Positions 1-64,000 of a stretch of DNA of 64,000 nt are shown here, piece after piece. Made by a program: the position numbers and the translations under genes. A model generated the notes under the pieces. The model made no database searches, was not told the origin of the DNA, and saw only the letters and a list, made by a program, of their open reading frames with translations. Position 1 is the stretch's first letter, and each line of letters opens with the position of its first letter. The stretch is from a bacterium (GTDB lineage: Bacteria > Zhuqueibacterota > Zhuqueibacteria > Residuimicrobiales > Krinioviventaceae). The DNA lies in contig OY843751.1 in NCBI GenBank assembly GCA_963693055.1, forward strand, positions 4,448,001 to 4,512,000, given 5' to 3'.

Positions 1-873
1 ATTCCCGTTACCATTGGTGTGGGCACCAGTAAAACACTGGCAAAAATTGCCAGCCGCCACGCAAAAAAGAACCGCGACACCTACAAAGGCGTCTGCTGCC
101 TGGTTGATCATCCCAATATCGATCGCGTGCTTGAAAGCGTGCCGGTTGAGGATATTTGGGGAGTGGGCCGCCAATATGATAAATTTCTGCGCCGCTACCG
201 TATCACTTCAGCCCGACAACTGAAATACGTCAGGGACAAATGGGTCAAAAAGCACATGACCGTGGTGGGTCTACGGACGGTCTGGGAACTGCGCGGCACG
301 TCGTGCCTGCCGCTTGAACTGGTCCCTCCCGCTAAAAAAGAGATCTGCAATTCACGCAGTTTTGGGCATGCGGTAACAACGCTAAAAGATATGCGCGAAG
401 CAGTTGCCGAATACGCTTCGCGGGCCGCGGTAAAACTGCGGCGGCAAAACTCGGCCGCGCGAATTTTACAGGTATTTCTAACCACCAACCGATTCAAGGA
501 CGAACCCCAGTATTTTAACAGCACCCAGATTGTAATGCCGGCCCCCACGAACGATACGCTGGAAATTGTAAAATACGCCTGTTTTGCCATTGAGCGTATT
601 TTCAAACCCAATTACCGTTATAAAAAAGCCGGGGTATTTTTATGCGACATTGTACCGGACACCGACATCCAGAACAATCTGTTCGATCCGTATCCCCATC
701 GTGAAAAATCCCAGCGCGTTATGAACGTTCTGGACCAGATCAATACCCGCTACGGCTCGGGTACCCTGCAGGTGGCTGCCGCCGGCACCAGAAAAGAATG
801 GTCCATGCAGCGCAACCTCAAATCCAACAATTTTACAACCAACTGGAACGAAATCCCCGTGGTCAGAGCATAA
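1..873 (+). CDS. umuC: Y-family error-prone DNA polymerase (UmuC-like, DUF4113 C-terminus), 5' truncated by window edge
   Basis: Frame open from base 1 (IPVTIGVGTSKTLAKIA); motifs DIWGVG, SRSFG, YKKAGV and C-terminal WSMQR...FTTNWNEIP typical of UmuC. Confidence 0.9.
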   Translation: MPVTIGVGTSKTLAKIASRHAKKNRDTYKGVCCLVDHPNIDRVLESVPVEDIWGVGRQYDKFLRRYRITSARQLKYVRDKWVKKHMTVVGLRTVWELRGTSCLPLELVPPAKKEICNSRSFGHAVTTLKDMREAVAEYASRAAVKLRRQNSAARILQVFLTTNRFKDEPQYFNSTQIVMPAPTNDTLEIVKYACFAIERIFKPNYRYKKAGVFLCDIVPDTDIQNNLFDPYPHREKSQRVMNVLDQINTRYGSGTLQVAAAGTRKEWSMQRNLKSNNFTTNWNEIPVVRA

Positions 874-920
874 TCCGTGGCTAAAAATTTAACCGCCTGT
901 TTTTCTCTCAACAGCAACAC

Positions 921-1046
921 CCGGTTGCTGAGTAGCCCACCGAAGGTAGACGTATCGAAGGATTAGGGCCGTTCAATTGCTTTACTCACTTTTCCCGGCC
1001 CTTCGATAGACTCGTCCGTCAAGACGGACTCGCACTCAGGGACCGG
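921..1046. repeat. Inverted pair of REP-like elements (CCGGTnnCTGAGT...TATCGAAGG)
   Basis: 921-961 ccggttgctgagt...tatcgaagg matches the reverse complement of 1000-1046 (ccggtccctgagt...tatcgaagg); internal hairpin gtccgtc-aa-gacggac. Confidence 0.7.
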
Positions 1047-1131
1047 TGGTGTGTTTGATCGCAAAGCAGCTCTCTATACAACTTGAAGCTTGAACAGGAC
1101 ATGTGCCCCGCAGAAATCAAAATTATCAAGT

Positions 1132-1235
1132 TTGCATCAATTAGCGCCCGCATTGAGCGAGCGCAAACGAAATAAATTTCGTTCTACAGGATATAGATCC
1201 CATTTCAATAGGATTGCCCGCTGCCAGATGGGCAT
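1132..1235. repeat. Direct repeat copy 1 (104 bp) containing a GTAG-type REP palindrome
   Basis: Ungapped alignment to 2790-2893 with about 12 mismatches by manual count; AACGAAAT-nn-ATTTCGTT followed by CTAC. Confidence 0.9.
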
Positions 1236-1266
1236 GCCCCCCCTCTTTTACCAAAACACTGGAATA

Positions 1267-1575
1267 TTAAACCGCTCTTTTATACACCCGTACATGGTCT
1301 TCTATCTCTTTTTCGGATTTATCCCGGGCAACATCCAGATCATAATCCATTTGCAACCCCAACCAGAATTGTGGCGTCATGTTGAAATATTTTGCAAGCC
1401 GCAATGCTGTGTCAGGGGTAATACTGCGTTTCCCCAATACAATTTCATTTATTCTTCGCGGCGGCACATGTATATCCAATGCAAGCCGATTCTGGCTTAA
1501 TCCCATAGGCTTTAAAAATTCTTCCATCAATATTTCACCGGGGTGCACCGCTGGTATTTTATTCTGTTCTTTCAT
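1267..1575 (-). CDS. higA: HigA antitoxin (HTH, addiction module antidote)
   Basis: HPGEILMEEFL...RINEIVLGKRSITPDTALRLAKYF...FWLGLQMDYDL signature; RBS GAGG before ATG at 1575. Confidence 0.95.
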   Translation of the reverse strand: MKEQNKIPAVHPGEILMEEFLKPMGLSQNRLALDIHVPPRRINEIVLGKRSITPDTALRLAKYFNMTPQFWLGLQMDYDLDVARDKSEKEIEDHVRVYKRAV

Positions 1576-1583
1576 ACTTAACC

Positions 1584-1865
1584 TCAATGATAATCAACAA
1601 TCTCGACATCATAAGCGTCCTGTTCCTCCCACCGGAAACAAATTCGCCACTGATCGTTAATTCGAATACTAAACGCTCCTTCACGGTCTCCCCGCAGGGA
1701 TTCTAACCGGTTTCCGGGAGGCACCTTTAAATCATTTAAATTGGCTGCTCTGTTGATCATACGTAACTTTCGAAATGCAATAAGCTGAATGTCTGTTGGC
1801 AGTTTTTTAGAATAAATGCGATTAAAAATCTTTTCTGTATCTTTGGATTTAAAGGACTTAATCAT
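1584..1865 (-). CDS. higB: HigB toxin (RelE/ParE superfamily, plasmid maintenance killer)
   Basis: MIKSF...PPGNRLESLRGDREG.FSIRINDQWRICFRW...VEIVDYH; toxin upstream of antitoxin. Confidence 0.95.
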   Translation of the reverse strand: MIKSFKSKDTEKIFNRIYSKKLPTDIQLIAFRKLRMINRAANLNDLKVPPGNRLESLRGDREGAFSIRINDQWRICFRWEEQDAYDVEIVDYH

Positions 1866-1870
1866 ATCAA

Positions 1871-1919
1871 AATATATAACGCATAACGTTAAATGTCAAG
1901 CATTAAACGCATAACATTA
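1871..1919 (-). promoter_or_regulatory. higBA sigma70 promoter (TTGACA-17-TATATT) with operator palindrome TAACG-N5-CGTTA in the spacer; likely leaderless
   Basis: -35 at 1894-1899, -10 at 1871-1876, ATG 5 nt downstream; palindrome 1877-1891 and degenerate copy 1905-1919. Confidence 0.75.
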
Positions 1920-2056
1920 TCCCCATTTTATGAATTTTCTATCTTAACACTAAAAGTTTCGGAACCGAGATCATCATTTTTTTCTGTGAATGAATAATTA
2001 CTGGTAGGTATTAATCCTTTCTATTTAAATTCTATTTACGACTAACATAAGGTTAA

Positions 2057-2623
2057 CTAATTTTTATCAATATAAACTAATAATCCACCAAAGCTGTAAC
2101 GACTCAATAACATGTCAAGCACAATGCTACTCAGCGTAATAGTTGATTTATCATCAACTAAATCAATAGTTCCCAAATGTTGATTCGTTTGGATAATTTC
2201 ATCATTTAATATTAATCCCAGATCTATACTGATATAAAAAAATGTATTGTTATAATTAGCAATTATTTCTTCATAGGGTATTGACAGTTCAATTATTTTT
2301 TCATGCCGTTTTTCTAGTTTTCCCAGTGTAATTGGTGATTCAAGAGAAGAATAAAAATTTGCACCATAGCGTAATGATAATGCCCGAGTACTATACGAAA
2401 AACTTTTATATAGCGTTTCATCTTTAAAGAGATATATTGTTTTTCGACTTTTATTCTTAATTTTCATTTTGATGTCAAGCGTATCCCCAGGATTCATTGT
2501 TAATTGATTTGAATATATTTCAACAAAAAAATCTTTTTCTTTAAATATATATGTCTGGCCAATATCTTCCCCGTATATATAACCAATACTGACAAATAAA
2601 ACAATAACAATCCATTTCTTCAT
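2057..2623 (-). CDS. Hypothetical secreted protein (AT-rich)
   Basis: Start re-assigned to MKKWIVIVLFVSIGYIYG (signal-peptide like) after a GGTGGGG RBS; no family recognised. Confidence 0.65.
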   Translation of the reverse strand: MKKWIVIVLFVSIGYIYGEDIGQTYIFKEKDFFVEIYSNQLTMNPGDTLDIKMKIKNKSRKTIYLFKDETLYKSFSYSTRALSLRYGANFYSSLESPITLGKLEKRHEKIIELSIPYEEIIANYNNTFFYISIDLGLILNDEIIQTNQHLGTIDLVDDKSTITLSSIVLDMLLSRYSFGGLLVYIDKN

Positions 2624-2653
2624 AACCCCACCTGCTTTTAAAAATATGATTCT

Positions 2654-2684
2654 ATCCGTGTGGATCTGTGTTGATCCGTGGCTA
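2654..2684. repeat. Tandem 10-nt periodic repeat ATCyGTG x3
   Basis: atccgtg (2654), atctgtg (2664), atccgtggcta (2674); single atccgtggcta copy also at 873. Confidence 0.7.
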
Positions 2685-2789
2685 ATACGTTTAAATAACC
2701 GGTACTTTGATAATTTGATCGGGACAAAATTCTCTGCATCACGTAATATTGGACAGGACAATGTCCCGCAGAGATTTTTATTACACTGC

Positions 2790-2893
2790 TTGCATCAATT
2801 AGCACCAGCCTCTGGCGAGTGCAAACGAAATGAATTTCGTTCTACAGGATATAGATCCCATTTCAACAGGATTGCCCACCGCCAGGTGGGCAT
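2790..2893. repeat. Direct repeat copy 2 (104 bp) with REP palindrome and GC hairpin tgcccacc-gcca-ggtgggca
   Basis: Matches 1132-1235; weaker similarity extends left (acaggaca...cccgcag). Confidence 0.9.
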
Positions 2894-2946
2894 ATAACAC
2901 TCTAATCAATAAAACCGCTGCTTCGATGCTCTGCCTGTGGCATCAA

Positions 2947-4245
2947 TCACTGCAAATGCATCTTTATAAATTTAAACATCACGTCCCAGTCACCGGGGCC
3001 GGGGCCATGGCCGCCGTCGTGCATGTAATAGCCGATATCATGCAAAATCGGTTCACCGGCTGGCGGAAATTCCGTTTTGCCCAATCCCTTTTTCCCCAAC
3101 AGCTCGTAAACCGGCTCCGCCGCAACCGCAGCCAGAAATTCACCATAAGGATCGGACCATTTGTCCGTATTGCCCGTAATTAAAAGCACGGGACGCGGAG
3201 CGATCAACGCCACCAGCATGTGTGCATCCACCGGAGATTCGTTCACATTGTTTCCCCATTTCTGATAATTCACAGCAAATTGATAGGGAAACCGGCTTGC
3301 TTCGGTCAGGTGCGCAACGGTTTCGCCAAAATCTCTGCGACTCAAAGCAGCTCCGCCCTCACCCGAGCAGCTTGCAATAACCATGGCAACGCGGGGATCT
3401 CTGCCACCTTCCCACATCACGGTCTTGCCCAGACGAGAGATACCATAAATCGCGATTTTTTTCTCGTCAACAGTATCATCGGTTTCAAAATAATCTATGG
3501 CGCAACTAATACCCCATCCCCACGCCGAGATGGAACCCCACTCGTCTGCGGCGCGCTCTGTTTGTCCCGGTTTCAGATACAGCTTGCGCACTCCAAAATC
3601 AAATCCGCCATTAAAATCAGGGTCCACATCTCCATAATAAAATGTGGCAATACCAATACCCTGCTCAACAACCCGCACCACATCCAGTTTTCCAAAGGGG
3701 CGTCCCTGGCTAGCCGGGATCAGTTCATGCTCCCGGTTCCAGATCATCCCGGGCCTTACTGCATCATCATCAATAAACAGTTCATTGGCTGAAAAAGAGA
3801 TATTTAACAACAGAGGTACAGGGCCCGTAGCATCCGGAGGTAAATAGATTACCAGGTCCATCTTGGGGCGGGATTTATCTTTTGTAAAATGTATAGTTAC
3901 CTGGGTGCGTAGCGCCTTGCCGTCGAACGCGGGCACACCTTTTTCATGCACCTCAAAACTGATATCCCGGGGCTCGGGACAGCGGCCAAACTGATTTTCC
4001 TCAATCAGCTTTACAATCTCCGCACGGCGCTGATCCATCCAGACATCCGCGCTTTTAACCGCCTTGCCGTTTTCCAGTTGTAACAACGCGGGTAATGTAT
4101 ATTCACCCACATTGGCTTCGGTGTAATTCACCGGAATGCCAGCAACCGTATCCGGTGGGAAATCTGCAATCTGAGCACTCAACGGAGCAATCCACAACAA
4201 TATTGCTGATAAAACTAAAACTTGAATCGCGTTTTTTACTGGCAT
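2947..4245 (-). CDS. CE15-type glucuronoyl esterase / acetylxylan esterase, secreted
   Basis: G-I-S-R-L-G-K nucleophile motif, SGEGGAALSRR, LIAPRP, catalytic H in GGHG; signal peptide. Confidence 0.85.
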   Translation of the reverse strand: MPVKNAIQVLVLSAILLWIAPLSAQIADFPPDTVAGIPVNYTEANVGEYTLPALLQLENGKAVKSADVWMDQRRAEIVKLIEENQFGRCPEPRDISFEVHEKGVPAFDGKALRTQVTIHFTKDKSRPKMDLVIYLPPDATGPVPLLLNISFSANELFIDDDAVRPGMIWNREHELIPASQGRPFGKLDVVRVVEQGIGIATFYYGDVDPDFNGGFDFGVRKLYLKPGQTERAADEWGSISAWGWGISCAIDYFETDDTVDEKKIAIYGISRLGKTVMWEGGRDPRVAMVIASCSGEGGAALSRRDFGETVAHLTEASRFPYQFAVNYQKWGNNVNESPVDAHMLVALIAPRPVLLITGNTDKWSDPYGEFLAAVAAEPVYELLGKKGLGKTEFPPAGEPILHDIGYYMHDGGHGPGPGDWDVMFKFIKMHLQ

Positions 4246-4254
4246 GATACACCT

Positions 4255-7200
4255 CTAATTTTCAATACAATCTATTGTAACCGGTCCCAGCAATCCTGAT
4301 TCTTCTAATGGTGGCGAGCGGAAAAATCGGATCTGATCACTACCCGGTAATACATTTACATCAACATCGGATTTATGGTCACCCAAAATACGATTGGTCC
4401 ACTCGTTGGTAACCTCGATAGAGATATCATTTTCTCCGGACACAACAAAACCCGTAATATCTACCCGGAAAGGAGGTTTCCACAAAATATCGGTCTTTTT
4501 TTCATTAATCGTAACGCAGGCAACATCCCTCACCTCTCCCAAGTCCAGAAACAATCTACCTGCTTCCATCAGATCTTTTGAGAGTTGAAACGATTTATAA
4601 TATACTGCCGTGCCGGAGAAATACCGGATGCCATCCACATTATTTTCAGTCCAGGATAGCAAGCTGTCAACTATAATGGATTCAGGTGCTCCCATTTTGG
4701 GTGGAAATGTAATTTTCCAGGGGCCTTGGAGTGTTAAATGATTAGTTAACTTTTTCTCTAGCAGAATTTTGGATTGTTGATCTGCCTTTTTCGCAAATAC
4801 CACAAACATGGATCCATACGGAGGGAAATACAGGGGCACTATTGTCAATCCTTCTCCCATATCATACGAGACCGGTTCGGATTCACCCGTATCGGCATGC
4901 CACAATTCAGGCTGCTTGCCGTCAACCCGGAATCGGACATGGATGTCCTGCGACTTGTCGGATTTGTTAAAAAGATAATAAATATCCGCATTATCACTTT
5001 TACGATGGATCCACGCCAGTTCCATATCCAGAGGCTTGCTGTATTCCACATCCGGTGCAATTTTTAGCTGTTCCATCACAGTTTCAACCGGTAATCCCCA
5101 AATTACCCGACCTTTTTCATAGCGATGTTTATTGCGGCTGCTGCCATCCAGGTCCCCCCATACTGCATTTGCCAGGGCTGTCAATTCTGCCTCACTCTGC
5201 GGATACCCGCTCAATCCCGGTGTTGTTGTGGGTTTGGGTCCCAGTATGGCAGCACCGTCTTTCACAAGCTGCTCTATCTTTTTAATAACCGGCAGGGTCA
5301 TTTTATCGGTTTGCGGCAAGACCAGCAAGCGATAGCTTGTGTCGTCCGGAAGAACGAGCTTGCCCTCTTCATCAACAGACAACCGGTTAATCAGCGCGTC
5401 TGCATTGATATAATCATAGTCGTACCCTTTTGGTGGGGCCGGTAACAGTCCTGCGCCCCAAATGGGCATACTCGAGGGAGCGCCTTCATTCAACAGATAA
5501 AGTAAATCCGCAACAGGTTTTCCCTGTTGCAGCATATAGCTATTGCGTGCCATATAGGTCATCATAGGTCCGGCTAATTCCGCCCAGGTAATGTTGCGAT
5601 GAATGTGCGCACCTACCATGGTATTACCGGGATATGTATCCAGCGGTTGGTGTGCCGAGGTATGAAATACCAGCCGGTTAATGCCCTGAGCCATCCAGTA
5701 ATCGCTGACCCGTTTCAGGGTAAACGGCGATTCGTATCCACCGCCGGTAAAAGCTTCCGCGGCAACAACAGGCTTTCCATATATATGCGCGGCAGATGCC
5801 GCCCCGCGAACATCCTGAAAATACATGGGTGATGGATGCAAGTCCCTCACCCAGAACTCGCCCATGGGAATGTCCATAAACTTTTTGCATAACAATGCAT
5901 CTTCCAGGATCTCGAGTGATACGCCCGAGGCTTCACCGTAGGTGCCAACACCCAGTTTATGAAGATACTCTGAAACTACTCCGTAATGGTTTTCGGCTAC
6001 CATATCTGCAAGTGTTCTCCGAAAGTCCCATAAAAAACGATCACTCTTTTCGGCACTGCCAACAACACGCCCTGCCAGAACAGGCATAAAAGGAGTGGGA
6101 TCGTATCCCCGTCGTTTTTCAAATTCTGCGGCCATATTGTCGGTCCAGTTCTGACTGCCTGCTTCCCAGCTATCCATCATGGTATATTGAAGTGTTTTAC
6201 CAAACAACGGGCCCAGTTTGTCTTTGATAGGACCAAAATAATGTTCCAGATACGACAGGGTATGTTCACGACTGAGCTTGTCCACTTCATATCCCAATCC
6301 CGCGGCAGTAGCAGGACGGTTTTTGGCGCCTGTTAATGAATATCCGAACCGCAATAGAGTCCAGTTACCATCAGGCACCTGCCAGTCCAAACTCCCGTCT
6401 GCATTCATTTTAGATGTTAAATCGATCACCCCATCCGCGGGAATGACCAGTTCCTCCGGAATATCTGGCGTGGGTACAGAGTCATATTCAAACAGCAGCC
6501 GGAACCCTGCCTTTTCCTCCCATCGGTGCACACGTGCCTGCGAGTGCAGAACAATTTCGCTCAGTTCATACTTTTCCGGGACTGTCGGGTCAGGCTGGTT
6601 CATGGTTGCATCAGGATTCAAAGGCGAACCGGTCATTTCAATACGATAAAACCGTGCTGTACATTCCGGTACAGCAAACGTCCGAAGCCATCCCTGCCTG
6701 TAGAGCTGTGTGCCTGGCAATTCAACCAGCGTTTTAAAATCAATACCATCGTCACTTGCCTCTAGTCGCCCAATGGGTACACCTCTGTTGCCTCGAATGG
6801 TGAACGCCCGCACCGTGAACGGCTCATCAAACTCGAATTGCAGCCAGGTGGGGCCGTTCTGTACTGCGGGTATGCTGATACCGGAATTCAGGTCCCCATC
6901 CATTAACGCGGAAGCATCAATCACACCGGCATTTGTACTCGTTTTGGGATGCAGTGTTGCCATTTCTGCTCCACCATCGGGAGTGCGAAAAGCCAATACA
7001 GCAGCATCACCATAAAAAATGGGATCAGGGTTTTCCGCACTGCCGCGCCCCAGATTCTGGATCAGCCCGGTATTCGAAGGCGGCTGCTCAAGTTTACCGG
7101 CAAACTTTTGGGGTCCGTTAATACGGGTTTCACTCCACACCAGTTTTTTCATGGCCTGTTCGGGTTTCACCCATGGGCCGCCAGTAAGGCTCCATCCCGC

Positions 7201-7554
7201 CGAACTGAAAATCGTCATTTCCAGGCCCAGGCGCTCCGCTTCTTCGGCGGTATGTTTTACCGCGTCATACCAATCCAGACTTGCAAAATCAATCTTTTTG
7301 TCAATTTGCTGGCCATTGCCATAATTCACATCCGCAAGATGAAATCCGCCAATGCCAATACGTTTCATCCATTCCAGATCTTTGGTAATACCCGTTTTGG
7401 TTATGTTGCCCTGCGTCCAATGCCACCAAGTGCGGGGTTTGGCTTCATCCGGCGGATTGTTAAAATTCTGTTTCAATTCAGAATAATCCTGTGCCATGCC
7501 TGATATAGATATGGATATTAAAGAAATTAAAATGAGGTTCTTGAGATACTTCAC
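4255..7554 (-). CDS. GH106 alpha-L-rhamnosidase family glycoside hydrolase
   Basis: PPDEAKPRTWWHW, GWSLTGGPWV, GYEVDKLS, DSWEAG, PMGEFW, AAEAFT and C-terminal SGLLGPV; GTG start after GAGAGGGA RBS (ORF track start 7569). Confidence 0.88.
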   Translation of the reverse strand: MKYLKNLILISLISISISGMAQDYSELKQNFNNPPDEAKPRTWWHWTQGNITKTGITKDLEWMKRIGIGGFHLADVNYGNGQQIDKKIDFASLDWYDAVKHTAEEAERLGLEMTIFSSAGWSLTGGPWVKPEQAMKKLVWSETRINGPQKFAGKLEQPPSNTGLIQNLGRGSAENPDPIFYGDAAVLAFRTPDGGAEMATLHPKTSTNAGVIDASALMDGDLNSGISIPAVQNGPTWLQFEFDEPFTVRAFTIRGNRGVPIGRLEASDDGIDFKTLVELPGTQLYRQGWLRTFAVPECTARFYRIEMTGSPLNPDATMNQPDPTVPEKYELSEIVLHSQARVHRWEEKAGFRLLFEYDSVPTPDIPEELVIPADGVIDLTSKMNADGSLDWQVPDGNWTLLRFGYSLTGAKNRPATAAGLGYEVDKLSREHTLSYLEHYFGPIKDKLGPLFGKTLQYTMMDSWEAGSQNWTDNMAAEFEKRRGYDPTPFMPVLAGRVVGSAEKSDRFLWDFRRTLADMVAENHYGVVSEYLHKLGVGTYGEASGVSLEILEDALLCKKFMDIPMGEFWVRDLHPSPMYFQDVRGAASAAHIYGKPVVAAEAFTGGGYESPFTLKRVSDYWMAQGINRLVFHTSAHQPLDTYPGNTMVGAHIHRNITWAELAGPMMTYMARNSYMLQQGKPVADLLYLLNEGAPSSMPIWGAGLLPAPPKGYDYDYINADALINRLSVDEEGKLVLPDDTSYRLLVLPQTDKMTLPVIKKIEQLVKDGAAILGPKPTTTPGLSGYPQSEAELTALANAVWGDLDGSSRNKHRYEKGRVIWGLPVETVMEQLKIAPDVEYSKPLDMELAWIHRKSDNADIYYLFNKSDKSQDIHVRFRVDGKQPELWHADTGESEPVSYDMGEGLTIVPLYFPPYGSMFVVFAKKADQQSKILLEKKLTNHLTLQGPWKITFPPKMGAPESIIVDSLLSWTENNVDGIRYFSGTAVYYKSFQLSKDLMEAGRLFLDLGEVRDVACVTINEKKTDILWKPPFRVDITGFVVSGENDISIEVTNEWTNRILGDHKSDVDVNVLPGSDQIRFFRSPPLEESGLLGPVTIDCIEN

Positions 7555-7789
7555 AGCAGTCCCTCTCAAATATTGTGATATATAGTGTTAAATAAAAGAA
7601 ATGATATTTGAAAATAAAAAACACGAATCACAAGTACAATTCATTTTTTCAAAAAAAAACCTTAAAATCAACAAACATTACAAATAATAAATGAAATATC
7701 ACCATTCTTTAAACATGTTTTACATATAAATTTAAATTGCTTAAATACTATTTATATCTTATATTCATCGTTTTTTATGGACAGTATGA

Positions 7790-8881
7790 ATGATTGAACA
7801 AGCGGACATTAAAGCCCTGGATGAGCTATCCCGCATAGAAAACCGCTCATTCGAGTCTGACCAGCTTTCACGACGTAACCTTCGCTATTTATTATCAAAA
7901 GCCAATGCCACAACACTGGTCGACAGGGAGAATACTGTCATACGCGGATATGCCATGGTATTATACAATACCGGCACATCATTGGCCCGACTATACTCTC
8001 TGGTGGTAGATACTCCCTTTCGCGGATTAGGGGTGGGTTCTGCCCTGCTCAAGGCCGCAGAGCAGGATACGTTTGAAAACGAGTGCGTAACTTTGCGTCT
8101 CGAAGTCCGAAAGGACAATAAAACGGCCATTAGTCTTTATGAAAAACATGGTTATAAACTGTTCGATGAGGTGCCGAACTATTATCAGGACCATACGTCA
8201 GCCCTGCGTTATGAAAAAAATCTTGCACCCCACATAGAACCGGATATCGTCCATGTTCCCTACTATCAGCAAACCTGCGATTTTACATGCGGTCCATCAT
8301 CGTTAATGATGGCCATGAACACCCTGGATCCTGATCTGGGCTTTGATCGCAAAACCGAACTGCTCATCTGGAAAGAATCTACTACTATATTTATGACCTC
8401 CGGACACGGGGGCTGCAGTCCATACGGACTTGCATTGTCTGCCCATGATCGCGGATTTGATGTGGAACTTTATGTCAATCAGCTTGAAGCACTGTTTCTC
8501 GATTCTGTTCGCAGTCCTGAAAAAAAAGAGGTAATGCGCATTGTTCAGGAAGACCAAATTAACGAGATCCATAAACTCAAAATCCACATGGAGCATAACA
8601 TTCTCAGCGTTGACCAGATACAAAATATTTTCCAAAAAGGTCATGTACCTATCGTATTGATCAGTTCTTATCGTATTTACCACGAAAAATCACCACACTG
8701 GGTCGTGGTAACCGGCTTTGACGAACGTTTTATCTATGTACATGATTCCTTTGTAGATTCTCACAATGCCAAATCCGCATCAGATTGCATCAATATGCCA
8801 ATTCTGAAAAAAGATTTTGAACGCATGTCAAAATATGGAAAATCCGGTCAAAAAGCGGTGCTCATTATAAAAAAACGTTAA
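7790..8881 (+). CDS. RimI-like GNAT acetyltransferase fused to C39-like peptidase (DUF3335)
   Basis: GNAT motifs RGLGVG and LEVRKDN..AI.LY; C39 motifs YYQQT.DFTCGP (Cys) and PHWVVVTG...YVHD (His/Asp). Confidence 0.88.
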   Translation: MIEQADIKALDELSRIENRSFESDQLSRRNLRYLLSKANATTLVDRENTVIRGYAMVLYNTGTSLARLYSLVVDTPFRGLGVGSALLKAAEQDTFENECVTLRLEVRKDNKTAISLYEKHGYKLFDEVPNYYQDHTSALRYEKNLAPHIEPDIVHVPYYQQTCDFTCGPSSLMMAMNTLDPDLGFDRKTELLIWKESTTIFMTSGHGGCSPYGLALSAHDRGFDVELYVNQLEALFLDSVRSPEKKEVMRIVQEDQINEIHKLKIHMEHNILSVDQIQNIFQKGHVPIVLISSYRIYHEKSPHWVVVTGFDERFIYVHDSFVDSHNAKSASDCINMPILKKDFERMSKYGKSGQKAVLIIKKR

Positions 8882-8917
8882 TCTATACAAAATAACCAAG
8901 AGAGGTAATAAACAGGT

Positions 8918-10423
8918 ATGTCTTCTCAACTCGTAATTGTTGAACAGCGAAGCGATTGGAAACCTCAATATCCCGATATTGAGGTTGCAACAGCAGGCGA
9001 ATATATTAGCGATCCCAAATACGCAAAGCTTAAAAACCTGCGCATATTCAACCTTTGCCGAAATTATCGCTACCTCAGCCTGGGATATTACTGTTCTCTG
9101 CTGGCAGAGGCCCGTCAGCATAAAATATTACCAACCGTTAAAACCATTACGGACCTGAGCAGCAAATCCATATACAGTTTAAACATTGAAGATCTGCACA
9201 ACATTATTCAAAAAAGTCTTAAAAGCAAAAGCTCTCTCGATCAAAACGCCTTTACGTTGTTTATTTATTTTGGTCAGTGCGCTGACCCTGATTTTTCTGA
9301 ACTTGCCCGGCAGTTGTTCGATATTTATCCCAGTCCGGCATTACGTGTGGAATTCAAGCTACAGGCTGACTGGCAAATCTCTGCAATCCGCTCCGGGCAT
9401 TTTACAAACTGGCCGGAAGAGCAGGTAACACAATTCATTCAAGCCTTTAACGCCTATTCAACCAAGCGCTGGCTCAGACCCAAAGAAACAAAACATCAGC
9501 GTTATGACCTGGCAATACTGGTCAATCCGGAAGACCCACTACCTCCTTCCAACAAACGCGCTCTGAAAAAATTCGAAAAAATAGGTAAAGAGCTGGGCCT
9601 GGCAGTGGACTTTATAACCAAAAAAGATTTTTCTCGTCTGGCAGAATATGATGCCCTGTTTATCCGTGAAACCACCCAGATAGACCACCATACATTTCGT
9701 TTTGCCAGACGCGCGGAAAGCGAAGGTCTTGTAGTTATTGATGATCCCACATCCATTGTCAAATGCACAAATAAAATTTTTCTATTCGAGCAGTTGACAG
9801 CACAAAAGATCCCCATACCCATCACCCGATTGCTAAAAAAAGATGATCCCAAAGATATTACTGCATTAGAAAAAGCGATTCCGTATCCCATTGTTCTGAA
9901 AATGCCGCAAAGTTCTTTTTCACGAGGGGTGCACAAGGTTAAAGATCATGATGAATTGATACAAATGACCACTCAATTGTTTTCCGAATCAGACATTCTT
10001 CTGGCACAGGAATACATGTATACCGAATATGACTGGCGAATCGGTGTTCTCAATGGCGAACCTTTATACGCATGTCAGTATTTCATGTCCCGTCACCACT
10101 GGCAGATCGTAAAACACACCAAATCCGGTAAATTCAGTACAGGGCAATATAAAACCTGGCCCATTGACCAGGTAGACCCCAAAATCATTAAAACTGCGTT
10201 ACAATCCACACAACACATAGGTAACGGCTTGTATGGCGTGGATTTAAAATTTATAAACAACAAGGTCAAAGTCATTGAAGTGAATGACAATCCCAATATA
10301 GATGCCGGAGTAGAAGATGCATTTTTAAAAAACGAGTTGTATTATAAAATACTGGGAGAATTTACAAGACGCCTGGATAATAAAAAGTCCGGTAATGGCA
10401 ACGGCTGGAAACAGGAAAACTGA
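8918..10423 (+). CDS. RimK-family ATP-grasp ligase with N-terminal RLAN domain
   Basis: NLCRNYRYLSLGYYCSLLAEAR (RLAN); ATP-grasp motifs SSFSRGV, YDWRIGVL, YGVDLK, IEVNDNP. Confidence 0.9.
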   Translation: MSSQLVIVEQRSDWKPQYPDIEVATAGEYISDPKYAKLKNLRIFNLCRNYRYLSLGYYCSLLAEARQHKILPTVKTITDLSSKSIYSLNIEDLHNIIQKSLKSKSSLDQNAFTLFIYFGQCADPDFSELARQLFDIYPSPALRVEFKLQADWQISAIRSGHFTNWPEEQVTQFIQAFNAYSTKRWLRPKETKHQRYDLAILVNPEDPLPPSNKRALKKFEKIGKELGLAVDFITKKDFSRLAEYDALFIRETTQIDHHTFRFARRAESEGLVVIDDPTSIVKCTNKIFLFEQLTAQKIPIPITRLLKKDDPKDITALEKAIPYPIVLKMPQSSFSRGVHKVKDHDELIQMTTQLFSESDILLAQEYMYTEYDWRIGVLNGEPLYACQYFMSRHHWQIVKHTKSGKFSTGQYKTWPIDQVDPKIIKTALQSTQHIGNGLYGVDLKFINNKVKVIEVNDNPNIDAGVEDAFLKNELYYKILGEFTRRLDNKKSGNGNGWKQEN

Positions 10424-10449
10424 ATTCCGGAAAAACTTTAGGAAAAACA

Positions 10450-10478
10450 TTGAATAAAAAATAAATTGTTATTATAAT
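10450..10478 (+). promoter_or_regulatory. sigma70-like promoter TTGAAT-17-TATAAT upstream of the CDF/ABC operon
   Basis: Near-consensus hexamers with a 17-nt spacer. Confidence 0.55.
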
Positions 10479-10690
10479 AACCAGGCATTAACGATCTGAA
10501 ATACTGGTTCAATTTATACGAGTTATGATGGATTAATGTGTTACAAATACAATGAAATACCGTATATAACCGGGAACGCTAATAATAGACAGTAATCCGT
10601 CAACGTTTGGCTGAATCTCATGAAATAATATTCCCAGGTATTGTGTTGATTTAACAACCCGGAAATGAAAAATAGTAAAACAGGTACCGC

Positions 10691-11563
10691 ATGTCACAGG
10701 AATCACATAAACTCACATTACTCTCTGGTTGGATATCGATAATTGGCAATATTCTTTTATTCATAGTCAAACTGTGGGCAGGTTTGGTAACCGGCTCTGT
10801 AGCCCTTATTGCTGATGCATGGCACACGCTTTCAGATTCCGCATCTTCGCTTGTTGTGATAATCAGCGCCAATTTCTCAATCAAACCCGCAGACAAAGAA
10901 CACCCCTTTGGTCATGGTAGAATTGAATTAATCTCGTCCATTATTATTGGAGTTATGCTGGCATTTGTTGCCTTTGATTTTTTCATTCAAGCCATAGACA
11001 AATTAAGGCACCGCGAAACGGTTGTATTTGGCACCTTTGCCATTGTAGCTACGGTTTTATCTATTATTGTCAAAGAAGGCATGGCGCAATATGCTATTTG
11101 GGCTTCTAAAAAAGTGGATTCCCCCATGCTTCGCGCTGATGCCTGGCACCACCGTTCAGATGCCCTTTCTTCAGTTATTATCCTTATAGGTATTTTTCTG
11201 GCCCCCCTCTGGTGGTGGATTGATGGCGTTCTGGGTATTGTTGTATCTCTTTTCATTATTCATACCACCGTTACTTTATTTAAAGAGAATATCAATCCCC
11301 TGTTGGGTGAAGAACCTGACAAAGCCATGATAAATTCAATCCACAAGATTTGTGATGAACAGTTTGAACAGCATGTAAACGCGCACCACTTTCATCTGCA
11401 TCGTTACGGCAGGCACAAAGAATTGACATTTCACATCAGATTGCCGGGAAATATGGATCTGCAAAACGCTCATAAAATTGCCTCAACCATTGAACGTTCC
11501 GTAGAGAAAAATCTAAATGTCATTGCAACCATTCACATGGAACCTATGGAATCCAAAAAATGA
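10691..11563 (+). CDS. Cation diffusion facilitator (FieF-like) transporter
   Basis: ALIADAWHTLSD, HPFGHGRIE, ADAWHHRSD, C-terminal IHMEP. Confidence 0.92.
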   Translation: MSQESHKLTLLSGWISIIGNILLFIVKLWAGLVTGSVALIADAWHTLSDSASSLVVIISANFSIKPADKEHPFGHGRIELISSIIIGVMLAFVAFDFFIQAIDKLRHRETVVFGTFAIVATVLSIIVKEGMAQYAIWASKKVDSPMLRADAWHHRSDALSSVIILIGIFLAPLWWWIDGVLGIVVSLFIIHTTVTLFKENINPLLGEEPDKAMINSIHKICDEQFEQHVNAHHFHLHRYGRHKELTFHIRLPGNMDLQNAHKIASTIERSVEKNLNVIATIHMEPMESKK

Positions 11564-12414
11564 TTACTGTACAAAATCTGAATTTCACCTATCCGGGAAA
11601 TAAAACACAAACCTTACATGATCTAAATTTTGCAATACCACCGGGTGAAATATTCGGATTTCTGGGGCCAAGCGGAGCTGGCAAAAGCACAACACAAAAA
11701 CTGCTCATCGGACTTCTCAAGGGATATTCCGGCGCCATTGAGGTCAATGGCGCTGATATGAAACATATAAAACCCAACTTTTACGAATCCATTGGTGTCA
11801 TGTTTGAATTTCCAAATCTCTACACCAAATTCAGCGCGATTGAGAATCTGTTATTTTTCAAAAAATTGTACAAATCCACAACAACAAATCCTTATGAACT
11901 GTTGGCCAAAACCGGACTGGAAAGAGATGCCAACACACGAGTTGCAGAATTCTCTAAAGGAATGAAAGTACGTTTAAATTTTTGCCGCGCTTTGCTCAAC
12001 ACACCCAAACTGTTATTTCTGGACGAACCTACATCCGGACTCGATCCAACCAATACCCGCAACATGATCAATCTCATCCGCGAGCTTGCCGACAATGGCA
12101 CTACAGTAATTCTCTCTACCCATAACATGCATGTAGCCGATGTCTTGTGCAATCGGGTAGCATTTATTGTTGATGGCAAATTACCGCTGATCAACTCTCC
12201 CCGCGAACTGAAACTGGAACACGGTAAACGACTATTGACGGTTGAATTTCGCCAGAACAACCATTTGTTAAAACAAAACTTTCAGCTTGATGGTTTGGCA
12301 AAAAATACAGAATTCCATACACTGCTTCAAGATAAACATGTGGAAACCATGCACACCCAGGAAGCCACACTTGAAGACATTTTCATCAAAACCACCGGCA
12401 GGGCACTGCAATGA
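11560..12414 (+). CDS. ABC exporter ATP-binding protein (fluoroquinolone-export type)
   Basis: Walker A GPSGAGKST, signature FSKGM, LFLDEPTSGLD; ends EATLEDIFIKTTGRAL. Confidence 0.92.
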   Translation: MITVQNLNFTYPGNKTQTLHDLNFAIPPGEIFGFLGPSGAGKSTTQKLLIGLLKGYSGAIEVNGADMKHIKPNFYESIGVMFEFPNLYTKFSAIENLLFFKKLYKSTTTNPYELLAKTGLERDANTRVAEFSKGMKVRLNFCRALLNTPKLLFLDEPTSGLDPTNTRNMINLIRELADNGTTVILSTHNMHVADVLCNRVAFIVDGKLPLINSPRELKLEHGKRLLTVEFRQNNHLLKQNFQLDGLAKNTEFHTLLQDKHVETMHTQEATLEDIFIKTTGRALQ

Positions 12415-13112
12415 GATTTTTAGCCTCATTCAAACATGATGTGGTCTTTCAGTTCAGACATGGATTTTATTACGCGTATCTGGTTCTGACAATCATCTAT
12501 ATTCTCGCATTAATGCCGCTTAAAGGTATGGTTCAGAACACGGTTACAACACTTGTCCTCATTACCGATGTTGGTATGATTGGGTTCTTTTTCGTAGGCG
12601 CTATCGTCATTCTGGAAAAAGGACAAAACCTGCTGGAATCTGTTTTTGTAACTCCATTGAGACTGAATGAATATCTGCTTTCCAAAGTAGCTTCACTTGC
12701 ACTATTGGCATTACTTTCCGCGCTTGTTATTGCTAAAAGTGTGTATGGTTTCTCGGTTTTTCTCTTGTTGTTTATACCGGGTATGGCATTGGGGACCGCC
12801 TTTTATACATTGTTCGGAATCTGGGTAGCTATTCGATCTAAAAACGTGAACGATTATTTTGCCAAAGCGCTGGGTTTTGGCCTGCTTCTTTCACTTCCAC
12901 TGGTAGATTATCTTAACATTCTAAAAAGCACCCTGTTCCACCTGTTTCCCGCTAACGCAATGCTGGTATTCTTGAGTTCCCTGTACTCACCCCGCACTCT
13001 GTCTGATATTTTAATTGCATTTCTAACATTAATCATATGGACAGCTGGTGCAGCATTTCTGGTCCAACGGGATTTTAAAAAATACATTATCCTCCAAATG
13101 GGGGTAAAATGA
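12411..13112 (+). CDS. ABC exporter permease
   Basis: Multiple hydrophobic segments, LEKG...VTPL motif; ATGA overlap with the ATPase gene. Confidence 0.85.
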   Translation: MRFLASFKHDVVFQFRHGFYYAYLVLTIIYILALMPLKGMVQNTVTTLVLITDVGMIGFFFVGAIVILEKGQNLLESVFVTPLRLNEYLLSKVASLALLALLSALVIAKSVYGFSVFLLLFIPGMALGTAFYTLFGIWVAIRSKNVNDYFAKALGFGLLLSLPLVDYLNILKSTLFHLFPANAMLVFLSSLYSPRTLSDILIAFLTLIIWTAGAAFLVQRDFKKYIILQMGVK

Positions 13113-13837
13113 TCAAACAAACACTTGCATTTTCATTGTCTGATACGAAAAACATTCTCAGGGACTCTACCCTGTTGTTAATGGCATTCGGCACATTGGG
13201 TATTTTGTTAATCCTGCGCTTCGGCGTACCTACGCTTGGCGCGTTTCTCTTTCAGCAATATAATTTCAAGCTTGATGTTTATTACCCGTACATTGTCTGT
13301 TTCATGGGATTCGTTCCGCCTCTTTTATTTGGAATGATCAGTGGATTTATTATTCTTGAAGAACGAGATCAGGAGATAATTACATTCATAAGCATTACTC
13401 CGCTGGGTAAAACCGGCTATATTGCTTACAAGATGATTTTTTCCATGCTGACCGGATTTATATTTTATTTTCTAATCATCTATTCCACAGGATTATTGAC
13501 CCTGCCGTTAATGCAAACCACCGCACTCGCCGCAGGCGCCATGTTTATTGCACCCGTCACCGCTTTAATTCTGGCAGCATTTGCAGAGAACAAAGTCCAG
13601 GGACTGGCTCTGGCAAAAATAACCGGCATTCAGTTACTGGCCCCACTTGCAGTTTTTTTTGTGCCCGGTCACTGGAAATATATTGCAGCACTGCTTCCCA
13701 CCTTTTGGCTGACAAAAGCCTTTTTAGCGGTAATTTCACATCAGCATTCTTTTGTTATTTTTATTCTTATAGGATATTTGCTTTATTTGATATTCTTGAT
13801 TATATTTATGAAATGTTTTACTTCCAGACAGCGTTAA
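13109..13837 (+). CDS. ABC exporter permease (second subunit)
   Basis: LEERD...ITPL and AENKVQGLA motifs; hydrophobic; ATGA overlap. Confidence 0.85.
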   Translation: MIKQTLAFSLSDTKNILRDSTLLLMAFGTLGILLILRFGVPTLGAFLFQQYNFKLDVYYPYIVCFMGFVPPLLFGMISGFIILEERDQEIITFISITPLGKTGYIAYKMIFSMLTGFIFYFLIIYSTGLLTLPLMQTTALAAGAMFIAPVTALILAAFAENKVQGLALAKITGIQLLAPLAVFFVPGHWKYIAALLPTFWLTKAFLAVISHQHSFVIFILIGYLLYLIFLIIFMKCFTSRQR

Positions 13838-13965
13838 GTTAAAAACCACTGTCGATATCCCGTCAAAGCTATAACTAACAATCTAAAAAATTGCAGGAAA
13901 TGTATGACGCTGCATGATATCATACAATTTTTTCAAGAAATCGGAATTTAACAAGGGGAATTTAA

Positions 13966-14649
13966 ATGCCAAACCAGCACATGCAGTCCAAAAACAAAAA
14001 GTACAGTATGCAGTTTTTTGCTTTCTTTATTATTACTATAACATTGGCATCAGGTACAATTTATTTTATACAACATTACACTCAAGACAAGCAGGCAAAT
14101 TCTACAATGCTGCAATCCATGACAGTACTTGAAGGACGATTCAAAACCACAGGTACCTATACGGACCTGCTCTCTTGGTTTTTAATTTTCAATCAGATAC
14201 AGGAGCATTATCACAACTATCAGGACCGCTATCTGGATATTTCAGAGATTAATGATGAAAAAATTATTGCTATTGATCCTTCCAAAGTCGTTAATAATGT
14301 TAGACAGACCTTTTGGGACAATAGTGTATATATGGACAGCTTTGTTCCACCCGATACCCTGAAAAGCCATCTCTACACGGTTTACGGGAAATATTACGCA
14401 GAATTTTTATCACGTCTTGATCCGGAATATTATACAACAGAATTCAAAATAGATAAAGACAAAAGCAACTATGAAATTGCTGTTTTCGAAAGTAAAGATA
14501 TCACTCTTGACCAGGACGCTCAGGACTATTGGGTATTCAGTAGCAAAGACAGCCTCTTTATGTTTCATGACCGCGGCAATAAAATGTCGACCGATGAGCG
14601 AATTAATGCCTATACGGATATCATGTTTGAAAACCTGGATAAAAAATAG
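13966..14649 (+). CDS. Hypothetical membrane-anchored protein
   Basis: N-terminal TM helix; AAGGGG RBS; no family recognised. Confidence 0.6.
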   Translation: MPNQHMQSKNKKYSMQFFAFFIITITLASGTIYFIQHYTQDKQANSTMLQSMTVLEGRFKTTGTYTDLLSWFLIFNQIQEHYHNYQDRYLDISEINDEKIIAIDPSKVVNNVRQTFWDNSVYMDSFVPPDTLKSHLYTVYGKYYAEFLSRLDPEYYTTEFKIDKDKSNYEIAVFESKDITLDQDAQDYWVFSSKDSLFMFHDRGNKMSTDERINAYTDIMFENLDKK

Positions 14650-14747
14650 TTTTGAACCCTGGTGCCGCATACGAGTATAACAATCAATATGTAAACGGAA
14701 CAAACTCTGAAAACAACACAAAACAATCATAGAGTGGAGTAAATAAT

Positions 14748-15440
14748 ATGGATGAAAAATCCCGGGAATCTCTCCGGCACATCCGTGTACTCATCAACGA
14801 CCTGGAACAGCTAATCCCTCAATCCATTGACAGTGGATCCGTAACGCCTGCTGAACGTATCCCAATTAAAACCGAGTTATTAATGGGTGTTTACTCGTGC
14901 CGTATTTATGAATTATCTCTATCGGCCTATAACCTGTTTCAAGACAGCAGGCACCTGCCTGCAATCATTATGATACGGGCAATTATGGAAACCACGGGCA
15001 TGCTGAACTGGCTGCGTAAAAAAATCCATTATATTGTTAACCATGATGAACTGGGCAGTATGGATAATTTCCTCATGCGCATGATATTTGGAAGCAGGTT
15101 GAATCCCGGTCTCAAAAAATCATACAACATTCTTGACGGTATAGACAAGATAAACAAAGAGACTCCGGGTTTCCGCAAAGCCTATGATATTCTTTGTGAA
15201 TATACACATCCCAACAGCGCCGGTACCTATTTCTCATATGTCACCCGGGACGATGAAAACGGCAAATTCCATCTGCGCTTCAACTCGCACCACAATCCGG
15301 TTGATATCGGCTTGGGGACCTTGAATAGCTGCCTTGAAATAGCAATTTTCTCTCTTAAACATATAAATGATAATTTTAAAACATTCATAGAAATCTGTGA
15401 AAATACTATTGAAGCGCAATCAGACACTGAGGACAAATAA
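14748..15440 (+). CDS. Hypothetical protein, HEPN-like/DUF5677-like helical fold
   Basis: R-x3-E (RAIMET) and Y-x2-L-C-x3-HP (YDILCEYTHP) motif pair. Confidence 0.55.
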   Translation: MDEKSRESLRHIRVLINDLEQLIPQSIDSGSVTPAERIPIKTELLMGVYSCRIYELSLSAYNLFQDSRHLPAIIMIRAIMETTGMLNWLRKKIHYIVNHDELGSMDNFLMRMIFGSRLNPGLKKSYNILDGIDKINKETPGFRKAYDILCEYTHPNSAGTYFSYVTRDDENGKFHLRFNSHHNPVDIGLGTLNSCLEIAIFSLKHINDNFKTFIEICENTIEAQSDTEDK

Positions 15441-16168
15441 TGAGATTACACTATTTTCAACATGTACCTTTTGAAGACCTGGGCAATATTAAAGACTGGG
15501 CATTGAATAAGAATATGGAAATTACAAGCACCCGATTTTATAAAGGCGAAACACCTCCCGAACCGGACGAGTATGACTGGCTGGTCGTGATGGGCGGCCC
15601 CATGGGTATATATGATTACGAACTCTATCCCTGGCTCAAAAAAGAAAAAAGGGCCATACGTAAAGCACTCAAAGACAATAAAACCATACTGGGTATATGT
15701 CTTGGCGCCCAGCTCATTTCAGATGTCTTGGGCGGCCAAGTAACCCAAAACCCGGAAAAAGAGATTGGATGGTTTCCCATTATCAAGTATGAACAGGCGA
15801 ACCAATCACCCATCGCTGCATTTTTGCCTCAAGAGACAATTGCCTTTCACTGGCATGGAGACACATTCCCCATTCCCGAAGGAGCTGTTCCTCTGGCTTT
15901 TAGTGAGGCATGCCAGAACCAGGGATTCATATACAAAGACCGTATTGTTGGGCTTCAATTTCATCTTGAATCTACACCTAAAAGTGTACAGCTATTAATC
16001 GACAATTGCAGTGACGAACTGGTAAATGCTCCATATATCCAATCTGTAAAAACATTACAAACCGATGCATATTTCCCCCATATCAATGCAATCATGGAAT
16101 CACTGTTGGAAAAATTGTATGCAAACATAACCGTTGATGCTCAAGAATCCCCCAATACTTTTGAATAA
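15440..16168 (+). CDS. Type 1 glutamine amidotransferase
   Basis: QHVPFE, MGGP, GICLGAQL (Cys), WHGD, LQFHLE (His/Glu). Confidence 0.92.
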   Translation: MRLHYFQHVPFEDLGNIKDWALNKNMEITSTRFYKGETPPEPDEYDWLVVMGGPMGIYDYELYPWLKKEKRAIRKALKDNKTILGICLGAQLISDVLGGQVTQNPEKEIGWFPIIKYEQANQSPIAAFLPQETIAFHWHGDTFPIPEGAVPLAFSEACQNQGFIYKDRIVGLQFHLESTPKSVQLLIDNCSDELVNAPYIQSVKTLQTDAYFPHINAIMESLLEKLYANITVDAQESPNTFE

Positions 16169-16227
16169 TTGTCACTCGTAATTTGTTCACTAACAAAAGT
16201 AAATGACAAATTATCGTGAGGAATGAC

Positions 16228-16869
16228 ATGGTTGTTAAACAATTTCGAACCGGAGGAGACCGGAACTTTGGGTATTTAATTGCCGATGAAGAATCGAAAC
16301 AGGCGGTTATTGTTGATCCTTCATACTCACCGGATATGCTGGTAGATTATGCTGAAGAAAATAATTTAACAATCCGTTATATATTCATCACTCACGACCA
16401 CTATGATCACACAAACGGTAACCAGGCAATATATAAACGAACAGGTATCAAACCTCTTTTATATGGGACACGGGAAGAACAAACCGGCAAAACAATCTCT
16501 GACAATACTGAACTGTCACTGGGAAGTCTGTCCGTAAAAATAATTCATACACCCGGGCACACACATGATTGTATGTGTGTATTGATTAAAGATGCTCTGT
16601 TTACCGGAGATACCTTGTTTGTGGGCAAAATTGGGGGTACTGATTTCGGCGAGGCTGCCAAAGTGGAATATGAATCATTACATAAAAAACTCCTGGTCCT
16701 GCCAGATCACATCCGCGTCTTTCCTGGACATGATTACGGTACAGAGCCGGAATCCACAATAGGGCACGAGAGGAAAACCAACCCCTTTCTCATACAACCG
16801 GATTTTAACTCGTTTGTTGAGCTAAAGCGCAATTGGGGCGCGTACAAGGCAAAACATGGCATTAAATAA
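16228..16869 (+). CDS. MBL-fold metallo-hydrolase (glyoxalase II-like)
   Basis: THDHYDH, HTPGHT, FTGDTLF, PGHDY. Confidence 0.92.
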   Translation: MVVKQFRTGGDRNFGYLIADEESKQAVIVDPSYSPDMLVDYAEENNLTIRYIFITHDHYDHTNGNQAIYKRTGIKPLLYGTREEQTGKTISDNTELSLGSLSVKIIHTPGHTHDCMCVLIKDALFTGDTLFVGKIGGTDFGEAAKVEYESLHKKLLVLPDHIRVFPGHDYGTEPESTIGHERKTNPFLIQPDFNSFVELKRNWGAYKAKHGIK

Positions 16870-16901
16870 AAAAAGCCGTGGTATTCAACCACGGCTTTAT
16901 T
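16868..16901. terminator. Bidirectional intrinsic terminator
   Basis: aaagccgtggt-attca-accacggcttt between convergent genes. Confidence 0.8.
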
Positions 16902-16903
16902 GT

Positions 16904-17758
16904 TTAAAAGAAACTGTAACTCAGTCCAACAGCAAGCGCCTGCTTTAACTGCCGCTTTTTGGAAACATCCTTGTCATATATCATTTTAACATTAAAATTC
17001 ATATTCACATATTGAGATACCTTGGCGGTTAAAACCGTATCCCAGTTTACATCAATTTCGTCAAAAGCAACCAGATTGGAAAACAGTTCAAGCTTTGAAG
17101 TAAGTTTACTGGTTTTGGTAATATTGATATCCAGGTCAGTAACCGATTCCATACCGTACTCGAAACGGTTCTTTTCAATCTTGGCCGTTGCCGGATCATC
17201 CGCAAAAGGTACAGAATAATCATTAGTAATGGTTTGTTTCAACGACGCACCCAAACGTGTTCCAATTGATGAATTGGGTTTAAATCCAAATCCCATACTT
17301 TCTCTGAAATAAATGGGATCAATGAGATCAGATATCTGTACCTTGGGCTCCACTTTATAATTATATCCCGGTGCGAACTGGGTTTCACCAGTTGCCGCAA
17401 CAAAAGGATCAACTGCAATACCCAGTTTATACTTGTAAACCGATTCAAGCTTAATTTCGTCAATGGACTTTTTCATCTCATCATCATTGACCTTGTTCAT
17501 TCCATAATTCAGCTTTCCACTGTTGACCCAGTTGAAATGTTCCTGGTCATTTTCAAATTTAAAGTTGTAATTCAATTGCCAGGCCAGGGTATTTTCACCA
17601 CCCTGCACATAATTATCAAAACTGGTTTGGGTTAAATTTACACCCACTGCCATCTCTTTTTTCCAGCCATATTTGTTTGCTGTAGAGTCAGCATCCTGAG
17701 CGATTAATGATGTGGACAGCAATAAAACTGCTGCTACTGCAATAATATACTGTTTCAT
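16904..17758 (-). CDS. DUF3078 outer-membrane beta-barrel protein
   Basis: Signal peptide, NLTQTSFDN...GGEN, TQFAPGY, C-terminal aromatic YSFF. Confidence 0.8.
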   Translation of the reverse strand: MKQYIIAVAAVLLLSTSLIAQDADSTANKYGWKKEMAVGVNLTQTSFDNYVQGGENTLAWQLNYNFKFENDQEHFNWVNSGKLNYGMNKVNDDEMKKSIDEIKLESVYKYKLGIAVDPFVAATGETQFAPGYNYKVEPKVQISDLIDPIYFRESMGFGFKPNSSIGTRLGASLKQTITNDYSVPFADDPATAKIEKNRFEYGMESVTDLDINITKTSKLTSKLELFSNLVAFDEIDVNWDTVLTAKVSQYVNMNFNVKMIYDKDVSKKRQLKQALAVGLSYSFF

Positions 17759-17836
17759 ATGTTCTCCATTTATTATTTTATAATATTAGACAAAAAAAAG
17801 TAGCAAACATTCCATTTTTTTTATTTTAATGAAAAA

Positions 17837-19009
17837 TCAGAATAAATTCCCAAATGTAGCATAGATTGCAAATGAACGATATTTGGAATATCCTATATCC
17901 AACGCTCCCACAAAATCCTTGTTCCATTTAACATGGAGACCCATACCCCGGGTAAAATGAAAATCAGAAATCGATTTCTTTTCTTCATTCAACCAGATTC
18001 TTCCCGCATCCACAAAACCATGAATATAACTTGTAAAATCTTGTTTCAAAATTGTCACTTTTAAAACTCTGCATCGCAATTCAAAATTCCCCATAAATTT
18101 ATTTGGTCCTATCAGAAAAAAACGCGGCAGCCCACGCAGGCTGTAACCACCGCCCAAACCTTCTCTGCGTTGATAAGAACTGCTGAAAAACGACATTTCA
18201 TAAAACGGAGGATCACCCGGCATGGTCTCGAACATGAGACGCTGCGCGTAAACCAAACGGGGGTGCAAAGAAAAGTATCTGCGGTCCGTAAAAGTTGCCC
18301 GCCAGTACGAATACTCACCACCCAATGCTTTAACAGATTTCTCTACCAAAACTTCTGTCCAAAATCCTTTACTGGGTACAGATTCGGAATCACGCTGATC
18401 ATACACAACACCTGCCTGGAAATAATTGGAAATACCGCCTTCTATCCCATACGGACTATCGTTAACATAAAGAGTTGTTCCTTCATGGCTTGTAACGTTA
18501 GTATCATAGTATCCCACTCCGGCCAACCCTTTTAATCCATCCCTGAATAATGGGAATTGTAACTTGGCCATTACCGCCAGCCATTTACGTTTATATTTGT
18601 AATAGTTTTCATCGATGAACAATGCATCATCCGCTTCTTTAAACTCGCGATGATAATCAATATCATTCCCAATTCCCAGATAATCATCATAAACAAACCG
18701 CTTGGAATCAAAAAATATATCAAAGCGTGAATTTGGACCTATAATTTCAGGGATGTCCCAAAAAACAAAAATATCTCGACGCTGTTCAGTGGTTACACTA
18801 TAATTTATAACCAGGTTCCACTTGTATGGCTGCACACTGCCATCGCCATATTGATACAAAAACACCCTGCCGCCATATTGCAAACCTTCACCACTGCTAT
18901 AAGCCAGTGTTGGCAAACCTGCAATACTGAGTCCTATTGAATTCGATTCAGCTTTCAATGCAAGAGAATATAATAATAGCACTAGAATAAAAATTGCTTT
19001 TCTTTTCAC
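17837..19009 (-). CDS. Omp85/BamA-TamA-family surface antigen (barrel only)
   Basis: GLP.LAYSS.EG, YDQRDSE..PSKG, GLGGGYSLRG, GNFELR, C-terminal F. Confidence 0.8.
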   Translation of the reverse strand: MKRKAIFILVLLLYSLALKAESNSIGLSIAGLPTLAYSSGEGLQYGGRVFLYQYGDGSVQPYKWNLVINYSVTTEQRRDIFVFWDIPEIIGPNSRFDIFFDSKRFVYDDYLGIGNDIDYHREFKEADDALFIDENYYKYKRKWLAVMAKLQFPLFRDGLKGLAGVGYYDTNVTSHEGTTLYVNDSPYGIEGGISNYFQAGVVYDQRDSESVPSKGFWTEVLVEKSVKALGGEYSYWRATFTDRRYFSLHPRLVYAQRLMFETMPGDPPFYEMSFFSSSYQRREGLGGGYSLRGLPRFFLIGPNKFMGNFELRCRVLKVTILKQDFTSYIHGFVDAGRIWLNEEKKSISDFHFTRGMGLHVKWNKDFVGALDIGYSKYRSFAIYATFGNLF

Positions 19010-19020
19010 ACCTTTACCCG

Positions 19021-19824
19021 TTATTTTTGTATAGTCACTGATAAAAAAGAATCCAGATTGAACCGGTTCGCGATGTTTTTAACAAAAGATTTGGCTGGAT
19101 TATTCTGCCCCGTATATTGAATGTGCAGGTTTTCTACAATGTTGAATCCAGCCTTGTTCGCCATTTGGCGTAATGTAGACATTGCAAAAAAAGACAGATG
19201 ATAACGGGGATGATTCCCCCCCTGCCATTTATCCTGCATGGGTGACATTTTAAATTTAAGGCTGTTCAAATTTGGCACCTCGATGAAAATAATTCCACTT
19301 TCATTTAGCATGCCGTATAACGTTTCCAAAACAGACAAGGGATCATAAAAATGCTCCAGCACGTGCCACATTACAATAATATCAAAAGTTTCTTCGGGTT
19401 GCGGCATTTTCTCAAAGTCGGAAACTGCAACATCCAGCTTGTAATGCAATCCCGCGTAATGAGCGGCCTCGGCAGAAATCTCGATACCTTTTACCTTGTA
19501 CCCTGCCTGTCGGGCCAGATTCAAAAAATATCCCCTCCCGCAGCCAAGTTCCAGTAAAGAGCCTTCTTGTCTGTATCGTTTCAAAGTATCCAGGCGTGTC
19601 TGATAAATTTCAAATGATTGCTGGTCTTGTACATCGGCACAGGTTTCTGTCACAATATCGGAATTGTGATGATAGTGTTCATATACGTCGGCATCAACAG
19701 AATTCTGTGAGGGATTCAATGTATATACAAATCCACAGGATTTACATCCCACTACACTCAATTCATCTGCAGTGTATTTTAAATTATATTTTTTATGATG
19801 ACACAGAGGACAATAACGTTCCAT
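19021..19824 (-). CDS. Class I SAM-dependent methyltransferase with N-terminal Zn-ribbon
   Basis: CPLC...CKSCG, LLELGCGRG, MWHVLEH, IEVPN. Confidence 0.88.
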   Translation of the reverse strand: MERYCPLCHHKKYNLKYTADELSVVGCKSCGFVYTLNPSQNSVDADVYEHYHHNSDIVTETCADVQDQQSFEIYQTRLDTLKRYRQEGSLLELGCGRGYFLNLARQAGYKVKGIEISAEAAHYAGLHYKLDVAVSDFEKMPQPEETFDIIVMWHVLEHFYDPLSVLETLYGMLNESGIIFIEVPNLNSLKFKMSPMQDKWQGGNHPRYHLSFFAMSTLRQMANKAGFNIVENLHIQYTGQNNPAKSFVKNIANRFNLDSFLSVTIQK

Positions 19825-19836
19825 ACTTTTTCCAAA

Positions 19837-21363
19837 TCAGGGGATTGCTGCTTTCATTACTAATTCTTCGGTTGCTTCATTGGCAGAAAATTCTGCGGTT
19901 TTACAACCTTCTGCCATTACCAGTATTCTGTCCGATATACCCATAATCTCCGGCAATTCGGATGATGCCATAATAATGCTGAGGCCCTCTTTGACCAGAT
20001 CATCTATCAGGGCATAGATTTCACGCTTGGCATTTACATCAATTCCGCGGGTAGGCTCATCAAGCAGTAATATCTTGGGATTTGTGGCAAGCCACTTGCC
20101 CAAAATTACTTTTTGCTGGTTACCGCCACTCAAATTATCTACCATTTGCCGCAAAGATGGTGTTTTTATATTAAGCTTTTTTACATACTCTTTGGCCTGC
20201 TTGTCTTGCAGGCGGTTTTGCAAAAACATTGCGCGTTCGGATTTTTTCAAACTGGCTAGATTGATATTGTCCATTACGCTCATGATTCGTACCAGTCCGC
20301 GGGTTTTTCTGTCTTCCGGTACAAACCCAAGTCCCGAATAAATGGCTTCTTTGGGGTGACGAACTTTTACTGCCGCATCATCAATCCACATATCTACCTG
20401 TGACGCTGTAGGATGAAGCCCAAACAGGGTTTCCAGCATTTCTGTTCGCCCGGCTCCCATTAGTCCAAATATCCCCAGTACTTCGCCCTTGTTGACATGA
20501 AAACTCACGTCTTTGACAGAAAATTTATTCCTGATTGTGGGATGACGCAAAGAACAATGACTGACAGTCATCATTTTTTCCTGACTGACGGTATGGGTCC
20601 GGGGATAAAGATCTTTTAACGGCCGACCGACCATATTCTGAATCACTTGGTCAGCAGTTACATTTTCCGTATCAAAACTCTTGACTACCTTGCCGTCACG
20701 TAGTACGGTTATACGGTCAGAGATGCGGAACAATTCATCCATTTTGTGACTGATATAAATCACGGTTACATCTTGTTTGGTCAACTGCCGGATCAATTTA
20801 AACAACAGGTCTACTTCTTCATCACTAATGGCTGATGTGGGTTCATCCATGATAAGAATGCGAGATTGCATGGACAGTGCTCTGCCAATTTCAATGATCT
20901 GCTGCTGCCCAACCCTGAGAAAAGACACCCGTGTGCGCGGGTCCAGATCAAGATTCAGCGTTTTTAAAATCTTTTCTGTCTCCTGATACATGTGGCGATA
21001 ATCCAGCATGCCCAGAGCTTTTAACGGTTCCCGCCCTAAAAAGATGTTTTCCGCAATACTGAGATTAGGTACCAGGTTCAGCTCCTGGTAAATAATGCCA
21101 ATACTGCTCTTGTGGGCGTCTTTGGTATTTGAAAAACGGATGGGCTTGCCGTCAAGAAAAATATCTCCCTCATAATCGGTATAAACGCCTGAAAAAATTT
21201 TCATAAGAGTGGATTTGCCGGCACCATTCTCTCCAATCAATGCGTTCACCTTGCCACGATGGACCTGAAAGCTTACATCATCAAGCGCAACAACTCCCGG
21301 AAATTTTTTAGTTACATTACGGGCTTCTAATACAATCTTGCCATTTTCTGGTTCTCGTGTCAT
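19837..21363 (-). CDS. Sugar ABC transporter ATP-binding protein (RbsA/XylG-type, two NBDs)
   Basis: GENGAGKST, MDEPTS, LSGGNQQKV, DEPTRGIDV; start re-assigned to MTREPE. Confidence 0.92.
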   Translation of the reverse strand: MTREPENGKIVLEARNVTKKFPGVVALDDVSFQVHRGKVNALIGENGAGKSTLMKIFSGVYTDYEGDIFLDGKPIRFSNTKDAHKSSIGIIYQELNLVPNLSIAENIFLGREPLKALGMLDYRHMYQETEKILKTLNLDLDPRTRVSFLRVGQQQIIEIGRALSMQSRILIMDEPTSAISDEEVDLLFKLIRQLTKQDVTVIYISHKMDELFRISDRITVLRDGKVVKSFDTENVTADQVIQNMVGRPLKDLYPRTHTVSQEKMMTVSHCSLRHPTIRNKFSVKDVSFHVNKGEVLGIFGLMGAGRTEMLETLFGLHPTASQVDMWIDDAAVKVRHPKEAIYSGLGFVPEDRKTRGLVRIMSVMDNINLASLKKSERAMFLQNRLQDKQAKEYVKKLNIKTPSLRQMVDNLSGGNQQKVILGKWLATNPKILLLDEPTRGIDVNAKREIYALIDDLVKEGLSIIMASSELPEIMGISDRILVMAEGCKTAEFSANEATEELVMKAAIP

Positions 21364-21554
21364 GTATTTCCTAAATCTTTTTCTTTTGCATAAATAAACG
21401 CATAATTTATGAAAAAATAAACAATAATCTTTATATAAAAAGATTATTGAACCCAAAATGAATTTATTTTTTGATTTTCAATCCCTTTTTTAGTACATTC
21501 ATTTATTATTATCTTGAAAATTGTAGTATATTCATTATAGTATCGGAGGTGACA

Positions 21555-22688
21555 ATGAAATCGCATTTGTTTAAAATAGCGGTTTTTGTTTTTTCATGTT
21601 TTATTATTTCCTGCACCATTAACCAGAAAGGCGGATCCATGATCACATCTGAACCCTTTGGCACAACCCCGGACGGTCAGTCCGTTGAATTATATACCTT
21701 GAAAAACGACAATGGGATGCAAGCCTCGGTCATGACCTATGGCGCCACCCTGGTTTCGCTGACCGCACCGGATAAAGACGGTGAGTTTATTGATGTATTG
21801 CTGGGTTATTATGACCTTGATAACTTTGTCAAAAAAGGCAGTTATTTCGGAACAGTTGTAGGACGCTATGGCAACCGCATTGCCAAAGGCAAATTCAGCA
21901 TTGACGGTACCGAATACACCCTGGCAGTTAATAACGGTCCCAACCATTTACATGGCGGATTAAAAGGTTTTGATAAAAAAGTATGGGATGGAAAGATTGT
22001 AACCACAGAAGAAGGTGAAGCGGTTCAATTGCATTATCTCAGTAAAGACGGAGAAGAAGGGTATCCCGGTAATTTGGATGTTACCGTGACCTATTCGCTC
22101 TCTAATGACAATTCAATCAAAATCGCCTATCATGCAACTACGGACAAAAAGACCGTAGTAAACCTGACCAATCACGCCTATTTTAACCTGCGCGGTTCTG
22201 GTTTAATTCTGGACCATGAAATGATGATCAATGCGGACAAATTTACTCCGGTTGATGACACCCTCATCCCCACCGGCGAACTGCGCCCTGTTAAAGGCAC
22301 CCCGTTTGATTTCCTTACTTCTACTGCTATTGGTTCACGTATAGATGCGGATTACGAACAAAATCAATTCGGCGGCGGTTATGACCACAACTTTGTTCTT
22401 AACAAAGATGGTGAACAACCCACATTGGCGGCACGTGTGTATGAACCGAAAACCGGACGTATAATGGAAGTTTATACCGATGAACCCGGAGTTCAATTTT
22501 ATACCGGCAACTTTTTAGATGGCACCATTACCGGCAAAAACGGTACAGTTTACAAACGCCGCAGCGGTTTCTGCCTCGAAACCCAGCATTATCCCGATTC
22601 ACCCAACCAACCCGATTTCCCATCCGTTCTACTCGAACCGGGACAGGAATACAATACCCGTACCATCTATAAATTCAGCGCAAAATAA
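21555..22688 (+). CDS. galM: Aldose 1-epimerase (galactose mutarotase), probable lipoprotein
   Basis: GRYGNRIA, NHLHGG, NLTNHAYFNL, GYDHNF, QFYTGN, FCLETQHYPD; GGAGG RBS. Confidence 0.93.
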   Translation: MKSHLFKIAVFVFSCFIISCTINQKGGSMITSEPFGTTPDGQSVELYTLKNDNGMQASVMTYGATLVSLTAPDKDGEFIDVLLGYYDLDNFVKKGSYFGTVVGRYGNRIAKGKFSIDGTEYTLAVNNGPNHLHGGLKGFDKKVWDGKIVTTEEGEAVQLHYLSKDGEEGYPGNLDVTVTYSLSNDNSIKIAYHATTDKKTVVNLTNHAYFNLRGSGLILDHEMMINADKFTPVDDTLIPTGELRPVKGTPFDFLTSTAIGSRIDADYEQNQFGGGYDHNFVLNKDGEQPTLAARVYEPKTGRIMEVYTDEPGVQFYTGNFLDGTITGKNGTVYKRRSGFCLETQHYPDSPNQPDFPSVLLEPGQEYNTRTIYKFSAK

Positions 22689-22706
22689 TTTTTACACCAA
22701 ATCATC

Positions 22707-22736
22707 AAAAAAGCGGGCCCAAAGGTCCGCTTTTTT
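22707..22736 (+). terminator. Intrinsic terminator after galM
   Basis: aaaaaa-gcgggcc-caaa-ggtccgc-tttttt. Confidence 0.8.
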
Positions 22737-22848
22737 GCTCCCCACAATTTCCTTAAATTACAACATAGATCACAAATCACTCTTTTTCCGATTGATATTC
22801 ACAAGAATTATCAATAAATAAATTATATAATCACCCAAGAGATATAAT

Positions 22849-24180
22849 CACTACTGTCCCAATATTAGTTGAATAAATTCAATTGGTTATCATTTTGTAA
22901 GCCATGAGTAAGATTATCATTGTTGCTAAGTAACTGTAAAATAGGAGTTCTTTGAAACATATTAACGCTTAATATTTGCAAAAAAGTGTAGAGCGGAATC
23001 GCAATATTCAAACGTTTCTTTATTATCGCTATAAGCACGTATATACATATTGCAATCCATATTTGCGATTTAACGGCATTGACTGAAGTGCCATAAAAGG
23101 ACTTAATTTTTAGGTTTTGTTTTATCCATTTAAAAAACAATTCAATTTGCCAGCGGCATCTATATAGTTCAGGAATAGTTAATGCCGGCAAGTTAAAAAT
23201 ATTTGTCAACAAAACGAGCGTTCGTTTTTGATCAGTTATGTATATTTTAACGCGTCTGAGTCTTTCAGGATAATCTCGTGATGCATAGTAATTCACTAAA
23301 GAAACTGTTTGATCACATCGAAGACCTGTACTTTTATTAACCGGATGTGAATAGACCCTTTTAGCTTTAAGGTTCGACTTTGCCGGAATGACAAAAAAGG
23401 CTCCAGCTTGATGGAATCTATACAGACGCTCAAAATCTATGTAACCCTTGTCTAGCAAATATATGGCGCCAGGCTCAGGAATCAACATATCAAGAATGTT
23501 AACATCGTGGATTTTCCCTTCAGTTATCTCTATAAAAGTTGGTATGTTACCACGAAGGTCCATTTGAGTATGCACTTTTATAGCACCTTTTGATTTTCTA
23601 AATCTGGCCCATGGAAATAAAGAAAGGCACAAGTCAATTGTTGTTGAATCTAATGCGTAAACCATTTCTTTTAATTCAAGGCCGAATTTTTCATCACGAT
23701 ATAACTTGCGGGCCTGATTAATAAGTATTTGAGCAAATTCAGCATAGATGCGCCAGTCTCGATGTTCATTTGCATTAGCCAAAGTATTTCGAGCAACTAT
23801 GCTGCGAAAACCCATGTGGTAAAGTAGTTTTCGTTGTGATCTTAAACAAGCTTCTATATCTCTCAAACTATCTCGGAAAGTGAGTTGGGCAAAAGCCATG
23901 CAATAAAATTGATCAAGACACGAGAAGGATTTAACTTTATACTCTCCTCTGTATTTGTGGACGCAACGATGGAATGCCTTTAAAGGCAGGAATTCCATTA
24001 TTTGAGAAAAAACAGTTTTCCCTTCGTGCATTTCGCCATTCCTCCGCCATTGTTTTGTTGTGATAGAATGGTGAAATGTAATAATTTAATTCAAATCGTT
24101 CCCGTTAAAAATGATAGCGTAAAGATATAATTAACAATTAAATACAATCACTACTTTTCCCTAACGTTGGGACAGTAGTG
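22849..24180 (-). mobile_element. IS4-family insertion sequence (1332 bp) with 20-bp TIRs and 9-bp TSD AGATATAAT
   Basis: Left end cactactgtcccaatattag versus reverse complement of right end cactactgtcccaacgttag (18/20); AGATATAAT at 22840-22848 and 24181-24189. Confidence 0.93.
22865..24031 (-). CDS. IS4-family DDE transposase (DUF4372 N-terminus)
   Basis: LDSTTI, LLDKGY, Y-x2-R-W-x-IE-LFFKWIKQ (YREK motif). Confidence 0.95.
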   Translation of the reverse strand: MHEGKTVFSQIMEFLPLKAFHRCVHKYRGEYKVKSFSCLDQFYCMAFAQLTFRDSLRDIEACLRSQRKLLYHMGFRSIVARNTLANANEHRDWRIYAEFAQILINQARKLYRDEKFGLELKEMVYALDSTTIDLCLSLFPWARFRKSKGAIKVHTQMDLRGNIPTFIEITEGKIHDVNILDMLIPEPGAIYLLDKGYIDFERLYRFHQAGAFFVIPAKSNLKAKRVYSHPVNKSTGLRCDQTVSLVNYYASRDYPERLRRVKIYITDQKRTLVLLTNIFNLPALTIPELYRCRWQIELFFKWIKQNLKIKSFYGTSVNAVKSQIWIAICIYVLIAIIKKRLNIAIPLYTFLQILSVNMFQRTPILQLLSNNDNLTHGLQNDNQLNLFN

Positions 24181-24290
24181 AGATATAATAATACTTTATT
24201 GAATGTCAGTATTTCATAAAACCAGATAATGAATAGGCCTTTACTGCAACTGCTTATTAGAGCACTATTGATTACGGAAAGGGGCACCAA

Positions 24291-26456
24291 ATGAAACGCT
24301 TAAACATCCTCAATGTTGTATTGCTTTCAAGTTTATTTATACTTTTTGCAGCCTTTACAAGTTGTTCGGATGATCCTGTTTCACCGCAAGAAACAGACAA
24401 GGCCATTACCAGCGAAACCATCGGCGCTTCCGGTGGCAAAATTGAAACGGAAAACTTGACCATCGAGGTACCTGCCGGGGCCCTTGAACAAAGTAATACA
24501 ATCAGCATTTATGAATACGATGATGACGATTCGTTTGCCGAGAACGGTAACCCGATGGTTATGGAAATTCGGGGGTTGCCGGAAACAATCAACCTTCCTC
24601 TTACAATCAAGATGAAAACCGATGCCACTCTTGATGAGAACTGTTTTCTCGCTTTTGGCAGATTGTCAATTAATGAATCCACACTGGATTCATCTCTGGT
24701 TTATGATATATACCCAGCCCGAGATTCTTCCGGTTATCTCATTGGAGAATTACCGGCAACCTCCCAAAACGGATTGTCTAAAACTAATAAAATAGATTTT
24801 CATATTTACGATCCTGCTTCGTGGCTTGTCAAGACTGTACTTCAAGCACATATTAGAACGACTGAACATTTTGAAATTTATTACCCAATCTCGTTAAGCG
24901 ATAAAGTGAATGTCCTTGAGCAGGAGCTTGAAAAAGTCTATGACCTGTTTGACGAGGACCTGGACTTGTCATTAAATCACAACAACAATCGCTGGAGAAT
25001 ATGGATCAAAATACAACAATCCACAATCTTATCCTATTTTGGCAATGACGTTCCTTTATTAAATATCAGTCGCGAAAGATTAAATGCAAGAGACTTTGAA
25101 GCTATTCGCGAGTCTTTGGCTGACAATTTTGTCCATTTTTGTGCAAGGCAAAGCCTGCCTGAAGCAATGAAAAATGATATTGCCAGTCATTACTGGCTGG
25201 AAGCTGCCGTGTCCGCATGGATACAGGAATTTTTAACAGAAAACACATTTACTCAACCTGAAGGTCTTGCTGAAAATGCTATGGCCCCATTTAATGGATT
25301 GCGATTAGGTAACGTTTCACAACCGGATATCAACAAAATTCATAACCATGGCGTAGGCATGTCTTCTTTTATTAAATTTTTGACAGAGCATGAAAAGACA
25401 GGCAAGGCCAGCATTTCTCAAATATACAAAAATATCAAAGAAGGATTCAATGCCGCGGGTGCAGTACACTATTTTGCACAAGAAAAATTAGGCGAACTCT
25501 GGTGGGCAGAGTATCTTCAGACTCTCATAGAAGGTGAAATTTATGATCTAGATTTCAACTATTTTTTAAACCATGCACATGGAACAGCAAATATAAACGC
25601 TTCTTCTCCCGTTACCAAAACATTTTCTTCAACAGATGCTTCGGTCGGTTCCTATCCTGATATATCTGCCAAAATGTTCAAAATCAATCAGAGTTCCGGA
25701 GATATTGATCCGTCGTATCGCATGCTGTTGAGTGCAACCGGTCCCACCGACAACTCTCACCTGGCATTAATAGTCTATGCACTCAAGGGCTCAAATTATG
25801 AGTACCTTGGGACAGCTTACGAGCAGGATGTAACAATTCCGGATTTAAAACAGTATTATGATGATGGTTTCACACAGTATCTGGTTGTGGTTGTGAACAA
25901 TAACGCATTAACATCTTTTCTTGGTGAAACAAATATCGATTTTACCATTGATATTGGTCCAGCCGGAGGAGGCGGTGGTGGAAACGGTAATGACCTGACC
26001 TATAACCGATGCTATGTAGGCGCCGATTTTTACGGCACCTATGAATCAAACCGAAATGGACCGGTTCAGACCTATACCCATTTTGATCAATTCGGATCAG
26101 TTAAAATTGAGGGTGGATTTTTGGGGAACACCTTTTCCGGTATTTATGACAACGGATTCGGGATTACTGAAACACTCACCGTCACCTTGAATGACGAGCA
26201 CAATATGGTAACATCTGTGAGTTGGGTAAAAGAATATAAATATGACGACATGGGTCTCTATGAAATATTGGGTTTTACGGGTACAAACATACCCATGAAT
26301 CCGGATAAAGAAAATAGATTTGAGATCACAGGCAGCAGTACTTGTGATAATTTTACCGTATATGACAATATGAATTCAGATGACAGTTATGTCAAAATGA
26401 CCGAGTATTACTGTGATGAAAACAGCAGAATCTATATTTCGTTTTCTGAAGAATAA
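24291..26456 (+). CDS. Large hypothetical lipoprotein (ZU5-like N-terminus, zincin-like middle)
   Basis: Lipobox FTSC; IGASGGKI...IEVPAGAL; TEHFEIYY; WLEAAVSAW; Gly-rich linker. Confidence 0.6.
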   Translation: MKRLNILNVVLLSSLFILFAAFTSCSDDPVSPQETDKAITSETIGASGGKIETENLTIEVPAGALEQSNTISIYEYDDDDSFAENGNPMVMEIRGLPETINLPLTIKMKTDATLDENCFLAFGRLSINESTLDSSLVYDIYPARDSSGYLIGELPATSQNGLSKTNKIDFHIYDPASWLVKTVLQAHIRTTEHFEIYYPISLSDKVNVLEQELEKVYDLFDEDLDLSLNHNNNRWRIWIKIQQSTILSYFGNDVPLLNISRERLNARDFEAIRESLADNFVHFCARQSLPEAMKNDIASHYWLEAAVSAWIQEFLTENTFTQPEGLAENAMAPFNGLRLGNVSQPDINKIHNHGVGMSSFIKFLTEHEKTGKASISQIYKNIKEGFNAAGAVHYFAQEKLGELWWAEYLQTLIEGEIYDLDFNYFLNHAHGTANINASSPVTKTFSSTDASVGSYPDISAKMFKINQSSGDIDPSYRMLLSATGPTDNSHLALIVYALKGSNYEYLGTAYEQDVTIPDLKQYYDDGFTQYLVVVVNNNALTSFLGETNIDFTIDIGPAGGGGGGNGNDLTYNRCYVGADFYGTYESNRNGPVQTYTHFDQFGSVKIEGGFLGNTFSGIYDNGFGITETLTVTLNDEHNMVTSVSWVKEYKYDDMGLYEILGFTGTNIPMNPDKENRFEITGSSTCDNFTVYDNMNSDDSYVKMTEYYCDENSRIYISFSEE

Positions 26457-26465
26457 ATATAAAAA

Positions 26466-26487
26466 GGGCGGACACTCGGGCCCGCCC
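26466..26487. repeat. REP-like palindrome / possible terminator
   Basis: gggcggacactcgggcccgccc, near-identical to 29639-29659. Confidence 0.6.
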
Positions 26488-26500
26488 AGCATTTTCCATA

Positions 26501-29500
26501 TTACTTGCAAACAAACTCGTATTGTCCCGAGCCTACCTGGTGCTCTGATCCGTCCGGCATTAGGATATCTGCCGTGCTGTTTGGCGGAATAGATACGTTC
26601 AGTATAAATTTCCCGTCAACAATCTTCCACTCACTTTTGATCTCTCCATATAAAGAACGGGTTGACGCGTTAACATGTGTCAAATCTCCAACCGGTTTGG
26701 GTTGAATTAAAATATGTTTGAACCCCGGATTTTCCACAACCGGATTTATACCCGCCAGTTCACGATAAAACCAGGTCACAATATCCCCAAACATCACATG
26801 ATTGAGCGAGCCTTCCGTATCGGTCCAATCTTCCCATAATGCGGTTGCACCTTTGGATATCCAGTCTCCATAACCGGGAAAGTCCGGTTGTGTGGCGACT
26901 TTGTAAGCCAACTCATGCTGACCGTTGAGCGTTAATGCTCTAAAAAGGGCCTTTGCACCCAAAATACCACAATCCACATGATCATTACCCGCATGGACGG
27001 CATTAACGAGCTGTGCAATAGCAGCATCCATTTCAGCTTCCGGCACCAATCCATTAAACACGGAAATGGCCTGTGAGGTTTGGCTGCACAGATCATAGAT
27101 GCCATCGCCTTTATAAAATTCATTATTGTAGGCTTTTTTAACTTTTTCCGCCAGTTTATCATATCGTTCCGCGTCTTTGTTTTTACCCAGTACGCTGGCC
27201 ATTTCCTCAAGCACCTTGATATTATTATAATATAAAGCGGTAGACGTCACACGGCCCGGCGTTTTGGTTTTGAAATAACACCAGTCTCCCCGTCCCATTT
27301 CTACAATATGATCGGGGAAACGTTGATTGAGAAAATTTACATACTCACTGGCAAGGTCATAATGGTCCTCAAGTATACCCGTGTCGCCGGAATACAAGTA
27401 CATATTCCAGGGGACCATCACAGCCGCAGAGCCCCATCCGGGACCGTTGCTGTCCCTGTACCCCCAACCCGGGGTGGGCGCTATACCCGGCAGATCGCCT
27501 TTGGGTGTGCGGGCATCCAGCAAATCATAGGCCCATTTATTGTATGCCGGGATATTGTTATAATTCAACATTCCCAATTCAGATGCCAATTGCGCGTCAC
27601 CGGTCCAGCCGTTCTTTTCACGTTGTGGACAATCAGTAGGATACCCCATATAATTACTCTGATAAGAACGCGCGGTAATTTTATATATAGTATTTAACAG
27701 ATCATTAGAACATTTAAAATGGCCAATGGTTTCAAAATCCGTATTGGCAACGCGTCCCTGTATCATATCTGTTGTCAGTTTATCCAGCCCCGTCACCTCT
27801 ACATAGCGAAAACCATGATAGGTAAAGCGCGGCTCCCAAACCTGGGTAAAACCGTCTTTGGCGATATAGGTATCGGTCTGAAAAGGCCCCTGACAAACAT
27901 ACCTGGCATTACGGCGCTGATTAATCATTCCCTTTTCATCCAGACGTTCACTGTAACGCACCTGTATGGTATCTCCCTGTGCGGCATCAACCAGCAAGCG
28001 CGCCCAACCTGCCATATTGGTCCCCATATCCACCACAAACACACCGGCTTCCGGTTCTGTTACAGAGACAGGTACAAGGGTCTCTACTACCCTTACCGGC
28101 GGCATGGTCTGTGAATCCAGGATACCCTTGGGTGCGAGTACTACTTTTGGGCTATGCCATGCCGAATCATCAAATCCCGGTTGGTCCCAGCCGGGCTGCT
28201 CCTGGCGGGCATCATACATTTCGCCATTGCGAATACCATCCCGTATCACAGGACCGGTAGAAGCCTTCCAGGAAAGATCACTGACAATCGTCTCTTGTGT
28301 TCCATCAGCAAAAGTGATTTGCATCTGTGCCATCATTTTGGGCTTGTCACGCCACGTCGCTCCGTCAAAGTCCCAGGTTGCGCGGGTATGTATATCAAAC
28401 CAGCCGCTGCCCAGCATTACACCCAGGGCATTCTTACCTGGTTCAAGATAATCTTTCAACTCGTAACAGGTATATAGTACTCGCTTGTTGTAATTGGTAA
28501 AAGCAGGATCCAAACGGTGATCACCCACCTTTTTACCATTGCAATAAAGCTCATAATATCCCAATCCTGATATCGCGATCTTGGCAGATACAATCTCTTT
28601 ATTAAGACTGAACGCTTTGCGAAATACGGGCGAAGGCTCGGTTTGTCGCCATCCCGGGGTGCGTCGCCATTTATACGAAGCAGGAGCAACCTCGTCTGCC
28701 TGCTCATATTTACCATTACGTTCAACAGCGACCAGCCATTGTTCGGTTGTCTCGATGGTTTCAACATCCCCATCTTTTTTCACGATTTTTACAACACCAA
28801 TCAAACCGGCAGGATCAGGATTATCATACTTCCAGGTTTGAATAAAAATCTCGTTATCACCGTTTTTCAAATACGGTTTGATATTATATTGCGGAGCAGG
28901 TACTTCGGGACGATAGGCTATAATCCCGGACACCTCTTTACCATTTACAAAAAGCTGAAACGCGTCATTCGCGCACAAAAGAATTTCGGCTTGTTGCAGC
29001 TCTGCGAGATTTGATACAGATAAACGCGTTTTGAAGAATCGACTGTAATTTTTGAGATCTATATCTTTATCTTCCGGGTGCCAGATCCATTTGGCATTTT
29101 CATACCAGTCCGGTGCAAAAATATTCTTTTCAGATTCGGCCACATAACCCAACCACTTTGCCTGCCATTGTGAGGCATCCAAAATGCCCATTGCCCAGTG
29201 CGCGGTATCGCTCCAGGATTGTTCCTCACCGTTCTCATCCCATATCTTTACCTTCCAATAATAATTCTGAAAGCTCTTTAGCGTTTTACCCGCATATGAA
29301 ACCAACACCGGACGTTCACCAGTCACCTTGCCGGAATCCCAAAGATCGCCGGTATCCGTATCCAATACAGATTGTGAGGACGCAACCAGAATCCGGTACG
29401 CTGTTTCATGCTGGCCTTGAGTACCAGCAATCTGCTGCATGCGCCAACCCAGACGAGGTGCAGGACGATCAATTCCTTCAGGATTCATCATAAACTCGCA

Positions 29501-29611
29501 GCGAAGGTCCACGGCTTTTGCCGGCGGCTGGGCATTAATCGATATAGTAATCACAAATAATAAAACAAATACAACTGAAATGAATTTTTGAAAACCAGTA
29601 GAATCCATCAT
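26501..29611 (-). CDS. GH78 alpha-L-rhamnosidase
   Basis: FTYHGFRYVE, PTDCPQREKNGWTGDA, GATALWE, SLNHVMFG. Confidence 0.93.
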   Translation of the reverse strand: MMDSTGFQKFISVVFVLLFVITISINAQPPAKAVDLRCEFMMNPEGIDRPAPRLGWRMQQIAGTQGQHETAYRILVASSQSVLDTDTGDLWDSGKVTGERPVLVSYAGKTLKSFQNYYWKVKIWDENGEEQSWSDTAHWAMGILDASQWQAKWLGYVAESEKNIFAPDWYENAKWIWHPEDKDIDLKNYSRFFKTRLSVSNLAELQQAEILLCANDAFQLFVNGKEVSGIIAYRPEVPAPQYNIKPYLKNGDNEIFIQTWKYDNPDPAGLIGVVKIVKKDGDVETIETTEQWLVAVERNGKYEQADEVAPASYKWRRTPGWRQTEPSPVFRKAFSLNKEIVSAKIAISGLGYYELYCNGKKVGDHRLDPAFTNYNKRVLYTCYELKDYLEPGKNALGVMLGSGWFDIHTRATWDFDGATWRDKPKMMAQMQITFADGTQETIVSDLSWKASTGPVIRDGIRNGEMYDARQEQPGWDQPGFDDSAWHSPKVVLAPKGILDSQTMPPVRVVETLVPVSVTEPEAGVFVVDMGTNMAGWARLLVDAAQGDTIQVRYSERLDEKGMINQRRNARYVCQGPFQTDTYIAKDGFTQVWEPRFTYHGFRYVEVTGLDKLTTDMIQGRVANTDFETIGHFKCSNDLLNTIYKITARSYQSNYMGYPTDCPQREKNGWTGDAQLASELGMLNYNNIPAYNKWAYDLLDARTPKGDLPGIAPTPGWGYRDSNGPGWGSAAVMVPWNMYLYSGDTGILEDHYDLASEYVNFLNQRFPDHIVEMGRGDWCYFKTKTPGRVTSTALYYNNIKVLEEMASVLGKNKDAERYDKLAEKVKKAYNNEFYKGDGIYDLCSQTSQAISVFNGLVPEAEMDAAIAQLVNAVHAGNDHVDCGILGAKALFRALTLNGQHELAYKVATQPDFPGYGDWISKGATALWEDWTDTEGSLNHVMFGDIVTWFYRELAGINPVVENPGFKHILIQPKPVGDLTHVNASTRSLYGEIKSEWKIVDGKFILNVSIPPNSTADILMPDGSEHQVGSGQYEFVCK

Positions 29612-29638
29612 AAACTTTTCCCTTAATAAAATGAATCA

Positions 29639-29663
29639 GGCGGTCACTCGGGCCGCCCCAACA
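29639..29663. repeat. REP-like palindrome (second copy)
   Basis: ggcggtcactcgggccgccccaaca; partial inverted copy tgtccgccc at 29688-29696. Confidence 0.6.
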
Positions 29664-29715
29664 ATAGACCAAATCACATCTTATACTTGTCCGCCCGCTA
29701 GCGGCTCTTTCGTCT

Positions 29716-31194
29716 TTATATTTTCGTTTCAAACCTCTCGGTATGAACAAGGTTCCCATCCACATCGTGATGTTCAAAGATCAGCTTTATAAATCCTTTT
29801 TCACGATATACTTTGCCCAACAGATACCCACCCTTGACGCGCAAGAAACGATGCTCAGGCATCAGGTCTTCCTGCTTCCAACCGCCCGCATGCATATCCG
29901 AGCCGGCACCTGTGCTAAATTCCCACAAGTTGGTATTGTCCCAGTGGGTTACATACTGCCAGTGCCGATCGCCATTACACATGAAAACATTTTTCTGTGA
30001 ATTGATAAAATCGCGTATCTCATCACCTTCATGTTCAAACCCCTTGTTGGCGTGATTGTCATTCTTGTTCTCCCGGTCCGGCCCCAGAATCGGAGTAGCC
30101 GAGATCAAAAGTTTGTACGTTGCATCAGACGCACGCATGGTTTTAAACAGCCATTGTTTTTGTTGCTCACCCCAAATGGTCTTTTCAGGGCCATCAGGCA
30201 TTTGGTTGCTGCTTCTAAAATGCCGTCCTTCCATAATCCATATTTGCAGATCTTTTCCCCAACGGATGGTTTTATACAGGCTGTCATTGGTGGGGAACTG
30301 TTCTTTTTCAAAGATCTCAAGTCCCCGTTCAAATGTTACGGTACCATAGGTTTGTCCCGCCCAGCAATCATTTTTTAAAGCATCATGATCATCTTTGATA
30401 AAATAGGTAGTAATTTGTCTGTAAAAATCTCTTTGATATGGCAGTGCAAACAATCGGTCCCATTTAAACCGCATCAAGGGTTCGGTCATGGCCCAGGGGT
30501 CGGGTTTATCATAATATTCTATATCTCCGGTGTGTACATAAAAATCAGGACGATTTTTGAGCATAGCCGGATAGATCCTGTGACCGTTTTTCGGGTCGTC
30601 ACGACGAATGTAATCATGACAGGTCACAATCGTAAAAGTGATATCCTGTATGGTATCTCTGGCAGGCGGTGTTTTAAAGGTACCGCGAATGGTATCCGAT
30701 ACAGCAGAGGAAGCATTTTTACGTGCATACAGTGTTACATCATACAATGTGTTTGCAGCCAGGCCGTCTAGCAGCCATTGGTGGGTGAAATTCTTGCTGG
30801 TATCAACAGTTGCCCAATCACTCTCTATCATTTCACTGCTGCCATAGGGTTTATAAACCATCTTGACTTGTCCCGATGCTCCGGGGCAAGCGCCTTCCAT
30901 ATCATCCAATGTCAGTCCGTTGGGGATCTGCGCATTGTGCATGGTATCCTGGCCAGCCATACGGCTCAGCAGTCTTTGCTGGTCTCTGGTCAGTGAAATA
31001 AAAGGCTCTCCATCATAATTCAGATCAGGATTTCTTGTCAAACGTGTCCAGATCACGATTGAATGCTGATCCGCCCAGCCATTATGGAATCCATTCCCAA
31101 AATACGGGCCGGTATCAACATTACTATTCGTACATGAGATCCCGGCAAGAACCAACAGAATCCCAGCAAGCCAAAACCAGCGCAGCCCTTTCAT
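29716..31194 (-). CDS. Alkaline phosphatase D (PhoD) family lipoprotein
   Basis: IWTR, HTGDIEYYD, KDDHD, NGDRHW motifs. Confidence 0.85.
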   Translation of the reverse strand: MKGLRWFWLAGILLVLAGISCTNSNVDTGPYFGNGFHNGWADQHSIVIWTRLTRNPDLNYDGEPFISLTRDQQRLLSRMAGQDTMHNAQIPNGLTLDDMEGACPGASGQVKMVYKPYGSSEMIESDWATVDTSKNFTHQWLLDGLAANTLYDVTLYARKNASSAVSDTIRGTFKTPPARDTIQDITFTIVTCHDYIRRDDPKNGHRIYPAMLKNRPDFYVHTGDIEYYDKPDPWAMTEPLMRFKWDRLFALPYQRDFYRQITTYFIKDDHDALKNDCWAGQTYGTVTFERGLEIFEKEQFPTNDSLYKTIRWGKDLQIWIMEGRHFRSSNQMPDGPEKTIWGEQQKQWLFKTMRASDATYKLLISATPILGPDRENKNDNHANKGFEHEGDEIRDFINSQKNVFMCNGDRHWQYVTHWDNTNLWEFSTGAGSDMHAGGWKQEDLMPEHRFLRVKGGYLLGKVYREKGFIKLIFEHHDVDGNLVHTERFETKI

Positions 31195-31448
31195 ACAACC
31201 TCCAGATATATAAAATATTACTATTCAATCCATATATTATCAAAGTAGAAAAATATATCATAAAATCAATATAATAATCTTTATTAAACAATTCCTTACA
31301 ATCCAAAGAGATTTTATGGCAATTATTCAATCTATACCAGTCTTTGCTTGACATTTTCAACCAGATCAATTATTTTAATTGATTGTATAATCCATTTAAA
31401 AATTCTTTCATTTGTCACATTACATTTTCATCAGACCCGGGAGTTACT

Positions 31449-32891
31449 ATGAAGCGTTCACTAGTTTTCAAATCCATGCTGTTCCTGGCATTGACAGTTC
31501 AGATCACACTGTTCAATGGATGCTCTTCAAATCAGCAAAAAGCTGTCAAAGCCAATCCAATGAAACAGTACGCTGCTGACACCAAATCCGAATACTCTTA
31601 TGAATTTTACAAAACCATAGAGGGAGACGGCTATACTACCCATATACTGCGTATGGTATCGGGACAGTGGCTGTCAACCAAAGAAGTAAAAGATCCCGAG
31701 TGGTGGCACTGGGTAAAAATCGTTGTTCCAGATTCCCTGGCAAGCGATATCAGCCTGTTATTTATCAGTGGCGGCGACAGGTATCCTGAAGAGCCGGGTG
31801 ATGCGGACAAGATCATTCGCGCGGCAGCAATCAATACCGGTGCGTTGGCAATTTACCTGCACAATGTTCCAAACCAAAAAACCAACTTTGTAGGTGATGA
31901 TTATGGTCCACGCGTTGAAGATGAGCTCATTGCTTATGGCTGGCGTAAATTCCTTGAAGCGGGTGGCGGAGATGAAAGCCTGGAATGGCTGGCCCGTTTA
32001 CCCATGTCTCGCGCTGCTGTACGTACTATGGATACTGTAACCGAATACGCGCAAAAGAAATTAAATCACAAAACCGACAAATTTGTTGTAGCCGGCGCAT
32101 CTAAACGCGGATGGACCACCTGGGCAACAGCCATTGCCGATGATCGCGTTGTCGCCATTGCACCGATTGTAATCGATGTACTCAATGTTGTTCCATCATT
32201 CATGCACCACTGGCGCGCATATGGCGCCTGGTCTCCTGCTGTGGATGATTATGTACATGAACACATTATGGAGTGGATGGGCTCTGTGGAATACCAAAAG
32301 CTGTTAGATGCGGTTGATCCCTATTCTTATCGCGAACAACTTGATTTGCCCAAGATGATGATTAACGCCTCACAAGATGAATTCTTTTTACCGGATTCAT
32401 GGCAATTTTACTGGGATGATCTGGTAGGCGAAAAAAATATCCGTTACGTACCCAATACCGGTCACTCACTGGATGGTACAGATGCAGCCAATACCCTGGT
32501 CTCGTTCTTTCACGACATTGTAACCAAAACACCGCGTCCCGTAATGGATTGGAAAGTAGTGGATGGCACAATCCATGCGCAAACCGGCCCCAACTCTAAA
32601 CCCATCGCGGTCAAATTGTGGCAGGTATATAATCCCGATGGCCGTGATTTCCGTAATCAGATGACCAACGTAAAATGGACTTCCACTGACATACCAATTG
32701 CAGCCGATGGGAAATATGTTGTGAGCGTTGATGCACCTGAAAAAGGCTGGAAAGGTTTTATGGTAGAGTTTGAATTTAAAGGCGAAAAAGTACCTTTAAA
32801 ACTGACCTCAGGCATTGTAGTCGTTCCTGACACATACCCATTCTCAGATTATAAACCCGAAAAAGCATTCGGTACCCCGTTAACAAAATAA
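31449..32891 (+). CDS. PqaA-type (PhoPQ-activated pathogenicity-related) alpha/beta hydrolase, lipoprotein
   Basis: GASKRGWTTW, VDPYSY, DEFFLPD, VPNTGH; lipobox FNGC. Confidence 0.87.
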   Translation: MKRSLVFKSMLFLALTVQITLFNGCSSNQQKAVKANPMKQYAADTKSEYSYEFYKTIEGDGYTTHILRMVSGQWLSTKEVKDPEWWHWVKIVVPDSLASDISLLFISGGDRYPEEPGDADKIIRAAAINTGALAIYLHNVPNQKTNFVGDDYGPRVEDELIAYGWRKFLEAGGGDESLEWLARLPMSRAAVRTMDTVTEYAQKKLNHKTDKFVVAGASKRGWTTWATAIADDRVVAIAPIVIDVLNVVPSFMHHWRAYGAWSPAVDDYVHEHIMEWMGSVEYQKLLDAVDPYSYREQLDLPKMMINASQDEFFLPDSWQFYWDDLVGEKNIRYVPNTGHSLDGTDAANTLVSFFHDIVTKTPRPVMDWKVVDGTIHAQTGPNSKPIAVKLWQVYNPDGRDFRNQMTNVKWTSTDIPIAADGKYVVSVDAPEKGWKGFMVEFEFKGEKVPLKLTSGIVVVPDTYPFSDYKPEKAFGTPLTK

Positions 32892-32899
32892 GAATCTAT

Positions 32900-32934
32900 G
32901 CCCCCGGTTCAGAAATAGTTCCGGGGGCTTTTTT
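32900..32934 (+). terminator. Intrinsic terminator
   Basis: gcccccgg...ccgggggc-tttttt. Confidence 0.75.
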
Positions 32935-32991
32935 AATAATCCATCATTTCATAAAACAACTCGAACTTATTCCCTGTTTTTATAAAACCTG

Positions 32992-34419
32992 CTATGGCTT
33001 GTATTCCGGATTTAATTCAGTCGGCACAGGTGCTTTTATTTCTTTTCTCCAGTTTAACAACAACTGATGCAGTTCTCTAACTTTATCAGGATTCTTGTTA
33101 ACGAGATTAATTTTCTCACCAATATCCGTTTTCAGATTGTACAATTCAAGACCGCCATCTTCAAAGTACTCGTGCAATTTCCAATCTCCCAATCGTACAA
33201 CCGAGCCGGGACGCGTTCTGAATTTGGGATCACGAGTTTCGCATGGCTCACCCGGTTTAACATAGGCCTGCAAATAGATAGGAAAGTGCCAGAATAACGG
33301 TCGTTTTTCAACACTTCCATTTCCCAGTAAAAGCGGTATCAGACTCACACCATCCAAAATTTTATTTCCCGGAACAGGTACACTTGCTGCCTCTAAAAAG
33401 GTGGGCATAAAATCAATTCCACTAACAGGCTCATCGCAGCGAGTGCCTGGCTTAATTTTCTCAGGCCATTTGATAATCAAGGGTTCACGAATGCCCCCTT
33501 CATAATACGAGCCTTTGCCGGCACGTAAGGGCCATTGCTTACTGGTTGCCCATACACCGCCATTGTCAGAGGTGAACAAAACCAGGGTATCTTTATCCAG
33601 GCCTTCATCCTTTAGCGCTTTCATCACCTGCCCTATTCCCTCATCCATGCTCTTGATCATGGATGCATACACTGCATGATGCTGCGCTTCCGTACCTTTT
33701 TTCGATTCAAAATAAGCCGCATAATCCGCTTTGGCCTGCAAGGGACTGTGGACCGTATAATAGGCAAGATATAGAAAAAAGGGCGCATCTTTGCTGTCTT
33801 GAATAAATCCCACAGCCTCTTTTGTCAAGCGATCGGTAAGATATTCTCCTTCCTGCTCCTGAACACAATTGGGATACTCGTACGGACTGTGATATCCCCG
33901 TCGGCCCGGAGATCCCCAGGGACCTCCAGCAATATTGATATCGAATCCGTTTTGCAAAGGATCATCACTAATGTGCCATTTACCAACTGCACAGGTGCGG
34001 TAACCGTTTGATTTCAATATCTGTGCAATGGTCAAATTATTCTGTCGAATATGCAGTGTGTTCTTGACCGGTATCAGCATACGATCTTTGGATTCACCTC
34101 TTTCGGAAGTCGCAACAGTATAGACATGATGTCTGGGTGTATATTGTCCGGTCATACAGCTAGCCCGGCTGGGAGCACAATTTGCCGCGGGAGCATAAGC
34201 CTGCGTAAACACCATTCCTTCTGAAGCAAGCCGGTCTACATTCGGCGTTTCGTAATAAGTGCTGCCCTGAAATCCCAGATCGGCCCAGCCCAAATCATCG
34301 ATATTGATGTAAATTATATTGGGCTGTTTAGAACTACCGCATCGTAGGCCGGTTACAGCACCGGCAAGCGCCAAAGTTCCAATGGATTTCATAAAAGATC
34401 GTCGGTCCTGTTTTCCCAT
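32992..34419 (-). CDS. Formylglycine-dependent sulfatase (S1), Tat-exported
   Basis: RRSF Tat signal, IDDLG, CAPSRAS, GKWH, SDNGG, YEGGIREP. Confidence 0.93.
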   Translation of the reverse strand: MGKQDRRSFMKSIGTLALAGAVTGLRCGSSKQPNIIYINIDDLGWADLGFQGSTYYETPNVDRLASEGMVFTQAYAPAANCAPSRASCMTGQYTPRHHVYTVATSERGESKDRMLIPVKNTLHIRQNNLTIAQILKSNGYRTCAVGKWHISDDPLQNGFDINIAGGPWGSPGRRGYHSPYEYPNCVQEQEGEYLTDRLTKEAVGFIQDSKDAPFFLYLAYYTVHSPLQAKADYAAYFESKKGTEAQHHAVYASMIKSMDEGIGQVMKALKDEGLDKDTLVLFTSDNGGVWATSKQWPLRAGKGSYYEGGIREPLIIKWPEKIKPGTRCDEPVSGIDFMPTFLEAASVPVPGNKILDGVSLIPLLLGNGSVEKRPLFWHFPIYLQAYVKPGEPCETRDPKFRTRPGSVVRLGDWKLHEYFEDGGLELYNLKTDIGEKINLVNKNPDKVRELHQLLLNWRKEIKAPVPTELNPEYKP

Positions 34420-34501
34420 ATACCTTCCTTTTCAATTTTAGCTGATAATTGATTATAAAAAATCTAATGTTCATTGTCAACAAAGAGTATCAGAATTTAT
34501 C

Positions 34502-34530
34502 TTGACATTATCCCTTTCATTCAATATCAT
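34502..34530 (+). promoter_or_regulatory. sigma70 promoter TTGACA-17-TATCAT
   Basis: Near-consensus hexamers 30 nt upstream of the deacetylase ATG. Confidence 0.6.
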
Positions 34531-34560
34531 AATTTATCAGGGCAAACCAGGAGAATTCGT

Positions 34561-35382
34561 ATGAAAAACATCTATACGTTAACCAATCTACTCATTTTAA
34601 TTGGATTTAATATGATCCTTGCGCAATATGAATCAACAGGCATGCAGTCAGAATCATCATATCCCTGGCCGGATGGGAAACGCTGCGCAGTGAGTTTTAC
34701 TTTTGATGACGCGCGACTGAGTCAGATGGACAAGGGCGTTGCATTGCTTGACAAATTTAAGATTAAAGCCACCTTTTACATCTCACCGGAGAATTGCATG
34801 AAACGTATCGATCAATGGAAACAAACTGCCGCTAATGGTCATGAGATTGGTAATCACACTGCAAGCCATCCCTGCTCCGGCAACCTGAAATTTTCCCGTA
34901 ACAATGCGCTTGAAAATTATACCCAGGAAATGATTCATAAAGAATTAACAGATGCAAACGACTTTATTAAAGAACAATTTGGTGTTACCCCCAAAAGCTT
35001 TGCATACCCGTGCGGACAAAAATTTACCGGTGTTGGTTCAGAATGCCAAAGCTATGTCCCCATGATTTCTGAAATGTTTACCAGCGGCAGGGGTTGGCGG
35101 GATGCGCATACAAACAATCCCTACATTTGTGATCTTGCCCGGTTGCTTGCAATGGAATGTGATGGTAAATCCTTTGAGGAGTTGCAATACTTGGTAGAGA
35201 CCGCTAAAAAAGAAGGCACCTGGCTAATTTTTGCAGGCCATGAAATGGATAACGGCGGCAGACAAACCACACAGCTCAGCAGTCTGGAACAGCTATTCCA
35301 ATACTTGAATGAAGAATCGGATAAAGTTTGGGTGGATACGGTTGGTAATATTGCAGATTTTATTCAGGTTCAAAGAAAATAA
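34561..35382 (+). CDS. Polysaccharide deacetylase (CE4/NodB)
   Basis: SFTFDD, GHEIGNHTASHP, FAYPCG. Confidence 0.88.
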   Translation: MKNIYTLTNLLILIGFNMILAQYESTGMQSESSYPWPDGKRCAVSFTFDDARLSQMDKGVALLDKFKIKATFYISPENCMKRIDQWKQTAANGHEIGNHTASHPCSGNLKFSRNNALENYTQEMIHKELTDANDFIKEQFGVTPKSFAYPCGQKFTGVGSECQSYVPMISEMFTSGRGWRDAHTNNPYICDLARLLAMECDGKSFEELQYLVETAKKEGTWLIFAGHEMDNGGRQTTQLSSLEQLFQYLNEESDKVWVDTVGNIADFIQVQRK

Positions 35383-35389
35383 TTAATAC

Positions 35390-36649
35390 TCAACCCTGAT
35401 AATCTTTACGATCGATGACTTTGTACAGCTTGTCGTTTCGGCGGACTTTTTCAGACATTTTTAATGTAGGTGCGTCTCCCTTTTGCGCAGATTCTGCCGG
35501 GGCATCATTTACATAGATACTTTCTACAGTCGCTTCTACAATACCGGTTGTGGGACCGGTTATCATTAAAGCGTCGCCAACATTAACATCGCCTGTTTCA
35601 ATCAAAAACTCGGCTACCCCCGCTTTCCTGAAATAGTGTTTCACATACCCCAGATAGACCTTTTGCTGAGTAGCTCGGGAACCGTACGAAGCGCTCCACT
35701 CGTCCCAGTGTCTTCCCATATAATATCCGCCATGCCAGAAACCACGATTAAATACTTTTTCAAGCTGCTGTTCCCATTCAACAGCTTTATCATGGTCAAA
35801 GGTACCCATTTGTACATGAGCAACAGCATCTTTATAAGCTTTGGTAACCCTATAGACATATTCTTCGCGTCTGCCCCGCCCTTCTATCTTGAATACCGAT
35901 GCACCGGTAGCTACAAGCTGGTCTACAAACCGGATTGTGCACAGGTCGCGTGGAGACATGACATACTTGTTGTCAATAACCAGTTCTTCATCTGTGGTCT
36001 CATCAATCACACGATAGCTGCGGCGACAGGTCTGAAAGCAATCCCCACGATTTGCCGAGTGCCCGGTATTGGCAAGGCTCATGTAGCATTTGCCCGATAC
36101 AGAAACACAAAGCGCGCCATGAACAAACAATTCAATCTGGACCAGTTCACCTTTAGGGCCGCGAATCTCTTCCTTTTCGATAGTATTCACAATATGCCTT
36201 ACCTGTTCAACGGTAAGCTCGCGGGCAAGCACCATTACATCGGCAAATTGCGAATAAAAACGTACCTCTGTTACATTGGAAATGTTCAACTGGGTGGATA
36301 AATGTACTTCTATTCCTATTTCTCTGGCGTATTGAATGACTGCAATGTCACTGGCAATAATCGCGGTTACCTCGGCATCCAGAGCGCTTTTACACAGAAA
36401 CCGCATATCGTCCAGCTCGTAATCATAGAGGATGGTATTCAGGGCAAGATAGCTTTTGATATGATGTTTTTTACATATTTCAGTAATTTTGGCAAGATCT
36501 TCAAGTTGAAAGTTTTTTGCAGACCGCGCGCGCATATTCAACTTGCCAACACCAAAATATACAGAATCCGCACCAGCCTTTATCGCAGCCATCAGCGATT
36601 CAAAAGAACCGGCTGGCGCCATAATTTCCACAGATTTATTATCAATCAT
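35390..36649 (-). CDS. U32 peptidase family protein (TrhP-like tRNA hydroxylase candidate)
   Basis: EIMAPAG, HLSTQ, HGALCVSVSGKC, NRGDCFQTCR Fe-S cysteines, FKIEGR. Confidence 0.9.
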   Translation of the reverse strand: MIDNKSVEIMAPAGSFESLMAAIKAGADSVYFGVGKLNMRARSAKNFQLEDLAKITEICKKHHIKSYLALNTILYDYELDDMRFLCKSALDAEVTAIIASDIAVIQYAREIGIEVHLSTQLNISNVTEVRFYSQFADVMVLARELTVEQVRHIVNTIEKEEIRGPKGELVQIELFVHGALCVSVSGKCYMSLANTGHSANRGDCFQTCRRSYRVIDETTDEELVIDNKYVMSPRDLCTIRFVDQLVATGASVFKIEGRGRREEYVYRVTKAYKDAVAHVQMGTFDHDKAVEWEQQLEKVFNRGFWHGGYYMGRHWDEWSASYGSRATQQKVYLGYVKHYFRKAGVAEFLIETGDVNVGDALMITGPTTGIVEATVESIYVNDAPAESAQKGDAPTLKMSEKVRRNDKLYKVIDRKDYQG

Positions 36650-36831
36650 TCACTTTTATTGCTTTTGTAAAATTGCATCAACAATTCAGATTCCATAGGA
36701 TTCAGATCAAATTTGGTTATTGCTTCTTCAATCAGTTTCCATTTATCTTGTCCACTGCCTTCTTCCATATTCGCTGAAATCCATTTAACAGCTCTTCGAC
36801 TGTTATCTCCTTTTGGCATAGCATCTGACAT
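36646..36831 (-). CDS. Small hypothetical protein (61 aa)
   Basis: RBS-like AAAGGG; ATGA overlap with U32 gene; RRAVKWIS...KFDLNP pattern. Confidence 0.7.
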   Translation of the reverse strand: MSDAMPKGDNSRRAVKWISANMEEGSGQDKWKLIEEAITKFDLNPMESELLMQFYKSNKSE

Positions 36832-36863
36832 GGTACGCCCTTTCGGTTAATCTAACTGTCAAG

Positions 36864-37898
36864 TTATAAAGATTCTACCAGCTCTTTATATTTATATTCT
36901 TTTTTCAACTTTTCTCGTAATTCTTCTTCTGCGTTATATCTGGCTCTAAATTCTAATGCCTGCTGCAAACGATTTTTCACATCCTCAAAAGATCTTTTTT
37001 CTTTTTTCCTTTCAACCACCTTTATAAAATGGTATCCCTGTTCGGTTTCAAAAACATCACTAAACTCACCAATTGGTGTGCTGAAAGCAACCTCTTTAAA
37101 CTCATCAAGCATAATGCCGCGCGACACGTTCGTATAAAGCCCGCCTTTATCTTTTGAGCGATTATCCTCAGAGTTGTTTTTTATGAGTTCGTCCAAATCT
37201 TCACCGGCTTGAGCGCGTTTCAACAGATCCTGCATTTTAGCATAAATCTCTTTTTTTTCTTCATCTGTTTTGCCAGCGGTTTTCATCAACATTTGGTGAA
37301 ATGTAGCAGTCTTTTCTTTATTATATTCTGCCAAAAGTTCCTCTTCTGTGGGTTGTGGAATTTTTGCATACACATACTGATCAAGAAAATTCTTAATCAT
37401 CAGGCTTTCCTCAACATCCTGAAGAAAAAACGCTTTGGTCATGCCGCGGTAATTCAGGTCTTTATAGAAGGCCTCTTCTGTTCCCATGGATTTATAGTAA
37501 GCAGTCAAGACAGAATCAATTGCGGATTGCTCTACAGTAATCTTTTTGGATTTGGCTGCATTAACAAAAACCTGCTTTTCAGCTAAAAATTTGGCAGTTT
37601 TGATGATAAGGTCATGAACATATTTTACTTCAAGCATATCTGTATTGGTTTCGTAACGTTTCAATTTAGGATAAATAAACGGAATCACCTGACCAGAATA
37701 AATGCTAAATTTTTTGGTTGAAATAATTTCGGTGTTCACATCAGGATCTAACAGAATCGTCTTGTCCTTGATTGAAGACAAGTACTCATACTCTTCCGAA
37801 CCTTTTTCATAGGGCATTGGCGGGGGTGCACTCTTTTTCGAACAGGCACTAAAAGTCATCATGGCTACGAACAATAGAAAAAGAATACGTGATTTCAT
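36864..37898 (-). CDS. Parvulin-type peptidyl-prolyl isomerase lipoprotein (PrsA/SurA-like)
   Basis: Lipobox FSAC; SED..SK.KGG, EF..VAF, ETEQGYHFIKV. Confidence 0.87.
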   Translation of the reverse strand: MKSRILFLLFVAMMTFSACSKKSAPPPMPYEKGSEEYEYLSSIKDKTILLDPDVNTEIISTKKFSIYSGQVIPFIYPKLKRYETNTDMLEVKYVHDLIIKTAKFLAEKQVFVNAAKSKKITVEQSAIDSVLTAYYKSMGTEEAFYKDLNYRGMTKAFFLQDVEESLMIKNFLDQYVYAKIPQPTEEELLAEYNKEKTATFHQMLMKTAGKTDEEKKEIYAKMQDLLKRAQAGEDLDELIKNNSEDNRSKDKGGLYTNVSRGIMLDEFKEVAFSTPIGEFSDVFETEQGYHFIKVVERKKEKRSFEDVKNRLQQALEFRARYNAEEELREKLKKEYKYKELVESL

Positions 37899-38110
37899 AA
37901 AAACAACTCCTGTCAAAATTTACAATTTATAAAGGTATAAAAAAATAACAGCAAAGCCTACTTTTTTTTGTACTTTTTAACCACATCAAGCTTTAATCGG
38001 TTCCCATAAAAAAAACATACTGTATATTGACAAATACACTTGAAATACCTAAATTTAAGCAGATTGAAAGATTAATAGATCATGACTCGCTCATACATGG
38101 GAAAACATGA

Positions 38111-40279
38111 ATGAAAAATATTCAATTGTTACGCATCACCCGTAAAACACTATTCGTACTTTTGATGGCATTCCAGATCAATTCTGTGTCAGCAGCCGTT
38201 TTGCAAAAGATACCCTATACCTGGGACAATGTTGCAATTGGCGGTGGAGGATCAGTTCCTGGAATGATAATACATCCTCAAATCAAAAACCTGGTCTATA
38301 TCCGTACAGATATGGGCAGCATGTATCGCTGGGATGCCCAATCCGCCAAATGGCTCCCCATTTGGCTGTGGCCCTCGCTGGATGAGTGGAACCTCACTTC
38401 TGTAGCCAGCTTTGCTATTGCTCCATCTGACACAACCGGAAATATTATATATGCGGCAGCCGGTAAATATGCGGATAATAATGCAACTCCCAAACTGGGA
38501 GAAATTTACAAATCAACCGACCGGGGAGAAACCTGGAAAGCAACCGGTTTAAAAGCCTATATTGCTTCCAACTGGGACCAACGGTTCGGCGAACGTTTAA
38601 ATATTGACCCCCATAACTCTAACCATGTTTTTTTTGCGTCAAGAATGGACGGACTTTTCAAGAGTGAAAACGGTGGCAAAACATGGAACAAAATCCAGGA
38701 AGCGCCAAACGGTAACAATTACGAAGCCAGTGCGCAAAACCAGCGTGGCCTGACCTTTCTGGTATTTGATTCCCGCTCGGGAGAAAAAGGTCAATGTTGC
38801 AAAATGCTGTATCTTGGTGCATGGCGCAATGGTGTTTACCGAAGTACCGATGGCGGTGTAACCTGGTCCAAGCTGCCTGGCAGCCCTGAACGGTCTTTTA
38901 GAGCCACTATAGATTCAAAAGGAAGATTGTATGTAACGCACCGTTATGGGCTTGCAAAATTTGACGGTGCCAAATGGACAGATATTACACCTCCAGCCTT
39001 TAAAGAAAAACGGTTCGCGGCTGTTGCAGTTGATCCTTCAAATCCTGACCATCTTTTAACCGCTCCCAACGAATGGGCACACAATATGCCTATTTTCCGT
39101 AGCACAGATGGTGGTATAACCTGGACAAAGATTAAACCCAAAGTAGTTAATGATGTGCCCTGGCGACCCAAAGATCACTGGGCATCGGCTGTGTTTACCC
39201 TCGCATTTAATCCACATGATCCCAAAGGTGCCGGCTATTCGGATTGGTATCATTCATGGATGACTCCCGATATCACGGCAGATGTTACAGAATGGTATAC
39301 ATTTGAAAGAGGCCACGAAGCATTAACGCCTATAGCCATGGCATCTCCTTCAGACGGCAATGTAGTGCTTTACACAGGAATTCCTGACATTGGGGGTTTT
39401 GATCACACCTCTGTAACCGAGTTCCCCAAACAAACAATTCGCAGCAAAGGCCTTGAACGTACATCAACAACCAGTATCGATTTTGCAGCCAATGATCCCG
39501 AGTTTGTGGTACGCGCGAATGCCAAAGACTGGGGAAACTTTGGTGAAATTGGTTGTGCATTCACCTACGATGCAGGTGCAACATGGGAAGTAATGCCCAC
39601 CAAACCTTTTGAAGAAGCAACCGGTGGAAGGGTTGCGGTTTCTGCAACCGGTGACCGTGTTGTTTGGATGCCTCAGGAATCCTGCATGTTTTACACCAAA
39701 GACCTTGGTGAAAACTGGCGCGAGACCTATGGCGCACCGGAAAACCTGATAAACCAGTTTACATCTACCCGCCTTCCCCTGGCATCAGACCGTGTATTAA
39801 ATAATGTGTTTTATGTATACGCGAATGGCAAGTTTTATCGCAGTGATAATGGCGCCGAGTTGTGGGAACAGGTTGGCGTTGTAATAGAAGGTGATGATCA
39901 GCACCCCATTCTTCGTGCTGCCCCTTCTATACCGCATGAAGTCTGGATCAGTCTCAACAATGACGGATTATGGCGTTCTAACGATGGCGGTGAAACTTTT
40001 GAAAAAATACCGGGGGTAACTCAATCCATGTTATTTGATTTTGGAAAGAATCCTCCCGGCAAAATGCATCCAACCGTTTATGTATTTGGCAAGATTTATG
40101 ACAGAGAAGGTATTTATCGTTCCGATGATATGGGTAAGAATTGGCACAGAATTGATACATTTCCCAAGCCTGCATTAGGCGCGCAACCCAACACACTATG
40201 TGCGGACCAGCAGGTTTATGGACGTGTTTATATTGGCACTAATGGAACGGGTATTTTCTACGGAGAACCGGTAAAATAA
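38111..40279 (+). CDS. GH74 xyloglucanase-like double beta-propeller
   Basis: WDNVAIGGGG, YIRTDMG, DIGGF (both catalytic Asp positions), many S.D.G.TW BNR repeats, YIGTNG.GIFYG. Confidence 0.85.
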   Translation: MKNIQLLRITRKTLFVLLMAFQINSVSAAVLQKIPYTWDNVAIGGGGSVPGMIIHPQIKNLVYIRTDMGSMYRWDAQSAKWLPIWLWPSLDEWNLTSVASFAIAPSDTTGNIIYAAAGKYADNNATPKLGEIYKSTDRGETWKATGLKAYIASNWDQRFGERLNIDPHNSNHVFFASRMDGLFKSENGGKTWNKIQEAPNGNNYEASAQNQRGLTFLVFDSRSGEKGQCCKMLYLGAWRNGVYRSTDGGVTWSKLPGSPERSFRATIDSKGRLYVTHRYGLAKFDGAKWTDITPPAFKEKRFAAVAVDPSNPDHLLTAPNEWAHNMPIFRSTDGGITWTKIKPKVVNDVPWRPKDHWASAVFTLAFNPHDPKGAGYSDWYHSWMTPDITADVTEWYTFERGHEALTPIAMASPSDGNVVLYTGIPDIGGFDHTSVTEFPKQTIRSKGLERTSTTSIDFAANDPEFVVRANAKDWGNFGEIGCAFTYDAGATWEVMPTKPFEEATGGRVAVSATGDRVVWMPQESCMFYTKDLGENWRETYGAPENLINQFTSTRLPLASDRVLNNVFYVYANGKFYRSDNGAELWEQVGVVIEGDDQHPILRAAPSIPHEVWISLNNDGLWRSNDGGETFEKIPGVTQSMLFDFGKNPPGKMHPTVYVFGKIYDREGIYRSDDMGKNWHRIDTFPKPALGAQPNTLCADQQVYGRVYIGTNGTGIFYGEPVK

Positions 40280-40414
40280 CAATTAAAGGATTGCATCAAA
40301 AACAAAACGTTAGGCTAAAATAAATACAAATCAACTGTAAAATCAATAAATTGCAGAAACTATCAATTACCCACTTTTTTAAATAGCATTCCCCTATTAA
40401 AAAAAACATATTTC

Positions 40415-40444
40415 AAAAAAAGGCCTGATCTCTCAGGCCTTTTT
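40415..40444. terminator. Bidirectional intrinsic terminator
   Basis: aaaaaa-aggcctga-tctc-tcaggcct-tttt. Confidence 0.8.
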
Positions 40445-40448
40445 AAAA

Positions 40449-41366
40449 TCATCCCAGTTTTGCCTGGGCATTTGCAATCATTTCATTAAACAGAGCAAGC
40501 TGTTCCTGCATTGCAACAACCCGATCTGCAGGTTCGGTACGGGCTTCTAATAAAAGATAACCTTTATAATCCATGGCAACAAACAGATCCATCAACTGCT
40601 GGTATGGATAATCACCCACGTTCAGTTCACGAATATGCACAGTATCACCGAAATCTTTTTTCAACAGGTTGAAATTATATTCCAAACCCTGTCCTTCAAG
40701 ATCTTGCTCATTACAGTTCCAGCACATGAAAACATTGGGTTGATCAACATGATCAAAAATAGCTCTCATGTTAACAGGTTTTTGAGTCAAACGGCCATGT
40801 ACTTCAACACGGATTTTCTGTCCATAATCAGCAGCGTATTTACCTATAGTATTCAGAGATTTGCCAATTTGTTCAATTGTTTTTTCTGCAGGTACTTCTT
40901 CGGGTAAAAAGTTGGGTTTAACTTTAACACCGGTTGCGCCAATGTCATGACACAATTTGATCAATTCATATGTACCTTCAATATTTTCCTTTAATTTAGC
41001 AGGATCAGGTGAATGATATTCCTGGTTAGAACCATAGCCTACACATACAACCGGGCTGTCAGCAAACCGTTTTTTCACTTCTTCTCTTTCAGCCGCAGAT
41101 AAAGTAGGTTCAACACCATGCGCATGATGTGTACGCAATTCAACAGAAGAAAATTTTGCTGTTTCACAATTTGCAATCAATGTAGGTAAATCCCAATCTT
41201 TACCCCATTGATAGGTTACCAAACCCAACTCCATACCTGCACCCGGTTTAACAATAGTTTTTGTTGAACATGCAGTCATAGAGCCGGCAGCTACCATACC
41301 CAATCCGGCAATTGATGTTTTTGCCAGAAAATCTCTACGTGACAATGAATCCTTTTTATTGATCAT
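40449..41366 (-). CDS. Sugar-phosphate isomerase/epimerase (xylose isomerase-like TIM barrel), Tat signal
   Basis: SRRDFL; VELR, EVHG, VHIREL, LLE motifs. Confidence 0.8.
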   Translation of the reverse strand: MINKKDSLSRRDFLAKTSIAGLGMVAAGSMTACSTKTIVKPGAGMELGLVTYQWGKDWDLPTLIANCETAKFSSVELRTHHAHGVEPTLSAAEREEVKKRFADSPVVCVGYGSNQEYHSPDPAKLKENIEGTYELIKLCHDIGATGVKVKPNFLPEEVPAEKTIEQIGKSLNTIGKYAADYGQKIRVEVHGRLTQKPVNMRAIFDHVDQPNVFMCWNCNEQDLEGQGLEYNFNLLKKDFGDTVHIRELNVGDYPYQQLMDLFVAMDYKGYLLLEARTEPADRVVAMQEQLALFNEMIANAQAKLG

Positions 41367-41491
41367 CCTTTCCTCCACAAAAATTTTCAGCCTCTATAAA
41401 AAAAAATTGTATTCAAACACTAAATTAATATACTAAAAAAAATAATAAATGCACCATTTTTTTGAACCGGTTCAGAAAACTACTGGTATTA

Positions 41492-42934
41492 TTATTCAAA
41501 TTTAAATGAATATATATCTGCGTCTTTGAAAACAAACCGTATTCGAACAGGCTTTCCCTGCAGTGCTTTTAATTGCGCATCGTCTTTCCAACTTATTGTT
41601 CGTTTTGTTTCATTACCAATAATGGTTTGGCAATCTTCCAGTGCAAGTCCCTGAACAGGCTTTCCGCTTTCATCCTGAATCTCTATCCGGATCTCTCCTG
41701 CTGCCGATGTTGAATAATTTAACTCCAGCTTACTGCCCTCAAAGATCAAAGGTTTGGTAATAAACTCTGCTCCCTCATATGGGGCCTCAATCGAACTGAA
41801 ACCATCCAGACGCATGGAATAACGATGTATGTTCGCTGTGGGTTGAGCATAATTTTGGTTCACATACACAGACATTTCATTTTCGCCGGTCTGAACGATA
41901 TTTAATACAGGATAATTGGAACGGGACACCCAATTCTCAAATCCAATTCCGGGACGAATAAAAGATTCCATAAATGTACGGTCATACACACTCCCACCGC
42001 GCGAAGTCATAAATATTGCATCTGAACAGTCTTTATAATATTTGGGATCCACATTGAATGCCTGCGCCTGCTCTTGTGTCAAAACCTGCTTATTAGGCAT
42101 AAAGCGCGCTCCAATAGCAACATAAAGATGTGGTGCCCTGAAATAAGGGCTGGTTTGCTGTGTATAAAGATGTTCATATGGCGTATCACCAAAAGTCATA
42201 GCTGTGGGTTCGGTCCAGTTGATAAAATCTTTAGATGTGGTGCGGCTCACAGATCGAAAACCCTTATATCCCTCACCTGTCCATTCCCGAAAATAGAGCA
42301 CATAACAGTGTTCGCTTTCTGACCAAAACACAACATTCTGCGAATCAAACTTGCCGTCACTGAAAACAGGTTCATTTTGTAATTTTTCCCAATGGATCCC
42401 ATCCTTTGACACATACGGAATCATACCGCTTTTACTGGTTCCACCCAGGGCTTTATAACGCTGATTTTCATCGCAATTGGGATTGGCATCCCAAAAGGGA
42501 CTAAAGTTATGCGTCACTGGTGCGGCATTGAACAAAATCACATTATTCTTTCGGGTACCATGAATTTCATAAATCCCCAGATCCGGTTTGGTCCAGTTTA
42601 TACCGTCTTTGGATTCAGCGTAACAGGTTGTCTCAAGATCAGATCCATCCTTTCCCGCTATTGGCAGGCCTCTGTAATACAACTGATACAAACCATTCTG
42701 ATGTATGATTGTGCAATACCCGCAAAACGCACCTTCCCAGGGATAATCAAATTGTAGCACCGGACCTTCATCATGCGGAGCATGCATAACCAGCTTGCAA
42801 TTTTCCATACTCTCAATGAGATAATGGTCAACAAACAATTCCCGTTTATCCAAAACTTGCAAAGGCTGGGCTGTCAGATTGTGGATTATAGTAAAAATCA
42901 GTAGAATGATTATATGACAAGCAGACCGAATCAT
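41492..42934 (-). CDS. Secreted 5-bladed beta-propeller glycoside hydrolase-like protein
   Basis: RELFVD, YAESKDGINW, SKDGIHW, FDSQN, RLDGF, ADIYSF. Confidence 0.7.
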   Translation of the reverse strand: MIRSACHIIILLIFTIIHNLTAQPLQVLDKRELFVDHYLIESMENCKLVMHAPHDEGPVLQFDYPWEGAFCGYCTIIHQNGLYQLYYRGLPIAGKDGSDLETTCYAESKDGINWTKPDLGIYEIHGTRKNNVILFNAAPVTHNFSPFWDANPNCDENQRYKALGGTSKSGMIPYVSKDGIHWEKLQNEPVFSDGKFDSQNVVFWSESEHCYVLYFREWTGEGYKGFRSVSRTTSKDFINWTEPTAMTFGDTPYEHLYTQQTSPYFRAPHLYVAIGARFMPNKQVLTQEQAQAFNVDPKYYKDCSDAIFMTSRGGSVYDRTFMESFIRPGIGFENWVSRSNYPVLNIVQTGENEMSVYVNQNYAQPTANIHRYSMRLDGFSSIEAPYEGAEFITKPLIFEGSKLELNYSTSAAGEIRIEIQDESGKPVQGLALEDCQTIIGNETKRTISWKDDAQLKALQGKPVRIRFVFKDADIYSFKFE

Positions 42935-43042
42935 AAAAAACCGCCCTCCAAACGTATGGGTTCTAATTTATAATTAAAATGAATATCAGTCTAGTATAAG
43001 TACAAGGGGTGAACAAATCAAGGACAAAATCAAAACAGAAAT

Positions 43043-43070
43043 AAAACGGCCAACAATTGTTGACCGTTTT
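43043..43070 (-). terminator. Intrinsic terminator
   Basis: aaaa-cggccaaca-at-tgttgaccg-tttt downstream of the DUF3857 gene. Confidence 0.65.
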
Positions 43071-43084
43071 CAGATTGCATCAAT

Positions 43085-45056
43085 TTATAAATGCTTCATA
43101 ACCATGTTTTCTTCATTAGATTCAGCAATCAGTTTGTGGATGTTGCGATAGTATTCGTACTGCAATACATCTATGCTATAACTTTTAAGAGCAAAATTTC
43201 TTTCAAGCTTTATTGTGCCGGGTTCTTCTACACCAACTCTGACTTTAAAAGAAGAAATTTTATAATCTTGATTGAATACCTTGCACGCAGTTTCAAGTTT
43301 GTATTCATTTGGATTATAATGGAGCGTACATTCATCAACTGTTTGACTGGGATAATCAAAATCTAAAAAGTAATGACGTCTTTCATCAGGCAACACATCC
43401 AGATCTGATTCAAGATTAAATATAAATGGCTTAAAAAATTTGCAAATCACCTGCTCTTGAACCCATTCTAGAACGTTCAAAATCAAACTCTATCACAAAA
43501 TCATTGTCAATAATGTTAGCATCGTCATATACCAGGTTGGTTACAGTCATATCCGGTACATTGCTATTGACATAACGTTCAATAATTTTTTTCATATCTG
43601 TTTCATTAGCATTTTTTAACAGAGACCGCATTGCAAGATTTTCGTTTCCCGAGAATGTCAAAACTGCATGACCACTTGTGCTTCCATCTGCCTTTAGGTA
43701 TAAATCAACCTGTCGTTTTTGCAGATTTTGGTTAAATGCACTGGGAGGAACATGGATAAATTCTGATTTTCCATTTTTATAGATCACCAGACCATCTACA
43801 TCTTCATCTGATGCATAGATTTCACCAACGGGGCAAGAGCTACCCGTTGCATCAAGCCAGTATTCATCGCCATTTGCAGCTTTAACAAAAGTAATCATGT
43901 GATTAAAATCCATACTGATAACCTTGGGATTCCGGGTACACCGTCCTCTTGTACTCAGCAATGCAGGAAATGCGTCAATACCGCAGGCGTTAAGCAATAA
44001 AACATTTAAAACGGTCATATCTTTACAATCGCCATACTGGTTCTTTAATATATCTTGCGCGCTATTGGGAATATAGCCCCCATCACCAAAATTTGTTTCA
44101 ATATATCTAAATTTTTCCTGAGTAAAGGCAAAAATACGGGCAATTTTATCTTTCTCATTTTCAGCACCCTGGGTCAATTTCTCTGCCAGCGCTACAACTT
44201 CCGGATGTCCTTTAATAGAAAAATATGGTTTGATACGTTTCCAATAATTGGCTGACCATTCGTTCCAGCTTTCATACTCTACATCAAATCTTGCAAATTG
44301 AGCAATATCCCGATAAGGTGGACGATAAGATTCTTTTTCAAGAGCAGGCACATCTCTACGTTCCCACGTGTATATGCAAGCTCTGTTTAAATTAGAATTC
44401 TGTGTTGCAATATTTTTAATAATTTTGGGTCTTTCCAGCTCTGTATTAATGCCCGAGTAATACCAGTTCAATTTTGCTATAAAAAATATATCCGGTATAT
44501 CTATCTGATAACGGGTATATAATTTAGGCAGCGATTGCTGTATATACCAGGTATCTCCACTGTAAAACGATTCATGTATATTGACTGAATAGTTATATTC
44601 CAAAATAGCACCCGGCTCCACACCCGGGAATGTAAATTTAACGGATTTATCTTCACTCAGCTCATTAAAACCACTATTTGATGCTGGAAACAGATCTTTT
44701 TCAGTAAGCTTTAACACTTTACCATCAGGGCTGGTTGTAGTAGCAGAAAAACTCAAAAGCGTTCTGTTGTCATCTAAATATATTGTTTCAGTAGCCCAGC
44801 TTTCAGCTTTATCACTAAAATAGACAACAGCCTGTTGATAATTCTTTTTTATAAAAAATTCGTAATTCGAATCAAGGCCCAACTTGACATCCGTAGCTTC
44901 ATATAAAACGACGCCGCCAACATCCGGATAATCTGCTTGTTTGGGAATAGTGTTTTGCCCGGAAATTTCCAACATTTTGTTTACGGAAATGCCAGAACCG
45001 CCACAGCTCAAAAAAACAAAACCAGTCAACACAAGTAATAACAACACATTTCTCAT
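43085..45056 (-). pseudogene. DUF3857/transglutaminase lipoprotein split by a +1 frameshift in a T6 run (ORFs 43431-45056 and 43085-43486)
   Basis: YGDCKD, FNHMI and WLDAT triad; removing one T at 43433-43438 gives ...DLQIF-KPFIFN..., a continuous 656-aa ORF. Confidence 0.8.
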
Positions 45057-45354
45057 GAGATACCCTTTTTGATGAGTTCAACCAGACTGCATAGAAAAAA
45101 TATTCAAGTTACAATTTTAAAAAAAATATTGTTAATAATAAATCTTGTGGCCCCTTAAATGGGAATACCTGAAACACTCCACCTGCTGTTTCAGGTTAAA
45201 TAATATACTTAAATTTTTACATATTTCATAATACAATACAAATCAAATTCAGCTTTGCGTATTATTTTCATATAATTCAATCCCTTGAAATAAATATCAA
45301 AATCAGTATTGTTGTATTAAACGGATTGAAAAAGGATCCTTAACAGGAGCAACT

Positions 45355-46464
45355 ATGAAAAAAAAAGTTTTTATTTTATTTTTAATAACAATCAGCGGGC
45401 TCTCTTTTGCTCAAGATATTGTTCATCCCCTATCTATTGGCTCTTCTGCGCCGGATTTCTCACTACCGGGAGTAGATGGGAAATTATGGTCATTAAAAGA
45501 TTTTAACCAATCTGACATACTGGTTGTCATATTTACCTGCAATCACTGCCCCACGGCCCAGGCCTATGAACAACGGATTATCAATCTGGTAAATAATTAC
45601 AAATCCCAAAACGTTGCCTTTGTTGCCATCTCTCCCAATGACCCTCTTGCCATTAGGCTCGACGAACTCGGTTATACCGACCTGAACGATGACTTTGACG
45701 CAATGAAAATCCGTGCAAAGGAACGCGGATTCAACTTTCCCTACTTGTATGATGGCGATGAGCAAAAAGTATCCAAACAGTTTGGCCCTACGGCTACACC
45801 TCATGTATTTATTTTCAACAAATCCCGCAAACTGGTCTATCAGGGCCGTATAGACAATGCTGAAAAATCAGCCAAAATAACAATCCGAGACACGCGCAAT
45901 GCGCTTGACGCGTTATTAAAAGGCAAACCCGCTCCGGTCGAAAGCACAAAAACATTTGGGTGTTCTATAAAATGGGCAGACAAACGCTCATCTGTTACAA
46001 AAGCACAGCAGGCATGGGAACAGGAAAAAGCCGAAATATCACCAATATCACTGCAAGAGATTGCAGAGTTAATGAAAAATCCGTCTGAGGATTATATCCT
46101 GCTAAACATGTGGGCAACCTGGTGCGGTCCTTGTGTTGTGGAATTACCCGTTCTGGTAGACCTTCACCGCATGTACCGTAACCGTAGTTTCAAATTAATT
46201 ACAATAAGTGTGGATGACATGAACAACCGTGAAAGGGCGCATAGATTTTTACAGAACAGACAGGCATCTATGACGAATTATATATCAGAATCTGACAACA
46301 TTTATAAATTAATTGAAATTGTTGATCCCCAATGGCAGGGAGCTATACCGTATACTGTACTTATTGCACCCGGAGGAGAGATTGTATACAGACATAGCGG
46401 GATAATAGATGAAACTCTGGAAATAAAACGTGAAATTGTAAACAAGTTGGGAAGAACCTATTAA
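45355..46464 (+). CDS. Secreted two-domain redoxin (AhpC/TSA-like + TlpA thioredoxin)
   Basis: FTCNHCP, YQGRID, GCSIKW; NMWATWCGPC. Confidence 0.88.
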   Translation: MKKKVFILFLITISGLSFAQDIVHPLSIGSSAPDFSLPGVDGKLWSLKDFNQSDILVVIFTCNHCPTAQAYEQRIINLVNNYKSQNVAFVAISPNDPLAIRLDELGYTDLNDDFDAMKIRAKERGFNFPYLYDGDEQKVSKQFGPTATPHVFIFNKSRKLVYQGRIDNAEKSAKITIRDTRNALDALLKGKPAPVESTKTFGCSIKWADKRSSVTKAQQAWEQEKAEISPISLQEIAELMKNPSEDYILLNMWATWCGPCVVELPVLVDLHRMYRNRSFKLITISVDDMNNRERAHRFLQNRQASMTNYISESDNIYKLIEIVDPQWQGAIPYTVLIAPGGEIVYRHSGIIDETLEIKREIVNKLGRTY

Positions 46465-46557
46465 ACCTGTCACAACAGACTTGGATAATTTGTAAAAAAT
46501 TTTATATTTCAAACTGAAAGAGTAATCAACAAATAAAAAAATAAACTTGGAGTAAAC

Positions 46558-46773
46558 ATGTCAAACGGTAATGTATACGGAAAAATGGAACTAACAGGTA
46601 CATCCCCTGAAGGTATTGAAAAAGCTGTTCAGGTAGCACTAGATAAAGCAGCAGAAAAAGTAAAACATATCCGCTGGTTTGAAGTAGTAGAAACACGCGG
46701 CTATGTTGAAGAAAACAATGTGGCTTACTGGCAGGTAACAATCAAAGTTGGCTACAATTTGGAAGATTTCTAA
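46558..46773 (+). CDS. Dodecin (flavin-binding)
   Basis: VYGKMELTGTS...WFEVVETRG...WQVTIKVG. Confidence 0.92.
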   Translation: MSNGNVYGKMELTGTSPEGIEKAVQVALDKAAEKVKHIRWFEVVETRGYVEENNVAYWQVTIKVGYNLEDF

Positions 46774-46775
46774 AC

Positions 46776-46811
46776 AAAAAAGCCCCGGGTGATTTACCCG
46801 GGGCTTTTTTT
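46776..46811. terminator. Bidirectional intrinsic terminator
   Basis: aaaaaa-gccccgggt-gattt-acccggggc-tttttt. Confidence 0.85.
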
Positions 46812-48156
46812 ACTTTCTCTCATTCAAGGGAACATATTTGTGAAATTCCCCGACATGCTTGTATGCAGGACGAATAATACGGTTCCCATTCATCAATTCT
46901 TCAATTCGATGCGAACACCAACCCACAACTCTTGCCATAGCAAAAAGTGGTGTATATATTTCTTTGGGGAATCCCAAAAGATCATATACAAATCCAGAAT
47001 AAAAATCAACATTGGGTGAAATCACCTTTGAAGATCCTTTTAACTCCTGGAACAATGCCGGTGTTAATTGCTCTATAGAATCATAAAGATAAAACTCGTC
47101 ACTTCTGCCTTTTGCCTCGGCAAGTTCTTTGGCTTTTTGTTTTAGTATAATAGCACGGGGATCAGATTTTGTATAAACTGCATGGCCCATACCATAAACC
47201 AAGCCTTGGCCGTCATGAGCTTCTTTGTTAAGTATCTTTGTCAGATAGGCTTTTACCTCATCCTGATCATCCCATTTTTTCACATTCTCTTTAATATTGT
47301 TCAGCATATCCATAACATACGAGTTTGCCGCACCGTGCAGAGGGCCTTTCAAAGAGCCAACAGCGGCAGATATTGCTGAATATGTATCGGTATGACTGGA
47401 AGTAACCACATGGGTAGTAAATGTTGAATTGTTACCACCACCATGGTCAGCATGAAGAACCAAAGCCAGATCCAGCAAATCAGCTTCAAGCTGGGTATAA
47501 GATTTATCGGGACGCAGCATGGATAAAAAGTTCTCCGCACAGCACAAATCAGAATTTGGGGGGTGAACAATCAAAGTTTCTCCATGAAGCTTGTGACGCA
47601 GAGCCTGATAAGAATATGCAATAATAACTGCAAATTTTGCAATTAAATTGATAGACTGATAAATCACATTTGGGATGGATATATCATCAGGATTTTTATC
47701 TAAACCATAAAGCACCAGAATCACACGCTGCAATTTATTCATCACACTGGGACTCGGGAATTGCAAAATGGTCAACTCGTTCAATCTGGGAGGCAATGGT
47801 ACAAGGGGATTTATGACTTCCCGAAATGCGGCCAATTCTTCTTCATTTGGTAAATAACCAAATAATAACAAATAAGCAACTTCGGTAAATCCGTGGCGTT
47901 TTTCCTGCTGTATGCCATTAGCAATATCCTGAATACTGATTCCCCGATAATACAATTCACCATCAACAGGAACAACTTCTTCATCTACTACTTTGAATCC
48001 AATAACACTTGAAATCTTTGTCAGACCAACAAGAACACCAGAACCATCGTCATTTCGTAATCCACGCTTTACAGAAAATTTGGTATACAAATCTCTGTCG
48101 ATAAGCACATTATTTTCGATTTTCTTGGAGACATGCTCAATAAAATCTGTTTTCAT
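46810..48156 (-). CDS. gltA: Citrate synthase
   Basis: LHADHGGGNNST, GPLHGAAN, GMGHAVY..SDPR, PNVDFYSG, RIIRP. Confidence 0.93.
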   Translation of the reverse strand: MKTDFIEHVSKKIENNVLIDRDLYTKFSVKRGLRNDDGSGVLVGLTKISSVIGFKVVDEEVVPVDGELYYRGISIQDIANGIQQEKRHGFTEVAYLLLFGYLPNEEELAAFREVINPLVPLPPRLNELTILQFPSPSVMNKLQRVILVLYGLDKNPDDISIPNVIYQSINLIAKFAVIIAYSYQALRHKLHGETLIVHPPNSDLCCAENFLSMLRPDKSYTQLEADLLDLALVLHADHGGGNNSTFTTHVVTSSHTDTYSAISAAVGSLKGPLHGAANSYVMDMLNNIKENVKKWDDQDEVKAYLTKILNKEAHDGQGLVYGMGHAVYTKSDPRAIILKQKAKELAEAKGRSDEFYLYDSIEQLTPALFQELKGSSKVISPNVDFYSGFVYDLLGFPKEIYTPLFAMARVVGWCSHRIEELMNGNRIIRPAYKHVGEFHKYVPLNERK

Positions 48157-48271
48157 GGTTTCCTCCCAATGATTTATCCCTTTTATATCAATGTATTATA
48201 GATTGCCATACAAAGCAATATTAAAATTAAAAAATTGCAGAAAAAACGAAATGTGAGTAAAACCACTCTTT

Positions 48272-48301
48272 AAAAAAGGGTCCGTGAAACACGGACCCTT
48301 T
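48272..48301 (-). terminator. Intrinsic terminator after lpdA
   Basis: aaaaaa-gggtccgtg-aaa-cacggaccc-ttt. Confidence 0.8.
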
Positions 48302-48309
48302 ATATTTTT

Positions 48310-49728
48310 TTATTTTCTTTTGGGTCGATAGACATGAGTACTGGTACCAAACAGCATTTCCGCTGTTTCCATTACCGTCTCTGAAAGTGTAGGATGTGGA
48401 TGTATGCTGAGTTTCAAGTCTGTTGCATTTGCGGCCATTTCAATCGCAAGAACGCCTTCTGCAATCAATTCACCCGCTCCGGCCCCCACAACGCCCATTC
48501 CAAGCACTCGCTCGGTCTCGGGATCAACAATCAATTTTGTCATACCGTCAAGCCGATCCATAGTAAGCGCCCTTCCCGAGGCAGCCCATGGAAAACGAAA
48601 AACCTGAACATCTCGTTTCTGTTCTTTGGCTTGTGTTTCTGTTAAACCGGCCCAGGCCAGTTCAGGATCTGTAAATACAACTGCAGGTATAGCACGTGGT
48701 TCAAATGTGGCTTTATGCCCTGCTATGGCCTCTACCGCTACATGTCCTTCATGCGAAGCTTTGTGAGCTAGCATAGGTTCACCGGCTATATCACCAATTG
48801 CAAAGATATTGGGTTCGTCGGTTCGGCGTTGTAAATCCACTTTGACAAATCCACGTTCGTCCAGTTGAATCTTTGTATTTTCAAGTCCCAGGTTCTCATT
48901 ATTGGGTCTGCGACCTATTGTCATTAGCACACGATCAAATTTCTGTTCAGGATTTTCGAGTTTTTCTCCTTCAAACTTGACAGATATCTGATTTTTCACT
49001 TCTTTCATCTCAACAACTTTGGTGTTTAACAAAATGGAATCAAATTTCTCTTCTAATCCTTTTTGCAGCACCCTTACCATATCGCGGTCAGCTCCCGGCA
49101 GCAATCCGGATGTCATTTCCACAACCGTAACCTTGCTTCCAAGCGCGGCATAAACGGTGCCCATTTCCAGGCCAATATAACCACCACCTATAACCAGCAA
49201 TTTTTCAGGCACATCCTCAAGTTCCAGCGCACCGGTAGAATCCATCACCCTTGGGGTATCGAGCGAAAGCGACGGAATACTCACAGGCCTGGATCCGGTA
49301 GCCAGTATAGCATATTCAAAATCCATTTTGGATTTTTGGCCATCATTATCAGTAATTTCCAGAGTTGAATTATTTACAAATACAGCACGACCCTGAACAT
49401 GATTAATTTTGCGTTGCTTAACCAGCTGGCCCAGCCCGCCGGTAAGTTTATCTACAACACTTTGTTTCCAGGTTCTCAATTTATCTATATCAATTTTAGG
49501 CGGCTGGAACTCTATGCCCCAGGCCGAAGACTCTTTTGATTCGTTGATTAGTTTGGCCGTATGCAGCAATGCCTTTGAAGGGATACATCCTCTGTACAGA
49601 CATACACCTCCGGGATTCACTGCGGGGTCTACCAATGTAACATCCATTCCCAGGTCAGCAGCCATAAAAGCTGCCGCGTAACCACCGGGTCCGCCTCCAA
49701 TTACTACTACACGTTTGGTGTCACTCAT
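48310..49728 (-). CDS. lpdA: Dihydrolipoyl dehydrogenase (E3)
   Basis: GGGPGGY, GGVCLYRGCIPSK, GGGYIG, HPHPTLSE. Confidence 0.96.
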   Translation of the reverse strand: MSDTKRVVVIGGGPGGYAAAFMAADLGMDVTLVDPAVNPGGVCLYRGCIPSKALLHTAKLINESKESSAWGIEFQPPKIDIDKLRTWKQSVVDKLTGGLGQLVKQRKINHVQGRAVFVNNSTLEITDNDGQKSKMDFEYAILATGSRPVSIPSLSLDTPRVMDSTGALELEDVPEKLLVIGGGYIGLEMGTVYAALGSKVTVVEMTSGLLPGADRDMVRVLQKGLEEKFDSILLNTKVVEMKEVKNQISVKFEGEKLENPEQKFDRVLMTIGRRPNNENLGLENTKIQLDERGFVKVDLQRRTDEPNIFAIGDIAGEPMLAHKASHEGHVAVEAIAGHKATFEPRAIPAVVFTDPELAWAGLTETQAKEQKRDVQVFRFPWAASGRALTMDRLDGMTKLIVDPETERVLGMGVVGAGAGELIAEGVLAIEMAANATDLKLSIHPHPTLSETVMETAEMLFGTSTHVYRPKRK

Positions 49729-49752
49729 TACACTAAATCTCCAGGTTTCAAA

Positions 49753-51408
49753 TTATCCTTCCAAAACGATCTTGAAAGGTTGCTCAATTGCTTCAACCAG
49801 CCAGCGGATAAACCGGGCCCCGTCTGCGCCATCAATCAAACGATGATCATAAGACAGAGACAACGGCAGCATCAAGCGCGGTACAAATTCACCATTCTTG
49901 TAAACAGGCTCATAGTTACCACGTGAAACTCCCAATATGGCAACTTCGGGTGCATTTACAATAGGTGTAAATGCAGTACCACCAATACCGCCCAGATTCG
50001 AGATTGTAAAATTACCTCCCTGCATTTCATCGAGTGATAATTTGCGATCTCTAGCCTTGACTGCAATTTCTGTCAACTCCACTGAAAGATCAACAATATT
50101 CTTTTTATCAACATCCCGAATTACCGGCACCAAAAGTCCGCGATCCGTATCCACAGCCACGCCAAGATTGACATATTTTTTGTACACAACCTGTTTATTT
50201 GCCATATCTACACTGGCATTAAACTGCGGGAACACTTTGAGCGCAGAAGCACAAATTTTCAATAGAATAGCTGTCATGGTCAATTTGCCACCAGCGGCTT
50301 CTGCTTTATTTCCAAATTGCTTGCGCAAAGCTTCAAGTTCGGTAATATCTGCTTTATCAAACTGAGTCACATGCGGTATTGTTGCCCAGGCCGAGCTAAG
50401 GTGCTCTGCTGTTTTTTGTCGTACCTTTGACATGGCCTGACGATCAACCTCGCCCCATTTGCTGAAATCCGGTAATGGAGGTGCAGCAATAACGCCACCG
50501 GTTACCGCGGTTCCACCCTCACGGTATTTCTGATGCAGGGCTTTTGAATGGGCTTTAACATTTTCAACAGATATCCTGCCGCCTTGCCCTGAACCTTTCA
50601 CCTCATTGATATCCACACCAATTTCACGTGCAAAACGACGTACAGAGGGTGCGGCAGGAGCAGGAACACCTGAAGCCGATGGTGAATATTCCGGAATCAA
50701 TGACTTTGCAGATTTTTCTTCTGCCGGAGCCGGTGCCGGGGCTGACTTGGTTTCCGCTTTGGGTTCCGATGCGGGTGCCGTTTTTGCTTTTGCAGGGGCA
50801 GCGCCTGGTGCGGGCGCTCCCGTTGACGAAACTACAAGCAACGCTTGCCCAATTTTCACTTCATCACCGGCTTTAACATTTACAGCAGTAACTTTACCAG
50901 CGGTATCTGCGGGGACTTCAACAACTGCCTTGTCGGTTTCCAGTTCAATAATAGGTTGTTCATTTTCAATTTCATCACCCACAGCAACCAATACATTCGC
51001 TATGGTTCCTGAGGTAATGCCCTCTCCCAGGTCCGGCACTTTGATCTCTACGTCACCTGCGGGACCGCTAGCGGGTTTCGCTTCGGCTTTTGTTTCTGCG
51101 GGCTTTTCCGGTTCAGGTGCTTCAGCCTTTTTTTCAGGTTTTGGTTTTTCTTCTTTTTCAACAGGTGCGGCATCTCCGGACAATTTTATAATGACCTGAC
51201 CTACTTTGACTTCATCACCAGCTTTTGCAAGAATACTTTCAACAGTACCTGCAACTTCAGTGGGAACCTCTACTACTGCTTTGTCCGTCTCTAATTCCAA
51301 TACCGGCTGCTCAACCTCAACGGTATCACCAACTGAAACCAAAAAATTGGCAACCGTACCTGATGCAATACCATCACCTAAATCAGGAATTTTAATTTCT
51401 AAAGACAT
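49753..51408 (-). CDS. aceF: Pyruvate dehydrogenase E2, dihydrolipoamide acetyltransferase (two lipoyl domains)
   Basis: Two ETDKA lipoyl motifs, APSVRR E3-binding domain, DHRLIDG. Confidence 0.95.
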   Translation of the reverse strand: MSLEIKIPDLGDGIASGTVANFLVSVGDTVEVEQPVLELETDKAVVEVPTEVAGTVESILAKAGDEVKVGQVIIKLSGDAAPVEKEEKPKPEKKAEAPEPEKPAETKAEAKPASGPAGDVEIKVPDLGEGITSGTIANVLVAVGDEIENEQPIIELETDKAVVEVPADTAGKVTAVNVKAGDEVKIGQALLVVSSTGAPAPGAAPAKAKTAPASEPKAETKSAPAPAPAEEKSAKSLIPEYSPSASGVPAPAAPSVRRFAREIGVDINEVKGSGQGGRISVENVKAHSKALHQKYREGGTAVTGGVIAAPPLPDFSKWGEVDRQAMSKVRQKTAEHLSSAWATIPHVTQFDKADITELEALRKQFGNKAEAAGGKLTMTAILLKICASALKVFPQFNASVDMANKQVVYKKYVNLGVAVDTDRGLLVPVIRDVDKKNIVDLSVELTEIAVKARDRKLSLDEMQGGNFTISNLGGIGGTAFTPIVNAPEVAILGVSRGNYEPVYKNGEFVPRLMLPLSLSYDHRLIDGADGARFIRWLVEAIEQPFKIVLEG

Positions 51409-51454
51409 TTTCATTTCCTTATATTTTTTACCCGTTAATCATTTACCTGCAAAC

Positions 51455-54139
51455 CTAGCTGATCATTGGATCTGCTTTATCCGGTTTAATATTCAGGTCT
51501 TTAATTGCAGATTTCAGGGTATCCAGTTTTATTTTTCCCTCTTTGAACAACATGTACAATGCGGCAAAAGCGATATAATTTTCATCTACTTCAAAAAACT
51601 CGCGCAAGTGCCGGCGGCCATCACTGCGGCCAAACCCATCAGTTCCAAGTGTCAGCATGGAAGCCGGTATCCATTTGGATACAGATTCAGGAATAGCACG
51701 CACATAATCGGTCGCAGCGACTACTGGGCCTTCAACACCTTCAAGTGCCTGGGTGATATAAGGTACCTTGGCCTTTTTATCAGGATGAAGCATATTCCAA
51801 CGGTCAACGGAAATAGCATCCTTGTGCAGTTCTTTATAACTGGTAACACTCCAGATATCAGAAGCGATTTTATATTTCTTGGCCAGAATTTCCTGAGCCT
51901 GAATGGTTTTGGTCAAAATGGTTCCGCTACCCATCAGTTGAACAGTTGCTTTAGCATCTTTGGGTTTCTTGGAATTAAATTTATAAATACCTTTGATAAT
52001 GCCTTCTTTGACATTTTTGCCTTTTGGCATTGCAGGCTGCACATAATTTTCATTCATAACGGTAATATAATAAAAACCGGGTTCCTGTTTTTCATACATG
52101 TGCTTGATTCCATCACGAATAATTACGGCTAGTTCGTAAGCAAAAGCAGGATCATAAGCACGAATAGTGGGATACGGATATACCAAAAGATGGCTGTTTC
52201 CATCCTGGTGCTGTAATCCTTCACCAGCAAGAGTTGTGCGCCCTGCGGTACCACCGACCAAAAATCCTCTTACTCGCATATCCGCAGCCAGCCAAACAAG
52301 ATCACCAATTCGTTGAATGCCAAACATGGAGTAAAAGATGTAGAATGGTATTGTATTGATATTATGTGTTGAATACGCTGAACCCGCTGCCACAAAAGAT
52401 GCCATAGAACCGGATTCGGTAATACCTTCTTCAAGGATCTGGCCATTTTTGGCTTCTTTATAATACAACAAGCTTTCACGATCCACTGGCTCGTACAACT
52501 GACCCTGATGCGCATAAATACCAATCTGGCGGAACAATGCTTCCATACCAAAGGTACGGGCTTCATCCGGTACAATGGGTACTACAAGATTGCCAATGGT
52601 TTTATCTCTCAGTAATTTATTCAATACACGCACAAAAACCATGGTTGTAGATACTTCCCGGTCATCTGTGCCCTGGTAAAATTCTTCAAAAACAGACTCT
52701 GCAGGCGTTTTAACTGTTGCACTCTGCTGTCTGCGCTGGGGCACAAATCCATTCAACTGCTCTCTGCGTTCGAGCAGATATTTCATATCGGGACTATTTT
52801 CATCCGGACGATAGAATGGCAATGTATCAATCTCTTCATCAGAGATCTGGATACCAAAACGTGAACGGAAATGACGCAGCTCCTGCTCATTCAGTTTCTT
52901 TTGCGAGTGGGTAATATTTTTTCCTTCACCGGCTTCTCCCAAACCATATCCCTTGATTGTTCGGGCAAGAATTACTGTGGGGGCCCCGGTATGCTCGGTT
53001 GCGGCTTTGTAAGCAGCATAAACCTTACTAGGATCATGACCACCCAGCCGCATTTTTTCAAGCTGTTCGTCAGACAAATGTTCAACCATCTTTAACAACT
53101 GTGGATATTTTCCATAAAAATGTTCACGGATGTAGGCGCCACCGCGTACCGCGTAATTCTGATAATCACCATCAACCACTTCGTCCATACGTTTTTGCAG
53201 CCAGCCTTCATCATCTTTTTCAAGCAGTGCATCCCAATCGCTGCCCCAAATCACCTTGATCACATTCCAGCCAGCTCCACGAAAGACCTGTTCAAGCTCT
53301 TGTATAATCTTGCCATTACCACGTACAGGGCCGTCAAGACGTTGCAAATTACAATTGATCACAAAAATAAGATTGTCCAGCTTTTCACGTACGGCCAAAG
53401 AGATAGCACCCAGGGTTTCGGGTTCGTCTGTTTCACCGTCGCCCAAAAATGCCCATACTTTTTCACTAGTAGATGTCTTTAAACCACGATCTTCAAGATA
53501 GCGGTTAAAACGGGCCTGGTAAATAGCCGTAATGGGTCCCAATCCCATAGAAACGGTTGGAAACTGCCAGAAATCAGACTTTAACCAGGGATGAGGATAC
53601 GATGGAAGTCCACCACCTTCATGCACTTCGTGTCTAAAGTTCTTTAAATCTTCAACTGAAAGCCGGCCTTCAAGAAAAGCGCGCGAATAAATTCCCGGTG
53701 ATGCATGACCCTGAAAATAGATTTGATCTCCACTAAAATCTTCTTTGGGTGCACGAAAAAAGTGATTAAACCCTACTTCGTACAGGGTAGCTGCAGATGC
53801 ATATGTAGATATATGTCCACCAATACCGTTCTCAATACGGTTGGCGCGAACAACCATAGCCATAGCATTCCAGCGGATCATACTCTTGATCCGGCGTTCA
53901 ATTTCACGGCTGCCGGGATATGGGGGCTGTTCCTGTACAGATATTGTATTAATATAGGGAGTATTTGCAGTAAATGGCAGTTTTACTCCTGCCTGGTAAG
54001 CACGCTGCTGTAATTCATGTAATATTTTTTTAACCCGTTCCGGGCCGCCTTTCTGAATCACATAATCCAGCGATTCAAGCCATTCTAATAATTCAACATC
54101 AGTCACATTGTCAAAATTTGGAATATCTTTGTCACTCAT
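51455..54139 (-). CDS. aceE: Pyruvate dehydrogenase E1, homodimeric type
   Basis: GGHISTYAS, QGHASPG, GDGETDE, NLQRLDGP, GEGLQH. Confidence 0.96.
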   Translation of the reverse strand: MSDKDIPNFDNVTDVELLEWLESLDYVIQKGGPERVKKILHELQQRAYQAGVKLPFTANTPYINTISVQEQPPYPGSREIERRIKSMIRWNAMAMVVRANRIENGIGGHISTYASAATLYEVGFNHFFRAPKEDFSGDQIYFQGHASPGIYSRAFLEGRLSVEDLKNFRHEVHEGGGLPSYPHPWLKSDFWQFPTVSMGLGPITAIYQARFNRYLEDRGLKTSTSEKVWAFLGDGETDEPETLGAISLAVREKLDNLIFVINCNLQRLDGPVRGNGKIIQELEQVFRGAGWNVIKVIWGSDWDALLEKDDEGWLQKRMDEVVDGDYQNYAVRGGAYIREHFYGKYPQLLKMVEHLSDEQLEKMRLGGHDPSKVYAAYKAATEHTGAPTVILARTIKGYGLGEAGEGKNITHSQKKLNEQELRHFRSRFGIQISDEEIDTLPFYRPDENSPDMKYLLERREQLNGFVPQRRQQSATVKTPAESVFEEFYQGTDDREVSTTMVFVRVLNKLLRDKTIGNLVVPIVPDEARTFGMEALFRQIGIYAHQGQLYEPVDRESLLYYKEAKNGQILEEGITESGSMASFVAAGSAYSTHNINTIPFYIFYSMFGIQRIGDLVWLAADMRVRGFLVGGTAGRTTLAGEGLQHQDGNSHLLVYPYPTIRAYDPAFAYELAVIIRDGIKHMYEKQEPGFYYITVMNENYVQPAMPKGKNVKEGIIKGIYKFNSKKPKDAKATVQLMGSGTILTKTIQAQEILAKKYKIASDIWSVTSYKELHKDAISVDRWNMLHPDKKAKVPYITQALEGVEGPVVAATDYVRAIPESVSKWIPASMLTLGTDGFGRSDGRRHLREFFEVDENYIAFAALYMLFKEGKIKLDTLKSAIKDLNIKPDKADPMIS

Positions 54140-54355
54140 TCTGAATTTTCCTTTATTCTAGCAATTTATTATTCTTTCACAGCCTATAACGGCACACTAT
54201 TTTCTTATATTCCAGTTTCCCCCCCGGACATATTGTAATGCAGAGATTTTAAAAGATAACTCTAGCGGTAAAAATAGAACAGATTTAAAATCCGTTTCAT
54301 TTCTTTTTTATTAATAGGATGTCAAGTAAGGGAAAAAGATTCCAAATAACATCCG

Positions 54356-55294
54356 TTATTTATATAAATTTACACCATTGTTCAAGGCGGTTTGGCGTAA
54401 ATAAGCAAATGCCTCTCTATATTCTGTTTCAGAGGCAAGATGTTCTATCATCAGCGGGGCGTCGAGTTTGCTTAGGTTTTTCAAAAACACACCATAATTT
54501 AAATACCCCTTACCAGGCAGAATTTCATCCAAATGCGTAGACAAGCTGTTGTGTTGGAGAACAATATCTTTAGCATGACAGCTTTTGATATATGGTCCCA
54601 GCTTTTTAAAGCATTCATCAATTAATGCAGCATTGTTAAAATATCGTTGCGGGGAATTGACTATATTCACAGGATCCAAATGCACAGCAAACCGTTCACG
54701 GTCAATGGCTTTGATCAACTGAAAATAAGAATCAGGAGAATCCGGATACAACCATGGCATCATTTCCAGAGTAAAAAAAGTCCGTTTGGGTTTTACAGTG
54801 TCAATGATTTTGCGGTATGTTTCAACAATAAGATCAAAGGTATCATCCGTCAGATTATCCGAATGTATACCATACCACAATGTCTCACTTTTTGATCCCG
54901 AAACATTCACACAGCATCGCGCACCAATTCGGTCTGCAAGGTCAAGACTGCCAATACATTTTTCAATGGCTTTATTACGCTCATCATCATTGGGACTCAG
55001 GGGATTGCTCCACGCTCCAACCTCAGCAATAACGATATCTGCTTTCAGTGCGGCTTTTTTATATTCGCTTACCTCATCATCCGCGCTGCCTATCGAAAGC
55101 GGACAATAAGCGGCAGTGTATCCCATATCCTTAACAGATGCAACCCAGCTTTCGGGATCCGTCCACTTTTTGTATATATTGCCGCCAATACGTACTCCGG
55201 CTTGCTGCGCAGGGTACAGCTTTTGAGACATCGGTGCAGATGCCAATAGCGGAACAGCCACAGTTTTTGCTAAAAAAGTCCGTCTGTTCATCAT
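54356..55294 (-). CDS. Sugar-phosphate isomerase/epimerase (TIM barrel), Tat signal
   Basis: MMNRRTFL; [27 protein letters not shown]; ATGA overlap with topA stop. Confidence 0.85.
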
Positions 55295-57933
55295 GCCTTT
55301 GCTTTGGTTTTGGGTTTTGCTTTCTTTTTGGTTGTTTTTTTCTTGGTTTCCCATTCCCATTTATTGTTTTTATAAAAAGCTTCCCAACCGGTTTTCTTGC
55401 CGTCAACTTCGGTCATGAGATATTGTATTTTCTCTTTTCGTTTAAAACGGATCTGTGCCGGAACACCATCCGGATCGGTTGATGGTGCATCCGCAAGATA
55501 GTAAAATTTCGGGTCCAGCTCGTCCCGATGTCTTGCCAGATCTTCCACTAACGGACTGCGGGTCTCGCGGGATTTGGGAAAAGTATGCGCCGCCAGAAAC
55601 AAGCCCGAGGCCCCGTCTCGAAGTAAAAAATACGCATCCGACTTTTCACATTTCAGTTCAGGCATGGGTACAGGCTCGGCTTTGGGTGGCGCGGCCTCAC
55701 CGTTGCGCAAAAGCTTTCGGGTGTTACTGCATTCCGGATATTTGGTACAAGCGAAAAATTTACCAAACCGTCCCGTTTTTAACACCATATCACTGCCGCA
55801 TTTATCACACTCGAGTACCGGCCCTTCATATCCTTTGATACGGAATTCGCCTGCTTCAATTTCTGTACCACTGCAGTTTGGATTATTGCCGCAAACATGC
55901 AAACGACGTTTTTCGTCAACCAGATAAGCATCCATTGCCGTATTGCATATAGGGCAACGACGTTTATTCATTAATGCCATGGTTTCTTCATCAATATCTG
56001 CATTTTTGCTTACAGTTTCTGATTCTTCACCGGGAATCAGGTTAATAGTCTGCTTGCATCGCTCCTTGGGAGACAGATCATATCCCGTACAGCTCAAAAA
56101 AACACCGGTTTGACCATTTCGAATCATCATGGGTTTTCCACATTCGGTACAAGTAATGCCCTCAACAACAACCGGCACATTGTCTCGCATGCCGGTTTCA
56201 CCGGCACGGAGCTGGTTCTCAAAATCATGAAAAAACTCATCCAATAGATTTTTCCACTCTTGATCACCTTGCGACACCTTGTCCAGATCGGTTTCCATGT
56301 TGGCAGTAAAATCATAATCCATTAAATCGATAAAACTATCCATTAACCGGTCTGTTACAATATCACCAATCTTTAAAGCATAAAACCGTCTTTTTTCTAG
56401 CTTAACATATCCGCGATCCTGTATTGTGGAAATAATTGACGCATAGGTAGAAGGGCGGCCAATTCCACGCTTTTCAAGCTCTTTTACCAGACTTGCTTCC
56501 GTATATCTTGGAGGTGGTTTGGTAAAATGCTGACTGGGATCCAGCTTTAATAATTTTAATATATCTCCAACATTGACTTCCGGCAATACGGCATCATCGG
56601 TATCACGAGAGGGCATAATCTTGAGCCAGCCGTCAAACCGCATGGTTCTTCCTGTAGCACGCAGATCAAAATCGCCCGCTGTAATATTGATGGTTGTGCT
56701 GTCAAATTCAGCCGGCGGCATCTGGCAGGCTACAAACCGGCGCCAGATCAAATCATACAATCTCAATTGATCACGTTCAAGACGTATCATCCGTTCCGGA
56801 GTTTTATTTACATCTGTGGGACGAATAGCTTCATGCGCTTCTTGCGCTGAAGCTTTACTGGAATAAAAATTGGGTTTTTCCGGCAGATATCTTTCACCAA
56901 AATTGGTTTTAATAAACTCACGGCATCCCATAATAGAGCCCATGCTAAGATTTGTAGAATCCGTACGCATGTAGGTAATATGCCCGGCCTCATACAACCG
57001 CTGGGCCATCATCATGGTCTTTTTCACACTGAATCCCAGCTGGGTGCTTGCAGCAGCTTGTAATGATGTGGTAATAAAGGGGGCATAGGGACGTTGCTTT
57101 GTGGGTTTCAGCTTGGCTTCTTCAACGCGGTATTCTGCTTCGGTCAACATGGCCAAAGCTTCAAAGGTCTCTTTTTCATTAGTGGGCTTAAAGGTCTTGC
57201 TTTTATATTTCAGAACCTTGGCTTTAAAGGGAGGTTCACCATCCAGATGAGCAAAAACTTCCCAAAACTCTTCGGGAACAAAGGCACGGATCTCCCGCTC
57301 ACGTTCAACAATCAATCGAACGGCCACAGATTGCACCCGCCCGGCAGACAAACCTCGCGCAACCTTTTTCCACAACAAGGGAGATACCATAAAACCTACT
57401 ACTCGGTCCAGAAAACGTCTGGCTTGTTGCGCATTCACCCGGTTCATATCCAGTTCACCTGGCTCACTGAACGCTTTTTGAATTGCGTTTTTGGTTATCT
57501 CGCTAAAGGTAACCCTTTTATAACGTTTATCATCACCGCCAATAGATTCACGTAAATGCCATGCAATGGCTTCCCCTTCACGGTCAAGGTCAGTTGCAAG
57601 ATAAATTTCACCAGACTCACCGGCAAGCTTTTTCAACTGTCTCAACACTTTTTCTTTACCGGGAATAATCTCGTAACGTGCTTCCCACCCATTGTAGGGA
57701 TCAATAGCCATCGTTCGAACAAGATTTTCTCTGGAACGATTTTTCTTAAATTCAGCTTTTTCCTGATCAGAAAGACCTTTGGGCATTCTATTGACAGTTG
57801 CTTTCCCACTGCTCCGAACAGGCAAATCACGTATATGACCAATACTGGAGACTACAACATACTCATCTCCCAGATACTTGTTTATAGTTTTGGCCTTAGC
57901 CGGAGATTCAACAATAACTAGCGCTTTTTTCAT
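55291..57933 (-). CDS. topA: DNA topoisomerase I (type IA) with Zn-ribbon C-terminus
   Basis: [25 protein letters not shown] (catalytic Tyr), GIGRPSTY, C4 ribbons. Confidence 0.97.
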
Positions 57934-58044
57934 GTGTATCCGTAATAATAAATAGTAAAATTAAGTTTGATAAAAATAACATCCTGCGGCAACGAATGCA
58001 AGCTATATCTTGAATAAGGAGAGAATTTTCTGGCAGAAATGAGA

Positions 58045-58416
58045 TCAGGCCAATGCTTGTTCTAATGCGTTAAACAAACGCTCATCTACAATAGGTTTTA
58101 CGAGAAAAATTGATTCGGAATCTTGCTCAAGTCTGTCTAATGTACGTTTATCTGAATTACCTGTAAGGTAAATAATTGGAATTGAAAATTCTTTTCTGAT
58201 ATTTGAAGCCGTTTCAATTCCATCCATGTCCCCTCTTAGACCGATATCCATAATAACAATATCGGGTCCATATTCTTTTACACTCTTTAAACAATCTTTT
58301 CCTGAATTTACCACAGCTACAACATTATAACCTTTTTCATTTAGCTTTAATTCAGTATCCAAAGCAATAATTGCATCATCTTCCGCAATAATCACCCTAG
58401 CTTTATCATTGTTCAT
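58045..58416 (-). CDS. Stand-alone response regulator receiver
   Basis: AEDD, MDI phospho-Asp, YLTG, VKP. Confidence 0.9.
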   Translation of the reverse strand: MNNDKARVIIAEDDAIIALDTELKLNEKGYNVVAVVNSGKDCLKSVKEYGPDIVIMDIGLRGDMDGIETASNIRKEFSIPIIYLTGNSDKRTLDRLEQDSESIFLVKPIVDERLFNALEQALA

Positions 58417-58517
58417 AGATCACTCCGTGTTGTTAATATCTTAAAACTTAAAAGTATTAGAGTCTATTCCATAAAAAACAGGAAAAACAATCAGGAATAA
58501 GCTTTTTTTGATGTCGA

Positions 58518-58586
58518 AATAGGAAATTCCTTACAACAAAATACGTAATTCTCCCTATTTCATTTTTGGAATCAGTGTATTATATT
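58518..58586 (+). promoter_or_regulatory. Putative activator-dependent promoter: two boxes 22 bp apart abutting TTTCAT-17-TATATT
   Basis: TAGGAAATTCCTTA (58520) and TACGTAATTCTCCCTA (58542); -35 at 58558-58563, -10 at 58581-58586. Confidence 0.4.
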
Positions 58587-58592
58587 TAATCA

Positions 58593-58756
58593 GTTAGTTA
58601 ACGCAAGCAGCAATGCTTATATGTCACCCCCGGTACTGGCGACCCCCCTAAGCTGGTACTGAGACATCTTTTGTGCGTTAACGACTTAATGCCAAGCGTC
58701 ACCCCCGGTACCGGTGACCCCCCTAAATCGGTACTTAGACGGCTTGGCATTTTTTT
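58593..58756 (+). ncRNA. Candidate small RNA with two tandem C-rich hairpin modules
   Basis: Repeats 58623-58665 and 58698-58740 with identical loops GACCCCCCTAA, compensatory stem changes, 9-bp closing stem, GCAA tetraloop, terminal stem + T-run. Confidence 0.7.
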
Positions 58757-58771
58757 ATTATTAGCATTTTT

Positions 58772-60280
58772 TTAATAAATTGCTTCACCAATTTCCAGCA
58801 CTATATCAATCCTACGATTTTTACGACGACCATCTTCAGTTTCATTACTGGCTATCGGTTTGCTTTTTCCATAACCAATACTCTGTATTTGTTCAGAAGG
58901 CAAGCCCATATTGGCTATCAAATAAGATTTTACAGCATTTGATCGTTGTTCGGAAAGTTTCTGATTCGCGGCATCGTGACCTCTCGAGTCGGTATGACCT
59001 TCAATAACAATAGGTGCATTGGGGAACTCTCGTATAGCTCGCTGTACCTTGGTCAGCAATCCAAAATAACCGGGCTCAATTACACTCTTGCCTGAGGCAA
59101 AGTTTAAACCCACCAAACGAATAACAAGATTGGTGCCCTCGCGCAGTACAACCGCTTCCTGAGGCGCATACATATCTTCAATGCGCTTGATCTTGGCTTC
59201 CTGACGCTTCTTGACTTCAAGTGTCTCTTTCAAGCCAGCTTCCTGTTGTTTGCTTACATCCAGTTCTGCTGTAAGCTTGCGGTTTTTTGCCATACTTTCA
59301 TCAAGTTCTTTATTTACCCGCTCTAATTCCTTGCGCAGTTCACTCTTATCATCCAGAGACGCAGCAATTGCCAGATGCAGTGATTCCATAGCAGGTTCTA
59401 TACCATTGTCATACTGCACATCCAGCTTCATTGTGTTTGAAACGGTCGAGAGATTATCTTCAAGATCCAGAAAAACCTTTTCCCAACTATCTTCTTCTTT
59501 ACGATTTTTTTGAATCAAATCTGAAAGAAAAATAGCATGATTGGCTTCATACTCTGCATCTTCTGCTTTCTCTCTGGCTGTTGATTGAGCGCTGCGGTCA
59601 GTGTTAAGAATATTCTCAGCTTCCTGCAGCAATACCTTTGCCCGGTTATAAGTTCGGGGAGCATAACGATCTGCTTTTGTTTCCCTGGCCTTATCCAAAA
59701 GCAGATGTACCTTGCCAATAATACTGGCCTTGATCGCTTTCAATTCGGCTTGACGATAACGATCTTCTCCATCTTTGGCTCTCTTGATTGCATTGTTGAT
59801 ATCATTATCTTCAATCTCTTCCATTGCATCTTTAAAACTGCGTTCTGCCTGCTCATACAATTCTAAAGCGAATTCAGGGGCATTAGCTATCAATGCGTCA
59901 TCACGTGCCTGAATCAAAAAAGGAAGCTGTTTTTTGGCTTCTTTTGCATTACCAATTGCTTTTGCAAGATACTCTTCAGCACGATTCAAATTCTTTTGGA
60001 TACTTTTAACATCCCGCCCACGCTCAAGATCCAGCTTTGCTTCATCAAAGTGCCGTTGGGCCCGTTCAAAATCATTTGGTGATAAAACATGAACCTGGAG
60101 TGATTGAGCATCTTCAAGGACGTGCTCAATGTCAACCAATTTTTGGTTCATTTGCGCCAATATTCCCTGCTCACCAGCCTGTGAAAAAACAGAACCGGGA
60201 GTAGAAACCAGCACAACGAACAAGATCAACATAAAATAAACAGGCAAGTTTTTATTGCCATTTCTCAAGACTAAAGACAT
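58772..60280 (-). CDS. OmpA-family peptidoglycan-binding protein with long helical/coiled-coil (DUF4398-like repeats) N-terminus
   Basis: IEGHTDSRG, NQKLSEQRS.AV, GYGKSKPIASN, GRRKNRRIDI; repeated AP..Y..A helices. Confidence 0.88.
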   Translation of the reverse strand: MSLVLRNGNKNLPVYFMLILFVVLVSTPGSVFSQAGEQGILAQMNQKLVDIEHVLEDAQSLQVHVLSPNDFERAQRHFDEAKLDLERGRDVKSIQKNLNRAEEYLAKAIGNAKEAKKQLPFLIQARDDALIANAPEFALELYEQAERSFKDAMEEIEDNDINNAIKRAKDGEDRYRQAELKAIKASIIGKVHLLLDKARETKADRYAPRTYNRAKVLLQEAENILNTDRSAQSTAREKAEDAEYEANHAIFLSDLIQKNRKEEDSWEKVFLDLEDNLSTVSNTMKLDVQYDNGIEPAMESLHLAIAASLDDKSELRKELERVNKELDESMAKNRKLTAELDVSKQQEAGLKETLEVKKRQEAKIKRIEDMYAPQEAVVLREGTNLVIRLVGLNFASGKSVIEPGYFGLLTKVQRAIREFPNAPIVIEGHTDSRGHDAANQKLSEQRSNAVKSYLIANMGLPSEQIQSIGYGKSKPIASNETEDGRRKNRRIDIVLEIGEAIY

Positions 60281-60305
60281 AATACCTCCCCTCTCCTTCT
60301 TTTTT

Positions 60306-60701
60306 TTAATGAGGTAATGTAACTTTTGTCAAAGCTTCTCTCAAGTTTTCAGGTGTTACCGGCTTTGTCAAATACCATTCACACCCTTCATTGAATGAAG
60401 ACATGATATCTTTGACATCATTTTTAATTGTAATCATTAATATTTTTGCTTCCTGAGAGAACTTGACCTTATTATCAGTTTCCCATTTACGGATATAATG
60501 AACTACCTGCTGTCCTGACATATCTGGCATTTCAATATCCATAGTAATCAAATTATAAGGATCAGAATCTTTATGTGCTTTTTCAAACATAGACAGAGCT
60601 TCTTCACCATTCGGAACCGCATCACACGTACCATACTCAGACAATAATGCCTGCAATTTTGTACGGCTCACGTAATCATCATCCACAACCAATATCCTCA
60701 T
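60306..60701 (-). CDS. CheY-like single-domain response regulator
   Basis: VVDDD, MDIEMP, MIT, LTKP. Confidence 0.9.
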   Translation of the reverse strand: MRILVVDDDYVSRTKLQALLSEYGTCDAVPNGEEALSMFEKAHKDSDPYNLITMDIEMPDMSGQQVVHYIRKWETDNKVKFSQEAKILMITIKNDVKDIMSSFNEGCEWYLTKPVTPENLREALTKVTLPH

Positions 60702-60724
60702 TGCTAACTCCTTTCAGTTGGAAA

Positions 60725-62986
60725 TTATTTTTTATTATTGATATATTCTGTTAAATTATTTGCTTCAGTCTGAAATGACTGAAAATAATCTTGCATATTC
60801 ATTGTGTTATTGACCAGCGCACTCTCTTCAATTTTTTCCGCCCAACTTGCAAGTGGCATTGCCGTAAGATTGGCTGCACCGCCTCTTATTTTATGAGCTT
60901 CTGCAGCGAGTTTTTTCAAATCATTCTCTGCCAACGCCTGCTCAAACCGGGCTAACTGGTTTTTCACATCAACTAAAAAATGTTCCAATACATTATCAAG
61001 GACCTTTTGGTTTCCACCAAATTCTACAATAGCTCGCTCATAATCAATAGGTTTATGATTATTTTCTACTGGTTGTTCTTGATCTATTGGAACACTATTG
61101 TTTTCTACAATTATTTCATCATTTCCGGGCATCCATTTTTTTACCTGACGAACAAATGTTTTTCTTCGCAAAGGCTTTACCAGTACATCACTCATACCCA
61201 ATTCTTTACACTTTTGCCGGGTTGCAGAATCTGCATGAGCAGTAATAGCAAGAATAGGTACATTTTTATAATAGCTGACAAGAGATCTTATCTTTTGCGC
61301 AGCTTCATATCCACTCATTTCCGGCATCTGTAAATCCATCAATACCAGATCATAATGGTTTTTCTTGCATAATTCTATAGCATCTCTTCCATTATCAGCA
61401 GTATCAATCTTGTAATCTGTTTCATTCAAATGCTGTAATGCAACCTGCATATTGGGATAATAATCATCAACAATTATAATCTTTCCCTGCCCAGAACCTG
61501 CAGCCAGCGGCAGAATCACTTTTTCTTCAATTCCATCAACTGCATCTGCATGTACTTCCATTGGCAGTACAAACCAGAAATGGCTCCCTTCTCCTGGTTC
61601 ACTTTCCAGAAAAATTTGCCCGTTCATCAACTCTACTAGTTGATAAGCAATAGTAGTACCCAGGCCGGTTCCGCCATATTTGCGGGTAATGCTTCCATCT
61701 GCCTGTGTAAAACTTTTAAAAATATCTTTTTGTTTATTTTTAGGAATACCGATACCAGTATCATATACATGAAATTCAATATTATGGAATGGGTCAGTTT
61801 TATTTTCAACAGTTACAGCAACCTTCACATGACCTGATTCAGTAAATTTTACTGCATTACTGCATAAATTCATTAAAACCTGAAGCAGACGAAGTTCATC
61901 GCCCAGATATGTCAATTGTTTTTCATTATCAATTTCAATTTCAAAATTTAGATTTTTTGTATCTGCAAGTATTTTAACACTTTTGCTCAATTTCTCCATT
62001 ACATGTCTCAAGCTGAACGGCCTTTGTTCAATCAGCATCTTTCCGGCTTCAATTTTTGCCAGATCTAAAAGATCACTGATCAACAAAAGCAGCATTTCAG
62101 ATTGTTCCAATACTGTTCCAGCATGATCATAAATATTATCAAGTGTGTTTGAATTCAATATTGATTCTGAAAATCCAATTATCGAGTTCAATGGAGTTCG
62201 CATTTCATGAGACATGTTGAAAACAAACTGGGACTTTAATCGGTTTGCATCTTCTGCTACCTTTTTTGCATGTCTTAAATTCTCTTCCGCTCTTTTTCGT
62301 TCAATATAAGCACCCAGCATTTCACTGGCTGTTTGTAAAACTCTTAAATCTACAGAACGCCATTTTTTCTCACGGCTATTATCAACAAAACAAATCATAC
62401 CGTACCATTCTTTGTTGACAAAAATGGGAATAACCAGTAAAGATTCAATAGACAGCTCTACTAAAAATTGCCTCTCTTCTTCTTTAAACTCGCCTGTTAC
62501 ACCAAAAATAGGGTTCCGGGAATTCAATTCAGCTGCCCATCGCTGCAATCCTTTTGAATAGTGCAAGGGAGACAATAATTTATTTTTCATTTGACGATGA
62601 AAGCCTTTGGAGCAACGTTCATTTGTTACTCTTGCTCCCAAACCCCATTTGTAATTGTGGTTCTTTAACACCCATACACGACTAACACCTACTGACTTTT
62701 GTAAAAATCCAAGCCCTGTATCAACAGAATCTTTTTGAGTTACCAGCAAAGCTTTAGAAAAATTTGCAAGCCCCTCTTCATAACGAAGACGAATTGCAAG
62801 GGCATTCTGAGCGTTTTGCTTTTCTTCAATTTCCTGGTTCAGCTGCTCGTTTATATTTGCAAGCTTTGTATATATCTCGTAATAATTTTTCCGTGAAGTT
62901 TCATACTCTTCCTGGGTCAACTGGAGATCATTATTCAGATGCTTAATTTCTGTCTCCAGTAAATGTATCTTTTGTTTGTGATCCAT
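60725..62986 (-). CDS. Cytoplasmic hybrid histidine kinase (GAF-HisKA-HATPase-REC-HPt)
   Basis: SHEMRTPLN, NLCSNAVKFT, DTGIG, GGTGLG, MDLQMP, AHKIRGGA. Confidence 0.93.
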   Translation of the reverse strand: MDHKQKIHLLETEIKHLNNDLQLTQEEYETSRKNYYEIYTKLANINEQLNQEIEEKQNAQNALAIRLRYEEGLANFSKALLVTQKDSVDTGLGFLQKSVGVSRVWVLKNHNYKWGLGARVTNERCSKGFHRQMKNKLLSPLHYSKGLQRWAAELNSRNPIFGVTGEFKEEERQFLVELSIESLLVIPIFVNKEWYGMICFVDNSREKKWRSVDLRVLQTASEMLGAYIERKRAEENLRHAKKVAEDANRLKSQFVFNMSHEMRTPLNSIIGFSESILNSNTLDNIYDHAGTVLEQSEMLLLLISDLLDLAKIEAGKMLIEQRPFSLRHVMEKLSKSVKILADTKNLNFEIEIDNEKQLTYLGDELRLLQVLMNLCSNAVKFTESGHVKVAVTVENKTDPFHNIEFHVYDTGIGIPKNKQKDIFKSFTQADGSITRKYGGTGLGTTIAYQLVELMNGQIFLESEPGEGSHFWFVLPMEVHADAVDGIEEKVILPLAAGSGQGKIIIVDDYYPNMQVALQHLNETDYKIDTADNGRDAIELCKKNHYDLVLMDLQMPEMSGYEAAQKIRSLVSYYKNVPILAITAHADSATRQKCKELGMSDVLVKPLRRKTFVRQVKKWMPGNDEIIVENNSVPIDQEQPVENNHKPIDYERAIVEFGGNQKVLDNVLEHFLVDVKNQLARFEQALAENDLKKLAAEAHKIRGGAANLTAMPLASWAEKIEESALVNNTMNMQDYFQSFQTEANNLTEYINNKK

Positions 62987-62987
62987 A

Positions 62988-63869
62988 TTAAAAGATGCCC
63001 ATCTCTTCCATTTTTTTCAATTCAGCTTGCATATTCTTGGCTATAAGATCAAGCGCTTGCTCAGACAGGCTCAAACGCTCCAAGGCAATTTTAAACTCTA
63101 CATGATCTACATACGGAGCATCTCCAAAGCCTACTTGATTTACCTGGCAGTAATAATCTGCAATATATATTGTATTACATAAACGTATATGGTCTTGATC
63201 GTTCCGGGCAGGATTATGATGGTTTCCCACAGCGCGTGCATATTCATTTGGCAAGTTCCAACTTTCAATAAGAGCCTGCCCAATACCTGAATGATTAAAG
63301 CCCAAGATTTCAAATTCAACAGCGTCCAGATTTCTTTGCTGCTGTTCAGTTATTGTAAGTGCTTGTTTAAATTCTTCCTGCATAAACTGGTCCATTGCTA
63401 TTATACCAATATCATGCAGCATGCCTGCCACATAGGCATTCTCACCCCGTTCACCAAATTCACGTCTGTAAATCATTTTAGCAAGTAAAGCCACTGCAAA
63501 GCTATGTCGCCACAGAGCAGGTCTGGAATAAGCCCCAATACAAACCTCTTTTTCAAAAATCTCACATACCTTTTGACTAAGAACAATTTCTTTTACGGTA
63601 TTGAATCCCAGCCATATAACAGCTTGATCAATTTCTTTGATTTTATTCTGAGGAGAATAGTACGCCGAGTTTGCTACCTTTAACACCCTTGCAGTTAATG
63701 GAGGATCAACCTCAATGATCTCCTCGAGGTCTTTTGCAGTAGAATCTGGATCGTTTATGATCTGTATGATCCGGGTAACCACACTTTTAATTGTAGAAAT
63801 GTTGGATTGGTTAATATTTTCAATTAACTCAAGTAAACGTGTATTTTTCACTTCTGTATTTTCAGTCAT
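62988..63869 (-). CDS. HDOD domain protein
   Basis: DPPLTARVLKVANSAYY, LWRHS, GMLHDIG, HH motif. Confidence 0.9.
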   Translation of the reverse strand: MTENTEVKNTRLLELIENINQSNISTIKSVVTRIIQIINDPDSTAKDLEEIIEVDPPLTARVLKVANSAYYSPQNKIKEIDQAVIWLGFNTVKEIVLSQKVCEIFEKEVCIGAYSRPALWRHSFAVALLAKMIYRREFGERGENAYVAGMLHDIGIIAMDQFMQEEFKQALTITEQQQRNLDAVEFEILGFNHSGIGQALIESWNLPNEYARAVGNHHNPARNDQDHIRLCNTIYIADYYCQVNQVGFGDAPYVDHVEFKIALERLSLSEQALDLIAKNMQAELKKMEEMGIF

Positions 63870-64000
63870 CCTTTTTCCTGCTTTTTTAAAATTACTGTTT
63901 ACTATCCTGCTAACATTCAAATCATTCAGAGAATGCCATTCATATATGTCTTGTTCAATATATTTATATTCTTAAAACCAATTTAGCAATATCAACTCAC

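Follow-up and report, generated by a model that had tools for sequence, protein, structure and literature searches.

A family of predicted C-loop small RNAs in the phylum KSB1 (Zhuqueibacterota) with an apparent origin in the rpsT terminator

We describe a predicted small RNA of 164 nt, encoded on the + strand at 58593..58756 of the window, the stretch of 64,000 nt of bacterial DNA analysed here (contig OY843751.1, positions 4,448,001 to 4,512,000). It consists of two modules of a family whose unit, as judged by sequence comparison, is one long hairpin of about 70 nt that has a fixed C-rich loop and ends in its own terminator. The gene would be one of three sibling loci in its genome, with its own promoter and terminator, and its activation by a NarL-type response regulator is likely. 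For KSB1, an uncultured phylum of the FCB group according to the parts of the phylum description available to us (PMC11683472), this adds a near-universal predicted small RNA, a candidate regulator with its predicted binding site, and a testable class of targets. The initial annotation, which had proposed a free-standing small RNA with C-rich loops at this position, did not include the operator, the connection with a NarL-type regulator or the probable origin at rpsT.

The predicted RNA gene

The RNA lies in a spacer with zero ORFs of at least 80 aa, in line with the initial annotation, and its GC content is 51%, compared with 27% in the preceding part of the spacer. The congeneric genome G001 carries it with 96% identity, and contigs from two public runs of one sample, possibly the source of this DNA, cover the stretch with zero differences. 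The minimum-energy fold of 58593-58756 has -58.9 kcal/mol and a z-score of -5.90, and none of 200 shuffles was equally good. When the interval 58570-58780 was folded, the + strand gave a z-score of -4.25 (0/200 shuffles as good) and the - strand -1.87 (9/200), which supports the earlier proposal of a structured + strand RNA of about 165 nt.

Outside the element, a gene for a stand-alone receiver-domain protein (58045..58416, - strand) diverges from the RNA and is followed by topA (55291-57933, - strand), while an OmpA-domain protein (58772..60280, - strand) is convergent, with its stop codon 15 nt from the U-run of the RNA. Since both neighbouring genes are on the - strand, the RNA is not a leader, and the view of it as a free-standing unit holds. 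The ompA gene itself stands at the end of a - strand signalling cluster (60306-63920), in which it is preceded by an HDOD protein, a hybrid kinase of the composition GAF-HisKA-HATPase-receiver-Hpt and a receiver protein.

In the fold, the 5' domain (58597..58682, + strand), seen in this genus only, is closed by a stem of 9 bp (58597-58605 paired with 58674-58682) that leads into a three-way junction. The junction includes a tetraloop hairpin (58605..58618, + strand) and was seen in G000 and G001 only; the tetraloop is GCAA in the window and GUAA in G001, so that the GNRA character is kept. Module 1 (58623..58665, + strand; 44.8 bits under model R1) comprises a C-rich bulge (58626-58630), an inner stem and the loop GACCCCCCUAA at 58641-58651, with an unpaired probability of at least 0.98, and is without a terminator of its own. 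Module 2 (58688..58756, + strand; 83.7 bits under model R1, with covariation) is a full family unit and a predicted intrinsic terminator, built from an outer stem, a C-rich bulge (58701-58706), an inner stem, the loop at 58716-58726 and a U-run (58750-58756).

Most of this structure had been recognised beforehand. The minimum-energy fold contains the closing stem, the GCAA hairpin and the terminal stem that leads into the U-run, and the C-rich loops of both modules are indeed exposed, with unpaired probabilities of at least 0.97. The two 43-nt units described within the modules (58623-58665 and 58698-58740) were correctly placed and share 37 of 43 bases; their loops (58641-58651 and 58716-58726) and 5' bulges are identical, and the four changes in the inner stem preserve pairing as claimed. 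The sixth difference between the units lies in the internal loop, on the unpaired 3' side.

The module family and its loop

A search of related genomes for covariation, proposed together with the initial annotation, brought out a module family with strongly covarying stems. It also corrected the proposed two-module architecture of 6C or cuckoo type: the conserved unit is instead a single hairpin-terminator of about 70 nt. In the DNA search of 61 related genomes, the conserved part was the second half of the RNA, that is, this hairpin with its U-run. Two modules occur in the window RNA and in several other genomes, a single one in most, and the two-module form with the three-way junction was seen only in this genus. 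A parallel form was seen at L197, L178, L124 and L151, where two modules stand behind a sigma54-type promoter and module 1 is without the outer stem; in several of these cases the RNA lies behind the gene for an ABC auxiliary lipoprotein.

In an alignment of 39 sequences, 91% of the cells pair, compared with 28-48% in slid controls, and double changes occur at 18 of 21 pairs. An independent consensus fold recovered the same two helices. Another 80, more distant matches and 44 metagenome matches gave the same picture of covariation, both alignments being fitted to the covariance model. For the broader model, 80 matches were realigned from 70 fetched loci, and all of them keep the loop.

The loop is the most constant part of the family. 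We compiled 133 distinct copies, the set left after removal of four low-scoring pattern matches and of duplicates. All 133 loops contain at least four C followed by UA, with a C-run of mostly six, the commonest being GACCCCCCUAA (n=47) and AACCCCCCUAA (n=33); part of this invariance is circular, since the loop contributes to the model scores. The stems covary freely across the phylum while the loop stays fixed. The initial annotation had described both loop and bulge as identical between the two units; across the family the terminal loop is fixed and the 5' bulge is not, being C-rich in 100/133 copies.

Distribution

The genome of the window (6.5 Mb) carries four units at three loci, namely the window, C1:3126589-3126659 and C1:5917313-5917388, so the RNA is not a dispersed repeat. 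The first model found matches in 76 of 151 genomes of the phylum. With the broader covariance model (E<=0.001), 115 of the 151 KSB1 genomes match, with 1-7 copies each, while the same model and threshold gave 0/101 in an unrelated phylum and 0/5 in five other genomes. Within KSB1, the model search did not find the module in the families f11 (0/14), f20 (0/3), f25, f26 and f13; the f11 tallies, here as well as for CsrA and RRM proteins, include the unpublished genomes G118 and G151, and the remaining 12 agree.

When 185,579 species genomes were scanned with a sequence pattern, 51 loci were obtained, of which 44 scored at least 24 bits. By record title, these 44 belong to KSB1 (11), Calditrichota-type bacteria (5), Cytophagia (12), unnamed bacteria (15) and Actinomycetota (1). 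Six loci with titles of clearly unrelated taxa had at most 18.9 bits or no score, and one further record had less than 20 bits or none. The locus titled Actinomycetota has, across the RNA, the same sequence as one of the copies from the window's family. Among the loosely titled loci, many are duplicates of copies in genomes classified within the same phylum as the window, and we therefore read the RNA family as belonging to KSB1; the pattern is strict, and sister phyla may also hold copies. The S20 proteins of the metagenome matches mix with those of the phylum genomes in a poorly resolved tree. In this weak tree, the S20 proteins of L153, L276, L290 and L306 group with RNA-negative f11, yet these loci keep the loop, which suggests a recent loss of the module in f11.

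Promoters and a candidate regulator

A conserved operator, predicted to be the site of a NarL/LuxR-type response regulator, was located with a promoter matrix at 58515..58559 (+ strand). It contains two imperfect inverted repeats of 16 bp (58519-58534 and 58542-58557), the second of which abuts the -35 element. A matrix trained on 18 promoters from other genera, with training sites chosen by a short anchor that the window operator shares, gave 41.8 bits for this operator and 20.5 bits for the next-best site in the genome; the leave-one-out score of the operator is 46 bits. At 9 of 12 positions, the first repeat agrees with the GacA site given in PMC4353343. The predicted -35 element (TTTCAT, 58558..58563, + strand) is weak; its position is aligned across 20 promoters of the operator class, and after a further 17 nt follows the predicted -10 element (TATATT, 58581..58586, + strand), which has the same hexamer class and distance in the aligned promoters. 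From these two positions, the start is predicted near 58593. A simple scan of the locus, restricted to terminator loops of 3-8 nt and to a near-consensus -35, called neither promoter nor terminator.

Three disjoint promoter classes were distinguished among the 133 copies: operator (33), sigma54-type (12) and ECF-type (22). The operator class was defined by a leave-one-out score of at least 22 bits for the 45-nt operator and includes the window copy; the other two were assigned by the consensus motifs of sigma54-type (-24/-12) and ECF-type promoters, with background rates of 0.0001 and 0.002 per scanned segment, respectively. Among the 70 upstream proteins scanned, out of 108 found, there were 17 receiver-GerE proteins, two S20 proteins and two sigma54 activators, both of the latter in front of sigma54-class copies.

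In the genome of the window, a receiver-GerE regulator (C1:3126724-3127377) is encoded behind a GAF-PAS-HisKA_3 kinase, and the second RNA copy follows 68 nt after the regulator gene. Of the 43 genomes in the order to which the window belongs, 37 have an orthologue of the regulator, and in 20 of these 37 an RNA copy lies about 70-290 nt behind the gene. The other 17 have no adjacent copy among those listed; some of them have operator-class copies elsewhere, like the window. Orthologous copies behind the regulator carry the operator, while in the window's genome the operator-bearing copy is the one in the window. The window genome's copy behind the regulator (L021:4590-4725) keeps -35/-10-like elements and is without the operator. 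At L058, L060, L061 and L063, all of one genus, an operator-class copy was found behind groEL, not behind the regulator gene. Activation of the window RNA by the NarL-type response regulator is likely, a link that rests on synteny and motif. The activating pair would be encoded at C1:3126724-3131000 and consist of this receiver-GerE regulator and the histidine kinase with its multiple PAS domains.

Probable origin at rpsT

Among 20 fetched weaker matches from distant families, 14 have the module as the terminator directly behind rpsT. Likewise, 41 of the 44 metagenome matches to the loop pattern follow rpsT, all 44 scoring at least 30 bits. In the window's order, the rpsT terminator is loopless in 5/5 genomes; those of G000 and G005 consist of the outer stem only, the inside being gone. 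Five RNA-negative genomes have a plain terminator behind rpsT. On the simplest reading, which we infer from this distribution, the job of the loop is separable from terminating the rpsT message and has moved to free-standing inducible genes. The module would have begun as the rpsT terminator and then been copied behind inducible promoters, so that several signals would reach one output. If so, it illustrates a route of small-RNA birth in which a housekeeping terminator with its loop is copied behind at least three kinds of inducible promoters and the loop is lost at the old site. L309 (G000, behind rpsT) and L312 keep the outer stem of the family and have lost the inner hairpin and loop, and appear to be relics.

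The copies have no fixed orientation to the genes downstream (54 on the same strand, 72 on the opposite strand, 7 with none), and 92/133 lie behind a same-strand ORF. We rejected a riboswitch or 5' leader: the window has no same-strand gene downstream, and 72 of the 133 copies face a gene on the opposite strand.

Proposed mode of action and alternatives

With moderate confidence, we propose from the sequence data that the exposed C-rich loops pair with G-run ribosome-binding sites and thereby repress translation. The regulator would bind 58519-58557, from about 58593 the 164-nt RNA would be transcribed, and its loop and bulge would start Hfq-independent G-C pairing with many mRNAs, in the manner of 6C and LhrC, with a bias to exported proteins. 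In the parts of the literature available to us, 6C loops are described to pair with an AGGGGGG site chaperone-free (PMC6486639), and the LhrC siblings to depend on one two-component system (PMC4132741). Hfq was not found in the genome of the window, which encodes five cold-shock proteins.

The 16S tail and the Shine-Dalgarno consensus of this genome are standard. Among 2719 ORFs, whose start codons were chosen without Shine-Dalgarno scoring, G-runs peak at -15 to -6 of the start, with 156 in two 5-nt bins and 1-24 per bin elsewhere. Exported-looking genes make up 61% of the 157 G-run genes and 41% of the AGGAG-type genes (p 3e-6, with a crude predictor); in a larger gene set the fractions are 52% and 38%. 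This bias may reflect clusters of paralogues. The stretch G000:C1:4075385-4092261 encodes a tandem array of six paralogues, each about 1100 aa long and with a start resembling a signal peptide, that all have the same G-run ribosome-binding site; they are candidate targets and could also give rise to the export bias. The loop reaches pairing energies of -10 kcal/mol or better in 6.6% of start regions and in 3.7% of coding regions, so its preference for start regions is about two-fold, compared with about six-fold for the true 16S tail. Perfect complements of the loop before start codons were no commoner than those of a reversed control in 46 genomes, and no recurring target gene family was found among 50 fetched complement matches. 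The G-rich ribosome-binding site of the convergent ompA gene (60280-60300, - strand) is in the top 41 of 4971 predicted loop partners.

In the loop, the purine-A head and the UA tail are conserved beyond what pairing with a Shine-Dalgarno site would require, and such a head and tail would suit a protein. The same gene under the same control might work by titration, with the loop as a decoy for a pyrimidine-binding protein in a cascade like Gac/Rsm, in which a C-loop code replaces GGA. We consider this possible, although rather unlikely. It would agree with the GacA-like site, the only operator of the genome, in front of the RNA gene, with a loop that is fixed phylum-wide while the stems drift, with tandem modules and copy expansion, and with the failure to find a conserved mRNA target. 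However, most copies have a single loop, and around start codons, where mRNA sites of the repressor would be expected, the loop motif shows no enrichment. Neither of the candidate proteins follows the RNA: CsrA occurs in 0/12 and 0/7 genomes of two families in which the RNA is found in 12/12 and 7/7, and RRM proteins in 0/4 and 0/5 genomes where all have the RNA, but in 14/14 where the RNA was not found. A broader form of this idea, which we regard as speculative and somewhat less probable, is that the C-loop of the S20 terminator is an ancient, phylum-wide regulatory RNA that reports ribosome synthesis, was copied in KSB1 lineages behind three promoter types to form a global switch, and titrates a loop-binding protein. 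If true, the S20 C-loop switch would be an equivalent of Csr/Rsm in which both the RNA code and the protein differ.

A role confined to cis is improbable; the module would then terminate or stabilise the 3' end of a transcript, and its loop would matter solely for that transcript, be it rpsT, the regulator operon or the convergent ompA. Its position as the rpsT terminator in most of the distant families, the same-strand ORF in front of 92/133 copies and the mere 15 nt between module 2 and the ompA stop would fit such a role. Nevertheless, the window copy is flanked by no same-strand gene and yet its promoter is conserved, an own promoter motif is present in at least 67/133 copies, and loopless rpsT terminators work in this order and in two other families.

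We give still less credence to pairing of the loop with one non-coding partner, either a small RNA, for which the RNA would be a sponge, or rRNA, for which it would be a ribosome ligand. A fixed loop does fit a fixed partner, and in the rRNA operon region 8 nt at C1:4557350 are complementary to the loop variant that contains U; on the other hand, an 8-mer match within several kilobases is weak, the all-C loop of this order would mismatch there, and apart from the RNA copies themselves perfect complements exist in just three places. A DNA-level repeat (REP, MITE or recombination site) or a short-peptide gene is very improbable, since the copies, palindromic, multiple and at times tandem as they are and with short ATG-started frames across both modules, number just 1-7 per genome, keep G-U pairs on one strand and the promoter and U-run on constant sides, and are absent as full copies from 12 viral loci. 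These viral loci came from a search for phage carriage with three patterns, and three of them have the inner hairpin only, at about 21 bits. The peptide reading was rejected as conservation does not extend to the ATG and the frame is shifted by indels, and REP or MITE elements were rejected as there are four units at three loci rather than many dispersed copies.

Comparison with known RNA systems

The proposed pairing of the loops with ribosome-binding sites places the RNA beside several known systems, each compared here with the parts of the cited source available to us. Like 6C RNA of Actinobacteria (PMC6486639), it has hairpin loops of about six C, an Hfq-less host and a predicted pairing with G-run ribosome-binding sites. 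In contrast to 6C, the unit described here is a single long hairpin with interruptions, which doubles as the terminator, its loop has a fixed head and a UA tail, and several siblings per genome occur in another phylum. We rejected 6C membership: Rfam gave no match at E<=10 for the window or at E<=5 for 40 loci with family members, the family unit has one terminal loop in place of the two stem-loops of 6C (the window form has two modules), and the matches lie in the window's phylum. The loops of about six C themselves are found in the family copies.

The cuckoo/CcsR RNAs of Alphaproteobacteria (PMC4615179) are similarly modular and multi-copy, with compensatory stem changes and one constant C-rich loop. 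Here, however, the loop differs from the cuckoo motif CCUCCUCCC, single modules are usual, the stems are long and interrupted, and the phylum is another one. Membership was rejected, as the inventory holds no CCUCCUCCC loop, Rfam gave no match and the family is not alphaproteobacterial. Overall, the Rfam comparison returned only two chance matches for the window, and chance matches only for the 40 member loci, which upholds the novelty that had been proposed.

With LhrC1-5 of Listeria (PMC4132741), the family shares siblings, redundant C-rich sites, one of them in the terminator loop, and, as predicted here, control by a two-component system (LisRK for LhrC). No sequence likeness to LhrC was found, and the family differs in its three promoter types and the rpsT-linked copy. 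The GacS/GacA-RsmY/RsmZ system (PMC4353343) would be comparable in its receiver-GerE regulator, a similar upstream inverted repeat and outputs that are apparently only RNA genes, but here the RNA has no GGA, CsrA does not co-occur and the kinase is of a PAS-rich HisKA_3 type. Csr/Rsm membership was rejected because 58593-58756 contains no GGA and CsrA does not co-occur. FopS/RbpB of Bacteroides (PMC11697453), from the same superphylum, is likewise multi-copy and Hfq-less and represses translation of envelope proteins. The seed of FopS is single-stranded and located 5', before the terminator, whereas here it would be in the loop of the terminator hairpin; a single-stranded 5' seed was absent from our folds and RRM proteins do not co-occur, so membership was rejected.

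Most likely, then, the working mode resembles that of 6C, cuckoo, LhrC and FopS, while the family was rejected as a member of 6C, cuckoo and FopS and showed no sequence likeness to LhrC. The kind of RNA is familiar; new are the family, its breadth across the phylum, the putative seed in the terminator hairpin, the probable origin at rpsT and the dedicated candidate regulator. C-loop RNAs look like a solution that Hfq-less bacteria have reached many times. We found no literature on small RNAs of KSB1 or on rpsT-derived RNAs, which subscription papers or the supplements of motif screens could hold; in the main text of the KSB1 phylum paper (PMC11683472), no word begins with RNA. At L228 (G010:C2, three sites), L240 and L259, further repeated elements of the C-run-UAA type were seen that do not share the family fold, and these are possibly divergent members or a second family.
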